Part shown: positions 1-64,000 of the stretch, piece after piece | Position numbering within the stretch: position 1 is the first letter of the stretch | Layout: every line of letters begins with the position of its first letter | Assembly: GCA_010093815.1 (NCBI GenBank) | Contig: ML996569.1 | DNA: 64,000 bases | Reading direction: 5' to 3' (one strand) | DNA from: Pseudovirgaria hyperparasitica | Taxonomy: Eukaryota | Made by a program: the position numbers and the translations under genes | The notes under the pieces: model-generated | Databases searched by the model: none | What the model saw: only the letters and a program-made list of their open reading frames with translations | What the model was told of the DNA's origin: nothing

Positions 1-763
1 CGCACGCAATCTACTTCTACTTCGACGGCAACTCGCCAAAATGCTTCTTTGAGGAGCTTGCCAAAGATACCCTCGTAGTCGGTTCGTGTCTCCCGCGACT
101 ACTCCTCTCGAAGTCGAGGCTATACTGACTGGGACATATCCAGGCCACTACGACGCCCTCCAATGGGACGAAGCAACTCGCACATACAACGTCTCTCCAG
201 ACCTGAAAATCCAAATCACCGTCGAGGAGACCTTTGACAACGACCACCGCATTGTCAACCAGTCTGGCGCATCCAAGGGCAAATACACCTTCAGTGCGGC
301 AGACAGTGGGGAGCATCGCATCTGCTTCATCCCGTCGGGTGTTGCGGCTGCGGGCTGGCTGACCGGCGGTGCGATGACGGGCAACGTCAAGTTCAACTTG
401 GATATGATCATTGGCGAGACGAGTAAGATCGAGGCCAATGACAAGGACAAGATGAAGGATATTCAGACCAAGATTCGGGATCTGAATACGCGGTTGCAAG
501 ATATTCGCAGGGAGCAGGTTTTCCAAAGGGTATGTACTGGTTGGTCGTGCTGTGTACAGAGTTACAAAGACGCATGGTGACTGAGGAGCTCGAGGGCTGA
601 CATTTTACGACAGGAACGCGAAGCCGAGTTCCGTGATCAATCTGAATCCACCAACTCGCGCGTCGTTAAGTGGACGCTGGTGCAACTCTTCATCCTGGGA
701 ATTACCTGCGCGTGGCAGCTTACGCATCTACGCGCATTTTTCATCAAGCAGAAATTGACTTAA
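1..763 (+). CDS. p24 (emp24/gp25L) family GOLD-domain cargo receptor, Erp1-like; 5' truncated by window edge
   Basis: Spliced translation ...AIYFYFDGNSPKCFFEELAKDTLVVG|HY...GEHRICF...IRREQVFQR|EREAEFRDQSESTNSRVVKW...HLRAFFIKQKLT*. GT-AG introns 82-143 and 530-613 with CTGAC branch points. C-terminal FF plus KxK retrieval-type tail. Confidence 0.92.
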
Positions 764-1061
764 GGGTGAAGTATCTGCATCCTACTTACTATCTTTATAT
801 TGAAAGACCTTTAAAGACAGAGCGTTCAGAGACGGGTATGCGAGAGACGTAGCCGGACTATCTGGAGCGAATGGATTTCGCCTCGGACATCGTCTCCATT
901 ATGTCTACGAGTAAACGAATATCAGAGGTTGTAAGACAGCACGACTTATGTGAGAAAGTAACAAGAGCCATGAAAATCCGTACATTTATGTTAATCCAGG
1001 ATATCATCAACATCGCACGTATCAGACGCCATAGAGCTTATGCATATTCATTTCTATTATT

Positions 1062-2585
1062 CTATCTTCCTATCGACCGGAGCTGTACACCTCTCTCGTT
1101 CTCATTCTCTTCAATTCCATCGTCCGACCCGTCCACCAGTCCCCTCTCCTCATCCCTCACTACTTCTTCCTTCACTTTAGTCTTCTCCTTATGCACCGCA
1201 ACATAAATCGCGCTCCCCAGAATCAGACTACTCCCAACAATGCTCATGCCCGTAGGGCTCGTCCCAAATATCAACTTATCAAATCCCAGCGCGAACAGCA
1301 TCTGCGTATATACCATGTTCGTCGCCCGACTACTCTTCTCCGCCTGCAAGCCCGCCGCCAGTAGAAACTGCATCGTGAACCCACAGACCCCAAGAAACGT
1401 CAGCAAGGCCCACTCGCGCAGTGTTGCGGGGAGTACGAAGCCGATGGACGGGAATGCGGTCATGGCAACGAAGCACACCAAAGTAACCCACGCTGCGTAG
1501 TAGTTCACGCTGATGAGTGGGTGTGCCCGTTTGCCGATCCAGCGGATGGTGGTGTATGCGCTGGCTGCGCCGAGCACGCCGAGAAGGGCGACGCCGACGG
1601 CTCCGGCACGTTGTGAGGGTGTCACGGCGGCGTAGTTGTAGGAGTCGATAATGGGGACATTAGTCGTGTTGCTCGTTACTGGTGCGCTGTCGGCGACGCC
1701 GCTGGCTGGCGGAGATACGGTAGGTGGAGTGCTGGAGAAAAGGAATGTAGGACGCGCAATGAGTACGACGCCGAGGATGGAAATGTATGCGCCGATTTGC
1801 TCCATGCGGGTGAAGGGTTCATTGATCAAAAACGAACAGGCCCAGCAGGCGAGAGACGGGGCGAGGAAGGTTATGACTGTGGCGTCGGACAGAGGGAGGT
1901 ATTGGAGAGAATCTAGAAGAGTGAGTGTGCTGGTCAGTAATACTTTTGGAGAGACGGTCAACGTACAGTACATGCCGAACACGCCAAAGAAGCCACCGAA
2001 ACTTCGCAGACACAGCAGGCCCCGGACTTCCTTCAGACCGAGCGGGAAGTGCTCTGTCTTGTTCCACCACATGTACAGCATTGACAGGATCCAGGTCATG
2101 CCCATGCGTGCGAAAAGTACTTGGAATGGATGTAAGCCTTTACCGTGGTTTCCTTCCCTCTGGAGTACGTGCGCTGAGACGTTCATCAGGACATTGAAGA
2201 ACTGTGCGATCAATACCATGACGAGGCCCTTGTTACGTTGCCAGAACGAGAGCAGCGAGGCTTGTGCTCGTTCTTTGATGCTCTGCTTCGTGCCATTCTT
2301 CTGCACGGTCGTCTGCTGTGGTGGGTATAGTGGACTCCGCGAACGACTGGGACTTCGGATGCCGCCGAGAAAGTTGACAGAGTCGAACGACAGTGTACGG
2401 CCTCGCTCTATCGTGGGTACATGTAGTGCAGCATCCCCAAGTTCGGTCTTTACAGACATCTTATGACCCGGCACAGCTTCATCGAGACCGGGATTCTCTC
2501 TGCCATTCAAGCTTCCATGGCCACTGTTAATATGCTCTTTATTGACGGGTGCCTTTCTGCCCACGCTGTCTGCTTCAATGCTCAT
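1062..2585 (-). CDS. EamA/DMT-superfamily membrane transporter
   Basis: Multi-TM ORF with motifs typical of fungal EamA proteins (RSFGGFFGVFGMYYSLQYLPLSDATVITFLAP; RATNMVYTQMLFALGFD). Probable ATG 2585. In-frame intron 1913-1966. Confidence 0.88.
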   Translation of the reverse strand: MSIEADSVGRKAPVNKEHINSGHGSLNGRENPGLDEAVPGHKMSVKTELGDAALHVPTIERGRTLSFDSVNFLGGIRSPSRSRSPLYPPQQTTVQKNGTKQSIKERAQASLLSFWQRNKGLVMVLIAQFFNVLMNVSAHVLQREGNHGKGLHPFQVLFARMGMTWILSMLYMWWNKTEHFPLGLKEVRGLLCLRSFGGFFGVFGMYCTLTVSPKVLLTSTLTLLDSLQYLPLSDATVITFLAPSLACWACSFLINEPFTRMEQIGAYISILGVVLIARPTFLFSSTPPTVSPPASGVADSAPVTSNTTNVPIIDSYNYAAVTPSQRAGAVGVALLGVLGAASAYTTIRWIGKRAHPLISVNYYAAWVTLVCFVAMTAFPSIGFVLPATLREWALLTFLGVCGFTMQFLLAAGLQAEKSSRATNMVYTQMLFALGFDKLIFGTSPTGMSIVGSSLILGSAIYVAVHKEKTKVKEEVVRDEERGLVDGSDDGIEENENERGVQLRSIGR

Positions 2586-4030
2586 CCTGATACATCGTAC
2601 GGCTTTCGAAGCAGGCCGAGAGAGGAAGAAGCAGAAGCGGGCGACATGATGGCAGCGTGTGACCCCAGTCAGTGCCAGCACAAAGACGGCTGATCATGAC
2701 TCGAAGGTAAGCAGTCCACGGTGGCGGCGTTTAGTGGAGTTTTCCAACAGTCTTGTTGGTGTTGGTAGGCCGGTAAAGGAAGGTTGTGAGTGGTGCGGTG
2801 GGTGAAGTTTGCCCCTCCCGATGCCGGCTTCCGATGATGACAATGAGAGTAAAAAGATTGCTAGTTTACTTTGACTTTGAACGAGATGCCATGCATCTAA
2901 AGATCTCTATTTGTCTGGCTCGAAGTCTCAAAATCTCTACTGTGTCTGGCTGTCACATCCAAGTGCAAACGAACTTCCTAATATAGCATAGTACGAGTTT
3001 CCGGAATCCGAAACAGCTCCAGATCTTGGATCTCGAGATTGAACTGACGTCCGGAAATCAATTTCCAGCCGACTCCAACTCGACACTTTTAATTTATACC
3101 TGTTCATCTTTCCTCCGTTTTTGAATCTAGACGTCTGAGCCTTTTCACTGCCGCCTCGAATATCAAGTTCTCTCAAATCTTTGCGTAGTCTCTCAAAATA
3201 CTCTACTGTTGTTCAGTTCGTTGATCAAAGCATCGAAGGGAAGCTTGCAAGTTGTTTCACCGGGGCTCTAGTTTCTCTCATCAAGTTTCCGCTTTGCGTT
3301 GTCATTCTTATAAAGCTTATTCCACTAATATGTACGGCTCGCACTTCTCAGTTGGGACTGGAAGAATCTAGACGAAGTTGCCAGAGTTTGGTGTTCTTGC
3401 GCAAAAGACACTAGCTTGTTGTTCCAGTCGAATTTCAATGGAAAGAAGCTCAATGTAGAGCGTGCGCTTGAAGTGTTCTACAGTGACTTAGCCATGCCCG
3501 TGAAAGCCGTCGATGGTGCCATACAGATGTCCAATCTCTGCTATATACTTCATAGCTCCCTTTTAGCTAATTATGGTGTTTCATTCCCAGTCTTCAGCAT
3601 TGACGAGTCAATTTACCATGCTGGACTGTGGAGGACCAGTAGATGACATTTTCCTGAGTTAACGGTATAAGGTAATCATGTATAGTTCACGAAGAGGACA
3701 ACTATAACTGCTACATCACGGTCACAATCAAGGCTCTTGATACACAGATGTTGGGCAGTGGCAATCCTTTGTTACGTAGGTTGGCTACATTATGCAACAC
3801 CACACTGGAGCGGTATAGTAGTGCAAATCACAAATCCCAATATGACGAACTTGTCTGTCTTTCCGTACTGGTCGCTAGAAACATGAATGGGCAGGAATAT
3901 AGCATCTGTGTGAGTCCAGATGAAAGTGGCACCATGGTCCCTTTTGCAACACTTGGCAAATCAAGCCATACCGTAAAAGACCTGAACACATCTTCGATAC
4001 TTGCTGCAAAGCGCACGATACTTTGGTGTT

Positions 4031-5024
4031 TCAAAGGACTGGTTCCCCGCTAGTGCCATACATAGGGTCATGAGGTGTGTTTCGGACACGAAGTCCTGGG
4101 GCCGTTGGCTCCAACCAGCTTCCATCGTTGTCGTCTCCTCCAACATCTGACCTTGGTTCGGTGGAAGCGGATGGAAATCCCCAGACTGGGGCTCGGTTTC
4201 CATTCTGTCCCTCACCAGAGACGTTACCGTGATCATCGTTTTCTTCGCTACCGTTGTCGATGAACTGCTGTGTCACCAACTTGGTGATCGCCCGTTGGCT
4301 GGCCATACAAGCCGTCAAAACCGCCTTTTCGGCATCAGGCTTGTGATCGTGGTATCGGCAAAGGCCAGGAAGACCAAAGATGCTCCCACCAGCTCTATTC
4401 GCGTCGCTAAGGGCAGCATCCATGAAGAACTCTGGTGGTGCGCGGGAGAGTTCGGCTGCTAGGCGCTCCGTGTTATCGTGGGCAGGTCTGAAGAACAGGT
4501 GGAAGCTGTCTGCAAACAACTTGCGCACAGGGGAGTCCTTGGGCAGTCTGTCGTAGGCAACCTTGATTGTGCTATATTCTGGGATAATGTAGCGTTGGTT
4601 AATGGTCCTGTAAAGAAAGTACAAGGCATCAAAGCGCAGCTTTGGGATCTCGAAATGGGTCGCAAAGATGTAGAGCTCCAGTTTAGCCTCAAGAGAGTCA
4701 GTATCGATCTGTTGGAGTGTTCCCGGGCGGTCGTATAGCCAGTCAACAAAGTTCTCGACGGTTGCTGACTGCCATTCATTGGTGTCGAAAACCAATTTAT
4801 TCAATGCAACTTCACGGTACGAGCCATTGAACTGCTGGTCGAAAGTAGTCGAGACCTGGGCAAGCAGGTAGAGATGCACAGAACATTCAGTTTTCTCGCG
4901 ACCGTGAATCAAACCAACAGTACCACCACGTGTGAGGTATCTATATGATGTAAATCCTGCCACGACGAACACTAAAGAGAAAGACTTACCTGAACCTCGT
5001 CCCTCGCTGAAACTCAGGATCCAT
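4031..5024 (-). CDS. BTB/POZ-like domain protein (accessory type)
   Basis: VHLYLLAQVSTTF...F.GSY.E, FVDWLY, LELYIFATHFEIPKL and AYDRLPKDSPVRKLF match the pattern of fungal BTB-domain proteins. Exon 1 MDPEFQRGTRFR (5024-4990), intron 4941-4989 (GTAAGT...TAG). Confidence 0.75.
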
Positions 5025-6127
5025 CTTAGCTTACACGAGGAGCCCTTTGAATGAAAGTATACACCGCTTTAGAATTGTCCTTCTGCGAGGTAGGATGAAG
5101 GATGTAGACGAAAGAAACTGCGGTGAAGGTAGCACAGCTTTTAAAGCTGTAGAAACACGCTAGCAGTCGCAATTTGCTGGATTGAGATCTGCACGGTCAA
5201 GTGAACAAGACTGCCATACCGCGTTGTCCTTACAACAACAGTGCAGAGCAGGTGACGCGTCGTTCCAAGCTTTCGAGACAAACATTATCAGTGGAATCTC
5301 TGCTCATCGTAGATTATAGTCCTGTTCGGTAGGCATACTCATAGATCTATACTTCAATAAAGGTCGAGATTGGGTGCGGTGTGTTTTGATGACTGAATAG
5401 AGCTTATATGCCTATATTGCACAGGCCTACCAGAACATAATTGCCTTCAGCTACTAATGAAACCTTTTCAAGGAGACAGACAAAGAACAAAGATCACCAG
5501 ACCTAAGAAACCCCTTTATTTGTGGTACGGGGGAACTTGGTCAGTTGTCTTCGTAGACGAGAATATGTAGCTTGCTTGATATGATACTTGAGAGACGAAA
5601 AAAGGCGGAAAGTAGAAGTTCACGCCTGATCTTACGCTGAAAGAGAGCCTAAATATACCATAAACTATAACCTCGAGTAGAAAAGCAGTATTTGACGAAG
5701 AAAAAAGACAACTCCGTTTACGACAAGTGACTGGACATTCGTCTGGGGACACTTCGCAGCCTGACATGTGCCTGAAATGTGCCTAGACTAATGTCCTAGT
5801 ACTGTATGGAGATATGCCCGTGTAAGTGTATGAAAACATACGCAGCCATAACGTTCCCACCATGTCAGCATAATATGTATAAGACTAGCTTGTATACTCC
5901 ATTATGGAAGCAGCAACCCGCCACCTTCGCAGCGAATGGAAACACTCTGCGTTTCCTAGGCTGAATTCGGTCTTTTTAACATCATATACCTGATGGTGGA
6001 GCCTTCCACTGGTGCTGGGCCAATCAAAATCATCCTGGATATGAAGGATTCCATGGCGCGCTGTTGCCTGCACACTAAAATGTCCACTCTTCTGACTCAC
6101 ACCACCTACTGCCTAGAATCCATAGCA

Positions 6128-6135
6128 TATATAAA
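6128..6135 (+). promoter_or_regulatory. TATA box of the U2-like snRNA gene
   Basis: TATATAAA about 40 bp upstream of the predicted U2 5' end. Confidence 0.65.
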
Positions 6136-6168
6136 CCAACACTCCCTCAGTCCAGATGTTGTTTTCCC

Positions 6169-6363
6169 ATCGCTCTCTTGCCATTCAGGCTTAGATCAAG
6201 TGTAGTATCTGTTCTTGACAAGAGTAATATCTTGTTATTCCGTCCATAGAGTCGGTCAAACATTACTCCTAATTTTTTTTCTTGAGCTTCGACGGTGGTG
6301 GGCTTGCTCGCCACTGTCGGGGTATTGTGTCGCTCGTACCACTGCACTGTCGCGGGCTGACGC
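6169..6363 (+). ncRNA. U2: U2 spliceosomal snRNA (divergent variant)
   Basis: Contains the invariant U2 core GGCTTAGATCAAGTGTAGTATCTGTTCTT (branch-point-pairing GTAGTA at 6202-6207). Stem IIa 6217-6236, IIc partner ATTACTC ~6262-6268, U-rich Sm-like site 6271-6280, 16-bp stem III with CTTG tetraloop 6287-6322, stem IV with ACTGCAC loop 6327-6363. About 195 nt, the expected U2 size. Confidence 0.93.
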
Positions 6364-6653
6364 TATTACTTGAGTTGTTTCTTTCATCAGTTTATCGGCC
6401 AAAGTGCTGATGACTGGGGAAGGATGTTTTCGCATAGACGACGGAGTCACATAGCCTGAAGGCTGAACGTCAAGCTATCGTTACCGGAAAATGACGAGCT
6501 AGTGGGTGGAAACATGCTTGACGCCAAAGAAGTAGATTGACATTGCCACTAAGTATTGTGATGCATCGTTGTAAACCCTTGGGATCATACCCTGATATGC
6601 AAACGCCATGATGTTCAGAGATTTCAGGCCCACCCAAGCTGTATAACAGCAAA

Positions 6654-7265
6654 TCATTTCTGCTGATCAATTTTCCAATCGATTCGCTGAGGCGCCTTGA
6701 AATGTATCTTGGGTGGGGAAGTCTTCGTCCATTGAATGCGGCCAAGGTGTCCAGTAAGAGTGATGCGGTCGTAATCGTAATTCGACCCATATGTACTGCT
6801 GAACGAAGTGAACCGTGTGCAAAGAAAGCAGTCACCGCGTAGTTGCTTTACCGTTGTGCGGGAGTCCCCGTTCGCAACATCGTTGGTACAGACCCACGGT
6901 AATTTACTGTGCAATCCCACCTGATCAAGGATGCGTTGCCCATCGATCGAAACCCTGGTTATGTGGCCCATGAAGAGCCCACGATATGGCACGGGGACCT
7001 TGTGCACGAAGCGATAAATGTCCATGTATGTAACCAGATTTTCGAGCTGAAATTTGGGAAAGAAATCTTTGTAGAAGAGGGTAGTAGCTTCTTGATGTAT
7101 TTGTTTGTTCACTCTGAACAGATTGCTGAGTCCCTTCGGTCTGCGCGTAAATTTGAGCTGCTCGTGGACGGATGTGCGCGAATGGAACTCAATGTTGAAC
7201 GAGTATATGTAGATGATGTTTCGTATTTCTCCAGGTAGTCTCAGGAATGGTGGAGTGTCGCTCAT
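6654..7265 (-). CDS. Hypothetical protein with N-terminal F-box-like motif
   Basis: ATG-initiated 203-aa ORF beginning PFLRLPGEIRNIIY and containing LFRVNKQIHQEATTLFY, a common pattern in fungal F-box-like accessory proteins. TATA-like sequence upstream on the minus strand (~7288). Confidence 0.7.
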   Translation of the reverse strand: MSDTPPFLRLPGEIRNIIYIYSFNIEFHSRTSVHEQLKFTRRPKGLSNLFRVNKQIHQEATTLFYKDFFPKFQLENLVTYMDIYRFVHKVPVPYRGLFMGHITRVSIDGQRILDQVGLHSKLPWVCTNDVANGDSRTTVKQLRGDCFLCTRFTSFSSTYGSNYDYDRITLTGHLGRIQWTKTSPPKIHFKAPQRIDWKIDQQK

Positions 7266-9348
7266 TTCGGAAGTTCGCGTCGACTTGATATAATGAACAA
7301 TGTCCTGGTAGAAACTTTAGAATACGCATGCCTTTGAAGGCGGCAACAGTTATATGCCAGGGTCGGTGAATCATGCAGTCAGACATACCTGTCGGCCTCC
7401 AACTTCTGCAGTACATTGCACTTCCTCGGTGCAGCTCATGTTGCCGATTATCGATACAAGTCGTGGATCTTGAGATGATCGATATATACCTATGTATGAT
7501 GCGATTCCGTGATTAGGCTTGCCCATGGTCAATGTCGTTCGTCTTGGCACAGCAGTCTCCGACAGGTTCCGGGGAAGTGGGGATCAATATAAACAATAAG
7601 CGCAGAACTCACTCTTGCGGAAATCATTAGTCCGCGAAGGTTCACGAGACGATGTTATGATTACTCTCGAGAGGTTAGTGGCCGCTCTTCGCAGCCTTAA
7701 ATCCCGCATCCTGACACGCTCACGCATCTCCCTGCGCGAAATTACCCCACCAGGATCTTCTTGAAACTCGTATGAGCATTTCGATTCATGTATGACGAGC
7801 AGTCTCCAGCAATTCAGGCCCAAGGTAGCTATAAATATGCAATGGTTGTATGAAGTCAAGATGACATGGCAGCTTCTCCAAATCCAGCTGTTGCTCAAAT
7901 TCCTCATCTGGCTAAACAGACTGGCTACGCCAACCGTTTGAAGTAAGTGATGACACTACCACAATCAACCATAACCCGAATTGGACTTAATCTAGCTTCT
8001 CTGAGTTCGTCTTATCTCAAGACATCCGACATAAGCCCGGTTTATTTTTAGGAGGATGCGACTGTAATTATCAGGATGATTCTTTCATCATATCACTCTG
8101 TCACCTTCATTATGCTCTCACGCTCACTGGACGTGACCCAAAACGTGCCTACTATCTGGAGTGCCACCATTTTCTTATTATCAGAAGCTCATGCTCACCT
8201 ATCTCCGGCGGCACTTTGCGACGATAGTACAACTCTTCAAAGTTATCATCAGCCCATCTACTATTGAATCCCTGGCACAACTCGTTAGGGTCTACATCAC
8301 TTATCATCTCTCCAGAATGTGATTAGTAACACAGAAGTTTGCTTACCTCCCGCAAGTGATACAATTCTTTCCAGATACCATCATGTTTTGTTGTAGCATA
8401 CGTCCAAGGAATGGAATGCTTGGTGAGCTAGGTATGCAGAATGCTGCAAGAGCCTCGATGTTGCATAGGTTCTGCGCGTACAGGTTGTTAGTAATGCCTC
8501 GAGGAAGGTCTCGAAATATGTTAACCACCATTTCGAATGGGAAGGATTCTGCCTTCGTAATCCCAGAATACTAAAAAGGACTAGACGGCATCGGGGCTTG
8601 CGTGAATGGCTCCTAGATCAGTGCTGGTAGCGCCGCCATTGGTTATATTCACAGAGTCTGATTTGGCCTAGAGAGTGGTCAGCTACTGGTGCCCAAAGCC
8701 ATAGCGTATACAATTATGCTGTCCCGAGTGCAGTCATGGCGAAGGCGAAGTCGACGTGTGCGATGAGAAAAAGATATTGATGTGTAGATAGTTGGCTGTA
8801 TATAACGCTGTTTTGGTCAAAAATACTACCCGTTTATGTATGTATAAGTTTCTAAAGAATGTGGAATGGAGGAGGGCAGTCTTCCTCGCGTGATGGAGTA
8901 TGAAACTACGTTTGCCCTCTCTGGTCTCATTCATAGCTATTGTTATATCAGCTTTATCAGGGTGTGGAACGTTGAACTAGTCAATTAATGGTATGGTGAA
9001 GGAGATATGGAAGCATTACAAGTGTGGCTGGAAATGTAGCATAAACATTCGAGTATTGAGACTTTGAAACTTATGAATGTTCATAAAAATCTTGTTGAGG
9101 AGTCCTGGAGTTTTGATCACTTTGTAGATTACGTTGCGCACATTGCTTGGTACTACGAATATGAACTTTAGGTCAGACAAGTTTTGAGGGTATCTGCTTG
9201 AATATTTTTAACTAGGCCAGGTTGCGGTCACACTCCGTACTCTATGCAAACATCCGCCCTCCAGCCAATGGACGCCGGCATGATAAGTCGATGAACGCCA
9301 GCCATATGTACAACAATATTTCGACAATCGTGTCTCCATTTTAACGCC

Positions 9349-10632
9349 TTAAGACTCAGTCTCGTTCACAATGACTGCCCACTCATGCTTCTCCTTTCCG
9401 TACATGATCCCGCTCAGCCAGCCCTTCAGCGTAGTAGCATATCCGTGCTCACGCATCTCGATGTTCAGATCCTTGCCACGAAAGTGAATCAAACTGACTT
9501 GACCCACGAAAAACGCCGTACCAGCAACAAACGCCTCGATGAAGCGACCCTCATCATACGCCTCCTCAATATCCTTCATCGTAAACTTGCGCTCCACAAC
9601 CTCAATAGCATCCAGCTTGCCCGGCAAACTCCCATCCGTAGGCGTCCAGCCATTTACCAATCTCGTGCGCGCAAGCTCCAGCGTCGAACGCCTCGTGATG
9701 CCATCCAAGATAATCTTCTCTCCCAGCGGCGCAGTAACAAGCTGCGTCACGCCCTCCTTCGTCTTCCACACCACAAAGAAGTTACTCGCACCTGCCTCCG
9801 TGACATTGCACTCATCACCAAAGAGCCAGAGAATCTGATCATAGCCCATCCTGCGCGCCTCGCCCTGTGCCACTAATGAGGGTCCGTAGTTCGCGCCCAC
9901 CTTGGCATATCCGAAGCCGCCCGGCCACGCGCGCACCATGTCGTCCTGCGACGCAAGGAGCTTCATGCCTGCTGTTGACGCGTCCATGACGGGGAAGCAG
10001 CACAGGATGATGTATAGCAGCGCCTCCTTCGGCCGCTGCACTCCGAGCGTGGAGTCGCTTGCAATCATCGTGGGGCGGATGTATAGAAAGTTTCCCGGCC
10101 GGTCTTTGGGCAGCCATTTTGAGCCGTCTTGCTCGCAGAGCGCCATTACGAGCTTTTCGAGCTGGAGTGGATCGAAGCCGGGGAGCGCGATGCGGGAGCT
10201 GGACATGAGCATGCGGTTGCAGTTCAAGTTAGGGCGGAAAAGGCGTAGTTTGCCGTCGTAGCCGCGGTATAGCTTCATGCCTTCGAAGCATTCGGTGGCG
10301 TAGTGCAGGACAGAGGCGGTTGGCATAAGGGAGAGCGGGCCGTACGGCTTGAGTTCGGGGGCTTCCCAGCCATTTGTGACGGACCAGGATGCGGTGATCA
10401 TATGATCGGTGCATGTTTTCGATTGTGCGATTTCTGGTGAGTTGAGTTCGGGGACTGGACGTGGGTTGTTTGTGAGAGTTTTCTGTAGTAGAGAGGCATC
10501 TAGTTCTGGGAGAGGCGTCGTTGGCTGTGCAGTTGAGATGGACTGAGCGGTGTTGGCAATGTTCTTAGCTACACCATTGCTGGTGAGCTTAGAGGTTGAG
10601 GAACCTTCCATTGGCATTGCTGAGGGCGCCAT
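9349..10632 (-). CDS. BAT1/BAT2: Branched-chain amino acid aminotransferase (class IV PLP-dependent)
   Basis: LHYATECFEGMK, LYIRPTMI, RAWPGGFGYAKVGANYG, EAGASNFF and ILDGITRRS motifs. Intronless, likely ATG 10632. Confidence 0.96.
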   Translation of the reverse strand: MAPSAMPMEGSSTSKLTSNGVAKNIANTAQSISTAQPTTPLPELDASLLQKTLTNNPRPVPELNSPEIAQSKTCTDHMITASWSVTNGWEAPELKPYGPLSLMPTASVLHYATECFEGMKLYRGYDGKLRLFRPNLNCNRMLMSSSRIALPGFDPLQLEKLVMALCEQDGSKWLPKDRPGNFLYIRPTMIASDSTLGVQRPKEALLYIILCCFPVMDASTAGMKLLASQDDMVRAWPGGFGYAKVGANYGPSLVAQGEARRMGYDQILWLFGDECNVTEAGASNFFVVWKTKEGVTQLVTAPLGEKIILDGITRRSTLELARTRLVNGWTPTDGSLPGKLDAIEVVERKFTMKDIEEAYDEGRFIEAFVAGTAFFVGQVSLIHFRGKDLNIEMREHGYATTLKGWLSGIMYGKEKHEWAVIVNETES

Positions 10633-10816
10633 GGACACAAGGAGGATATGGTCAAGAGTATGTAGCGGATGAGACGTAAGAAGCAAGTTAGAAAAATCAA
10701 TGGCTTTGAAATTGTAGGTGGAAGTATGAAAACGACTCGTCACTTAGAAAAGTGAATTGAAGTGTGAAGTATTGCTATGAAACAGTATTTGTTAGAGAGG
10801 GACGGGAAAGTAGTAC

Positions 10817-10837
10817 TTTATACCACCCCTGTGACTC
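10817..10837 (-). promoter_or_regulatory. TATA box plus Gcn4/CpcA-type TGACTC element upstream of BAT gene
   Basis: TATAAA on the minus strand at 10817-10822 and TGACTC at 10832-10837, about 200 bp upstream of an amino-acid biosynthesis gene. Confidence 0.4.
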
Positions 10838-12286
10838 TTCGCAACAAGACCCTATCTAGCAAGTGGGAAGCAAAGACTTTCGGCGAGTGGGTCCTCATTC
10901 GCCATCGCAGTCTATGCGCCCAACTTGAGCCGATGGGCTATTCTAGTCAGCCGGTATCGCGGACATGATGTAAGCTTGGTGTTGTAGAGAAGCATCATGC
11001 AATCCGACTACTCGTACTGGTATTGGCTACGCCTTTTGCGATTCAGGGCTGCAAGGAAGGTTCGAAGATTTCACAGGCGGCCCCGCCAATTGCCGACGAT
11101 TTCCGCGTAAATGTTGACTGACTGACGCTAGCGGCTATGAGTACGACTGGTAAGCCGACCGACATACCTTGCATTACTCCAACGTCGGTTCCCGTAATTA
11201 TATCAGGATTCAGCGTCGCCTCCAGCCGCGTGGTCATTTGATTTTTCATACCTTACATTCACAATGTCGCCTGTGTCGCCAGGTCAGTCAGTACTGGACC
11301 CTGGCCTCGTGATACATGCCTATTCCAATAGGCAGTCGATCTGTTGTGCGCGCTTGCAAGAAAGGAACATACCCAGCGCTCTATACTTGACCGCCTTTCC
11401 TTCAGCTGATGAAACGCCTTTAGCGTTACAATATACGCCTGATGTTCTGACACAGTAGATATCTGCCTCGAAAGTCGAGCGAGAACTTCGACCTGTATCA
11501 ACGTGATGATTAGCAGCCTGACCTGGACAACCGTGGTATGGTGGAGCCAGCGTTGATCCGAGATCTATGCAAGCCGACAGAATTGGCAGGGATAAAATGA
11601 ATGGGCTGCATGAACATGTTTGCTTGCTAGATGCATAAGTACATGGGTAGAAGGGATAGCCCTATTGAACATGCAATTGCTCTTTTGATGCTACCGATGT
11701 CTCTGTTGAGCTGTCGTCAGCTACATGCATGCCAGAAATACGAAGGTGGACTTGAACAGTTAGATCTTATGGATATAATTGAATCTGTTGGAAATCTGTC
11801 GGAGTCTGCATCGATGCTGGAGACATTCCCAAAGTAAACATCGTGCCAAGGATTCGTGCGGACCGGTGCGTATAGATGGCCTCCGGGACAGTAAATCTCT
11901 CCGCATGTTGCGATTACTAGTGACTCATACAGATTGATGTAGGGGCCAAATATCAGTGTTATGTACCAGAACGCCTTGCATGTGCTCTATCAGTCAGACC
12001 TTGCGATACCGGAGCGCCATTGCTCAATACGCATGACCGCATGGCCTGGAATTCTTTCAATCAATTGGCGTTATTGACTAACCTTCAAGTCGGACTCTCG
12101 CAGAGCGGATATTACCGGAAGTGCGCGCATGTTTATATGTCGCCAGCTCATATGTGAGTAATGCGTAGGATGCTGGATCGACCGGTGATGTATTGTAGTG
12201 GATATCTCATGGAAACGCCGCGTAAATGCTAACAACATGTTTATCCAGTTGTATAATACCCAATATGCATCTGCCTGGCACACATT

Positions 12287-13397
12287 TCAAACGCCTTTCC
12301 GCTGCTTGAGGCCGTCCAATTGTTGGAACATCAACCCGCTAGTCGCTGCAGCAAATCGTTTCACATCGTCAACGGGCACTCTAGTCAGGGCTTCGTTGAC
12401 ACCTTCCACCACCTCTGGTTCCTCCATTATCTCACCCATGAGTCGTTCCTCTTGGGTCCAGTAGTTCAGAGTCTTATCTCTGAATGCTGGATCTCGCATT
12501 ACAGTATTCCTCAACGCAACGAGGTTGTTCATGTTTTGACGCAGTATTTCGTTTGCTTTGGTGACCTCTTCCAGGCGCTCTGATATCGAAGGTGGTTGGG
12601 CTAGCCAGCGATTGGTAGAGGTATAGTGAATAAGGGCATAGAATCCTATATCGAGTAGGAAGAGCGCAGCGAATCTGCCTGTTCGCATGTTCCAGTGCAG
12701 AAAATCGACATCTTCAACAAGCTTCGTATCGTTTCGCTTCACGTCAAAGTTCCAGATAGTTCCGATATCCCCCGCCGCAACGAGTAAGCTGAGGATGGTG
12801 GCCCATGTTCTCCAGCGCATTCCTTCTTTACCAGCCTTATATGTAACCAAGCCTAGTATGGCTGTATTGAGCAGATGCGGCATGGCGAGACTTGCCACAC
12901 TATAGTAGAAGTAGCTATGCTCGTGGTCGCAATTGCAAAATGAACAGTTGGCCAGCGCCTCTGGCCCGTACGCAGCGTATACCATTCGGCATTGTCTCGA
13001 TATAAAATTTGCCTTCAGGGCTTGATCAAAGTCCGTGAGAGGAGAGCGAAAGTCTGCGAGCCTCTCGAAGATATCTGCCGTAGGAAAATATGTGAAAGTT
13101 GTGGACGTTTTGTGATATATATTTTCTGGCGCGAAGTACGGAAAACATGCGATGAGAAAGACGACGGCAGCTACGAAGAGGATATTCTGGGCGCGAGCGA
13201 CATGAGGAGGGACCGGCCGTATTGTAACGCCAGGGCGTTTCGAGAAGAGGGCCCGGTATACCGTTGGTCCATACGAGAGCAGTATGGTCGGACCTAATGC
13301 ATATGCGATCGGCTTGACCCTACACGAAGCTGGTGTTAGTTGCGTCCATGATGATGAGTTTTAGAGTCTGAGCATACGTTTTCCAGGTATCACTCAT
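12287..13397 (-). CDS. Conserved fungal hypothetical membrane protein
   Basis: Exon 1 MSDTWKT, a GTATGC...CTAAC...TAG intron (~13320-13377), then an open frame VKPIAYALGPTILL...PENIY...YGPEALANCSFC...YTSTNRW that continues into ORF 12287-12985. Several hydrophobic segments. Confidence 0.75.
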
Positions 13398-13680
13398 AAC
13401 GACGTTCGTGGTAGTAATGCAAGCATGGAGCCAAAGAAAACAGAAGAACAGAAAAAGACAGCGAAGCAATGAAACGACGTTCTCGAATGTCACTTTTACG
13501 ACCAACGTTGCCTTTAGTTAATTAGCGCCCGTAGGGCTGAGCTAGTTTGTTTCGGCGGTGACGCTTAAGCCGTTCTGGCATGTACGCCTAGCCTGGATGG
13601 AAATTTTATCATTTTGTCGACCACGCGAGAAGATCGCACAGCAACACTTCCACACGAGGATTGCTAATGCGATTGCAATC

Positions 13681-15963
13681 ATGCCAAGTTTCCGCGTGAA
13701 TAAGCCGCCAGGTAACGGGATGCCTCGGGGCAATGGAATGTCTCGAGGTGGGCGTGGAGGGCGTGGTCGCGCAGGGTTTGGAGACCGGGGAGGTCGAGGA
13801 CGTGGCGGTCGAGGTGGCCGTGGACGTGGACGTGGACGAGGCGGAAATACTTCGAAGTTCGCGAGCGCGCGCCTAGGAGAAACACACGATGAGGACTCAG
13901 ACGATGCAGATGGTGACATTCCTGACGATGTGGAAAGTATACCATCGGATGATCATGATGAAATATCAGCGTCAAGTGAAAGTGAGGATGAAGGACCTTC
14001 AGGCCTAGTGCCATATAATGCCCTACTGCAATCTTTTAAGTCGACTACGAGAGATACAGAGCCGCAAAGGAAGCGTCGAAAGCTTGACCGCGCACCTCAA
14101 GAGCATGGAGTGAGGGAGTCAGGTGACATGGCTGAGGACTCAGTAGAGCATGAAGAAGAGCAAATGCTAGACATGGAGCCTGATGCAGAGGACGACGGCG
14201 ATGAGGAAGGCCCGGAGAACGATGAGGATGATGACATGCAATCTTCTGCCGACGAGGACGAGACCGACCCGTTCGAACTGCACTTTGCGAATCCGGATGA
14301 GGACGAGCTGAGCAACAAAATCAAAGCTGCCCAGGAGAACAGTTGGACGCCTCAGAAGCTGTCACCAAGCGCAGACTACAAAATGACCGGCCAGTACCCA
14401 GGAAACTTCACTCCAAGGCATGTCCCAGGAGTGGAAGGGCTCGTTGACAAGGGATTCAATATAAAACCGCGGCTTTCAGAAGCGAGTCGAAAGCTTCTCA
14501 AGAAGGCTACGGCTCTGGAACAAGCACTTTTTCCCATCATCTTCGATAACCAAGACCTCCTTTTCGGAGCTCGCACACCCTCAAACGCAGATCGACTGCG
14601 AAATTTGGTCTCTCTTCATGCCCTCAATCACCTGTACAAAACCCGTGACCGCATCATTAAAAACAACACCAAACTCGCCCGCGATAAAACAGGCAGCCTC
14701 GAACTCCGCGATCAAGGTTTTACTCGTCCTAAAGTTCTCATCTTGACCGCCACACGGTCTGCTTGCTACAAGATTGTGCAAGCCATGCTCGCCATTGCCT
14801 CTCCAGAGCAACAAGAAAACAAGAAACGCTTCGAAGACGCCTTCATCCTCGACAACCCCATCCCGTCCGACCGCCCAGCGGACTACATCGACCTCTTCGC
14901 CGGCAACAATGACGACGAGTTCCGCGTCGGCATGAAATTCACGCGCAAAACGGTCAAATTCTTCTCCAAATTCGCAAACTCAGACATCATCCTCGCCTCC
15001 CCACTCGGACTCCGCCGCTCGCTCACCACGACAGACAAAAAGGGCAGCCCGCCAAACACCGACTTCCTCAGCTCCATCGAGATCTGCATCGTCGACCAGG
15101 CCGACGCCCTCCTCATGCAGAACTGGGACCACCTCACCCACATCTTCACCCACCTCAACGCCCTTCCGCGCAACCCGGCCGGCACGGACTTCAGCCGCGT
15201 CCGCAACTGGTGCCTCAACGCCCACTCCCCCTTCCTCCGCCAGACCATCCTCCTCGCCGCCTACCTCACCCCCGACCTCAACGCCCTCTTCACCGCCCAC
15301 ATGCGCAACATCGCCGGCCGCGTCAAAATCTGCCCGGCCAACTACCCAGGCCACCTCGCCGTGCCCATGCCCATCAAGCAAACCTTCAACCGCATCGCCG
15401 CGCCCTCTCCCCTCGCCGCCCCCGACACCCGCTTCGCACACTTCTGCACCGCCATCGTGCCCGCCCTAGCAGCACGCAGCAAGCGCGCCTCCGCCAACAG
15501 CAGCACCACCGCCGCCGGCACCCTCGTCTGCGTACCCAGCTACTACGACTTTGTGCGCCTGCGCAACTTCTTCGCCACCTCCACCGCCGCGCAAAACATC
15601 TCCTTTGGCGCCATCTCGGAGTACTCGTCCCCGACACAGGTGCGACAGGCGCGCTCGCATTTCGGCACAGGCCGGTTCTCCGTGCTGCTGTACTCTGGGC
15701 GCGCGCACCACTTTCAGCGGTATCGCATCCGGGGCGTCCGGTCGGTGGTGTGGTATGGGGTGCCGGATAATGCGGTGTTTTATGGCGAGGGGCTGGAGAT
15801 GGTGCTGGCGAGTGTGGAGAAGGGGGTTGTGGGGGTCGGGGAGGCGCGGGTGCGGATGCTGTTTACGAGGTGGGATGGGCTGGGGCTGGAGAGGGTTGTG
15901 GGGAGTGAGCGGGTGAGGGGGATGGTTGGGGAGGCGATGGGGGATGTTTTTGAGTTTGTGTAG
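13681..15963 (+). CDS. UTP25: U3 snoRNA-associated protein 25 (DEF family; degenerate helicase fold)
   Basis: RDQGFTRPKVLIL, LFAGNNDDEFRVGMKFTRK, SDIILASPLGLR, DFLSSIE...DQADALLMQNWDH, PSYYDFVRLRNFF, LLYSGRAHHFQRY motifs. N-terminal RGG and acidic tracts. Confidence 0.97.
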   Translation: MPSFRVNKPPGNGMPRGNGMSRGGRGGRGRAGFGDRGGRGRGGRGGRGRGRGRGGNTSKFASARLGETHDEDSDDADGDIPDDVESIPSDDHDEISASSESEDEGPSGLVPYNALLQSFKSTTRDTEPQRKRRKLDRAPQEHGVRESGDMAEDSVEHEEEQMLDMEPDAEDDGDEEGPENDEDDDMQSSADEDETDPFELHFANPDEDELSNKIKAAQENSWTPQKLSPSADYKMTGQYPGNFTPRHVPGVEGLVDKGFNIKPRLSEASRKLLKKATALEQALFPIIFDNQDLLFGARTPSNADRLRNLVSLHALNHLYKTRDRIIKNNTKLARDKTGSLELRDQGFTRPKVLILTATRSACYKIVQAMLAIASPEQQENKKRFEDAFILDNPIPSDRPADYIDLFAGNNDDEFRVGMKFTRKTVKFFSKFANSDIILASPLGLRRSLTTTDKKGSPPNTDFLSSIEICIVDQADALLMQNWDHLTHIFTHLNALPRNPAGTDFSRVRNWCLNAHSPFLRQTILLAAYLTPDLNALFTAHMRNIAGRVKICPANYPGHLAVPMPIKQTFNRIAAPSPLAAPDTRFAHFCTAIVPALAARSKRASANSSTTAAGTLVCVPSYYDFVRLRNFFATSTAAQNISFGAISEYSSPTQVRQARSHFGTGRFSVLLYSGRAHHFQRYRIRGVRSVVWYGVPDNAVFYGEGLEMVLASVEKGVVGVGEARVRMLFTRWDGLGLERVVGSERVRGMVGEAMGDVFEFV

Positions 15964-16239
15964 GGGTGTTTGGTTGTTGGTGTGGGATTGTGAGGTTGGT
16001 TGTTGGATGAGTCTGTGCAAAGTACGACATGTGTTTGAACGACATCGAGCTGTTTGCGTGACAGTGAGTACACATAGTGAATATCTAGATTATCGCAGAT
16101 GCAGCATACACACATCCTGACAGACCAGTCAATCAAATCCGTCCCACCATCGTCAAAAAGCTCATACGAGTTCTAGTACGTTACAAACAACATATCATTA
16201 TTCAAAGCCATATCACATGACCCGATCCAACTATAGCGA

Positions 16240-16273
16240 CACGTGACGTCCCACGTGACGTCCCACGTGACGC
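16240..16273. repeat. Three tandem 12-bp units CACGTGACGTCC (E-box/CRE composite)
   Basis: Units start at 16240, 16252 and 16264 (third ends ...GACGCC). Confidence 0.9.
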
Positions 16274-16756
16274 CAACTTACCACAACTCATTCCCTCGTC
16301 AAAGCCGCCAAAACACCAAGACGAGAGAGAGAGAAAGAAAAAAAAAATCCACAAATCCTTCCTACTTCCTACCAAAAAAATAACGTTTCGCGTCAATTTC
16401 TCCGTGAAAGGCAAAATTGCAAAGCAAGCAGTCTCCCGCGCGCGCTGCGCTAAGGTGTCGAGAGATGGTGGTGGTACTAGGCCGGGGGGAGGTGTGTGGT
16501 GTGTGTGTGCAGCCCGTATCGGGGGGAGGGGGGTTTAGGTAGGTTTAGTGCCTGTGTGGTAAGCAGTCTGGCCCTAATTACTAGAAGGCTGAGAAAGACG
16601 CGGGTATCAGAGTTTAGGGCTAGCCCGAGATAAATAATTAGTCTATGTGGGCTGCGGCTAGAAGGAGTGGGTAGGCTGGTTGTTTTGGTCGTTGAGATGG
16701 GAGGTGGGAGTTTTGCGCTGCGGTTTTGCGCTGCGGAGGATTGAGGAGTGGGAGTT

Positions 16757-16798
16757 GGATGGGATGGATGGATGGATGGTTGGTTGGTTGGTTGGTTG
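16757..16798. repeat. Compound microsatellite (GGAT)n-(GGTT)n
   Basis: Directly visible tetranucleotide repeats. Confidence 0.9.
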
Positions 16799-18639
16799 TT
16801 ATGAGGCGCAAGTAGTTTGGTTACGGATTTAGGTGACGGGAGGACTCATCTATGTTGCAGTTGCTGGAGCCTGAAGGTCAATACCGGTAGATGCGACAGT
16901 AGCTCATCTCATACTGTATTCAAGAGATTCATGATTTATCAAGACTATTACGAGAGGCGGCGGACATTCAATCCATCGAACAGAAGAGTGCAGACCGGCC
17001 CCACGTGGTTGGCTGTTTGCATCATGCAAGGATGCTAGGCTTTTCAAGCTCGAAATAGACCAGCGCGTCTGGCACTCTGGATTGATGTCCAGCACATGCT
17101 GATGGTAATAATTAATAACGAGTACAACGAAAGGAGCGAATTCCACATCCCATGCGCCACACGCAAGAATGCAAAAGTGCCCTAGGACGTAGCTGGTGTC
17201 GAGCTGTCGAAGCCCCCTGGTCAAGAGTCGTGATAGAGACGGTGGTGTTGGCCCTAGGCCGAGGATGCACGAGACGAGCGCGTTCTATTGATTTGATCGG
17301 GAGATGAGAGGTTAATATGACGCAATCCGTGAGAGCGCTATGGGATGCTTGGCTATTACTTGGGACGACGTGGTCAGTCAGTCCAGTCAGTCATTTAATT
17401 AAATAATATCGCAAGTAATCGGTTGTAGTGTCGTAATCAGACACGCGTAGTGCGCAGATCCATCATCTTCTCGTAGCAACGACGATGCGCAGAGACATGG
17501 AAGTGTACTCGGGATAACAGTTTTAGTGAATATGTATACAGTACAGCTGCAGTGGTGTTGCGATCGCAGTACTGTAGGAAGTGCATTCCAACGGGCGTGT
17601 GGTGTGGCTTACGGAAGCGTGGGAGCAAGCAAGGCGAGCCGCAGAGCCGGGAGTGGCCAGACCAAAGAAAGACCTCGGGACCGCGGATGGGTGCGAAGAT
17701 CATGTTCATCATATGGCGTCTGCGCAGCGCAGCAGAGTAAAAAAAGGTACGACGACGGACGGTACGACGGGAATTTTTCTTATTTGGATTTGGTTTGGAG
17801 CCATAGCACACACACACACACACATATATATACACTGCGACTGCGATCAGCGACGGGCCCAGCCCATCTGCGAAAGAATGTGGCATCAAGGCCGGACAGA
17901 GATAGATGCGATAAAGGATCTGTCTTGGAAAATTCGCTTGAGTATAGACAGCTAATATTAGTTGTGATATAGTGGTAGATATTAGTAGTTACCTAGGTAT
18001 CAAAAGTAGGGCGGACCATGAGCGCATTAATATCAGACGAAGACCCAAGGTGGCAAAGGCCCAGGCTGAAACAAGAAGAAGCCACGCAGGCAAGCTGGGC
18101 AGTCTACCTGACATCCACCCTCCAGGCGGACAGTGGACAGTGGACAGTGGAGCAACTACGTATACACAGTCCACGTCCCAAGGCTCGGCAAACGAACTAG
18201 CTACGTATCATCACGGAGAGGTTGATGTCAGGACATTTTCGTGCTCTGTTATGATTGAGCCAGGAATGCAAGGGTACAGCCGGAGGAAAAGACAAGCACA
18301 AGCACTACCAGCCAGCAGCAGCAAGAATGGAATCCAGGTTGTACGAGAATATGAATGCAGACAGACATGCTTACTTTTTGTGGCTGAAGCCTTGTTTTAT
18401 CGTGCAGGTGTATGTGCAGGTGGTTGTGGAGAATGAAAGCTGGAAGAAGTATTGAGTTTGGGCCTGAGGCGTAAGAAGTCGAAGGCAAGCAAAGCCCCTT
18501 ACTCCTCTCTATCCCGTCACCCCCGTCTGCTATGAGTATGCACGCACTCTGCGCCCTGTATTAGTGTTAGTTATGTGCCCTTTGCCCTCTGCCCGTCCTC
18601 TGCTCTATGCCCTCTAGCTGTCCTGTCCGCTCCTGTCCC

Positions 18640-19110
18640 TACTAATTACTACTAATAATACTAATACTACTAATAAGTACTAATACACACTACTCACTAT
18701 CCTGCCCTGTCTCGGTCTGCGCATCCTCATTTGCTGCGGACGTCGACTCTCATTCGCTGCGTGGGGCCTGTGCATCGCGCTACACCCGCATTCGGACGCA
18801 ACAGGGGGTCGAGGTGTGCGGCCAAACGTCAATTATTGCTGGATGCTGGCTCCGTCTTCCGTGTCCACTTTCTCTCTTCTGCCCTCTCTTCGCATCTTCC
18901 CTCGCATCATCATCCACCTTACCCCCCCCCCCCTCCCCTTCCCTTGGTTTTCCCCTTCCATTCCCATCCATTCTCCCCCTTCCATCTTCTTTCCCCATCA
19001 CTCTCTACCACTACCACTATTACCACTACCACTATTACCACTACCACCTCCTCCACCTCCACCCGCCCAAGCTCTCCCTCTCTCTCTCACAACCACCACA
19101 ACAACACCCT
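18640..19110. repeat. Low-complexity tracts upstream of Ahc1-like gene: (CTAATA/CTA)n, poly-C/pyrimidine tract, (ACCACT)n
   Basis: actaataatactaatactactaat at ~18640-18685, C/T tract ~18880-19000, accactaccactattaccact at ~19007-19050. Confidence 0.8.
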
Positions 19111-19681
19111 TCACCAGCTATCACAGCTTCACCTCGTCCACCCTATACACACACAGCTATTCACTCAGTTTGTGTTTTCTTCGCCGCCTACTCACCAGGC
19201 TTCCTTCTTTCTCATGACTCACGACCCTACCTCTTTTTTAATAATCTCCGTTTCTGCCGTCTTCCATTGTTTGCCTCGCCTTCTGGCTCTCCCAAACACC
19301 GCAGCTTCGCCTCTCTCTTCGCGACACCACGTCAGCTCTCGACCGTAGATCGCCCTCTTACAGCTTCAACAACCGACTCTTTGTTTACTCTACTTCTCGA
19401 GTAGACCCTTTTTTCTTCCTTTTTACTTTTCTCCCTGCACTTGCTGCAGACTACTTGACTCACTATTCTCCCTGTCTTCGCGCTTCGCGCCCTGATCTGA
19501 AGCTCGTGAGCCGAAGTTCGCCCTCTTGAAGCTCCAGTCAGTCTGCGACGTCACCACTTGCCTCGCGTCATAACATCTTCACTTTCTATCGCTGTCGCGT
19601 CTTTCACGCGCTGCTTCAGATGAGCTTTGAAGCCTCTACTTTTTCGCATCTTCTCGTCGCTCTGCCTCGTCGTTGCCCATC

Positions 19682-21724
19682 ATGCAGTCAATGAGTGGCA
19701 TGTTTAGGCTTCCATGGGCGACTGAGCCTCAGCCACATGAACTTTGCGAAAAGATACAGCTTTCAAAGCCGCGCCAGTTTCCTATCCCGACTGCAAACTT
19801 CAAGCGCAAACGGACTGATAGTGTAGACCTGCTCGACTCGGTAGCCGTACAGAAGAGAGCCAAAGTCACACCACGTGAGGTGCTGCCTACCACTGCCACC
19901 CCTACTACCTCTGTGACAGATCCTGTTCCAGCATCGCAGGTGCTGCCTGGTCCTGTTGCCGAGCAGAAGAAGGATCTTCCTCTTCAACACGGAAACGTGA
20001 ACCCGCGCCCTACACCTTCTCCAGATGCCGGCAAGGAAACTGCCGTTGACTCGGTTGCGCGCGCGCCATCTTCACTTCCGCCCGTTGCTGAAAACACTCA
20101 TGTTGTTCAACCATCCGACACAGCAGACATGGAAGCTTGTCTCACTCCGCTGCAAGTATCTATCGAAACTCAATTTAACCTTGAAATCTTATTCAAGCAT
20201 CAAGAACTACGCTTGATCGATCAGGAGTTGGCCAAGGCCCAAATCGCACTAGAGCAGCTGCGTAGATGTCACATCATACCCTTTCCCGGCTCCGATGGCA
20301 TGTCTGAAAATGTCACCATCGGCGCCGGTCAGGCTCTACGACCGGCACCTGGTCACTCACAGCCTGCTCACCCGGCAGCATGGGGTGTCACTGACGGCCC
20401 CTACACAAGGCATTATGCAAAGTGGCTCATACCAGATCCAAAGTTCGACTCTGTCCCTCTTTCCTCTCTATCTAATGGTTGGGAAGGCCGAAAAGCGACG
20501 CGCGCACACTTCGATCCTCTAAACGGATCAAAGTCTCGCACGTCGCGCAACAGTACCTTTGGCTTGAACCTCCCTTCAATCGGCGGCGAACCGGCTAAAG
20601 ATGTGCCCAAGGTCGATCCGCTGCTACACAAGCGGTCCAGTGACGGGAAATGGGTACGACTTTTCTGCAATGACTGCGGTCACAGCAACTTTTCCAACAC
20701 ACAGGGATTTCTCAATCATTGCCGTATCAAACATCAGCTAGTGTTCAAAAGTCACGATGCCGCCGCTTGTCAGTTAGGTCGACCTGTCGACGACCAAGAA
20801 GCCGGCGCAGCACAACCAACCCCCACAGCAGTTCAATCAACGCCTCTGCCCACTCCAACCAATGCCACTACTGCTACTCCGATCACAGCATACTCGTCTG
20901 CTCCAAGGCCTTTCGTTCATTCGCTTATAACCAAGACTCCTGCGCAAATCATCACTAAGTCTCTGCCACCACGGCGACTGACTGAAGCGTCGCCAGTCGA
21001 ATTACCACGCGCCGATACTGCAGGGAAGGTCAATGCTCTCATGACTCCCACCCTTACTCCTGGTGTCAAAAGGAATGACTACTTTTCGACGCCTGTTTTG
21101 GCGAGTCCTGTGAACAAGCTAAGCGATGGCTCCTCATTTATCCCATCACCCCAAACGCCATTCCTCAACACTCTGTTCGAGAAGCGTGGTGTTTCTGGAA
21201 ATCTGAGGGACGCCGTAGCGGCTGCAAAGACAAAAGTGGATCTTTCTGCCATCGAGATGCCAAGTGATGACGAACTCGGTTCAGCTCCCCACAGCCCAAA
21301 CCACAAAACATCCGAGAGTCAACCAATGGCACGTCTGCCCTCTCGTGGCGGTATGGGCCCACTTTCGCAACGTCAAACGAGCAAGAAGGCGCATTCATCC
21401 GAGTCGACCCGACCAGCTCATCGCGCTCCAACGGCTCTGAACTTGAACGCGACTCCCTCGCTTGAAAATAGCAATAGTCGTCCGGTTTCACAGTCGCCAG
21501 TCGGGCTAAGTCCACATACTCTTGAATCTAATCCCGGTCTAGTCAGCGATGACGATGATGAGGACGATGAAGATGACAATTGTTCCGTCTCTCAGATTGA
21601 TCGCGACGTCGACATGATGCAAGCTCATCATCCCGTCGTTGTGGACGACGGCAGTGACGCAGAATGCGAGCGCAGAAAGGGTATTCAAGGATTCAAGAAA
21701 GCTGGTCCCTCTCAAAAACAATAA
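19682..21724 (+). CDS. Ahc1-like (ADA histone acetyltransferase complex component) protein with C2H2-type zinc finger
   Basis: Coiled-coil block QFNLEILFKHQELRLIDQELAKAQIALEQLRRC and zinc finger CNDCGHSNFSNTQGFLNHCRIKH, recalled as characteristic of fungal Ahc1-like proteins. Intronless, ~680 aa. Confidence 0.78.
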   Translation: MQSMSGMFRLPWATEPQPHELCEKIQLSKPRQFPIPTANFKRKRTDSVDLLDSVAVQKRAKVTPREVLPTTATPTTSVTDPVPASQVLPGPVAEQKKDLPLQHGNVNPRPTPSPDAGKETAVDSVARAPSSLPPVAENTHVVQPSDTADMEACLTPLQVSIETQFNLEILFKHQELRLIDQELAKAQIALEQLRRCHIIPFPGSDGMSENVTIGAGQALRPAPGHSQPAHPAAWGVTDGPYTRHYAKWLIPDPKFDSVPLSSLSNGWEGRKATRAHFDPLNGSKSRTSRNSTFGLNLPSIGGEPAKDVPKVDPLLHKRSSDGKWVRLFCNDCGHSNFSNTQGFLNHCRIKHQLVFKSHDAAACQLGRPVDDQEAGAAQPTPTAVQSTPLPTPTNATTATPITAYSSAPRPFVHSLITKTPAQIITKSLPPRRLTEASPVELPRADTAGKVNALMTPTLTPGVKRNDYFSTPVLASPVNKLSDGSSFIPSPQTPFLNTLFEKRGVSGNLRDAVAAAKTKVDLSAIEMPSDDELGSAPHSPNHKTSESQPMARLPSRGGMGPLSQRQTSKKAHSSESTRPAHRAPTALNLNATPSLENSNSRPVSQSPVGLSPHTLESNPGLVSDDDDEDDEDDNCSVSQIDRDVDMMQAHHPVVVDDGSDAECERRKGIQGFKKAGPSQKQ

Positions 21725-23997
21725 GCACCTTGAACTTTCAGGGTTTGCTGTGTTGGATATTCAATGTATTGTTTCACTTCTCCAAAAGACTGTTTTAACC
21801 TGTTTTCACGTTTCGTCTGCTTGTTTACCTACCCCTCGGCGCTCACGTCTGTGCGCTTCTCTCTCTCTTGTACTCTCTCACCTGATAGACCTTCCGGGCG
21901 ACTGTTGTTTCCACTACTCTCATACATTCCCATCTGTTGCATTGTCATTGTCATCATCACATCTAGCGTTTGGGTCGGAATCACTTGCGGCATGTCGGAA
22001 CACACGGTCTATCATCCTCGTCCTTAGTTGCTTTTAACTCTATTGCGCACGCCTTACCCTTGCATCTGCTGGCCCAGGTCGGACGGATGCGCCAAAACCT
22101 TACTCTTCACTCTTGTTTTTTTTTTCAACAGACGTTGGTCGTGTTTCGATAGGAATAGCCAAAAAATTTGGTATTGCGCGTTTTGCGCGAGTACGAAGGT
22201 ACGATGCATCGAGGATGCGGTTAGAAGGTTGGGCCTAGGTGGAGTTCCTGGGCGGCCTATCTTGGGGACGCTTGTACATATTAGAAGCCAGGACGGGTGT
22301 GCATATACGATAATCTGGAGCATTTTCTACATAAAAGCAAGGTCGAAGCTATGTGCAGTGATTCCTTCTTGCGGAGTTGTGAATGTCCATCCTACTTGTT
22401 GTTGATGAAGAGTGCCAGTTCACGGCTCAAACGTAAGATTGAGGCGTGCTTTGTGTTGGATTTTCTTAAAAGATGTCTGTCTGGTTGCGACATACCATTC
22501 TGACATAATACGCTATTCACCTTCATGTCACTGCACTGAGTTTTAGTCGTCTTTGTTCTCGCATCTCATTCATTCATTTGCAGAATGCAACAACCTATTC
22601 AGGCCTCGCGCGTGTATACATACACATACACATATACGTATACACACACCACATACACCAACACAGCGCACACCACAAGCCAACAACACAAACCCTTCCT
22701 GCGACTGCCATGTTGTTCTCATCCATCCATATAGTAGTACTTAGTGAGTAGATGAAACAGGCTACTGGACCATGCCGTCGTTTAAGATCTGCCTACCCGT
22801 CCGCCCGCGTTCTAGAGGGACATTGTAGGTTATATGCCGTGATTGTGGAAAGGCTAGGTATATATATATATGCGCTAGTTCTTGCGGTGCTGGTGCTGGG
22901 TTTCGTGGTGGTTGGTGCCTTGGTCGTCGTTGTCGTTGTCGTGGTCATCGTTCGTTCTCCTAGGTTTTCTACTGGATCATACATGTATATCTATATTCCG
23001 CGTGCTATTGCTGTCGTCCTGCGTGTCGGGCGCTGAAGTCGGTGTTTCGTGTATCGTGTGGGTGGCTTCAGCTTCAGCTTCAGATAGGAATGTATTGAAA
23101 AGTAAACATTAGGTATGTATGAGTTTATTGGCCGAGGAAGATGGATGCCTGATGGGTGGCTTTGTCATTAGAGATAATGTCACGTCTGGGTTGGACTTGT
23201 GGAGGACTGCATACCGCCATGACAACACAGCATATACTGACGTACGGACTCAGGCGCTCGCCTATGCGTGCGCATTTCCAGAATATGCCTAGGGCGCTGG
23301 TGGTTGCGGGGGTTTGGGGTTAGCATTTTGTACTATCTTGTTGTTTTCTTTTTTCTTCTTTTTGGCTGTTGATTGTGTATGGGAGATGCGTGGTGGTGGT
23401 GATGTTTCGCGCAGAGGGGACGACGGGAGACAAACTCACCCGTCCTTGTTCCGGTCCATGATACCGGGCGAGACGTAGTGCGCGTATGTCGAGGTGCAGA
23501 TTGTGAGCAGGATGACTAGGAGGAGGGATTGGAAGTTGAAGAAGGCCGTCTAGTTGAGTGTCAGTTTGAGATATGTGTGAGGGTGTGCGAGGTGGATTCT
23601 TGGGTCTGTGTATGTACCATTGTTGAATTGGCTTGAGGGGTGGTTTGCAGATGTGTCTGGCTTGATGGTAAAGGTGTGAGGGTATGGTGATGTTCGTGAG
23701 ATGGACACCTGCTGGATGTGGATCTGGCAAGTCAAGTAAGTGTAAGGGTGGACGTGTCCGTGCGCAGAAGGTCTTTGGACCTGCGACTTCGTCATGGCTA
23801 TTCACTTTCAACTTCACAGCTTGCGCTTAGCGGACCTGCGCTTCCGTAGCAAGCAGCGCTTTCTCTATTCTCACCTCCTCCACGCCACTCGTACTGATCA
23901 CAACGCATCGAAGGAGAGACACCAATACACGACTCAAACCCTCATCGCAGTCTCACTCCCATCCATCCATCAGCACACCTCCCACCAACCCACCACC

Positions 23998-24503
23998 ATG
24001 ACCGAACCACGCATGCGCCAACGGCACAAAGGCCAACAATTCCCAAACTCAGACCGTCCGTCCCTCCATGTTCCTCCCCCCAAACCTCTCCCCTTACTAA
24101 GACCCACACAGTCGAAGCATTCCTCTTCTCCAACGGCTCGCCGCTCCCAGCCCCACAGCCCACGCTCGCCACCCTCGACGCCATAATCACAGACTTCATC
24201 ATCGAGACATGCCACGAGGCGGCGCTGCGGGCCTCGCTCGCGGGCCGGCAGAAGATCAAGCTCGACGACTTCAAGTTCATGCTGCGCAAGGACGAGGAGA
24301 AGCTGGGCCGGGTGGAGGAGCTGCAGGCGCTGGACCGGCAGATCAAGGAGCAGAAGAAGATCTTCAGCGAGGAGGTCGTCAGCAAGAAGGAGGAGAAGAC
24401 GGAGCGCGAGAAAGGGAAGCGGAAGAAGCGGAAGAGGGATGAGGATGATGAGAGTGCCGGCGAGGAAGACGGGGAGGATGCGAAGGATGCGAAGAAGAGA
24501 TGA
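23998..24503 (+). CDS. TAF13: TFIID subunit TAF13 (TFIID-18kDa histone-fold family)
   Basis: MTEPRMRQRHKGQQFPNSD|LEAFLFSNG...TLDAIITDFIIETCHEAA...RQKIKLDDFKFMLRKDEEKLGRVEEL. Intron 24056-24111 (GTCCGT...CTAAG...CAG). Confidence 0.9.
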
Positions 24504-24591
24504 GATACTGTGTGGGGAGTTGATGGTGATTAGGAGCCTGGAAGAGATGAGATTCTGTGTGGGGAGTTGATGGTGATTAGGAGCCTGGAAG
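24494..24591. repeat. 47-bp tandem duplication spanning the TAF13 stop codon
   Basis: GAAGAGATGAGAT(A/T)CTGTGTGGGGAGTTGATGGTGATTAGGAGCCTG at 24494 and 24541, one mismatch. Confidence 0.95.
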
Positions 24592-24921
24592 TGGCAGGTT
24601 TCCCGAAGATGAGAAGGCATATAGGGCGTTTTTTGGGGACTAAGCATTTCATGGCGTCACATATTTCATGACACGAGATGCGCGGAAGAAGACGTGCACT
24701 ATGGGAACGGCGCTTTCGAATATTCATATGTAGCACTATGGACTGCCGAGTCGGCGCCAATTCGCTCTTGGGCTGGCCGAATCCAAGTACGACCAATACA
24801 GGAGAGCTTAGGATTGTCCCATTCGAATCTAAGAACGCCCTGCCCACGGACTTGTGAATCCGTACATGCATTATTATGCTCCAGAGTGCCCCCAGTATCA
24901 TATGTAAAACACATCTACAGC

Positions 24922-26057
24922 TCATGCTTCCTGCTGTTGGTTTCTGTTGTTTTGTCCTCGGTTGCCCTTGTTCTGTCTTCGGTCGCCACCTTTTTGTTTG
25001 TCGTCTCCCCCAAGAGCGTCGCCGGTGCCTAGAGTAAGAGCGGCGGTTGCAAGACGGTTCGAAAGATCGATTTGTGTGCGGATGGTGTTGGAGAGGTAGG
25101 CAACGACGAGGACGTCTTGGATGTGGTTGTTGCTGGGTGTTATTAGCATTTGCAAAGACAATTTTAAAAGTGTGAACGTACAAATCCCTCTCGATGTCCT
25201 CTGGGTTGACCTTGGGTGCTAAGCTCAGGGCGTTTAATAAGAACTGACCCAGTGCGCTACTTGGCTCTGTCTCCTCATCCAGAACATTGCTGACGTAGTT
25301 TGATACTCGCTCAAGCATTTCTAGCACTTGCTCGATAGCACGCTCAAGAGCCTCGATATCAGTCAACATGCCCTGTGTCCGGTCCTCACGGTCCTTCGCA
25401 CCGGCGATCAACTCAAGACCCGACTTGTCGGCCTCGCCATATTTGATCTCATACGGCACCGGGATGAACAAACAGCTATCCGCCGCGCGCTCGGCTGTCA
25501 CACCGATCGGCGCACTGATATACGTCCTGGCCTCAATCTCTTTCCCAGGTACCGTGCTGACAGTCAAGTGCACCGCCGGGTGCGGCCATGTACCATCGCC
25601 TTGCTGACCGTAGAAGTTCTGAATGAGGGCGGAAAAGGTGTTCAGCTCAGCACTGGTGGCATACCAGCCAACCAGCACCTCGCGCGGATTCGCCCGCAGG
25701 TGAAGCGCGAGCATCTGTTTCTGGTAGTCCATGTCGACCTCGACCTGCTCGGCGGTTTCGGTGTGCGGGACGGCGTAGCAGTTGCGGATCTCGACTTCGG
25801 TGCCATCCTCGCTGCGGACTCCGAGAAGGGTTCCGATTACGCGTTCCTGGTCTTGGTTGCGGCGGAGAGAGTGGTCGAGGATCGAGAAGACGGCCTTGAA
25901 TTCGATGTTAGATCTTCTTTCTTCTCCTTGTCTCTCCCATCCTGTTTCATACCTGTGGTTGTATGACTACACTAAGAGGGGCGGTTGAAGGTTGTGCGCC
26001 GACTGGGGCGGGACCAAGCGGTCTCGCGAGATGGAGGAAGGAGTCTGTGTCGGCCAT
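24922..26057 (-). CDS. eIF3f: Eukaryotic translation initiation factor 3 subunit F (MPN domain)
   Basis: [16 protein letters not shown]...[14 protein letters not shown]...RVIGTLLG...[13 protein letters not shown]...VLVGWYAT...[28 protein letters not shown]. Introns 25895-25952 and 25133-25181. Confidence 0.95.
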
Positions 26058-26586
26058 GATTGCAGTCGAGCTCGATTTGGTGATTGTCTTGTCTGGAGTA
26101 TGCGCTGGCGCCGCTCGAATCTGCCGTGGAGTGAAGCGCTACTCCTTTGCGTCGTGGTGGGGAATGGGAGAGTCGAAATCGCAGGAATCTTGGCACGCAC
26201 TCCGCTATGAATTTCTCGCCAAAATTGATCAATTAGAATAATCGATAAGATCATGTTAGATCCGAGTTTCAGCCGGCGCAGATTGATTTTCCTTAAATCT
26301 CGCCAGCTCTAAACTTTTTCTTTTCCTACAAATTATCGGGCACTTTCGAAGACTCGGTGATCTTAATCTTACGGTCACGAGTTCAATTTGTTGCCCAGAG
26401 CAAATCCAAAGCTACGGCTATCTCACGCGTGTTGCGAACTCTGAGCGATTGCCAGGAAGTTTTCGTGTCAAAGTGTGGGAGACATACCATCACGTCTACA
26501 AAGCAAGGCTGTCATACAGCTTGATGATCGGAGACTTGCAGGATCAAGTATTGCTATATCGCAACATATCTCAACCATGCATCTCT

Positions 26587-27361
26587 CTATAACTCCTTCT
26601 CGCCTTTTGGTCCTGGGCGAGATGTCTGCATTGGCACCGCCTGTGGCCTACCTTTAGAGGTATTCTTCTGATCGGCTGCCTGCTCTGTGGCTAGCACGTA
26701 AATAGCTTTCAATGCTTCTCCTGACATTGTGACGATGCTGACGCACGCCATTCCCCAAATCTGTATGCTTATGCTGCCGAGTGGAGCTCGTGGGAAAGAC
26801 AAAAGCCACTCCACATAGTATGGAAGCCATCCTTGTGGAATCCAGAAGAGCGGTTGCTTCGAATACCAAAATTGTAGAAAGAAGCGGAGACCAGATGTGC
26901 TGACCCATCTAAAGGTCTTGACTGCAGTATCAAACTTTGTCTTGAAAGCGCGAATAGAGCTGTCTGTAGAAATCATTGAACAGTCAGGCCTTGTGTGCGC
27001 ATAATGGAGTAGAGTGCAGAGAGTAACTGACCACTCTTCTCAAAGTCAGACAGTGCTTTATCATGCTGTCTTCGCAGCTTCGCCCACTTGGAGAAGTTGT
27101 CTTGTGCGCTCACTCCGTTCATCTCTTTCTTCAGTCGCACTACCTCACCCTTGAGTTTCGCATTCTGTTGTGCCGCGTGCGCCGTGCTGGTAGGGAGCTT
27201 GCTGTATATCAGCCATGCCTATCTATCGTCAGATGTTCGTCCAACCTTCCTTCGGGATGTGCAGTAGGTCTTACAAGCTCATTCACAGTATTTGCGCCGA
27301 TTGTGTTGATGAGGTAGATTACGACTTGTAGTATGAAAACTACGAGAAGTAGAGATATCAT
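26587..27361 (-). CDS. GET1: Guided entry of tail-anchored proteins 1 (GET1/CHD5 family)
   Basis: MISLLLVVFILQVVIYLINTIGA...SAQDNFSKWAKLRRQHDKAL...QFWYSKQPLFWIPQGWLPYYVEWLLSFPRAPLGSISIQIW. Introns 27219-27274 and 26964-27031. Confidence 0.95.
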
Positions 27362-27838
27362 ACTATCAACAAATGTTTAAGCTCCGTGAGCTTTTCGAAA
27401 CAACTAGCCCTCGGTTTTAGTCGGGAGGTTTTTGAGATGTGGACTAATAATTACCCAGCTGTATCTTAGGGCGTTATGACGAGGGGTCACCATAAAAGCC
27501 GCTAGCCCATTTAGGTTGTGGACTCTTCCTCCTGTGAACACATTCAGTCTTCATCCGTCGAGGCCCATCGTCTTGACATGCGAGTCCTGTATTTCGCGAA
27601 ACTAAGGTCATTTTTAACATCACAGATTGACCATGAACTAAGTTACCTCTCTATTATGCCATAGCTGATGTTCTTCATCTTCGCGTCAATGTTGCTCCAC
27701 GACCATGGCAATGGCTGGAAAGAACAAATAAGTAATCATAAAAGCGATGTACAAAAGGGAAAATCAATTTCCCTGAAGAAAATTCTGTCACACATTTTTA
27801 CAAAAACGCCCCCATGAAACGCAAGCACGCCGTTATCG

Positions 27839-28843
27839 CTAATAAGCACTCTCCAGTTTCTGATAATCCCCAACGTCATCCTTTGGATGCCACTTTCTAG
27901 TTCGCCTCCAGCATGCGGTCGATAGAAGACTTCCGGTCCACTTCGTCGCCGTTCCCACGAACGAGTCAAGCACAGACTTGCACTCGTTCAATCGATCTGG
28001 TTCATTCTGCGGAATCTTCCTCTCCGGCTGAGATCCCGGATCACTTAGCATTGTCCCGTATCCCATATTCTGGTCCGGAATGGAAACACTCAATCTAGGG
28101 CCCCTCACTGGCTTCTCCTGAGAAGCTTCCGGAACTGGATAGCTCGCGGCCTTGACAGGGGAAACTTTGTACGTACTGGCCCTTGCCCTAGTTGGCAAAG
28201 TCACGCTTCTTGCACGAGTAAATTCAACTTGAGGACCAGGCAGGTAGCCGTTAAGTTGTCTGCTCCTATTCAGTAGCGTTGTGAGTGCGTGGTGCTCCAA
28301 TCGACATCCTGTCTGTGCGAAGGGCTCGAGGTACCGCCAATCAACAGAGTACACGGTACGTACGTTGATGTAAACGTTTCCCGGAATCTCTTGGTCGTGT
28401 GCTAGTTCAAGAGAAGGAAGGTACTCCGTCTTGTCATGATCTGGATGTGGTGATGACGGAAAGATTGGGAGATAGGATAGGCGGTGATGCAGCGCATATC
28501 GACCACGGGAAAAGACGTCTTCGAGATTGTGGTTCTGGAACAGATCGACCTGGTCCATTAGTGAATCCTCGTTCACGCAAATTTGATCACTCACGAGATG
28601 CACATGCACTGAATCCGGTCTCTCGGCTGGACGCGAGCATACCACAACTGGCGTGCCGTAGTCCTCATCCTCGAGGAAAGGCGACGACTGGAGAGGTTTC
28701 AATGTAACTTTCGGGCCTTCCTTCACTTTCGGAAGCCATAGGAGTCGACCTGGTACCACATATTCATTTGATATCTGGGACTGCTTGATGTCATGTCCTG
28801 GTAGTGATGAAGCTCTCTTGTGGTCCCGGTTGGAATTTGACAT
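27839..28843 (-). CDS. Hypothetical protein with a conserved-looking fungal N-terminal domain
   Basis: Long ORF; likely ATG 28843. Canonical 45-nt in-frame intron 28550-28594 (GTGAGT...CACTAAT...CAG). Motifs PGRLLWLP, PVVVCS, YLPI.P...HPD. Confidence 0.7.
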   Translation of the reverse strand: MSNSNRDHKRASSLPGHDIKQSQISNEYVVPGRLLWLPKVKEGPKVTLKPLQSSPFLEDEDYGTPVVVCSRPAERPDSVHVHLVSDQICVNEDSLMDQVDLFQNHNLEDVFSRGRYALHHRLSYLPIFPSSPHPDHDKTEYLPSLELAHDQEIPGNVYINVRTVYSVDWRYLEPFAQTGCRLEHHALTTLLNRSRQLNGYLPGPQVEFTRARSVTLPTRARASTYKVSPVKAASYPVPEASQEKPVRGPRLSVSIPDQNMGYGTMLSDPGSQPERKIPQNEPDRLNECKSVLDSFVGTATKWTGSLLSTACWRRTRKWHPKDDVGDYQKLESAY

Positions 28844-29916
28844 CGTATTCGTAAAGTAATCCAGATTGCGCAACACTGCGGACCGTCGCGACAATTATTG
28901 GAGCAATGATACAGAGAGAAGCTAATGGCTTGATAAGTGCGATTCTATAGCGTATCTAGCGATGACCATGACTTGCAGTCCCCGCCATATCTTGGACCAA
29001 AGCACCTATATATGTTCAACCTGCGACAAACAACGATATAATAGTCTATTCTATACAATTTCATATGAGGGAGTTTGATGCGGAGCACGGTTGTTGGTGT
29101 GGAGTGATATGGCAAGGGTCCGACTGGCCAGATCATCGGCATAGCCTACAGCTCAGAATAGCATGTTTCAGAAACAACACTTGAAAATAGAATGGCTCAC
29201 GGGACCCTTGGATTCAGCATAAAAGTTATGCAACTACAGTGTCCCCATTCGAGGCCGTCGTATTCGCACTTGAACGAGTCGTGGGCATGGAGAGGATCCA
29301 AAGCAGGATCAGCGGATGAAGACGTCATATGTTGCTGCTGATGCTGTTACTGTTGTCTCATATGTCGCGGAACCAACGATCAGACCATAGGACGACAAGG
29401 GCATGCTATCTTTCTGTTTCAGAATTCACAATTATCAGCAATCCCAGAAACACGGTCGCTGAATTTGTGTCCCGCGGCGTGCACAGCCGGCAGCCACGAC
29501 TTTACCGGCTGAAGACATATTGTCTTCAACGCCTCAGTCTTGCAGGAATTTGTAGAGTGATGAGCTATTCGAGTGGCTCAACATACCTTTTGGTAATTGA
29601 TAAGTTGTTGAAATAGTGGAATGCAGGTAGACGTGCACATCATCTATCTGGACTGTGCCGTCCGCATGCCGCCGTCCACAGCATGGTTACGGAGAAACAT
29701 CGAAGTCCACCATCTAATAGCTCATCTAGCGTATCATGAAACATCTACTCCATATTCTTGTCTTTATCAGCGTCATATAATTCTCCGTTTCATGCGTCTG
29801 TCTGACCACAAAATCCTCCACATTGTCCTGACCCCAAGCGCTCAGCATCAGCATCCATGAAGGACCCGGGATGTGCCACTTGTGCCCCCTCAGCATAGCC
29901 AGGATAGATCCCACAC

Positions 29917-30239
29917 TCATCTAAAGATTACTAGATAACTAGAGCTAGTTTCTTGATATTTCCACCAGAACCCCGGAACATCACCCAAGTACTCCTTCCT
30001 AAGCCTATTCGTTCAGCTTCCAATCAGCCCACTCGTTGTGAGTAACACTCCTGCGCCCACGGCTCATCCATCCATACTGCCCAACTCGCACACGGATCGA
30101 TGAATCCCTGTGTCCAAGCCTCTAGGTACACCTTCGCCCCAGAACCCACGTTCGACATGCGATGATTATACTCATAGTTATCGCTGCGCCCTTGTCCGCT
30201 CTGCTGGAGATATTTTGAGACGTTGGGGCTGTTGGTCAT
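29917..30239 (-). CDS. Possible small (~77 aa) two-exon orphan protein
   Basis: MTNSPNVSKY...AWTQGFIDP can splice (GT...GCTGAT...TAG) to LRKEYLGDVPGFWWKYQETSSSYLVIFR*. Donor site is weak and no homolog is recognised. Confidence 0.3.
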
Positions 30240-31438
30240 GATGAGAGGAAGGGAGACAACATGTTGAGACTGTCATGGTGCTGGGGATCAAGTCTAAGTT
30301 TCGAATGGAGTCTTATGTATGCGTCAAGGTGGGTATGTCCGTGACAAAGTGATGTATCGTGAAAAAGGGGGTGCTGTAGGTGACTGAGATATGGTTAGAA
30401 AGTGTATGCTATTGCCCCCCTTTAGACAAACATGGATTCCCGAACATGGGTATAACTAGGTGATATACCATTGCGGGAATAAATGTACCGTGCCTCATTA
30501 AAGCTGTCCGATGAATGCTATAACAAGAGGCATCATAAATCCATAAAAGACACGCACTATAAAGCATTTCGTCCACACCATGATCACCCGCAAGCAGATT
30601 GATCTACAACACGCGCCACGACCTACTACATGCAAATCGTAAAGACACATGCTGGTCTGTCCGTGTTCGCTGCTGGAGAGTGAGGATCTCATAGACGAGC
30701 AAATGTGGCTATTGAAGGTAGATATAGCTGGTCGTCAAGTATCATGCCAGCCCGGTGACAGAATCTTACATGCCATAACACTTGATATACCTGTTCGTTT
30801 ATACATACACATGCCCATCGATGTCACACATGGGTGCAACATGAACTACATTCTAATTGCGGTGTGTACACGGCCATCCTACTCCCCTCTCCTGTGTGAG
30901 TTCGTGAGATCCACGAGGGGCTGGAATATTGCTTGAACCAAGTGCATATTACGGATGGTTGGATCGTTGATGTTGTCTCTGCTGTGTGCATAGATTGGCT
31001 AGAGACGCTGGCCAATTCTTGAATAGCGACCAGATAGGCCAAATGGCGGATCATTTCTGCTTGGTCTATGAGTCTCAAGGAGCACTTGTGTATGGGCGGG
31101 TCAGCTGCATCTTTATCTGCGTACGTTTGACCTCTCACATGAAGCTCGGTTGCGTACTCTTCTTGGGCTGATTTGATGTGGTCTTGGAGGCGAAGCAAAC
31201 ATCCACGCTCAAAATGGAGTTCGTATAAATCGTAATTGTCAGGACATTCAACTCATGGCTTTCGTGCTACTCATCAATGCACGCTCAATCCAATACCTCC
31301 CATCATGCCTTTCATAGCCATAGCCCCCTGAATGCAACGCTAAGTCCCGCAAATACTCCTCAGAATGCTCATTAAACGCCTGCTCCATGCTTCTCATATC
31401 AGACCGACCTGGATATTAACACATCGGTAAGATATGTC

Positions 31439-32950
31439 TCACATCAGACCACCCAAGACGACTTTCCCTACGCCAGCCATCTCACCTTTGACACCCGTAC
31501 GACTCGCCTCTTCGAACTCGCGGACAACGCCTGCCACTATGACTTTCCGCACTCTTGCATCAGCCTTTGCAAAGAGATCGCTTACGCCAGGCGCACACTG
31601 CTCCGGGCTATTTATCATGGTCATCACCTTGGTATAACAGTCGATCAAGACGTCGCACAGTGTCGCGAACGTCTCAAAAAAGTCCGGGTCAAACGGCAGC
31701 GCTGGCGTAAGAAGTAAGTCGTATTCTTCCCCTGGGAGCAGGTCACTTTCTCCCGATAACGACATGTCGATACTGGGGGTTCCATCTTGATTGCCCAGTC
31801 CCATGAGGTCTGCCGCACTCGACGATCGCCGTCCCTTGCCACCACCGAGAGGGTTTGCACGTTTGAACATTTGTGGTAGTCGGGCTCGTGTCAGGGAGGA
31901 AGGTGTGGAGCCGTCAGGTGGGTGGTTGGTCTGATATGTCTCGAATTCGACAAGAAGAGTATTCCATGCTCTGAGATATTCTGTGGGAGACTGAGAGTTT
32001 AAGTCTAAGATTGTAGGTATTGAGTAGCCTAGTATCAGATAGTTCGTTGCGCGACGACCAAGCTTCTTGGGATCGAAAAATTGTAGGCGGGCGAGATCGT
32101 TCTTGCCGAAGAGCAAAGTGTTGAACCAATATACGCGTCCTTCATGGCTATGTCCAATGTCAGCTTTGGGGGCCTGCGATGTCTTCCACGATACCACTCA
32201 CGCCTTCCTTAGATAGTCTAATGTAGATATTCTCTTGGTAGCTAAATCATGTATATGCTGAAAGACGACACTTGGGTTATAGCCATTTGAAGGTGGTACA
32301 AGCGGTGTAGCCTGTCCAATCACTCCATTGCTCTGGCTGTAATTCGAGTGTGATGTTCCCGGTGGACGTGGAGGAGGAGCGTTGTGTCTGAGAGGTATTG
32401 GTTGCATGCCGACGGATGAATTGGCTTCTGCCGCACTCAAGGGAGATTTGGAGAAGCTTGAGGGCCCACCATTGCTATCTGAGTTCAAGGTTCGCAAGTT
32501 GTCAGTCGACTTCTGTCTGTTCCTCCCAAACGTAGTTATCGACAGAGCGGGGCGGGTAACATTGGAGCCAGGAAGCCCCTTCTCGGGGGAGTACGAGAGT
32601 GCCAGTGTTGCGGCTGCTGAGGGGGCCCGATTGTTTGAACTGAAGCTCGCGCTTCCTACTGTGGAAGAAGAACGCAGAGACGTAGAGCGACTCAGGGTAG
32701 AATCGGCGCCTTGTGAAGTAGAGATGCTCCGGCGGTGTCGCGACGATGCAATGGTGGGTTGTGGTGAAGGGTAGGTATAGGAATCCGAATCGTCGGTCGT
32801 AGAGGGAGGCTCTGGTGTACCGCTGGGAATGGACGACAAGGTACTCGAGACGGAGGTGTTGATGATGGAGGAGATGCCTTTCGACGGCCAGCCAAATATC
32901 GAATTCTTCCTAGTCCTGCCTACGCGCTGCTGCTGATCGGAAAAAGGCAT
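31439..32950 (-). CDS. Conserved fungal protein of unknown function
   Basis: Ser-rich exon ending LATKRISTLDYLRKA, spliced (intron 32148-32201, GTGAGT...CTGAC...TAG) to HEGRVYWFNT...LLTPALPFDPDFFETFATLCDVLIDCY, a motif set recalled from a widespread fungal family. Confidence 0.85.
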
Positions 32951-33620
32951 AATGGCCCGCCCTTTGTAGGAATTGGGCTTTGCGGCCCACCAGCAAAGGT
33001 CAGACCAGACCCCTGGGAAGAAGGCAACCAAATTGGGGCACCAAGGCACTAGGCTATGATTCGTGAGTTGGCGCTGGCGGTGTGTACCTAACGATGGAGA
33101 CTGTACCTGCCTAAGGACTTCGGGAGGGAGGTATGTTAGCCCAAGGTTTGGTGATAAGCTACCAAGGGACTACTGGGCAGTCGCCGTTCTACAGTGGGGA
33201 GGGTTCAGGGGAATATCAGTCGACTACTGTGGGTATGGTACCTCTTTGCACAAGGGTCCTGCCACTGTTATTATCAATCTATATTATGACTACAGTACTG
33301 TCTGTCACTGTCACTACTGCTAGATACTAATTGATGCTACTATTCTTCTAGGTGTCCGTTAGCGTTCGTGTTGTCTGTGCCGCGCCAACTGCTGTGCTGT
33401 GGGTAGGCCGATGAGCGCCTTTCGCATTCACGCAGCAAGTCCTATATGCTTAGAGACTTCTGATATCGCAACAACACCAACACCACCAGAACAACTCCCG
33501 ATTGCGATGGAGTCTCAAGTAAAGGCAATATGCTGCTCGGTAGGTAGTCTTGGTGCCCGGTGTTTGTCGCGTGGGCGCGCCGTTCGCATTCGTTTGGGCG
33601 TGCTAGAGGGAAGGATTTCC

Positions 33621-34354
33621 GAGGGTTTCTCAAGCGTCCAGTGTATTTTAGTGTTCTAAACGTTCAAAACAAAGACTTACTGAGTAATCATGTAGTCAAT
33701 AGTTTAGCCGAAGTAATATCCGCTACCCTTCTATCCGCCTCTTCTTCTTCTCTCTCTCTATCCCTCTCTCTCCCTCTCTTCCTCCCTCCCCCTCTCTCTA
33801 TTATACGTGTTTTTTTGACCTTATAGGCTTTAAAACAACACTAATTACACGTGTTTTTGACTGATTTTGACCTTATAGGCTTCAAAACAACACTGATTAC
33901 ACGTGTTTTTTGACTGATTTTGACTGATTTTGACCTCGTAGGCTTCAAAACAACACTGATTACACGTGTTTTTTGACTGATTTTGACTGATTTTGACCTT
34001 ATAGGCTTCAAAACAACACTGATTACACGTGTTTTTGACTGATTTTGACCTTATAGGCTTTAAAATAACACTAATTACACGTGTTTTTGACTGATTTTGA
34101 CCTTATAGGCTTCAAAACAACACTGATTACACGTGTTTTTTGACTGATTTTGACTGATTTTGACCTCGTAGGCTTCAAAACAACACTGATTACACGTGTT
34201 TTTGATTGATTTTGACTGATTTTGACCTCACGGGCGACGGATATACACGTGCTTTAAGTTTGTTCTATATTACTTAGTAAGACGGCTTAGATATATGGTA
34301 TAATAGCCGACTCGTATAGTACATATAATACAGCTGGACGCTTGAGAAACCCTC
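33621..34354. mobile_element. Non-autonomous Mutator-like (MULE/MITE) DNA transposon
   Basis: Perfect 21-bp TIRs GAGGGTTTCTCAAGCGTCCAG (33621-33641) and CTGGACGCTTGAGAAACCCTC (34334-34354), extending imperfectly to ~40 bp. Identical 9-bp flanking direct repeats AGGATTTCC (33612-33620, 34355-34363). No transposase ORF. Confidence 0.92.
33804..34252. repeat. Tandem minisatellite (52/63-bp units) inside the MITE
   Basis: Unit ACACGTG-T5/6-(GACTGATTTT)1-2-GACCTTATAGGCTTCAAAACAACACTGATT, about 8 copies. Confidence 0.97.
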
Positions 34355-34813
34355 AGGATTTCCCCGGACCGCCCCAAATTGTCCGGCTCTCCAGACTCCC
34401 TACCGATCGCTCGTGAGATCATCCTTCAAGTCGTCAAGATGTAATGACTATGAGTGAATTGATGACATTGTGAATTGGTCGGTGCACACTCATTCCGTAA
34501 CAATAGCCTGCACTCCTGGCCAATGCTCCTGATCGCGTCGCAAGAAGCAAGAGCGGGTTGTATCATCTGAGCAACCGCGTCTTGTCTGGTTTATACCGTT
34601 CATGGACTCTTAAATTCGTTCCTAAATATGAAGCATATGCAACAAGCCGCGGCCAGAACATCGATCATTGATATCCCAACCCATTTTATCCCCACTTAGT
34701 AGAGCTATCAAGCTTGAGCTGCCTAGTGGTGTAGATCGGGATGCCCTTTTTCACCGCCGAAGTGCCCCGCCAATCTTGCCCCGCCATCATTGCTTTGCGT
34801 ATTCTCCAGCAAA

Positions 34814-36525
34814 ATGACTTCCGCAAGACCCGGCGCAGGCAGGACGCGAACAAACAGCATCAGCCAAGTAAGTACAATTACTCGGTATATCTCCATGCCT
34901 CCGCCCCTTGCAACATGACCTTACTGACAACGCGTAGAAGGAGTCTGTTCCTAAGGCGGGCCAATGGCCGGTCGATCCTCAAGAAGCTGTTCCCATCGAT
35001 GACGACCGCATATGGATTGACGGGTGCTTCGACTTCGCGCATCATGGTATGAGCATATAGGACTTAACCGCGATGAGACACTTGATCTGACACTGTCTAG
35101 GTCATGCCGGCGCGATGCTACAAGCTCGGCAACTGGGCAAGGAGCTGCTCGTTGGCGTGCACTCCGATGAATCTATCTTAGAGAACAAGGGTCCAACGGT
35201 TATGGACTTAAAAGAACGGTATGGTGAATCCATGCTTCCACTGAACGGACTAACAAGCGTGGCAGTGTTGCTGCCGTGGATGCGTGCCGCTGGGCTACCA
35301 AATCCATTCCTCATGCTCCTTACGTTACCTCGCTACCCTGGATATCACATTATGGTTGCCAGTTTGTTGTGCATGGTGATGATATCACATCTGATAGCAG
35401 CGGGGAAGATTGCTATCGCTTTGTGAAGGCAGCTGGCAGATTCAAGGTCGTCAAGAGAACCCCGGGTATATCGACGACCGACCTCGTTGGCCGTATGTTA
35501 TTATGCACAAAGACACACTTCATTAAGTCATTCCAACGAACCCTTGCTGGTGAGGAGGGTGATGGAAGCGATGAAGAACGAAAAGTCAAGGCAGCAGCTA
35601 TGCTCCAGAGAATCAAAGATTATGCCACCGATGAGTCGGGGCTCAATCCTGGATTGGAAGTATGGGACTGGATTGCATCACGACCAGCCAAGGAACGACG
35701 TGTATCTCGTGTCGATACCTCAACTTCGCAAGACTCCACTTCCCCTACTATGCACAAAACCGAGCGTGTTCGTGAGGAGAAAGGAATCTTCAAGCATCTC
35801 GTGCAGGGCAAGAGGCCCAAGCCTGGACAGCGAGTAGTATACGTCGACGGCGGTTTCGACTTGTTCTCTACCGGTCATACCGAATTCTTAGCCCTCGTTA
35901 TTCGAACGGAGTCTGAGGAAGCTTTAGCGCAAGGATGGACCGCCGATGAACAGAGAGATAAGAGAGTCCAAGAGTCCGGATGTGACTATGCGCCGGTATA
36001 TCTAATTGCTGGCATACACGACGACGAAGTCATAAACTATTGGAAAGGCGTGAACTTTCCAATCATGAACATGTTCGAAAGAGGACTCTGCGTTTTACAA
36101 TGCAAGGTATGTTTCTTCCACTGCTGATAGTGAACAACAACTGACCTATGGTACAGCATGTGGACGCCGTTGTATTCGGAGCTCCTTTCACCCCATCAAA
36201 AGCTTTCCTGAGAAGTTTGCCGTACGGTGTACCGGATACAGTCGCACATGGGCCAACCTCGTTTATGCCGCTGACATTCGATCCTTATAAAACCTCCAAA
36301 GAACTTGGCATCTTCAAAGAGATTGGCTCGCATGAGTTTCAGAATGTCAATGCTGGGCAGATAGTAGAGCGTATCATGAAAGGAAGAGCTCTGTATGAAG
36401 AGAGGCAGCGTAAGAAAGGAGAAAAGGGTTTCGGAGAGGAAGCAATGCGAAGACGTGAGCAGATGGAGGAAGACGCAGCGAGGCAGAGGAAGTTCCGCGA
36501 GATCGAGAGGATGTATAGCGTCTAG
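34814..36525 (+). CDS. ECT1: Ethanolamine-phosphate cytidylyltransferase
   Basis: Two cytidylyltransferase repeats: RIWIDGCFDFAHHGHAGAMLQAR...VGVHSDE...KRTPGISTTDLVGRMLL and YVDGGFDLFSTGH. Four GT-AG introns (~34868-34938, 35047-35100, 35219-35265, 36107-36156). Confidence 0.95.
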
Positions 36526-36858
36526 TATAGCGTTATGAATTTCTGCGATTGATTGCTGCATAACCTTACGCACTGCTGCTCTTTTGGCGGCTGACCCACT
36601 TAAATTCCACTTAAACTTCAAGGGTCCAAGACTCGCGTCATGACGCGCTCGCGAAGGTGGAAACAACTAGTGCTATTTAGGCAAAGTCACAACAGCTGTT
36701 ACTACATCCACCAAGTTCGTCTCTCACCTGGTGAAAAATCGACTGAACATCAATGCTGTGCCGGCCGCATTCCTGCAGCTTCTAAGACCAGTCATCAATA
36801 CTATGTCACTGATCTCCATCTTGTAATTTTTTAGGATCACTCACCACGCGGCTCCAAC

Positions 36859-37716
36859 ATGGCGAGAGGCAACAAATTCAAGAAATCTAAAGCTCCAGAA
36901 GATCCAACAATCGATTTTCCGATCCTCAAGAAATTAGCTAATCCCTCAATACTTCCCGTCGAGTCTACGACCTCTCGCACACACCCTCGCGATCCCTCCT
37001 CCTCAGACGACCACGCCCGCACCCGTCCTCGCACGGCTGCGAAACCATGGGCAGATGGCGACGAGGAGCCCCGCTTCGCAACCCCCAATCAACCTATCCA
37101 ATTTCATTCACAGCAATCCAAACATCCAGAAGCCGTCCAACACAGCGGTCCGCCGAGCTATTCATCTCTCCTTCCCTCCCACCTCGCCACAAATCTCGAA
37201 AAAAGCTTCGACGTACACGCACTGAACATCAGTTCTGGATCCAAGATCAATGCAAAAGTCAAATCGCTTCTGGGCTTGCTCGAGAATGGATTTGACTTTG
37301 GCAAGACGGACCAGAAGCCCGGTGTCGTGGCGCTGACGGCGAAAGCCGGCACGGCGAATAAAATGATTAGCGTGGTGGAGATTGCGAAGAGGGAATTGGA
37401 GAAGGAGAAGCTGAAGTGGTTTCAGTACTCGGCGGTGGGATCAAGGATCGAGGAGTTGAAAGAGAAATTGAAGAAAGAAGAGGGCAAAGGGCAGAAGGGC
37501 AATGGGAGGGCATTTGGTGGTGACACTGCGGATACGGAGGATGTGAATATGGTAGAGGAAATCGAAGAGGAAGCATTTGAGACGATGGTTCTACCGGAGA
37601 GGAAGAAGGTCAGAGCGGTGCCATATTTGACGGTATATATGGCGAGGGTGCCGGTACAACTGCTGAAGGCGGAATACGGAGAGCAGATGTACGATCCGAG
37701 GAAGGATCAGAGATGA
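36859..37716 (+). CDS. Alba-like nucleic-acid-binding domain protein (possible RNase P/MRP Rpp25/Pop6-like)
   Basis: ISSGSKINAKV...VVALTAKAGTANKMISVVEIAKREL...WFQY...KKVRAVPYLTVYMARVP matches the Alba-fold pattern. Confidence 0.75.
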   Translation: MARGNKFKKSKAPEDPTIDFPILKKLANPSILPVESTTSRTHPRDPSSSDDHARTRPRTAAKPWADGDEEPRFATPNQPIQFHSQQSKHPEAVQHSGPPSYSSLLPSHLATNLEKSFDVHALNISSGSKINAKVKSLLGLLENGFDFGKTDQKPGVVALTAKAGTANKMISVVEIAKRELEKEKLKWFQYSAVGSRIEELKEKLKKEEGKGQKGNGRAFGGDTADTEDVNMVEEIEEEAFETMVLPERKKVRAVPYLTVYMARVPVQLLKAEYGEQMYDPRKDQR

Positions 37717-38027
37717 GACGGACTATATAGCATGAGATAGTCTACACTCAATTACTGTGATGCCTTATCAGGCCCTCTAAGAATTTGAGCACTGGCGCTA
37801 ATTACTATATCTATTTCTCGGAGCATAGCCCGGGGCACAATGGTTGCACAAACACGGATGGATCCCTGAGATATTAGGAATGCGACAATGCATAAGTCTA
37901 TCGATCTTACTACGAGTCGTCGTCATACAGTATCTAATGGGATGATCGTTCTGAGAGAAAATATTCTTATTTTGTTTGCCGCTGTATCTGGGCTCAGCCG
38001 GCCCTTTGCCTTTGCGCAACTCTTCCT

Positions 38028-38858
38028 TTACGCAGCAACCCCCCTCTCATCTCTTTCAACCAGCGCCCCGACCCCCAGGCCCCTCCCAACCTTGACCTTC
38101 CTAAGATCCTTCTTCTCCTCCTTTTCCTCATCACCCTTCTTTCCCGCACTGCCCACCTCGTCCCCCTCATCCCCCGCCTCCTTCTCCCCATCCTCGCCAT
38201 CATCCCCGTCCCTCAATCGCAAATCACTCAGCTCCATCCGCATACTATACGCATCCTCACCATCCGCATAGTACTTTGCCTCCACCTTATCCACCGTGAA
38301 GCCCAGGGTATCACGGTACAAGTGCAGTGCGGCAGTATTGGACATGCGCACGTGCAGAGACACATAGTGCGCGGAAAACGTCTCGGCCATGGCCCGCTGG
38401 CTCTGCCGCATCAGCTTCTCCGCCAGTCCTAGACGCCGGTGCGTGCGCATGACGGACAGCGAGGTGATGTGCCCGTGTTGCACGCCGTCGCTCGGCTCCT
38501 CCTCCATTTTGGCGAGCACGTAGCCGACGATCTTGGGCGGGTCGTACGGCGATTTGGGCGGGTGCGAGACCTTGGGACATCATGTTAGTGGGTAGTTCCG
38601 TATACAGGAGCTCTAGACTCAATATTTGTGATTAATGAGAAGTGCCATGTTGGTATCTGGGATACGCTTGATGTTTGACTTGGGGGAGCACGTGAGCGCG
38701 AAGTGAAGCGCACTTACGTCGACGGCGACATAGCTTAATTGCGGCCAGCTCATTGCATGATAGAGGTAGTATTTGCAGAAGTAGTTTTCGGGCAGATTGG
38801 TGATGTTTGCTTGTTGTACGTGCGGGATATCAGATGGTCTCAGCACGCGGATATCCAT
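38028..38858 (-). CDS. ARD1: NatA N-terminal acetyltransferase catalytic subunit
   Basis: [32 protein letters not shown]|...[13 protein letters not shown]...[23 protein letters not shown]...VSLHVRMSN...YYADGEDAY. Intron 38571-38717. Confidence 0.97.
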
Positions 38859-40657
38859 GATGTGAGCTGTGCGAATAAAGTTTTTGCGGTACTTTTGCAG
38901 ATGAACTCCAGTGTTGGGTTCTTGCTCTTTCTGATTTGATAGATCTGACAGGAATTGGTGATAGGATCGCTACAGGTCGATTACGGGAACGGAGTCGAAC
39001 GGGATGTATGATTTGCGCTTGAGATTGAACATGGATCTTGGAATTTCGAGCTTGTCGGGAGAGTTGTGGCTGAAGTGTGGCACTAATCATAAATTCTTCC
39101 TCGGATGTGGCGGTGCACAGCGTCCCAAGACGGCTAGTCTTCTGTTTACGCCTTACATTCTTCGACATTGATGATCTTGCATAAAGTCAATTGTAGCATC
39201 AGTCAATCTCAGGAACTGTAGTCCTAACGTCTTCGCTTCCTCACGCCAATTGACCATGGAGATAGAAAGGTAAAATTGCATAACGACATGCACGTCTAGG
39301 ATAGAGCCGCGGCAATCACAGATTGATAATCGATGACGAGTATTGTTCTCGAACTCACCCGCTATGAAGAGGGACTACATATGAGTATAGGATAGTAAAA
39401 TTTCAATAATTGCTCAAAAGGCTGCCACCACCAACGACTTTAGTCGACGAGTTCCGCTGTCCTGGAGACCGTTCACCCAAGGATAATGTGCGGTCTTAGA
39501 ATCCTTCGTCTGGCTTGTGATGTTCACTACGATATTGAAGCCTAATCTAGAAGGTTAGTAGAGTGTAGAAGAATACTAGAAAGAGAAATGAGGAGCACTA
39601 AAGTGTAGAAATCCAACTACGTGAATATTGGTCTCATACCTTTGAGCTTTGTTCTTGATACCCAGCATCTAGTTATCATAGAGAGTTGTTACGACTTGAG
39701 CTAAGTCTATTGAGCTATTCGTAGTGTTGGACTACGAACGAATGCTACACTTAGTACATGATACTTGTATGCTGATTCGTTTCCAGACTGATGTAGGTGA
39801 TACAAATTTGAATTCAGGTTACAGACCTAGTCGGTCGGTCGCAGCATGCGGAACCCCCTCGTATATCAAGACGTGAAGGCTTGTCCTCTGGATCACCTGA
39901 GGATGTCAAGTTGTTCTCAAGGACTCTTGTCTAGCGCGAGACCGACCAGTGTTCACCCTTTTCCGCGACCTTTGCAAGGGTATCATACTCGACTGGCATG
40001 ATCTACAGCATAGGCTATTTAGTCTATTACATTTCGCCCTTTTAAAATCGAGCAACCATTGTAAGGCTTGTTCAGTAATGTTATCTCATGACGATCTGTA
40101 ACGAGTTGCATAGCTTAGCTGTGACCATGAACTTGGAAAGTATTGGCTAAAAAAGCCGGGAACCACCTATGCTTCAATTTGTTCTAACCTCAGAATCGTC
40201 TCAAGCCCCTTTAGGGCAGTGCTTACAAGGCAGTGCGGGACAATGCACGGATTTGCGCATGCTAGCGATTGTCATCAGGGCTCTACATATCATTCTCGTT
40301 TTTTTGTCGACCGCGCTCTCTCAGGCGCGAGGGCACCGAGCCGACGATAATTGGGGGTCGTTGGAAATTTGGGGAACCTGTTCGACATTCCTTCGCGTAA
40401 CCTCCAGGCAGCCACTTAACGACCAATTGACGTGTACGCTGACGTCCAACATGGGATGAGGATGACGCGTCCAAACTTGGAAAAGAGACCAGCGTTCAAA
40501 TGTATCGTTGAAGCAACCAGTTCGTATTAATGCTACTTAAAAGGACGCGATTTACTGCTCGGTAACTGTTTGGTTACTTTAGTGAACCTCTCCAGTCGCT
40601 TACCTTGTGTCACGGTACACAGCTACGTGAAGCTGTGTAACAGGAGCCTTTTCAATC

Positions 40658-41420
40658 ATGTATCCCTCGGATGTCTGGTCAGTAGTCTCAGATATTTCAT
40701 ACGCCATACTCACAGCTAATAATCATGTCGCAGCCCTATCTATGCGGTAAGCTCACATCCTGGACACACGTGAACTCTGCGGTTGCTCATTAGATATCGT
40801 TCAGTCGTTCTTCAGTAACATGGGATGCGCTTTTGCCATCGTTTTCAGTGTTTTAGGAGCCGCGTACGGTACGGCGAAGTCAGGTGTCGGCATTTGCGCG
40901 TCTGGCGTGCTGCATCCAGATCAGATAGTAAGGAGTAAGAGACAGTCCATTTCTAGATGAAGGCGCTAGAGCTTGCGTCCATGTCGTGTTTCCAGGTTGA
41001 TCGGAATACTAACAGCTCGGCAGACTCTGTTCCAGTCATCATGGCAGGCATTCTCTCGATCTACGGGCTAGTTGTAGCTGTTCTCATCGGTAACGCCCTC
41101 AAGCCTGAGACACATATCTTCACTGGCTTTGCACACCTTGGCGCTGGTATCGCAGTTGGACTATGTGGACTTGGGGCAGGCTTTGCTATCGGTATCACTG
41201 GTGATGCGGGTGTACGAAGTACATGCCAGCAACCAAGGATGTTCGTGGGCATGATGCTCATCCAGATTTTTGCCGAAGTCCTAGGTATGATCAACGAGAG
41301 GTGTGTGACCATATGCTGAAGAACTTGAGAACAGGTCTATACGGCATGATTATCGCGCTGCTGATGGTGGCGAGTACAGCGAATGTAAATTGCAATACAG
41401 CTGCGGATCTGCGATTGTAG
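40658..41420 (+). CDS. V-type H+-ATPase proteolipid subunit c (divergent Vma3-like paralog)
   Basis: Exons 40658-40677, 40734-40746, 40805-40934, 41024-41284 and 41335-41420 give ...[13 protein letters not shown]...[19 protein letters not shown]...[13 protein letters not shown]...IFAEVLGLYG. Proton-carrying Glu retained. Confidence 0.92.
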
Positions 41421-41854
41421 GCCATGCGTCGGATCCAGACTGCGATTGTAAGTCAGACTGCGAGACGATCATGGTCGTACGAGGGCCGAGATGTTCTACG
41501 ATAACGTCGAGAAGACTGATCTGATAGAGAAATAATCTAAGCAGTTATAAACGTGGAGGAGTGTTGAGCCGATCGGTCAGAGGTGGTGGATGGCTGAGCC
41601 GGTCAGTTGTCCGGCACACTATCTAACAAGCTAAATTATGATGCAATCGGAGGGGCACGATCAACCACTGAAGGATCTCGGTCGTTTTCGGTCGAGAGGA
41701 TTGACGTATTCGAATTACCCCGCCAGTAGGCTTGCTGTGGGTGATATTGAGGAATTTATATCAACCTGGTAGCCGGGATCGAATACAAGTCAATGGGTTA
41801 GCTATCTTTAAGACCCTGCAACATTAGAAAGCGCTTTGTCAATAAGGCATTACG

Positions 41855-42812
41855 ATGGCTTCGCAACCCATAGTCGCATTTGACTACGGTATGAGTCTTT
41901 GTATGTTGTGAAGGAGACTTGCGTTGCTGATCTCGACTGATAGATTTCTCTCCATATGGACAGAAGATTCGCAGTGCGCTTGCGGCCTCCAATGTAGCCT
42001 TTTTGCGCGCCGATGTCCCTCCTGTTCTACCGAGACCAACTTTGGAGAAACTGGGCATCACCTATCGTAGAATCCCGGTGCTTGCTATCGGCAAAGACGT
42101 ATATTGTGATTCATCCTTGATCATCGATACGATCCAGAAGACCTTCAAAGCGCTTCCCAGTCACCCAGCTGACAAGGCCTTTGAAACCTTTGGAAGTGCT
42201 GGTCTGTTTGGAAGCGCATTGAACGTCATTCCAACAGCGGCTCTGACGCCCGAATTCCTCAAGGACCGTGAGACCATCTTCCCAGATTTAGCACGTCCAG
42301 ACTACGCCGAACTCAGGCCAAGTGGTCTTGCAGAGATTCGAGAACAATTTCAGATCATCGAATCTCAATTTCTTGCAGCTTCAGGGGGGGCTTTCATTGG
42401 TGGGAACAGAATCTCGCTCGCAGATGTCCACGTCGGGTTCGTCGTAAAATGGCTGTTCGGCAACCTTGAACTCAGCAAAGAGGTAGGATTCGGGGCTGCA
42501 GAGTTTCCGTTGATTCATCAGTGGCTCGACAGTTGGCCAAAGTGGACCTATACGGATATCTCTGCTGAGCAGGCGATTGAGACGATTACCAAGGCTGAGT
42601 ACAGCGCCAAGGACAGTGGAGTGAACGAGAATGACTACATTCAGATTCCCCCTGGGACGAAGGTTACAATCGAGAATTCGGATACGAAGGCTGGTGCGCA
42701 TCTTCAAGTCGGTAGATTGGTTGGACTGAACGACTTGGAGACCGTGATCGAGCTGGAGAATACTGTTAGGGTTCACTTTCCACGTAGAGGTTATTATGTG
42801 AAGAGAGCATAG
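41855..42812 (+). CDS. Glutathione S-transferase-like protein
   Basis: MASQPIVAFDY|DFSPYGQKIR...PPVLPRP.LEKLGITYRRIPVLAIGKDVYCDSSLII...ISLADVH...VRVHFPR. Intron ~41889-41943. Confidence 0.88.
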
Positions 42813-43433
42813 ACATGTGAGATTTGACAGCTCTGAGTATAGTCCAAGCAATATGATGCCAAAAGTCATTGGAAACAACATGTGCTCTGGTGGTGAAGAA
42901 CAGAAAGGAGAAAACATTACGCGCGACGCGTTGATTGTACCCGACTAGGATTTTGCTCTTATCCGCTTTCGGAACCGTCTACATTATTGCTTGTCTAGGA
43001 CGTAAGTAATTCTACTGCTCCAAATATTATAATATATCTCTTCTATTTAAAGTATTACAAAATATATATCTTGCAATATCTATATTATGGCTAGTTTGAA
43101 TGCAGAAATCATAGTTTGACATCTTGAATACTAAGAGTGATGGGTCTTAGGTATTAATGAAGAGATCTAATCCATGGATCTATGAGCTACGTTACCTCAC
43201 CCCGCATCAAGGGGCCATTAGTTAAAATACAACTGGCATGCATGGATGCAGAGCGTTGTCATGTACAGGGTATGACTGCACGCCGAGATAACGGGACGGT
43301 ATGTTGGATGTGCCACGTCCTCAGGCAAATGTAATGACAATGGAACCCACATGTGTACGTCCCCAGTTTCGCCGTATTCTTCGTACTCTTTTCTGCACTC
43401 GTTTGTATCATACAGTTCGTCATATCACGAATC

Positions 43434-44690
43434 ATGACTGGCCAGCCAGTCCCTACTCCTCTTAGAGAGAAGAAACCCATACTATGCATCGATGACATCA
43501 AGAAAGTTGCCGACAAGAAACTCTCAGAGATCGTCAGAGGTCCGTATTACCCTCCTCCATAAGTCAAATACCAATTCACTTGACTCACTTGACTCACCTC
43601 TTCCCAGAGTTTTATAATTCAGGTTCCCGCGAGCAAGTCACTGTCCACGAGAATACTTCTGCATATCGAAAATACCGCCTGCGCCCACGCGTCCTCGTCG
43701 ACGTCTCCCACGCGGATCCTAGCACCATACTTTGGAACCGCTCGATCACCTTTCCATTATGCATCTCACCTGCCGGCCTCCAGGCCATGGCACATCCAGA
43801 TGGTGAGCTGGCCACCACCCGCGCCTGTGCTGCGCGCGGCATCAACATGGCCGTGTCCTCCTTCGCAAACTACAGTGTAGAAGACATCCGCGCCGCCAGC
43901 TCAGACATCGGCCCGATTGACCACGCAATGCAGCTGTACACGCTGCGCGACAGAGATTTGCAGCTGCGCATGATAAAGCGCGCTGAGGCCGCGGGCTGCA
44001 AGGCCATCTTCCTGACCGCAGACAGCGCAGTACTAGGCATGCGGTATCATGAGCACCGATACGACTTCCGCAGTCCTGCAGGGCTGGAGTATCCGAATAT
44101 TGAAATCACGAGCTCGGAGATGCGCCGGACCACGCATGAGGGAGCGGCCACTGGGATGACGTCGGACGCGCATTCGTGGGTGCGGGAGGTGCCGTGGCTG
44201 AGGAGTGTATGTGGAATGGAGGTTTGGATCAAGGGCGTGTTGACAGCAGAGGATGTTGAGCTAGCGGCTGAGTATGGGTGTGATGGAGTGGTAGTAAGCA
44301 ACCATGGAGGCAGGCAGCTCGATGGGGTTGTGGCGACGATCGACGCGTTACCGGAGTGTGTGAAGGCAGCGAGGGGGAGGTTGAGAGTACATGTTGACGG
44401 AGGAATCAGGACTGGGGCGGATGTCTTTAAGGCGTTGGCATTAGGCGCAGAGTGTTGTTGGATTGGAAGACCGGTGATATGGGCACTTGCGGTGAGTTTC
44501 GTGGGAAGTTGTAGGCCTGATTGCTAACATCTTGCAGTATGATGGCGAAGCTGGCGTTAAGAAAATGCTTGACCTGCTGTACGCAGAGTTCAAGGCGTGT
44601 ATGCAATTAACTGGCTGCAATAGTATTGCGGATATTACGACAGCGTCTCTAGGAATCGTTAGAAGTGACGGGCCCATTGCACGCCTGTAG
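43434..44690 (+). CDS. FMN-dependent alpha-hydroxy acid oxidase/dehydrogenase, peroxisomal (PTS1)
   Basis: RLRPRVLVDVS, AMAHPDGE, WIKGVLTAED, active-site VSNHGGRQLD and DGGIRTGADVFKALALGA. Introns ~43540-43607 and ~44493-44538. C-terminus ...GPIARL* (ARL is a PTS1). Confidence 0.94.
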
Positions 44691-46228
44691 AACGTTGGCA
44701 GTATATAGGCATAGCATTGCAGATTTTCACCTCACCAGAGTGTTTCCAGAGCTCTATACCTCTGCGTTCTAGCATATAGGTAGACTTTTAGATATCACTT
44801 TCCTCTATCCTTGTGCCTGCCGCACCCAATAGTAGATCGGGACCCCTTGGTTATGCTGTTATGCCACCGGGCGAGTATTGTCGCAACAGTCTGAACGTGG
44901 TAGATCAATTCATGAATGGGCGAGATTGAGGAGGGACACTTTGTCCCTCTGAACCGATATGTAGTACTGATTTTCGCTTTAGCCATCAAAACAACTATTT
45001 TCACTTAGTAGTTTCCGTTAATGCTCGCGTTGAAATCGTACCCAGTTCGATACAATGTAAAGGATGATTCGATAGGAAAGAATAACCTGGACCAACTAGA
45101 ATTCTTAACACAGTGTTATATGACAAAAGCAGTCGAGGTTCGCTCCGACGAAAATGACGGACGAAGTGACCTTGGAGAACGGAGCGTATGATCGCTAATA
45201 TTCAGGATATCATTCGCATCGAAGTTCGCTGTTGGATCTTTGACCTCTTGATTGGATGACTTCTTCTCTCTTCTGGTCCACTTGGTAAAATTGACTACTG
45301 CTCGAGTTTCTTAAGACAACTCGCAATTCACCGGTCATGGTCTCGCGGAATTAATAAAAATCGATATAATCATATGTGACTTCAATAGCCTTGTTCTGTA
45401 GATGATGGAAGTCATATGAACTTCGACCAAATTTGGTGGATCTTCTCTCTATAGCCTTCCATTAACCATAGGATAAGTACTGTTTTCTCGAAACGTGGTA
45501 TCTTTTATACGTCTACGAATATATATCTATCTGTTAAAAGATGAACCGTAGGCAGTTTATGGTTCCGCTCGTTATAGTATTCGGTCCTTGCAGCTTCAAA
45601 AAGTAACACAACGGTGTGCAAACCCAATTGGACAATAAATTACACAAACAAAGACAAAATCACAGAAGCGATCATGGATACAGTCACCTGGAGTCAAACT
45701 TAGGGCACTTTGCGTTGGAGATGCGTTGGTGACTACTTCGCCCTGCACTGCTAATTGTAACTGATATTTGGAGTGTTTGGGTTACTTATGGAGGGTCTGG
45801 CTTGAGATGTGAAACTTAGACAGAAGCAGTCGATATTCGCTGTACGTGTAGGCATAAGACTATCTCCTATCAAGATAAAGCGATTAGAAGTACACATGTA
45901 CCGACCACTAGGCTCGAAGTAAAGTCTTCATTACTATGAAGCACAGCTTTTAGGTCTAATTATTTGTCCGTCATGCGTGAAAAGGGGTCGTTTGATCAAG
46001 CACAACTCATTACGTACTGCATGTCATCGCTTGCTAAGCTGAACAATCAGTCTAGTTACACATATATATCTCCTATACATCGGTCAACGACTCAACGTTG
46101 CAACATCTGAACCTTTCTACACGGTCACCAGCTCAACGAGCTCCCACAGTCGCATCCAAAGTTTCCGCCACCCTCTCCTCTATCTTTACAAAGCATCTCT
46201 TCTCTACCGATCGTTGACTTGAGTGAGC

Positions 46229-47014
46229 ATGCCTCGCCAAAGTCTTCACAAAAGCGGTATGACAAAGGACAGCACACGCAAGCGCAAGCTGTCCGACACA
46301 GCTCTTTCTACAACTCCTGATATCACCTCTGACAAGCATGGAGCTTCCCAGCTCTCTGTTACCAAACCTAAAGCGCGTGCGGCTGCTCATACCTTCGAAT
46401 ATGATCCATCGTCTGCGTCAAAGTTAGCAGCTAGGCCAACGTTGCGAAAGAGACCACGTCATGGTACAGGCCAAAGAATCTCTGAGCAAAAGGCAAATGA
46501 ACCATCCCTACCGCTTCGCATGAAGGGCAGGAGGTTATTTTCCCATGTGGAGATACCAGCCCATTTGCCGGGTCCAGCATCAGGGTCCATAATCTTTCCC
46601 AAAAGACCACGACCACTCGTCAAGTCAATAAGAGAGTCCTCACCATTTCATTCGAACCGTAAAGAGGTGTCTTCTCTCTCACCATTACATGTATCAAGAA
46701 CATCATCCTTCGATGGCAAATCCGCTAGCGCCTCTGAAAGTTCAGAGTCGAGTCCAGGGCGTCTGAATACCCTGATAAGTCAAGATAAACCCGATACAAC
46801 AGCATTGCTCACTTCGCTAATCTCTTCCGGCCCTGCTCAATTGCACGACCACATCATGGAACAGTTCAACAGATACTCAGACGAAGTGCTAAGCAAGTAC
46901 AACACTCCAATGTTACACATAGTGGAGGAATTGATGAAGGTCAAAGTGGCACAACTGATGGTCAAACTTGAGATGGAGAGGCGCAAGCAGGAAGCGGGTC
47001 TAGAGGACGAGTAG
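46229..47014 (+). CDS. Hypothetical basic/Ser-rich orphan protein
   Basis: ~261-aa ORF from ATG 46229, with KRK NLS-like patches and a predicted C-terminal helix. TA-rich promoter-like sequence near 46060. Confidence 0.5.
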   Translation: MPRQSLHKSGMTKDSTRKRKLSDTALSTTPDITSDKHGASQLSVTKPKARAAAHTFEYDPSSASKLAARPTLRKRPRHGTGQRISEQKANEPSLPLRMKGRRLFSHVEIPAHLPGPASGSIIFPKRPRPLVKSIRESSPFHSNRKEVSSLSPLHVSRTSSFDGKSASASESSESSPGRLNTLISQDKPDTTALLTSLISSGPAQLHDHIMEQFNRYSDEVLSKYNTPMLHIVEELMKVKVAQLMVKLEMERRKQEAGLEDE

Positions 47015-47580
47015 AAAGTTGTTGGGGAGGATTCAAGTTCACCGTCATTAAGTGATCTCTGTAGTCGATTATAGCTTATCTAGGCACGTTGGTTCAATCA
47101 ATATTGAGACTTTCATTGATATTGATATTTTGAAGATCTCGCGAAATAGTAATAATGATCCTGGTAACAAGTGCTTCAGTTGAAAGTAAGTGAACAAGAA
47201 TCCTAAGCAAGGTATAAACAGAACGCGGGTATCTGTGAACAAATTATTAGTCTGGCCAGTGAATAGTGATTTCACCGTCCTGACTCACCTACACACACCT
47301 GATACCTCTCAGGAGCTAAACCACTCTAAGTTCAACTTTGATTGCGTATAGAAACCTTTCATATAAGCTGGCCTACTCTCAGTTCCACCCATTTGCAATA
47401 AACAACACCTTCTATCTACTACCTTCTGATTGCTTCCCCATTGCTACCACCTACTAGGGTGATGAACCAAGACATTAAGCAGCCTGTTACCCACGATCAG
47501 AAGCCTCTCCAAGTCCTCTAAATCTCTATACGACCTTACCAGCAAGCTTTTTTACTTCCCACAACACGACTACTTCTACC

Positions 47581-47991
47581 ATGCTCCCAAGACTTCGACT
47601 ACCTCACACGATGAAACCTTCTGATTCTAGATTTTCCTACACCCCAGGCTTCTCATCCCACCTCGCGGCTTTCTATGAGCAGAACTCCAATACCAACTCG
47701 AGACCCCCTTCGATTAAGGCTTCCTCGTCCATGAATCACATGTCTAGCAGTGCGAGAGCTCCCACTCCTTCGACCCTGTCAAATATGAACGCCCCAAGCC
47801 TCTGCACCTGCGGAAATCATCCCAACCATTCACAAGATTGCGCTTTGAAGGTACTCGGGGCATACAAGCTGGACACGCTCAAAATGCTCTATGAGCTTAC
47901 CAAGTTCGATGGAGACCAGGGGCTTTGGGGGTCGTCAGAGTTCAATAACCGTCTGATCGGGCTGGAGATCCTTCGCCGCTACATGCTTTGA
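47581..47991 (+). CDS. Hypothetical small orphan protein
   Basis: 136-aa ATG ORF preceded by TATAA (~47362) and a CT-rich leader; contains a CTCGNH...C motif. Confidence 0.45.
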   Translation: MLPRLRLPHTMKPSDSRFSYTPGFSSHLAAFYEQNSNTNSRPPSIKASSSMNHMSSSARAPTPSTLSNMNAPSLCTCGNHPNHSQDCALKVLGAYKLDTLKMLYELTKFDGDQGLWGSSEFNNRLIGLEILRRYML

Positions 47992-49625
47992 GGCTAAGCA
48001 CTTGGGTAACATGTATGTGAGGCGGCTGAAAGGTCTGTGGAGAGACGATCACCATACTATGGGATAGATCATAGAAATACCGAGGCATTAGCTACATTGG
48101 ACATTGGGAAATTCTCGCAGTGAGATAAGAACAAAAGATCATGACTTTAATGAAAGGGTGCGATGTGGCACATTCATCTTCCTGAATTCATGCAAGTGTC
48201 TAATGTCAAGCATACCTGTAGCGTGATTATAATAACACAGCGCGCCCCTGAATTTTTCTGAAGTGTAAAATCACAAATCATTGAATCTCTGTCTGCAGAA
48301 GGTGTAGATTGCATGTATAAGAGCCATAGATAAGACTTCATCAGTGTATACATAGGTAAATTCTTATGTGTGTTGAATTTCTAGACTACTTACCCTAGGA
48401 TTCACATTCTGGAAGCTATCATTACTTTGCTCACTGACTTTGAATTTCCAGCTCTGAATCTCTTCGCTTCGCTAGATAACTCAATGATCTCAATACTTGC
48501 CATAGCTTCTAGTGGTCTACGACTAATCATCTCTGATAGACTATAACCCGGTTCTAAGTTATCATCCAATGCATGGAGCGGGGAAAGTAGAATTTCGGAC
48601 GACCTCCAGCATAAATTACTTGGGAAATTTGAGATTACAACTATGACGACTGGGTTGCTCCTTTGGCCTAGCATATATATGCGTGGCGAAATTCCACAGG
48701 CACGTCGATTAAGACTTCTCAGAGCGTAATTTTTTGATTATCAATACCTCGATGTCGATTCCTCTCTACATTAGACTTAGGAACACTAATAAGACATCGG
48801 CAATCCCATAACCTCTTTGTCATCATGAACCATGAGATTTCTACTCGAGAGCTAGTGCCACATGGTATACAACAAATTAGCCGCTGACTTCACAAACAGT
48901 GAAGTTCTGTTCTTGAACCATGTACAAAATCTTGGCAGCTATCGATCATCCTGACTGACACTGGGTAAAATATGATGAGGGCGTTTGTATCTGTATATAC
49001 CTTGTCAATGAAAAATCGGCTTTTGACTGACGGCCCCTTGCTAAGGATCCCGACATGTATTCACCTTACCAGTGGGTGCCAGTTCGACACCAACGCCGCA
49101 GGAGCTGTGTACCAGATTGAAAAAGACGAGGACCAGGACAATGGCATGGGGCGATCAAGTGAAGATCTGAGATGAACGGACTCACTCGCGTTTAGTCTGT
49201 ATCCCTGCACCGTGGCTGTCCAATTAACGGGACTTGACTGGTAAGATGCAAGCTTGGATCTCGTAAATTCTACCTGGCACACTGCTTGTGTTTGCGGGAG
49301 AGGACGAATTAGGAGCGTGACAACTTACCTTACACTGCACACGGCCGCCAGGTTCCTGTTCCATTGAAGTGAAGTCTTTGGCATGTTCGGCGACCCAGCA
49401 CTCAGTCCTCACTTAATTGCCTAGGCGAAGCTCATAGAATGCTAAAGATCTACTTCGCCATCTCCGTCTAAGTCTCAACTCTTCCCACTGTCCGTCAAGC
49501 TCCTCCATTCTTCTTCCGTACCGTGACCTTCTATGCTCGTAGGTCATCTATACCTTTACTACGCAAGTCTGTCCTATACAATACATAGAGCTTTTCACCT
49601 CCGGCCCTAAAACTGTCAAGTCACG

Positions 49626-50299
49626 ATGCCGAATCTCGCTAGGTAAATATGACTAAACTGCAAAGGGCAATGAAGCTAATTGCGATATGCAGACATTGGG
49701 CAGAAAGTCCACTAGTTGAATTGCGAACTGCTTTTGGTTGGGTGTACCATATACATGAGGATCTCCTCGCAGGAGTGGGGCCCACATTCCAGGCTTTGCT
49801 TGAATCACAAGACGCCATGCCCATTAAGCAGATAAACATCGGGTTTCACGGAGGACGAGCGGTTGAGCACCTCATCAGCTATGCCGTCAAGCGCCATTCA
49901 TATCAACAGCAAGGCATTGACGTAGCCGATTGGTATTTCGATTGGTGTCACACAATCAGAAATGGCGCGGCAGGTATGGATGTGAGAGCATTTGCTGAAG
50001 AGACGCTGGAACTCTGGTCATTCTCGCAAGAGTGGCGCCTTGAGATCATCCAAGGCCACATGCTCAAAGCATTCAGAGCACTCAAACAGACACATCTCGG
50101 CCGCGGAAATGATGTGAGCCCGCCGATGCTCACATTAGAAATCGTATTACGAATGAACTCTAGCTACACCAAGCTATACGAATTCTTCCGCGATTGGTTA
50201 GCGACTGGAGACTTTAAGAATTTCATGGGACACCACGACATCTGTGAAATTGACCGCGAGATGCTGTGGAGTGCCCTCCACATTGCGGCGAACAAATAA
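49626..50299 (+). CDS. Hypothetical protein, degenerate BTB/POZ-like
   Basis: Exon 1 MPNLAR (49626-49642), intron 49643-49692 (GTAAAT...CTAAT...CAG), then SPLVELRT...YHIHEDLL...FQALL...VEHLISYA...LELWSFSQEWRL, a BTB-like spacing. Confidence 0.6.
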
Positions 50300-50667
50300 C
50301 CTATGCTCAGGACAGAGTATTTCATGGCAGGCCACCCGAAGCAGAGGAGCTCTCCCACTAGACCTCCTGAAAGTCGTCATCAAAGATACTACAACAATGA
50401 CGTAAGATTCCTTCGCCGACAAAGCCTATACTCACATTCGGTAACCTTTATATTGTATTTTGTATATTGCATTCCCCAACCACTCAAGCGACGTCGATTC
50501 CATCACATCATACCCTTAAATCACAGTAAATCTAGCCCAAGGTACATCACTCACAGCACACACCCACCCCCGCCAACTAATACCTTCCGCACCGCTCCCC
50601 AATCACATCATTGCGTTGCCTTGAATCTGTATATCTAGATAATTTCTTTCTGGTCGTTTATCAGGGC

Positions 50668-50760
50668 TTCATTGCTTGGTTTATCATGACTTTGTTTATC
50701 ATTACTTGGTTTATCATTACTTGGTTTATCACTTCTTGCTCCATCACTGCTTGGTTTCAC
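50668..50760. repeat. 15-bp imperfect tandem repeat (TTATCATTACTTGGT-type)
   Basis: About 6 copies; on the minus strand they would encode (DKPSN)n in ORF 50635-50820. Confidence 0.8.
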
Positions 50761-51897
50761 ATGGTTTCTTACTTTCTCTTGGGACACAATAGGCGTTGGG
50801 ATATTGGACTGGCTTGTCATGGCCTGGTCCGAAATCTTGCACTAGATTGTCATAGCATAGCCTAAATCCAATAGTCCCTTTTTCTATCCAATGCTATATA
50901 CAACATTCAAATCTGTTTTCTCTGCACTGCGATACTTGCCCTACCTTCAATTCTGCCTTCGATCCTGCCTTCCGTCCTTCTATCCGTCCTTCTATCCGTC
51001 CTTTTATCTCTCCTACCTTCCGTACACACTTCCCTCCTTGCAAGAATATCTAGCTCAGCTCAACGACCTCTAGGAACACGTTGCTTGGTGGTATCTCTAC
51101 TTTCTTGACTGTGATTCCTTTCTGAGTGTCATCACTTTCTAAATGGAACGGGTGTACCGAGCGCCCTCACTTTGCAACTATAACGAGTGCTTCTGGTTAC
51201 TAATTGTTCTTATTCCCTGGCTGTACTATACTCCACCATACCTTCCATCCAGATCAGACTATACTGACCCCGTCCAGCCATATATGTACATGTCATTTGA
51301 AGAGTCATCGAAGGGATGACTGGAGCGCTTCTTCATTTTCTCCCTACCATCTTCTTCCTATACCCCATCCACATCCATAATAGCGCGCCTGCATACCATG
51401 ACCCCCTTGATACAGCGCCAATTCATGAGTGTAAGTCGCAGATGCGACTAGAGAGATAGGTACAGGTAGGTGGGCAGACACCGACAGAAATGCAGACAGA
51501 CAGGGGTAGTCACGACCAGAGCCGCAGACGATAGACGACAGACGCGCCTGACAGACGGATACAGAGAAACATACAACATCGCAGTCAACTACAAACAAGA
51601 GATGCCAGACCCCAGATCCAAACAGACACACAAACACATAAACATAAACATAAAATTAAGATATTCGTTATACACACACATATGTAGATCGAGACGCTCA
51701 GTCACGACTAGAGTCTCAGTCACGACCATAAACCTACACACCGCCACGCAATACTCACTCACGATCACTACACCCAAGCATCCCACTACATCCACAACCC
51801 CACTCCACCCAAACCAACAAAATCCCAGAAAATATGGTCCTTCTCACCAGCCCTCTTCAGAGCAGCCATCCAAAACAGCGCGACTCCAAGCTATCGC

Positions 51898-51940
51898 CAG
51901 AGCAGAGCAGAGCAGAGCAGAGCAGAGCAGAACAGCAGAG
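51898..51940. repeat. (CAGAG)n pentanucleotide microsatellite
   Basis: Directly visible, about 7 copies. Confidence 0.9.
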
Positions 51941-54900
51941 GCAAAAGTGTGAGATATACCAGCAGGAAGAGGCGTGTTTTGAATTTGAAGCAGGGGAGAT
52001 ATGTATGTGTGATATGATTTGATAGATAGATGGATGAGTGGATGGATAGGTCAACGCATAGATACATAGATAGAAAAACGAGTGTATGTGTACGTGAGCG
52101 TGTGTGTATCCTGAGGCCGGTGCTATGGTTGACGGAGCTATAGAGCGGCGGTCATGAGGGCGGATGCGTACAGGGGAGATGGCAATCTCAGTGCGGAGAA
52201 GAAGGTGGCAAGAGGAGAAGATCACTGAGATGAGAGGGTGGCAGAGAGAATATCCCTGAGAGGCGATCTATCGCAGAGAAGGACGAGACAGCCTGGGGGT
52301 GGTGCCGGAGGAGGGGAGCGGGGAGGGGGGGGGAAGGGGGGGCTAATACGAGAGACTCCGGAGCACAACTGCAGATTAGATGAGGACAAAGATGAGAGGC
52401 CATCTGGATCTGGGAGAAGTCAGATGAGGCAAACACCGAAATCCTGATGCATCCTCTCGGCGCAAAGAAAGCAGAATAACGACAAAGGGGCACTTAGGTC
52501 TTCCGAAGCCGCAAAGGCGCCGCCGGATTTGTTCCGTGAAACAGAACTTGCTCACGGGGTGACAAGGATGGTTCGGCATGTGAGTCGAAAAATAAGGCAA
52601 GTGTTTTCGCGGGCTCGTTTGCTTTTGTGCATGCATGCATCGGCTCTCCTGGAGCATACGAAGATAGAGCGGAATGGAAGGGGGTGGGTGAATGCGAACT
52701 GGTCGATGTTGTAGAGTGTCCGAAATCAGAATGATCCTAGAGTGAGAGAGAGAAAGGGAGCGAGAGAGATGCGTACATGTTCCGCATTCTTCGTTTTAGG
52801 AAAAGTCATGATGCGGACAGTAGAGAAAGAGAGATATGTCGACTCGGAACAAATGCGAGCTTCAGTCCCCTGGCCCCTAGCCATGATGCCTAGTGGACCT
52901 CCTACCTCTCCAATACTTGTTTCCTACCTTACAAACCCATCGCTCATCCGTATACATCTCGAGGCGTCTACGGTCCATAGTATTGGAGGCCTTGGCTAGC
53001 TACAGGAGGAGGTAATTTCTCTCCTATTTGCAAGACGCCACACCGCCATATTTCCATCCGACCAAAAGTCGTAATGAGGTCTCAAGCCGACATACGCAAA
53101 TTTCTCTGCTTTTGCAGCCACGTGAAACGTGAAATCCCAATCTGTTGCAGAGCGATACCCGTATCCGACGTTCATCACGCCACATCGCACCATCAGCTCC
53201 ATAACCACCGAAATAGTTTGGTATATTCCCTTTATTAACAATAAACTGACCTCTACTAACGTCCATGCGTCTCGTAATCTCCACCGGCAGTAGTAACGAA
53301 CACACACCTACCTCTTCGGAGTCTAAAGTCGGCGAAACTGCGCCAGGTCACTCGCTCTTAACGCCTCCACCGAGACCACCATATGCCGGAGCCCCCACTT
53401 GTAACTCTCGACCGTTTTTGTACTCTTGTACTCCTGTATTCTTGTACTCAACATCTTAAGCACACGTTCCCGTCCGAGCGCATGAACGTATTCCAGACGT
53501 CTTGCACCGCACAAAATTCGGACTCGCGCCGTTCTCAGGCGCAAGATTTGCTTGCTTGCCGTTGAGAATACAAAATCGATGACGCGTGTGAGTAAGCATG
53601 GCGAGAATGATGCGGCAGTACGGCTCGGTACAGAGAAGCAGGAAATGGGCAAAGTCTGCCTTGGGCCAGGACCTTACTGGTAGAAACTGGTTTGCAGCTT
53701 GCAGGAACCTGGAGTAAGTCTAGTATGGGTGGCGAGCAGGACGTCGTGCATTGCGAGACCGCGATGGTTAGTTAGATGACACGCATGAGCTGGTCTCGCC
53801 GGGACAGCACGCGAGTGTTGCCAGGGGCGCATACTACAGGCAAGCACAAACAACGGCCAGTAGTGCGGGGCGCAGGTCGGTGGCTGCAAAATATGTCTGG
53901 GCAACGAGTGTTCGACTATATTGAGCACGGCGCAGCTAGATATGGACCAGGGCGACGTTTGTGTGCGATAAGCGTGCAGAAAGTCGGTGCAATGCGGTGC
54001 GCGGCGACCCTGTGATGCATTAGGCCATCTAGTGACATATTACCTGGTTTCCTGCTCATAGAAGCTATATCAGAGCCAGTCCCTCCCCTTGGTCTCGCCT
54101 TATTCTCCCCCGCCCCCTCATGGTTATGTGTGCGACAGTCGTCTGGGGATTGTATGCGTAGCGAACCTATCAGCTCGCTAGGATGGCGTAACACGTCTGA
54201 AGTTTCTGCTCATAGTCAGACCACAATGCCAAAGGTTCAATGAGTTATGGCGACTGAGGCCCACACGTACTCCACTTGCGTTCACACGCACGCGACGTGT
54301 ACAACTTGTGTGTACGTGAGCAATGGTACCCAACAGAGCATGAAATGCCGACAACGGTTGAGGCGACGTTACGCAGTCTGACAAAGTAATGTACAGAATT
54401 GCCGTTGTATTCTCGGACTGACAATTCCCGCTAGGATCACGGGCCGGAGCAGTCATACATATCACGCATCCATGTTGGAACAAGGACGTGTGAGGCCGTA
54501 TGACGGAAGCACTACATGGAGTGAAACTTGCATTGCGATGCTGGAGCGGACATGCACTCCGCACGAACAGGTCTAACCGGTTGTCGTGTGCGCAACATGG
54601 CTTGGACGCGGTGTTACCGTGGCGTAGCCGAGTTAGATATCAGTCAGCGTCGAGATGAGGCGGTTAGCGAAGTGGCGAGAGGGAGAGAATAAGATATTGA
54701 TGGTTGATGAAGTGAGGGATTGTCAACATGAGCAGACATACTAGAGAACTATTGAACCTCATCTTGTCTGTGAAAAAATTAGCTTCACGAGATTGAACTC
54801 TCTATGCTAGGGGTAAATTGAGTCATGAATCGATGTCACGGCCCGGGAATGTCATGCCGCTATTGTAAACAAATGGTCGCTTCGAGGCCAGTGTGCACCT

Positions 54901-57900
54901 TCAGAATTTGATGATGCTATCGCGTGCATTCTTGATGTCACTGTGCATTGTCAGCTCATGTCATACTCGAGTTACTCATACTGTGAAATCTGAGCCGTAC
55001 GTCTGAGACATAGAACGCTGGTAGGGTCGGAACAAGCTGCCTAATACGGTCATTTGCAACTAAATAGCTGCGTCCGCATCCGCATCCGCTAGAATCCCCA
55101 TCAGCACGTGGCAAACGCAGTCAGCACACGTGCAATTTCTTACTATCGGATGGTCAGGCCAGCATCAGCATGTCCTATGTGCCACCGCTATAACGACCAT
55201 TGTTGGGACCAAGGGGGAGCAACCCACTTATTTGGAATTTGCAATGCCGTCTAGTTATTCCAGTGATTGTGATGGGCCTAAAGGTTACAGTATTGGCGCC
55301 AATAAGAGCTGCGGGATTTGATCTCAAGGGAATGCATGGGCACATATCTTCCCTGTGCTGCCACGGGCGGGACCATCCGTTCTCCGGATACCTTGTCTTT
55401 TAGTTTCTCACGTGGCAATAAGGAGTAGAAGCTAGATATACAGTGACCATAATAATACTACTACCCTGACAAAGACAATGCCAATGACAATGCCAATGAG
55501 GCCTCCAAATCTGTAAAAGTGAAGACGGTGAGAAAACATCTGCGGAAACGCAGCGACTTCGTACGTGCGTAAGGGCGTAAAGACAGTACCACTACTGTTG
55601 CAGTTTGTAGGCGTTACTACACAATGAAGCCGCGTCCACGTACGGTATTCTAGCAGAATTGAGCTGAAATGCCGGTGATACTTAGCACGCCTTCTTCTTA
55701 CAGTAGATCCTGAATCGCAGCCAAGAAGCTAGTAATTGACTCGAGGTCGTTATTGTCATTGTTGCTGTTCATAGAGCACAGGGACGCTGGTGGCTCCCAT
55801 CGGCGTGGATATCTGGCCGGAAGGAGGCTGCTCGGTCATAACACACGGACCTCTACGCCACGCGACAGAGGACGAGAACGGAAACGCTGAGCGACGCATC
55901 GATCTTCCATATTCGACTCGTATTCAGGATCAAATGAAGTAACGATATTATCGTATTAACCATGTGCTTCTGGGAGATGGCGCATCTGAGTAGAGGCAAT
56001 ACCATTATGTGTTTGCGGCTTGATCGATCTGGAACATGTCAATCTATGGCTTCTGGAACGGTGGAGGGTCTTGGTCATCTAGACGAATACAGCTGGAAGG
56101 ATTCGCGCTTGGGTTTGAGCTTGAGCCGCAACGCAGGTCCAATGTAGTCTTGTTTCGGGAAAGGCTCAAAATGTGACCACGCGACAGAGTCCTCAGTCAG
56201 GCTTCGGCAACAGATCGCTCGCCATTCATCAGAATGCCCGTCGGAACAAACATTTAGCGCAAACATGCGGTATGGAGAGCGGTTGGTACCGCTGAAAGAG
56301 GTCCCAGGGGCGCCATTTCAGAAATTGCCAAGCCAATTTTAGAGTGCCAAGCACCAACAGATGCAGAGAATTCAAGCCTTGCACAGAAGCAGGAACAAGC
56401 GTGTTGGACGCTTTGATAGAAGAGACCCACTTTGCCAATGTACTTCTTTGGATGTTGCCGTCATGTTGTTGAAAGCTTAAGTTGAGATTTGAGTCAGAGC
56501 ATATGGATAGGGAGCGGTGTCGTGCATTGTCCCATCAACTGTCTGGGCGCGACCCGAGGCGAGCGAAACCGACGTGAAGGCTGCACGCCGTTGATGATGG
56601 AGATAGAGATGCAGATGGAGATGGCGATACAGAGGCTGAGATTGAGTCGCGGGTACTGATGATAAGTTCACCATCATAAATTAGAAGGGTTTTGCGACAC
56701 TCCAATTCCCTCCCTGGCTCACGTAGCACCATGGCAACACGTGGAAATTGGACGCTTGGGCATGACCAACACGGGCCTGGAGCGCGATGCCACGTGTGGG
56801 CGGCTCGACGAGTCCTATGTACGAGTAAGGCGCATGGGAGACCCTAGTTTGCACATCCATTACGGACAGCATTGTGTGATTCTGGTGACCGGACTTCAAC
56901 GGACGCATAGGCATCTGCTCCTGCAGTCTGCGGTGAAACAATCATGGATATTTGTTGCCGTCTGATGGTCGTCGGGCCGTCTTCGTGCAGCCAAGACTGC
57001 AGTGCATTCAAACAAGAGGAGCAACCTGGTAGCGATGAGCGATGATGGGTGCTGGTGGATGAGCGATGAGGAATGGGTGCGAATGATTCTGGGTGGTCAA
57101 GTGGAGTGAGGGATCCATTCCGATCATCATACCCTTCCGTTTCGACGTACAGCTCGGTCAGGGGCAGCCGTTTGAAAGGCATGTCTTCGTAGAAAAAACA
57201 ATGTTGTACATAACTATATCCTGTAGGCGAGCGATGGGCGGAGGGCGAAAAGCAAAGAGCGAAGAGCAAAGAGCAATGGGTAGCGGCAGCCGAATCGAGT
57301 CGCGATCCGCAGCCCACTAACCAGCGGGTGGCCGTAGGCCACGTGTGAATCCCTTACATCCATCGCCACACGACGCTGGCGCCCCATTGCTCACAGCGTC
57401 ACAATTCAGACTAATACTCCAGGACTGGTCCCCGTCCTCGTTTGTCCTGGTCAAAGCCCATGTTCAACGTTTGGTTGGGATTTCAATTGTTTCTTTTTGC
57501 TGCTAGCTTGCCATGACCGAAATATAAAGCTGGACCAGTATATGAACTGGCCTTGGCTTTCTATCTGGCAGAGCATGGCGCCACGGTCGTACCTTGCCAA
57601 GTTGGGTATTCTTCGGCTTACGTCAACTCCATGTGTGTGTGGGCTGATAATTGTCGCAGCAGATCGCTACCGGTGCATGGTAGGTCTTACGAGGAGGGGG
57701 GGAGGGGGAGGACGAGACCATTGCGAACGGTCCATGGCTGTGGGCCAAGTTGCACTAAGACGATCCACTGCATAGCAGCGACAGTAGTGACCAACGCATC
57801 AACGGCATGCGGTGTGATGGATGCCTCCTTGTCCCGTCATCGTTTCATTGGACCAGCTTGTACTGTAGCGAGCACATTCGGTACCGACACTGGTCCATCT

Positions 57901-60900
57901 CGTGCGATTGGCGACTCTTACGCATCGTGTTGCTACCTGATGGGATGCTGAAGAGACAGTGAGCCAATGTCGAAAGACTGCAGCACTGCAAAGTCTCGAG
58001 TATGGAAGGCGGAAGCACAGCGACGCTAGAAAAGTCTAGTGTGGCAGATGTCTGGTCATCTCGGCAACGACCAAGTCCTAATGCTCTTGTCCGGACTGAA
58101 ATGTACGTTTGAGAAAGTCTTGGGAACTGTTTGCAGGCCGAAACAGCCGCGGTGCGCCAGCAACGTCGAATTGCGATTAAGAAATGGCTTGGAAATAAAG
58201 TTCAATTAACTCTGTAGCCGGCAAGGCTGGTGGGGCTCCTTGAACACAAATAGATTCTGGCCAGAATTCTACGCAGATGCCATACTCTAGAACACGTGCC
58301 GCGAAGCCATTCTCCAGGATCGAACGTGGTTCACAATATAGAGTTTAAGCCACGGTCGTCAATACTTCTGTCAGGCTTCGGGATCATTGGCATTCTCAAA
58401 AAAAAAAAAAGGACATGAAGTTGTCGAATAATTTGGCGGCGAACATCGTGCCGTTATCCGACGTACGTGAAAGTTGTACAAAACCTCATGATCTTTATAC
58501 TTTTTGCTACAGGCGATGGCTTCGACCGCGCAAAACGTGGCCGTGCCGAAGACGCTTCTGGCCCGCTGTCTCCCCTGTTCCCGCATCGACATCTCTTCCT
58601 CTGTCTCTCTCTTTCCCTCTCCTGAAACCTCGCATTGTTGGCCACGTGGCGAGGACGCCATGGCTACTTTGGCTATATGCAAGTCAGATTGACTTATTTC
58701 GTGAATGGTCCTGCAGTGTGCTTGCCCAGAGCAAAGCTCTAGTTACGTGCGTAGCAGCTTCACCCTGGCAAAATCAATTGCACATATATTCAGTGTCGTT
58801 TTACAAGACCTACTATCACGCATCATCTGGAAAGCAAGAAAAGCATGTTCCGAACGAGAATATAGGCAAAAGATGGTCCACCCAAGATGAAGAAGCAGGC
58901 TTCAAGCTTCATATCAAGTGCCGATGTACCCACTCGTGGGGCGTGTGCTGCAGCGGAACTAAAGCCGGCATCTAACCCTGACGAATTCAACTGATTGATC
59001 ATTGTTATGAAGCCTGCAAGAGACTGTTGTTCCTTCACGAAACAAGCTGCCAGATGGTCGTACGAAAGGAGGCCCGATTAATTGCCGAGGCTTTTTCGTA
59101 CAACAGTGTAGCTAGGCTGTAAAGGAGGCTTCTCGGGTTTTCCAAGCTCATGTTAAGGTATATATGCATCTTTCATCGTTTCGTAGGTTCGTCGATGATC
59201 GGCCGGCCACGTTCAGTGACGATCTGGCGGCAAGATATGGCAAGCGTGGACAGTGGGTCTTCGCACATGGCGGCGTGAAAGGCGATTCAAGGGCCTCTGG
59301 CTCATGGTGAGAATGAGATGGCGCCAGGTGCAGGCAGAACATCCATAGCAGCGATGATTCGTGAACTGTGATTCGTGAGGGCGGACTTCGCATTCGTGAA
59401 GGGCCGAGAGAGGTGGGGCGAGCGGCTGGAATAGATTATGGTAGATTATGGTCGATTACACTAGTAAAGGGTGAACTGTGAGCGCCAGTCAGAATCAGAG
59501 ATTTGGAGTGTCGAGTCGAGTGTCAGAGAACGAGAACGGGCAGTGGGTAGGGTAGGTAAGTGAGCACGCACTCACTCCGGCCACCGACCGCTGCTAGGCT
59601 GCCCTCTCCTCCCCTCCCCTCCCTTCCCCCAGCTCACAGGAGCGGGCGATTCTCCTTGGCCCAATAAGACCCCCTCTCAAGGCCCCCCCCCTTGATCGCA
59701 CGTCTCTTCCCCCAGTGCCTGCCGTTGTCGCGTGGAAGTGCAGCGTATGTAGCGTGGCCGCCTGCCGAAGACATGTGCCACAGGTTCACTGGACTTGCTG
59801 AAGATGCACAGTAATTACACTGCTTTTGGTGCTGCTACAATCACGCCTTGACTCTTTGGCTCGATGTCTGACACCCTAGACATGATCTGCGGGCTTGTGA
59901 GAGCTGTGAGGACTGTTCGTGGCATGAGGAGCGACGATGCTGCTGCTGTTGTACGCCAGCTCTTCTGCCCAGAGCCGTAGTGGCTTTGGCGTGTGTTTCA
60001 GCGTCGGCTTCTCTGGGACGGCACCAAGAACCACAAAGCGTCACCTTAGTAGGTTTGGTAGGCTGTGGCTTCGCGGCGCTTTCCGCCGCCCCCACCATGT
60101 TCTTGGACAAATGCAGCGATAGGGAGGCTCTTTTGATGGGCGTCGGCGTTCACCAAGCGTGATGTGAATGTCCTAGTGGTGCCGTCAGACGGGACACGAC
60201 GATCGCGGAAAAGGGCGTGAATGGGATGGATTATCGATGAGTAATGGACCAATGAGGGTTAGCACGGAGAGTCGTGTACCCGACTGGAGAGATCCGCGCC
60301 AGAAGAACAGAAAACGCCGAGTGAGGCTTGACTGGCTGACGATGATTCGTGTGCTGAGAAGATAGGAGCACATAGTAGTAGCTGTAATAGCAGTATAGTG
60401 CTATATAAGAACGCACTTGGCTGTTAGTGTCTTCGACTACCCAAACTTAATATAAAATTGTTCAGTACAGTAATACAGTTGAATGCTCTTCGAGGCTCGC
60501 GTAAAAGTCGTCGTGACCAGGAACGACGACAGTGTCGATAACAGAAACGTCACTAACATGACTCAGACTGTCCAGGCAATCAGGCACCTTGAGCATCAGG
60601 CGCTGATCTCTGTCTTGATCAGCCTCTCACCATCATCATTATCATCATCATCATCATCATTGAGACTTGATGAGGGAGGGCGTTCATGCCTGCATGTTCG
60701 GACCGGCATCTATATGCCTATTACCTGTATGTCTCTCGCCTGAGCGTGCAGTCGGGACTAGGGAGGAGTGTAATGATTGCACTGCAGTCTCACCTGCGTT
60801 ACTCTTCACCGTGTAGACACGCGGCTTCTAGCTTGCAGATGGCTCAGATGGCTAAACTACGTGTGAGCGTAGAGTGTCTGAGCTGCAGCTCTCAGTGCTT

Positions 60901-61288
60901 CTTCCATTGTCCCATGTGCGCCTGTCTTGGCCGTGTCTCTTGGCGGTCTCAGTCATCATTAACTGTTCCAAGGCGCCCTCTCCCCCCCTCCCCCTTACCC
61001 CGGTATCATGCCCCCTCCCCCCTCCCCTGGCATCTGAATTCCTGTCCCTTGTATCCCTGCACTAGCCATGAGCCATGAGCCATGGTCCACACGCTTCCTT
61101 TCCAGGACGGTTGGGCTGGTGCCTCTTAGCTCTCTGTTTTTTGGTGCTGCATGAGAAGAAGAAAGAGAGGTAAGCATGGCCGACCGAACGCGTCTGAAGA
61201 CGGTCAGTGTTGTATCGCTCATTGCTCGAACGAGACGCACTGCTCATAGTCAGTGAGCGGCCGGACGCGAGAGAAGGAGTCACAATTA

Positions 61289-61343
61289 GGTGGTGGTGGT
61301 GGTGGTGGTGGTGGTCGTAGTCGTAGTCGTCCGTGGTTGTGAT
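61289..61343. repeat. (GGT)n/(GTCGTA)n microsatellite upstream of flbA
   Basis: Directly visible. Confidence 0.85.
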
Positions 61344-61660
61344 CGTGGTCGTGGTGGTCGTGGATCCGTCCAGTGCTTTTTGAAACCCTCCCTGTGCGCA
61401 GCGAAGAAGAAGAAGGTCGAGGAATCCTTGCTAGTGTGTGAGCACTACCTCCTACCCATTACCCACTACCCACTTCTTACCCAGTTCCCAGTCCCCAGTC
61501 CACCACCTGCGTCGCTGCTAGCTGGAACCCACTCACACTCTTCGACTCTTCTCTTCACACGCCCACGCTTTGAACCTCCCTAAGGAGCATTAGCATTACT
61601 CTCTCATCATCCCCAGTCTTTTCATTCTCTTCTTTTCCTTCATCTAACCGCCTTGCTCCG

Positions 61661-64000
61661 ATGCCTTTTTCTACCTCTTCGATTCTTACCTCTCCCCTCC
61701 ACAACTACGCTACAAACCCTCCAAAGTTCTTCAATCGTCGGACCTCAGTCACCACTTCCTCTTCTACTACCTCCCTCACCCACCCTTCTCTCCCAAAGCC
61801 CTCCCTTCTCTCCGACAGCGACTCTCTCCTCCACCTAGCAGAGACCGATACCTTACAACATACTACCGAAACCACAAAGACTGCTACCGAACAGAATCCC
61901 GTCACATCCCTCCGCAGACATTCACAACAGCTCCCCCTCGTAGCTCACCCCAATTCTTCCGTTGTCTCACAGCCTACGACGGATCCTCTGACAGCAACCT
62001 CCGCTGCCAGATCTACCCAGAACACTTTACCAGAATCAAACCCAGAAATCGCCAGGCTGGCTCCCGCAGTACTGTCCGGACCCCAGCGTTCTGCCGACCC
62101 CGGGCCAAGTCCTGGTACTGTACCCTCGAAAACGCAAAGCAAACCAGTTCTATCAGTGCCGTATCAGAACACGTCGCCTTCCACACCACCGTCGTCCACC
62201 GCTCCGGCGCCCTCTCGTACAACGAGTCAAGCTCAAACTGCGGCACCGTCGGTGGACGATCGACGCAGGAAGCTTTCGAGGCCTCAGAATAAAGCCGAGA
62301 CTCGCAGCTTGCGTGGTGATTCATCGTCGCAGGAGAACGACAAAAAAATGCATCAAACATCTTCAAGACTCCTCCGCATGACGGACGATGAGCGACCATA
62401 TACTCGGGTACGTAGTGTTGCTTCTATCGTTGTGCCTGCCCCTCTCATGCACGATTCTTCGTTTGGTTCACCTGCTGCAGCCTTGCCACGTGTACCTATC
62501 CACTTCCCACGTTTTTCTCTCCCACCATTCCATATACCAAACCTTAATGTTAGATTCTGCACTTGCAGTTTCTTCGACCACATCAATCATGTCGTGCTCC
62601 CCTATCACATCGCTTTCTGAAATCACCTCATTTGTCGGAGCTAAGCACGAATGGGTATCCAAGACGCTCTCATTGCATATATGGCCGTCAAACAAGAAGT
62701 CTATACTAACCAATCGTGTAGGACTTCAAGGACTTGTTCGCCACACTCATCGTTAGCCTTCCCCTTACAGCGCATCGTGTCCGCTTTCAGAAAGTTGATC
62801 ACACATTCACCTCTGAAGAAGCTATCACCAACTTAGGCTCGCTCAAATTCTCACAATCTAACCGAATGCCCGATCCGAAAGATCCTTCGCGTATTGTCAC
62901 CACCACCACTACCACAACCTTCTCCATGGCCAAAGAAATGGCTCGTTCTGTCTGTCAGAAGTTCCTGGACGCGAGATTCATCGAGTCTGTTGATGGAAAG
63001 ATCGACTTTACATCCAAAAGTGCGGTATGGCAGTTGACACCCAAGGGCATGCATATCCTTCACCGGTTCTGCCTACGCAACGGCATTGCACAAGACCACG
63101 TTAAGAGTATAATAGAATCGCCAAGAAACTGTATGAAGCTCGTCATTTTAGAAAGAGATGTCGAAAGCGATAGGCTCAGCCATGACGCCGCTACTGTCGA
63201 AGTCATCTTTCGCAGATTTGCTGGGCCAGCTCCGAATGTCAAGACAGAAGCAGCAGTATCTGACTCTGACTCCATACATGAGTATGCCACTGGCCTGGTC
63301 GGTGTCAAGATGTTGAACGATCGCAAGGTCGGTGACCGCTTCTACAAACTGTCCTTCACAGGCAAGGCTGCCACAGATTGGCTCATGGATTGTTGCACTA
63401 TGGTAGACAAGCGTGAAACATACGAAGTGGCTAGTCTCTTTGTTGAATTTGGATTGATCCGCGCTGTTGAAGGGTTCGGTAACACGACCCGGTTCCAGGC
63501 ATCAAAAGGCGCCATATACTACGTCACAGAGCGTGGCCAAGTTGTTGCAGGTTGGCTCTCAGGTCCTACAGGTTCTCTCAATGGAGATTCCGCAAGCAAG
63601 CTTACTACTCCCGGCAACATGGTAGGGCGAGATTCAAATGCCAACAGGATGCAAGTCATCGTCAAAGATCCCGCCCTCCGGTTACTGTTCAGGGAATATT
63701 TGAGACATACTCACTGCGAGGAAAATCTGTCTTTCTACCTAGATGTCAGCGAATTTCTGACAAACTACCGAACCTCTAAGAAGTCTACAAACACACCCAA
63801 ACTCGAGTTCATCAGAGAGACGCTCGCGTCGGCTTACAGTAAGTGACTGCTGCTCATACCCGCAATTGTTCTAACCACCACCAGGCCTTTACAACGCTTT
63901 CCTTGCACCGGGCTCGCCCTGCGAGCTGAACATTGACCATTCATTGCGCATTGCATTGGCATCCAGGATGACACGCGCGGTCGGTGACGATGATGCGATG
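61661..64000 (+). CDS. flbA: Regulator of G-protein signalling FlbA/Sst2 family (DEP + RGS domains); 3' truncated by window edge
   Basis: MHQTSSRLLRMTDDERPYTR|DFKDLFATLIVSLPL...KFSQSNRMPDPKDPSRIVTTTTTTTFSMAKEMARS...DPALRLLFREYL...HCEENLSFY...|LYNAFLAPGSPCELNID. Introns 62408-62721 and 63839-63884. The start could be 61661 or the downstream ATG ~62348. Confidence 0.95.

Follow-up and report, generated by a model that had tools for sequence, protein, structure and literature searches.

Fungi are usually regarded as having few, uniform snRNA genes. Variant snRNA genes are known from animals, for instance the snRNA isoforms of Drosophila (PMC4291461) and the human variant snRNAs (PMC8457000). These two papers describe genomes with several genes for one spliceosomal RNA, and variants which may be expressed and enter spliceosomes. 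For fungal U3, the cited part of Canzler et al. 2017 (PMC5832005) reports no diverged paralogue families. In the yeast Rhodotorula hasegawae, the gene for U2 contains an intron of the mRNA type (Takahashi et al. 1993, cited in PMC5855946). A literature search for a divergent U2 paralogue or variant in a fungus did not yield any report. The gene described here is thus of a kind already known, a variant snRNA gene, whose fungal setting would be new. From the animal paralogues it differs by this fungal setting, and its coexistence with other U2 genes and its expression are supported only indirectly. Unlike the Rhodotorula gene it is intronless; an intron of the same type appears to be present in a sister locus of the gene and in two metagenome U2 genes, L030 and L097.

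The closest described system is the canonical ascomycete-type U2 (RF00004; represented among our metagenome loci by L084, L063, L025 and L017). Both share the length class of about 190-205 nt, the order of elements (stem I, core, stems IIa and IIb, the IIc partner, Sm site, stem-loops III and IV) and an identical 29-nt core, and the canonical genes have a TATA box about 40-50 nt upstream. The differences lie outside of the core. Loop I of the gene studied here reads ATTCA instead of TTTT, stem IIa is rewritten and one pair longer, the IIc register is shifted to the GAGTAAT/ATTACTC type, the Sm run comprises eight uridines followed by C, and the loop of stem-loop IV contains a CC insertion. On RF00004 this U2 reached 87.7 bits, in contrast to 135-160 bits for the canonical ones.

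The window, that is the whole stretch of 64,000 nucleotides analysed, was compared with Rfam, and RF00004 was the only family detected across the 64 kb. The match covers positions 6169-6371 on the plus strand and all of the model (1-192 of 192) with 87.7 bits (cut-off 46) and an E-value of 5.3e-16; chance is far too small an explanation for a full-length match of this kind. What lies here is a genuine gene for U2 snRNA, intact in structure and unusually divergent. The original prediction had placed the feature at 6128..6363. The feature itself is real, but 6128 is the start of the TATA box, and the RNA begins at 6169 and reaches at least 6371. Its 3'-end may extend to about 6383, where a contig of 197 nt from one of the sequencing runs (X4, see below) ends. 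All motifs named in the prediction were recovered at the positions given there, namely TATATAAA, the loop ATTCA, GCTTAGATC, GTAGTA, stem IIa, the IIc partner, AAT8C and ACTGCAC. The following elements were assigned:

6128..6135, plus strand: TATA box TATATAAA, preceding the U2 5'-end by 34-41 nt (sequence reading, upstream tally)
6169..6371, plus strand: complete, intronless gene for U2 snRNA (RF00004, 87.7 bits; fungal model R1, 134 bits)
6169, plus strand: U2 5'-end, ATCGCTCTC (sequence reading)
6174..6195, plus strand: stem-loop I, 3+3 bp, GCC/GGC, with the 5-nt loop ATTCA at 6183-6187 (fold)
6188..6216, plus strand: unchanged 29-nt core with the U2/U6 helix I strand, the branch-site recognition sequence GTAGTA and the following tract (pattern identity, invariant columns)
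6189-6197, plus strand: U2/U6 helix I strand, GCTTAGATC (sequence reading)
6202-6207, plus strand: branch-site recognition sequence GTAGTA (sequence reading)
6216..6237, plus strand: stem IIa, 8 bp, rewritten as TGACAAGA/TCTTGTTA, containing GACAAGA/TCTTGTT, with loop GTAATA (fold)
6240..6255, plus strand: a weak stem IIb of 3+1 pairs, interrupted by a mismatch (fold; non-standard pairs flagged in the Rfam alignment)
6262..6268, plus strand: 3'-strand of stem IIc, ATTACTC (perfect 7-bp complement of GAGTAAT at 6222-6228)
6271..6281, plus strand: Sm-site-like sequence AAT8C (sequence reading, feature tally)
6286..6323, plus strand: stem-loop III, an uninterrupted 17-bp hairpin (-28.2 kcal/mol, z -6.1, none of 200 shuffles as good)
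6327..6363, plus strand: stem-loop IV, 11 bp, whose loop holds ACTGCAC at 6341-6347 (fold; 10 of 10 modelled pairs kept)

The whole molecule folded with -64.1 kcal/mol (z -3.4). As the GAGTAAT/ATTACTC complement is intact, the mutually exclusive IIa/IIc pairing is retained.

To obtain comparators, metagenome contigs were scanned for the 29-nt core in the fungal GGCTTAG spelling, which gave at least 120 loci; the core of the window gene (6188-6216) consists of the same letters as this common pattern. Twenty of 120 loci, 12 of them typical-looking and eight odd-looking as picked by eye, were scored with Rfam, and all 20 were U2 matches. The typical-looking ones reached 135.2-160.5 bits and the odd-looking ones 85.7-125.1 bits (L033 85.7, L055 98.6, L005 108.9, L098 118, L065 125.1). 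L033 alone fell below the 87.7 bits of the window gene. A fungal model, R1, was trained on 19 sequences including the window gene and run on the window and on 99 of the at least 120 loci (L001-L099), giving 102 matches. R1 rows with a length of 180 nt or more were ranked, and those down to and including L034 were taken as the ascomycete-type set (n=52). Despite being a training row, the window gene had the second lowest score in this set (134.0 bits); L034 reached 127.0 bits and the others 136.3-207.5 bits. Among the 81 rows that reached 180 nt, its closest U2 was L017 with an identity of 0.62 (median 0.53), in contrast to nearest-neighbour identities of 0.74-0.95 for most ascomycete-type rows. 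A close relative of the variant was absent from the at least 120 metagenome loci listed. A variant-specific 28-nt pattern gave no match in prokaryote genome contigs, and a variant-specific 21-nt pattern none in viral contigs. One match of the 21-nt pattern in a Bacteroidota MAG lacked any U2 context and was dismissed as chance.

These scores and identities bear out the description of the gene as strongly divergent. Of the four deviations on which the original prediction had relied, those in loop I and stem IIa do stand out as unusual. The context of loop I is GCC-TTTT in 34 and GCC-TATT in seven of the 52 ascomycete-type rows, and the 5'-strand of stem IIa is TTCAG in 44 of them; the window gene differs in both. 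The other two deviations turned out to be weaker than claimed, since these positions are variable in fungi. Fifteen of the 52 rows had ATTACACT as the loop of stem-loop IV and 11 had ATTGCACT, with many other forms in the remaining rows, as counted with a crude pattern that in some rows, the window gene included, matched an earlier CACT. A C following the Sm uridine run was also seen in at least L001, L098 and L034 in the 52-row tally. Both features of the window gene lie within fungal variation.

Low scores are not confined to this genome, and they give some weight to a first alternative, in which the window gene is simply the ordinary main U2 of a divergent lineage and any other core matches in the same DNA are fragments or dead copies. 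Low-scoring, isolated U2s occur elsewhere (L033, L055, L005, L098 and L065), with identities of 0.55-0.70 to their nearest neighbours. L065 resembles the window gene, as it has a 5-nt loop I, a stem IIa other than TTCAG and a IIc of the GTAAT/ATTAC type. The fully intact structure and core would also be expected of a main U2. On the other hand, the window gene has a 5'-end and a stem-loop IV of the kind usual in ascomycetes, and its host is therefore not obviously a remote lineage. The DNA contigs described further below bear more directly on this alternative.

We asked whether the divergent periphery shows selection or decay. Base pairs were counted on a model-based alignment (A2), which replaced an alignment made with MAFFT only (A1) that had misaligned stem-loop III. 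On A2, 32 of the 34 modelled pairs of the window gene were standard, the range over the 52 ascomycete-type rows being 29-34. With the most frequent pair at each position as reference, 17 pairs were the same, three were changed on one side and still paired, and 12 were changed on both sides and still paired. The remaining two were broken, one of them by an alignment shift in stem I. Of the 17 pairs deviating from this reference, 12 hence show double-sided changes; the comparison has little meaning in stem-loop III, where each lineage differs. Over the 102 fungal U2 rows, 93.7% of the cells were paired on A2, compared to 70.1% in shuffles (none of 500 as high), and sliding the partners lowered pairing to 29-45%; the alignment had itself been fitted to this structure, with a model whose 19 training rows include the window gene. 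In stem IIa of the window gene two pairs are flipped or replaced on both sides and one A-U pair is inserted. The IIc partner has shifted its register together with stem IIa, by which the IIa/IIc alternative is kept. The apparent compensation is of a within-family kind, read from a comparison with other fungal U2s rather than with orthologues.

The data affirm the original call of a U2 with an untouched functional core and a rewritten yet paired periphery, which is upheld by the RF00004 match, the folds and the pair counts. With its core intact, its pairs kept and its IIa/IIc alternative preserved, the gene is not decaying. All 29 core bases (6188-6216) are unchanged, while identity to the nearest relatives is roughly one half elsewhere in the molecule, and uniform neutral decay would not leave 29 adjacent bases untouched. 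The periphery (loop I, stems IIa and IIb, the Sm flank and stem-loops III and IV) has in our opinion probably drifted under selection for pairing. The opposite reading is that of a U2 pseudogene or silent duplicate under neutral drift, whose core is identical by chance or through gene conversion. The second lowest R1 score of the 52 ascomycete-type rows and the mismatch weakening stem IIb would fit with it. It is opposed by the 32 of 34 retained pairs with their 12 double changes, by the perfect 17-bp stem-loop III and 7-bp IIc complement and by the unchanged core beside roughly 50% divergence elsewhere. A conversion tract ending right at the edges of the core would moreover be a coincidence. 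We regard this opposite reading as very improbable.

The upstream region was also compared. A TATA-like motif was located at -62 to -37 in 38 of 51 ascomycete-type U2 upstream regions aligned on the U2 start, most commonly at -41 (six loci) and -53 (five loci). The TATA box predicted about 40 bp upstream of the window gene starts at -41 and was confirmed, its spacing being usual for fungal U2 genes according to the 51 upstream regions; this normal spacing, too, speaks against a pseudogene. Farther upstream, 21 of the 51 ascomycete-type promoters contained CTAGCG on either strand. The sequences CTAGCG, CACGTG and CTTGGC, which are frequent upstream of canonical U2 genes, were not found upstream of the window gene, and the lack of the CTAGCG element is a point in favour of the pseudogene.

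To see whether further U2 loci exist in the same DNA, we made use of four coded sequencing runs from two studies (X1-X4), which cover the window and none of which is recorded as RNA. X1 and X2 belong to one sample, from which the window DNA itself may derive. Because of their even contig depths of about 320 and 275, respectively, both were taken as DNA. In X1 and X2 alike, one contig stops at 6215 and the next one starts at 6187, the kind of overlap that arises when an assembly graph has to branch at a repeated word, and the core 30-mer of the window gene is repeated in the DNA of the organism. Five of the 13 contigs of each DNA run were at least 99% alike to the window, those listed being the two flanking contigs. 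The summed depth in X1 was 1286.6 at 6192-6232 and 313-322 in the flanks, hence about fourfold, although copy number cannot be equated with the summed depth of contigs and the estimate of loci is rough. Since the only unexplained excess depth resides at 6151-6232, the three other perfectly matching contigs most likely lie on the core. Estimated from two depth bins, they span about 6186-6217, and the total corresponds to about four single-copy depths. As a rough inference, this pattern fits two further loci, each with one incoming and one outgoing contig, one contig being shared.

In X2 one contig joins at 6186 after a branch-site-like sequence, a pyrimidine tract and CAG. Judged from these motifs, the sister locus appears to carry an intron ending just before GCTTAGATC. 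The complete canonical U2 genes L030 and L097 have an intron which ends at that same position. At a threshold of 80%, neither X1 nor X2 showed added depth beyond about 6217, indicating that the other loci differ by more than 20% from the window U2 from stem IIa onward. The contigs break exactly at the conserved core, and other U2 loci probably coexist with the window gene; we infer that these are full canonical U2 genes. The original suggestion of a paralogue thereby gained support, if indirect, from the repeated core in the DNA contigs of the organism.

The same contigs count against the window gene being the ordinary main U2, as at least one other locus in this DNA has the core behind an intron-like 3'-end, like L030 and L097, and as the excess depth on the core fits about two further loci. 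Duplicates consisting of a U2 promoter and a 5'-fragment do exist in other fungi (L053 and L083), and the sister loci might be of this sort, which would leave the window gene as the sole full-length U2. On balance we think this first alternative unlikely, though clearly less so than a pseudogene or silent duplicate.

The two remaining runs, X3 and X4, come from one sample of unrecorded type. Their contig depths vary from 8 to 637 where X1 sits near 320, and such uneven depths look like RNA. In X4 a contig of 197 nt corresponds exactly to 6187-6383 with a depth of 76.1, as against 8 and 55 for the contigs next to it. This run is without cover at 6110-6150 and 6397-6478, within gaps at 6070-6186 and 6384-6483 that are not evidence by themselves. 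X3 yielded a single contig of 2479 nt over the entire region, so that cover of the U2 gene may come from longer transcripts or DNA. As contigs cannot prove the ends or the level of an RNA, the X4 contig, which covers the U2 body alone in a run of unrecorded type, was counted as a weak hint of transcription. The discrete contig is to the same small degree an argument against a silent copy, which on its part would agree with none of the runs X1-X4 being recorded as RNA.

The genes around the locus were examined as well. Within 10 kb there are an EamA-family transporter, a sub-threshold 2EXR-like ORF, a class IV aminotransferase and UTP25. JAB/MPN, a cytidylyltransferase-like protein, Alba, GST, an FMN-dependent dehydrogenase and DEP/RGS genes follow farther out. 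GC content is even across the window (0.45-0.59). The U2 locus is a piece of ordinary core chromosome amid housekeeping genes, and an accessory block with lineage-specific neighbours, as envisaged in the original prediction, was not supported by these neighbours and the even GC content. The ORF at 4031-5068, taken there for BTB-like, matched no Pfam family at E<=0.01. For the supposedly F-box-like ORF at 6654-7316, the sole match was the sub-threshold one to 2EXR (22 bits, cut-off 24.8). The UTP25 neighbour is eukaryotic, and the commonest phylum of its best structural cluster is Ascomycota. By the type of the U2 5'-end, the 2EXR match and the UTP25 structural cluster, the host was judged to be ascomycete-like. 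A short dispersed repeat was additionally noticed at 5726-5806 of the window; six contigs listed per DNA run contained it with roughly 83-92% identity, each at single-copy depth, and two further contigs per DNA run probably do so.

We favour the reading that the window gene is an expressed, divergent U2 paralogue coexisting with other U2 loci, and consider it probable. It would be a functional intronless U2 gene of a filamentous ascomycete, driven by a TATA-type promoter of its own, and the coexisting loci would probably number about two and probably be canonical and intron-bearing. With the parts responsible for the chemistry and for reading the branch site unchanged, the RNA should enter spliceosomes and work like ordinary U2. 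Transcription of this copy, its assembly into an snRNP and any specialised role are what we infer; a variant snRNP put to stage-specific use, as the original prediction suggested, would be a hypothesis. A farther-reaching proposal is that, next to canonical intron-bearing genes, the fungus maintains another U2 which is strongly divergent and yet works, and thereby two kinds of U2 snRNP. We put this forward as a doubtful, speculative extension. Were the variant expressed beside a canonical U2, sequence variants of snRNAs would be a feature of fungi as well as of animals. It could then tune the assembly of the U2 snRNP or the stem IIa/IIc switch, and would provide a convenient natural experiment to learn where U2 tolerates change. 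For now, the gene is a well-formed U2 with an unusual periphery, useful for annotation and of no surprising kind.

A more interesting lead than the variant of the window may come from introns, which many fungal U2 genes were seen to carry. Many ascomycete-type U2 genes from metagenomes contain short GT...AG introns of 51-164 nt with CTAAC-like branch sites inside their first 18 nt. Loci with an intron in the 5'-region are L007, L010, L022, L030, L035, L036, L040, L048-L050, L058, L062, L076, L087, L088, L091-L093, L097, L101, L105, L115 and L116. A script identified such introns in 21 of 122 pattern matches at nine positions (after nt 5, 6, 7, 8, 9, 10, 11, 13 and 18); inspection by eye added L035 (after nt 16) and L088. 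Introns in the loop of stem IIa were recognized by eye in L051, L099 and L117. The 5'-end was uninterrupted in 34 ascomycete-type U2 genes.

An imprecise intron loss may even account for the odd loop I of the window gene. The loop and the next base read ...TTCAG/G and resemble the intron end ...CAG/G of the sister locus. Likewise, loop I of L098 with ...CCAACAG/G (...GCCAACAGG...) matches the intron 3'-end of L097, ...CCCAACAG/G. Going by these letters, loop I might be the scar of such an event, or the match might be a coincidence.

Some other arrangements of U2 genes were encountered in the metagenome contigs. The second matches of L053 and L083 are inverted duplicates of the U2 promoter and the first ~55 nt, fused to unrelated GC-rich hairpin sequence, and represent either dead 5'-fragments or chimeric small RNA genes. 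At the start of the L034 contig a tail, which we take to be sequencing-adapter-like, is joined directly to U2 position ~15, and the 5'-end of this locus is probably an artefact. L091-L093 are three tandem U2 genes within about 3 kb on one contig of 17.5 kb, and L062 and L115 are two U2 genes lying 10 kb apart on one 35-kb contig. All of these have an intron after nt 11, and the copies are 81-88% identical, indicating that multi-copy U2 with some divergence is normal in some fungi.
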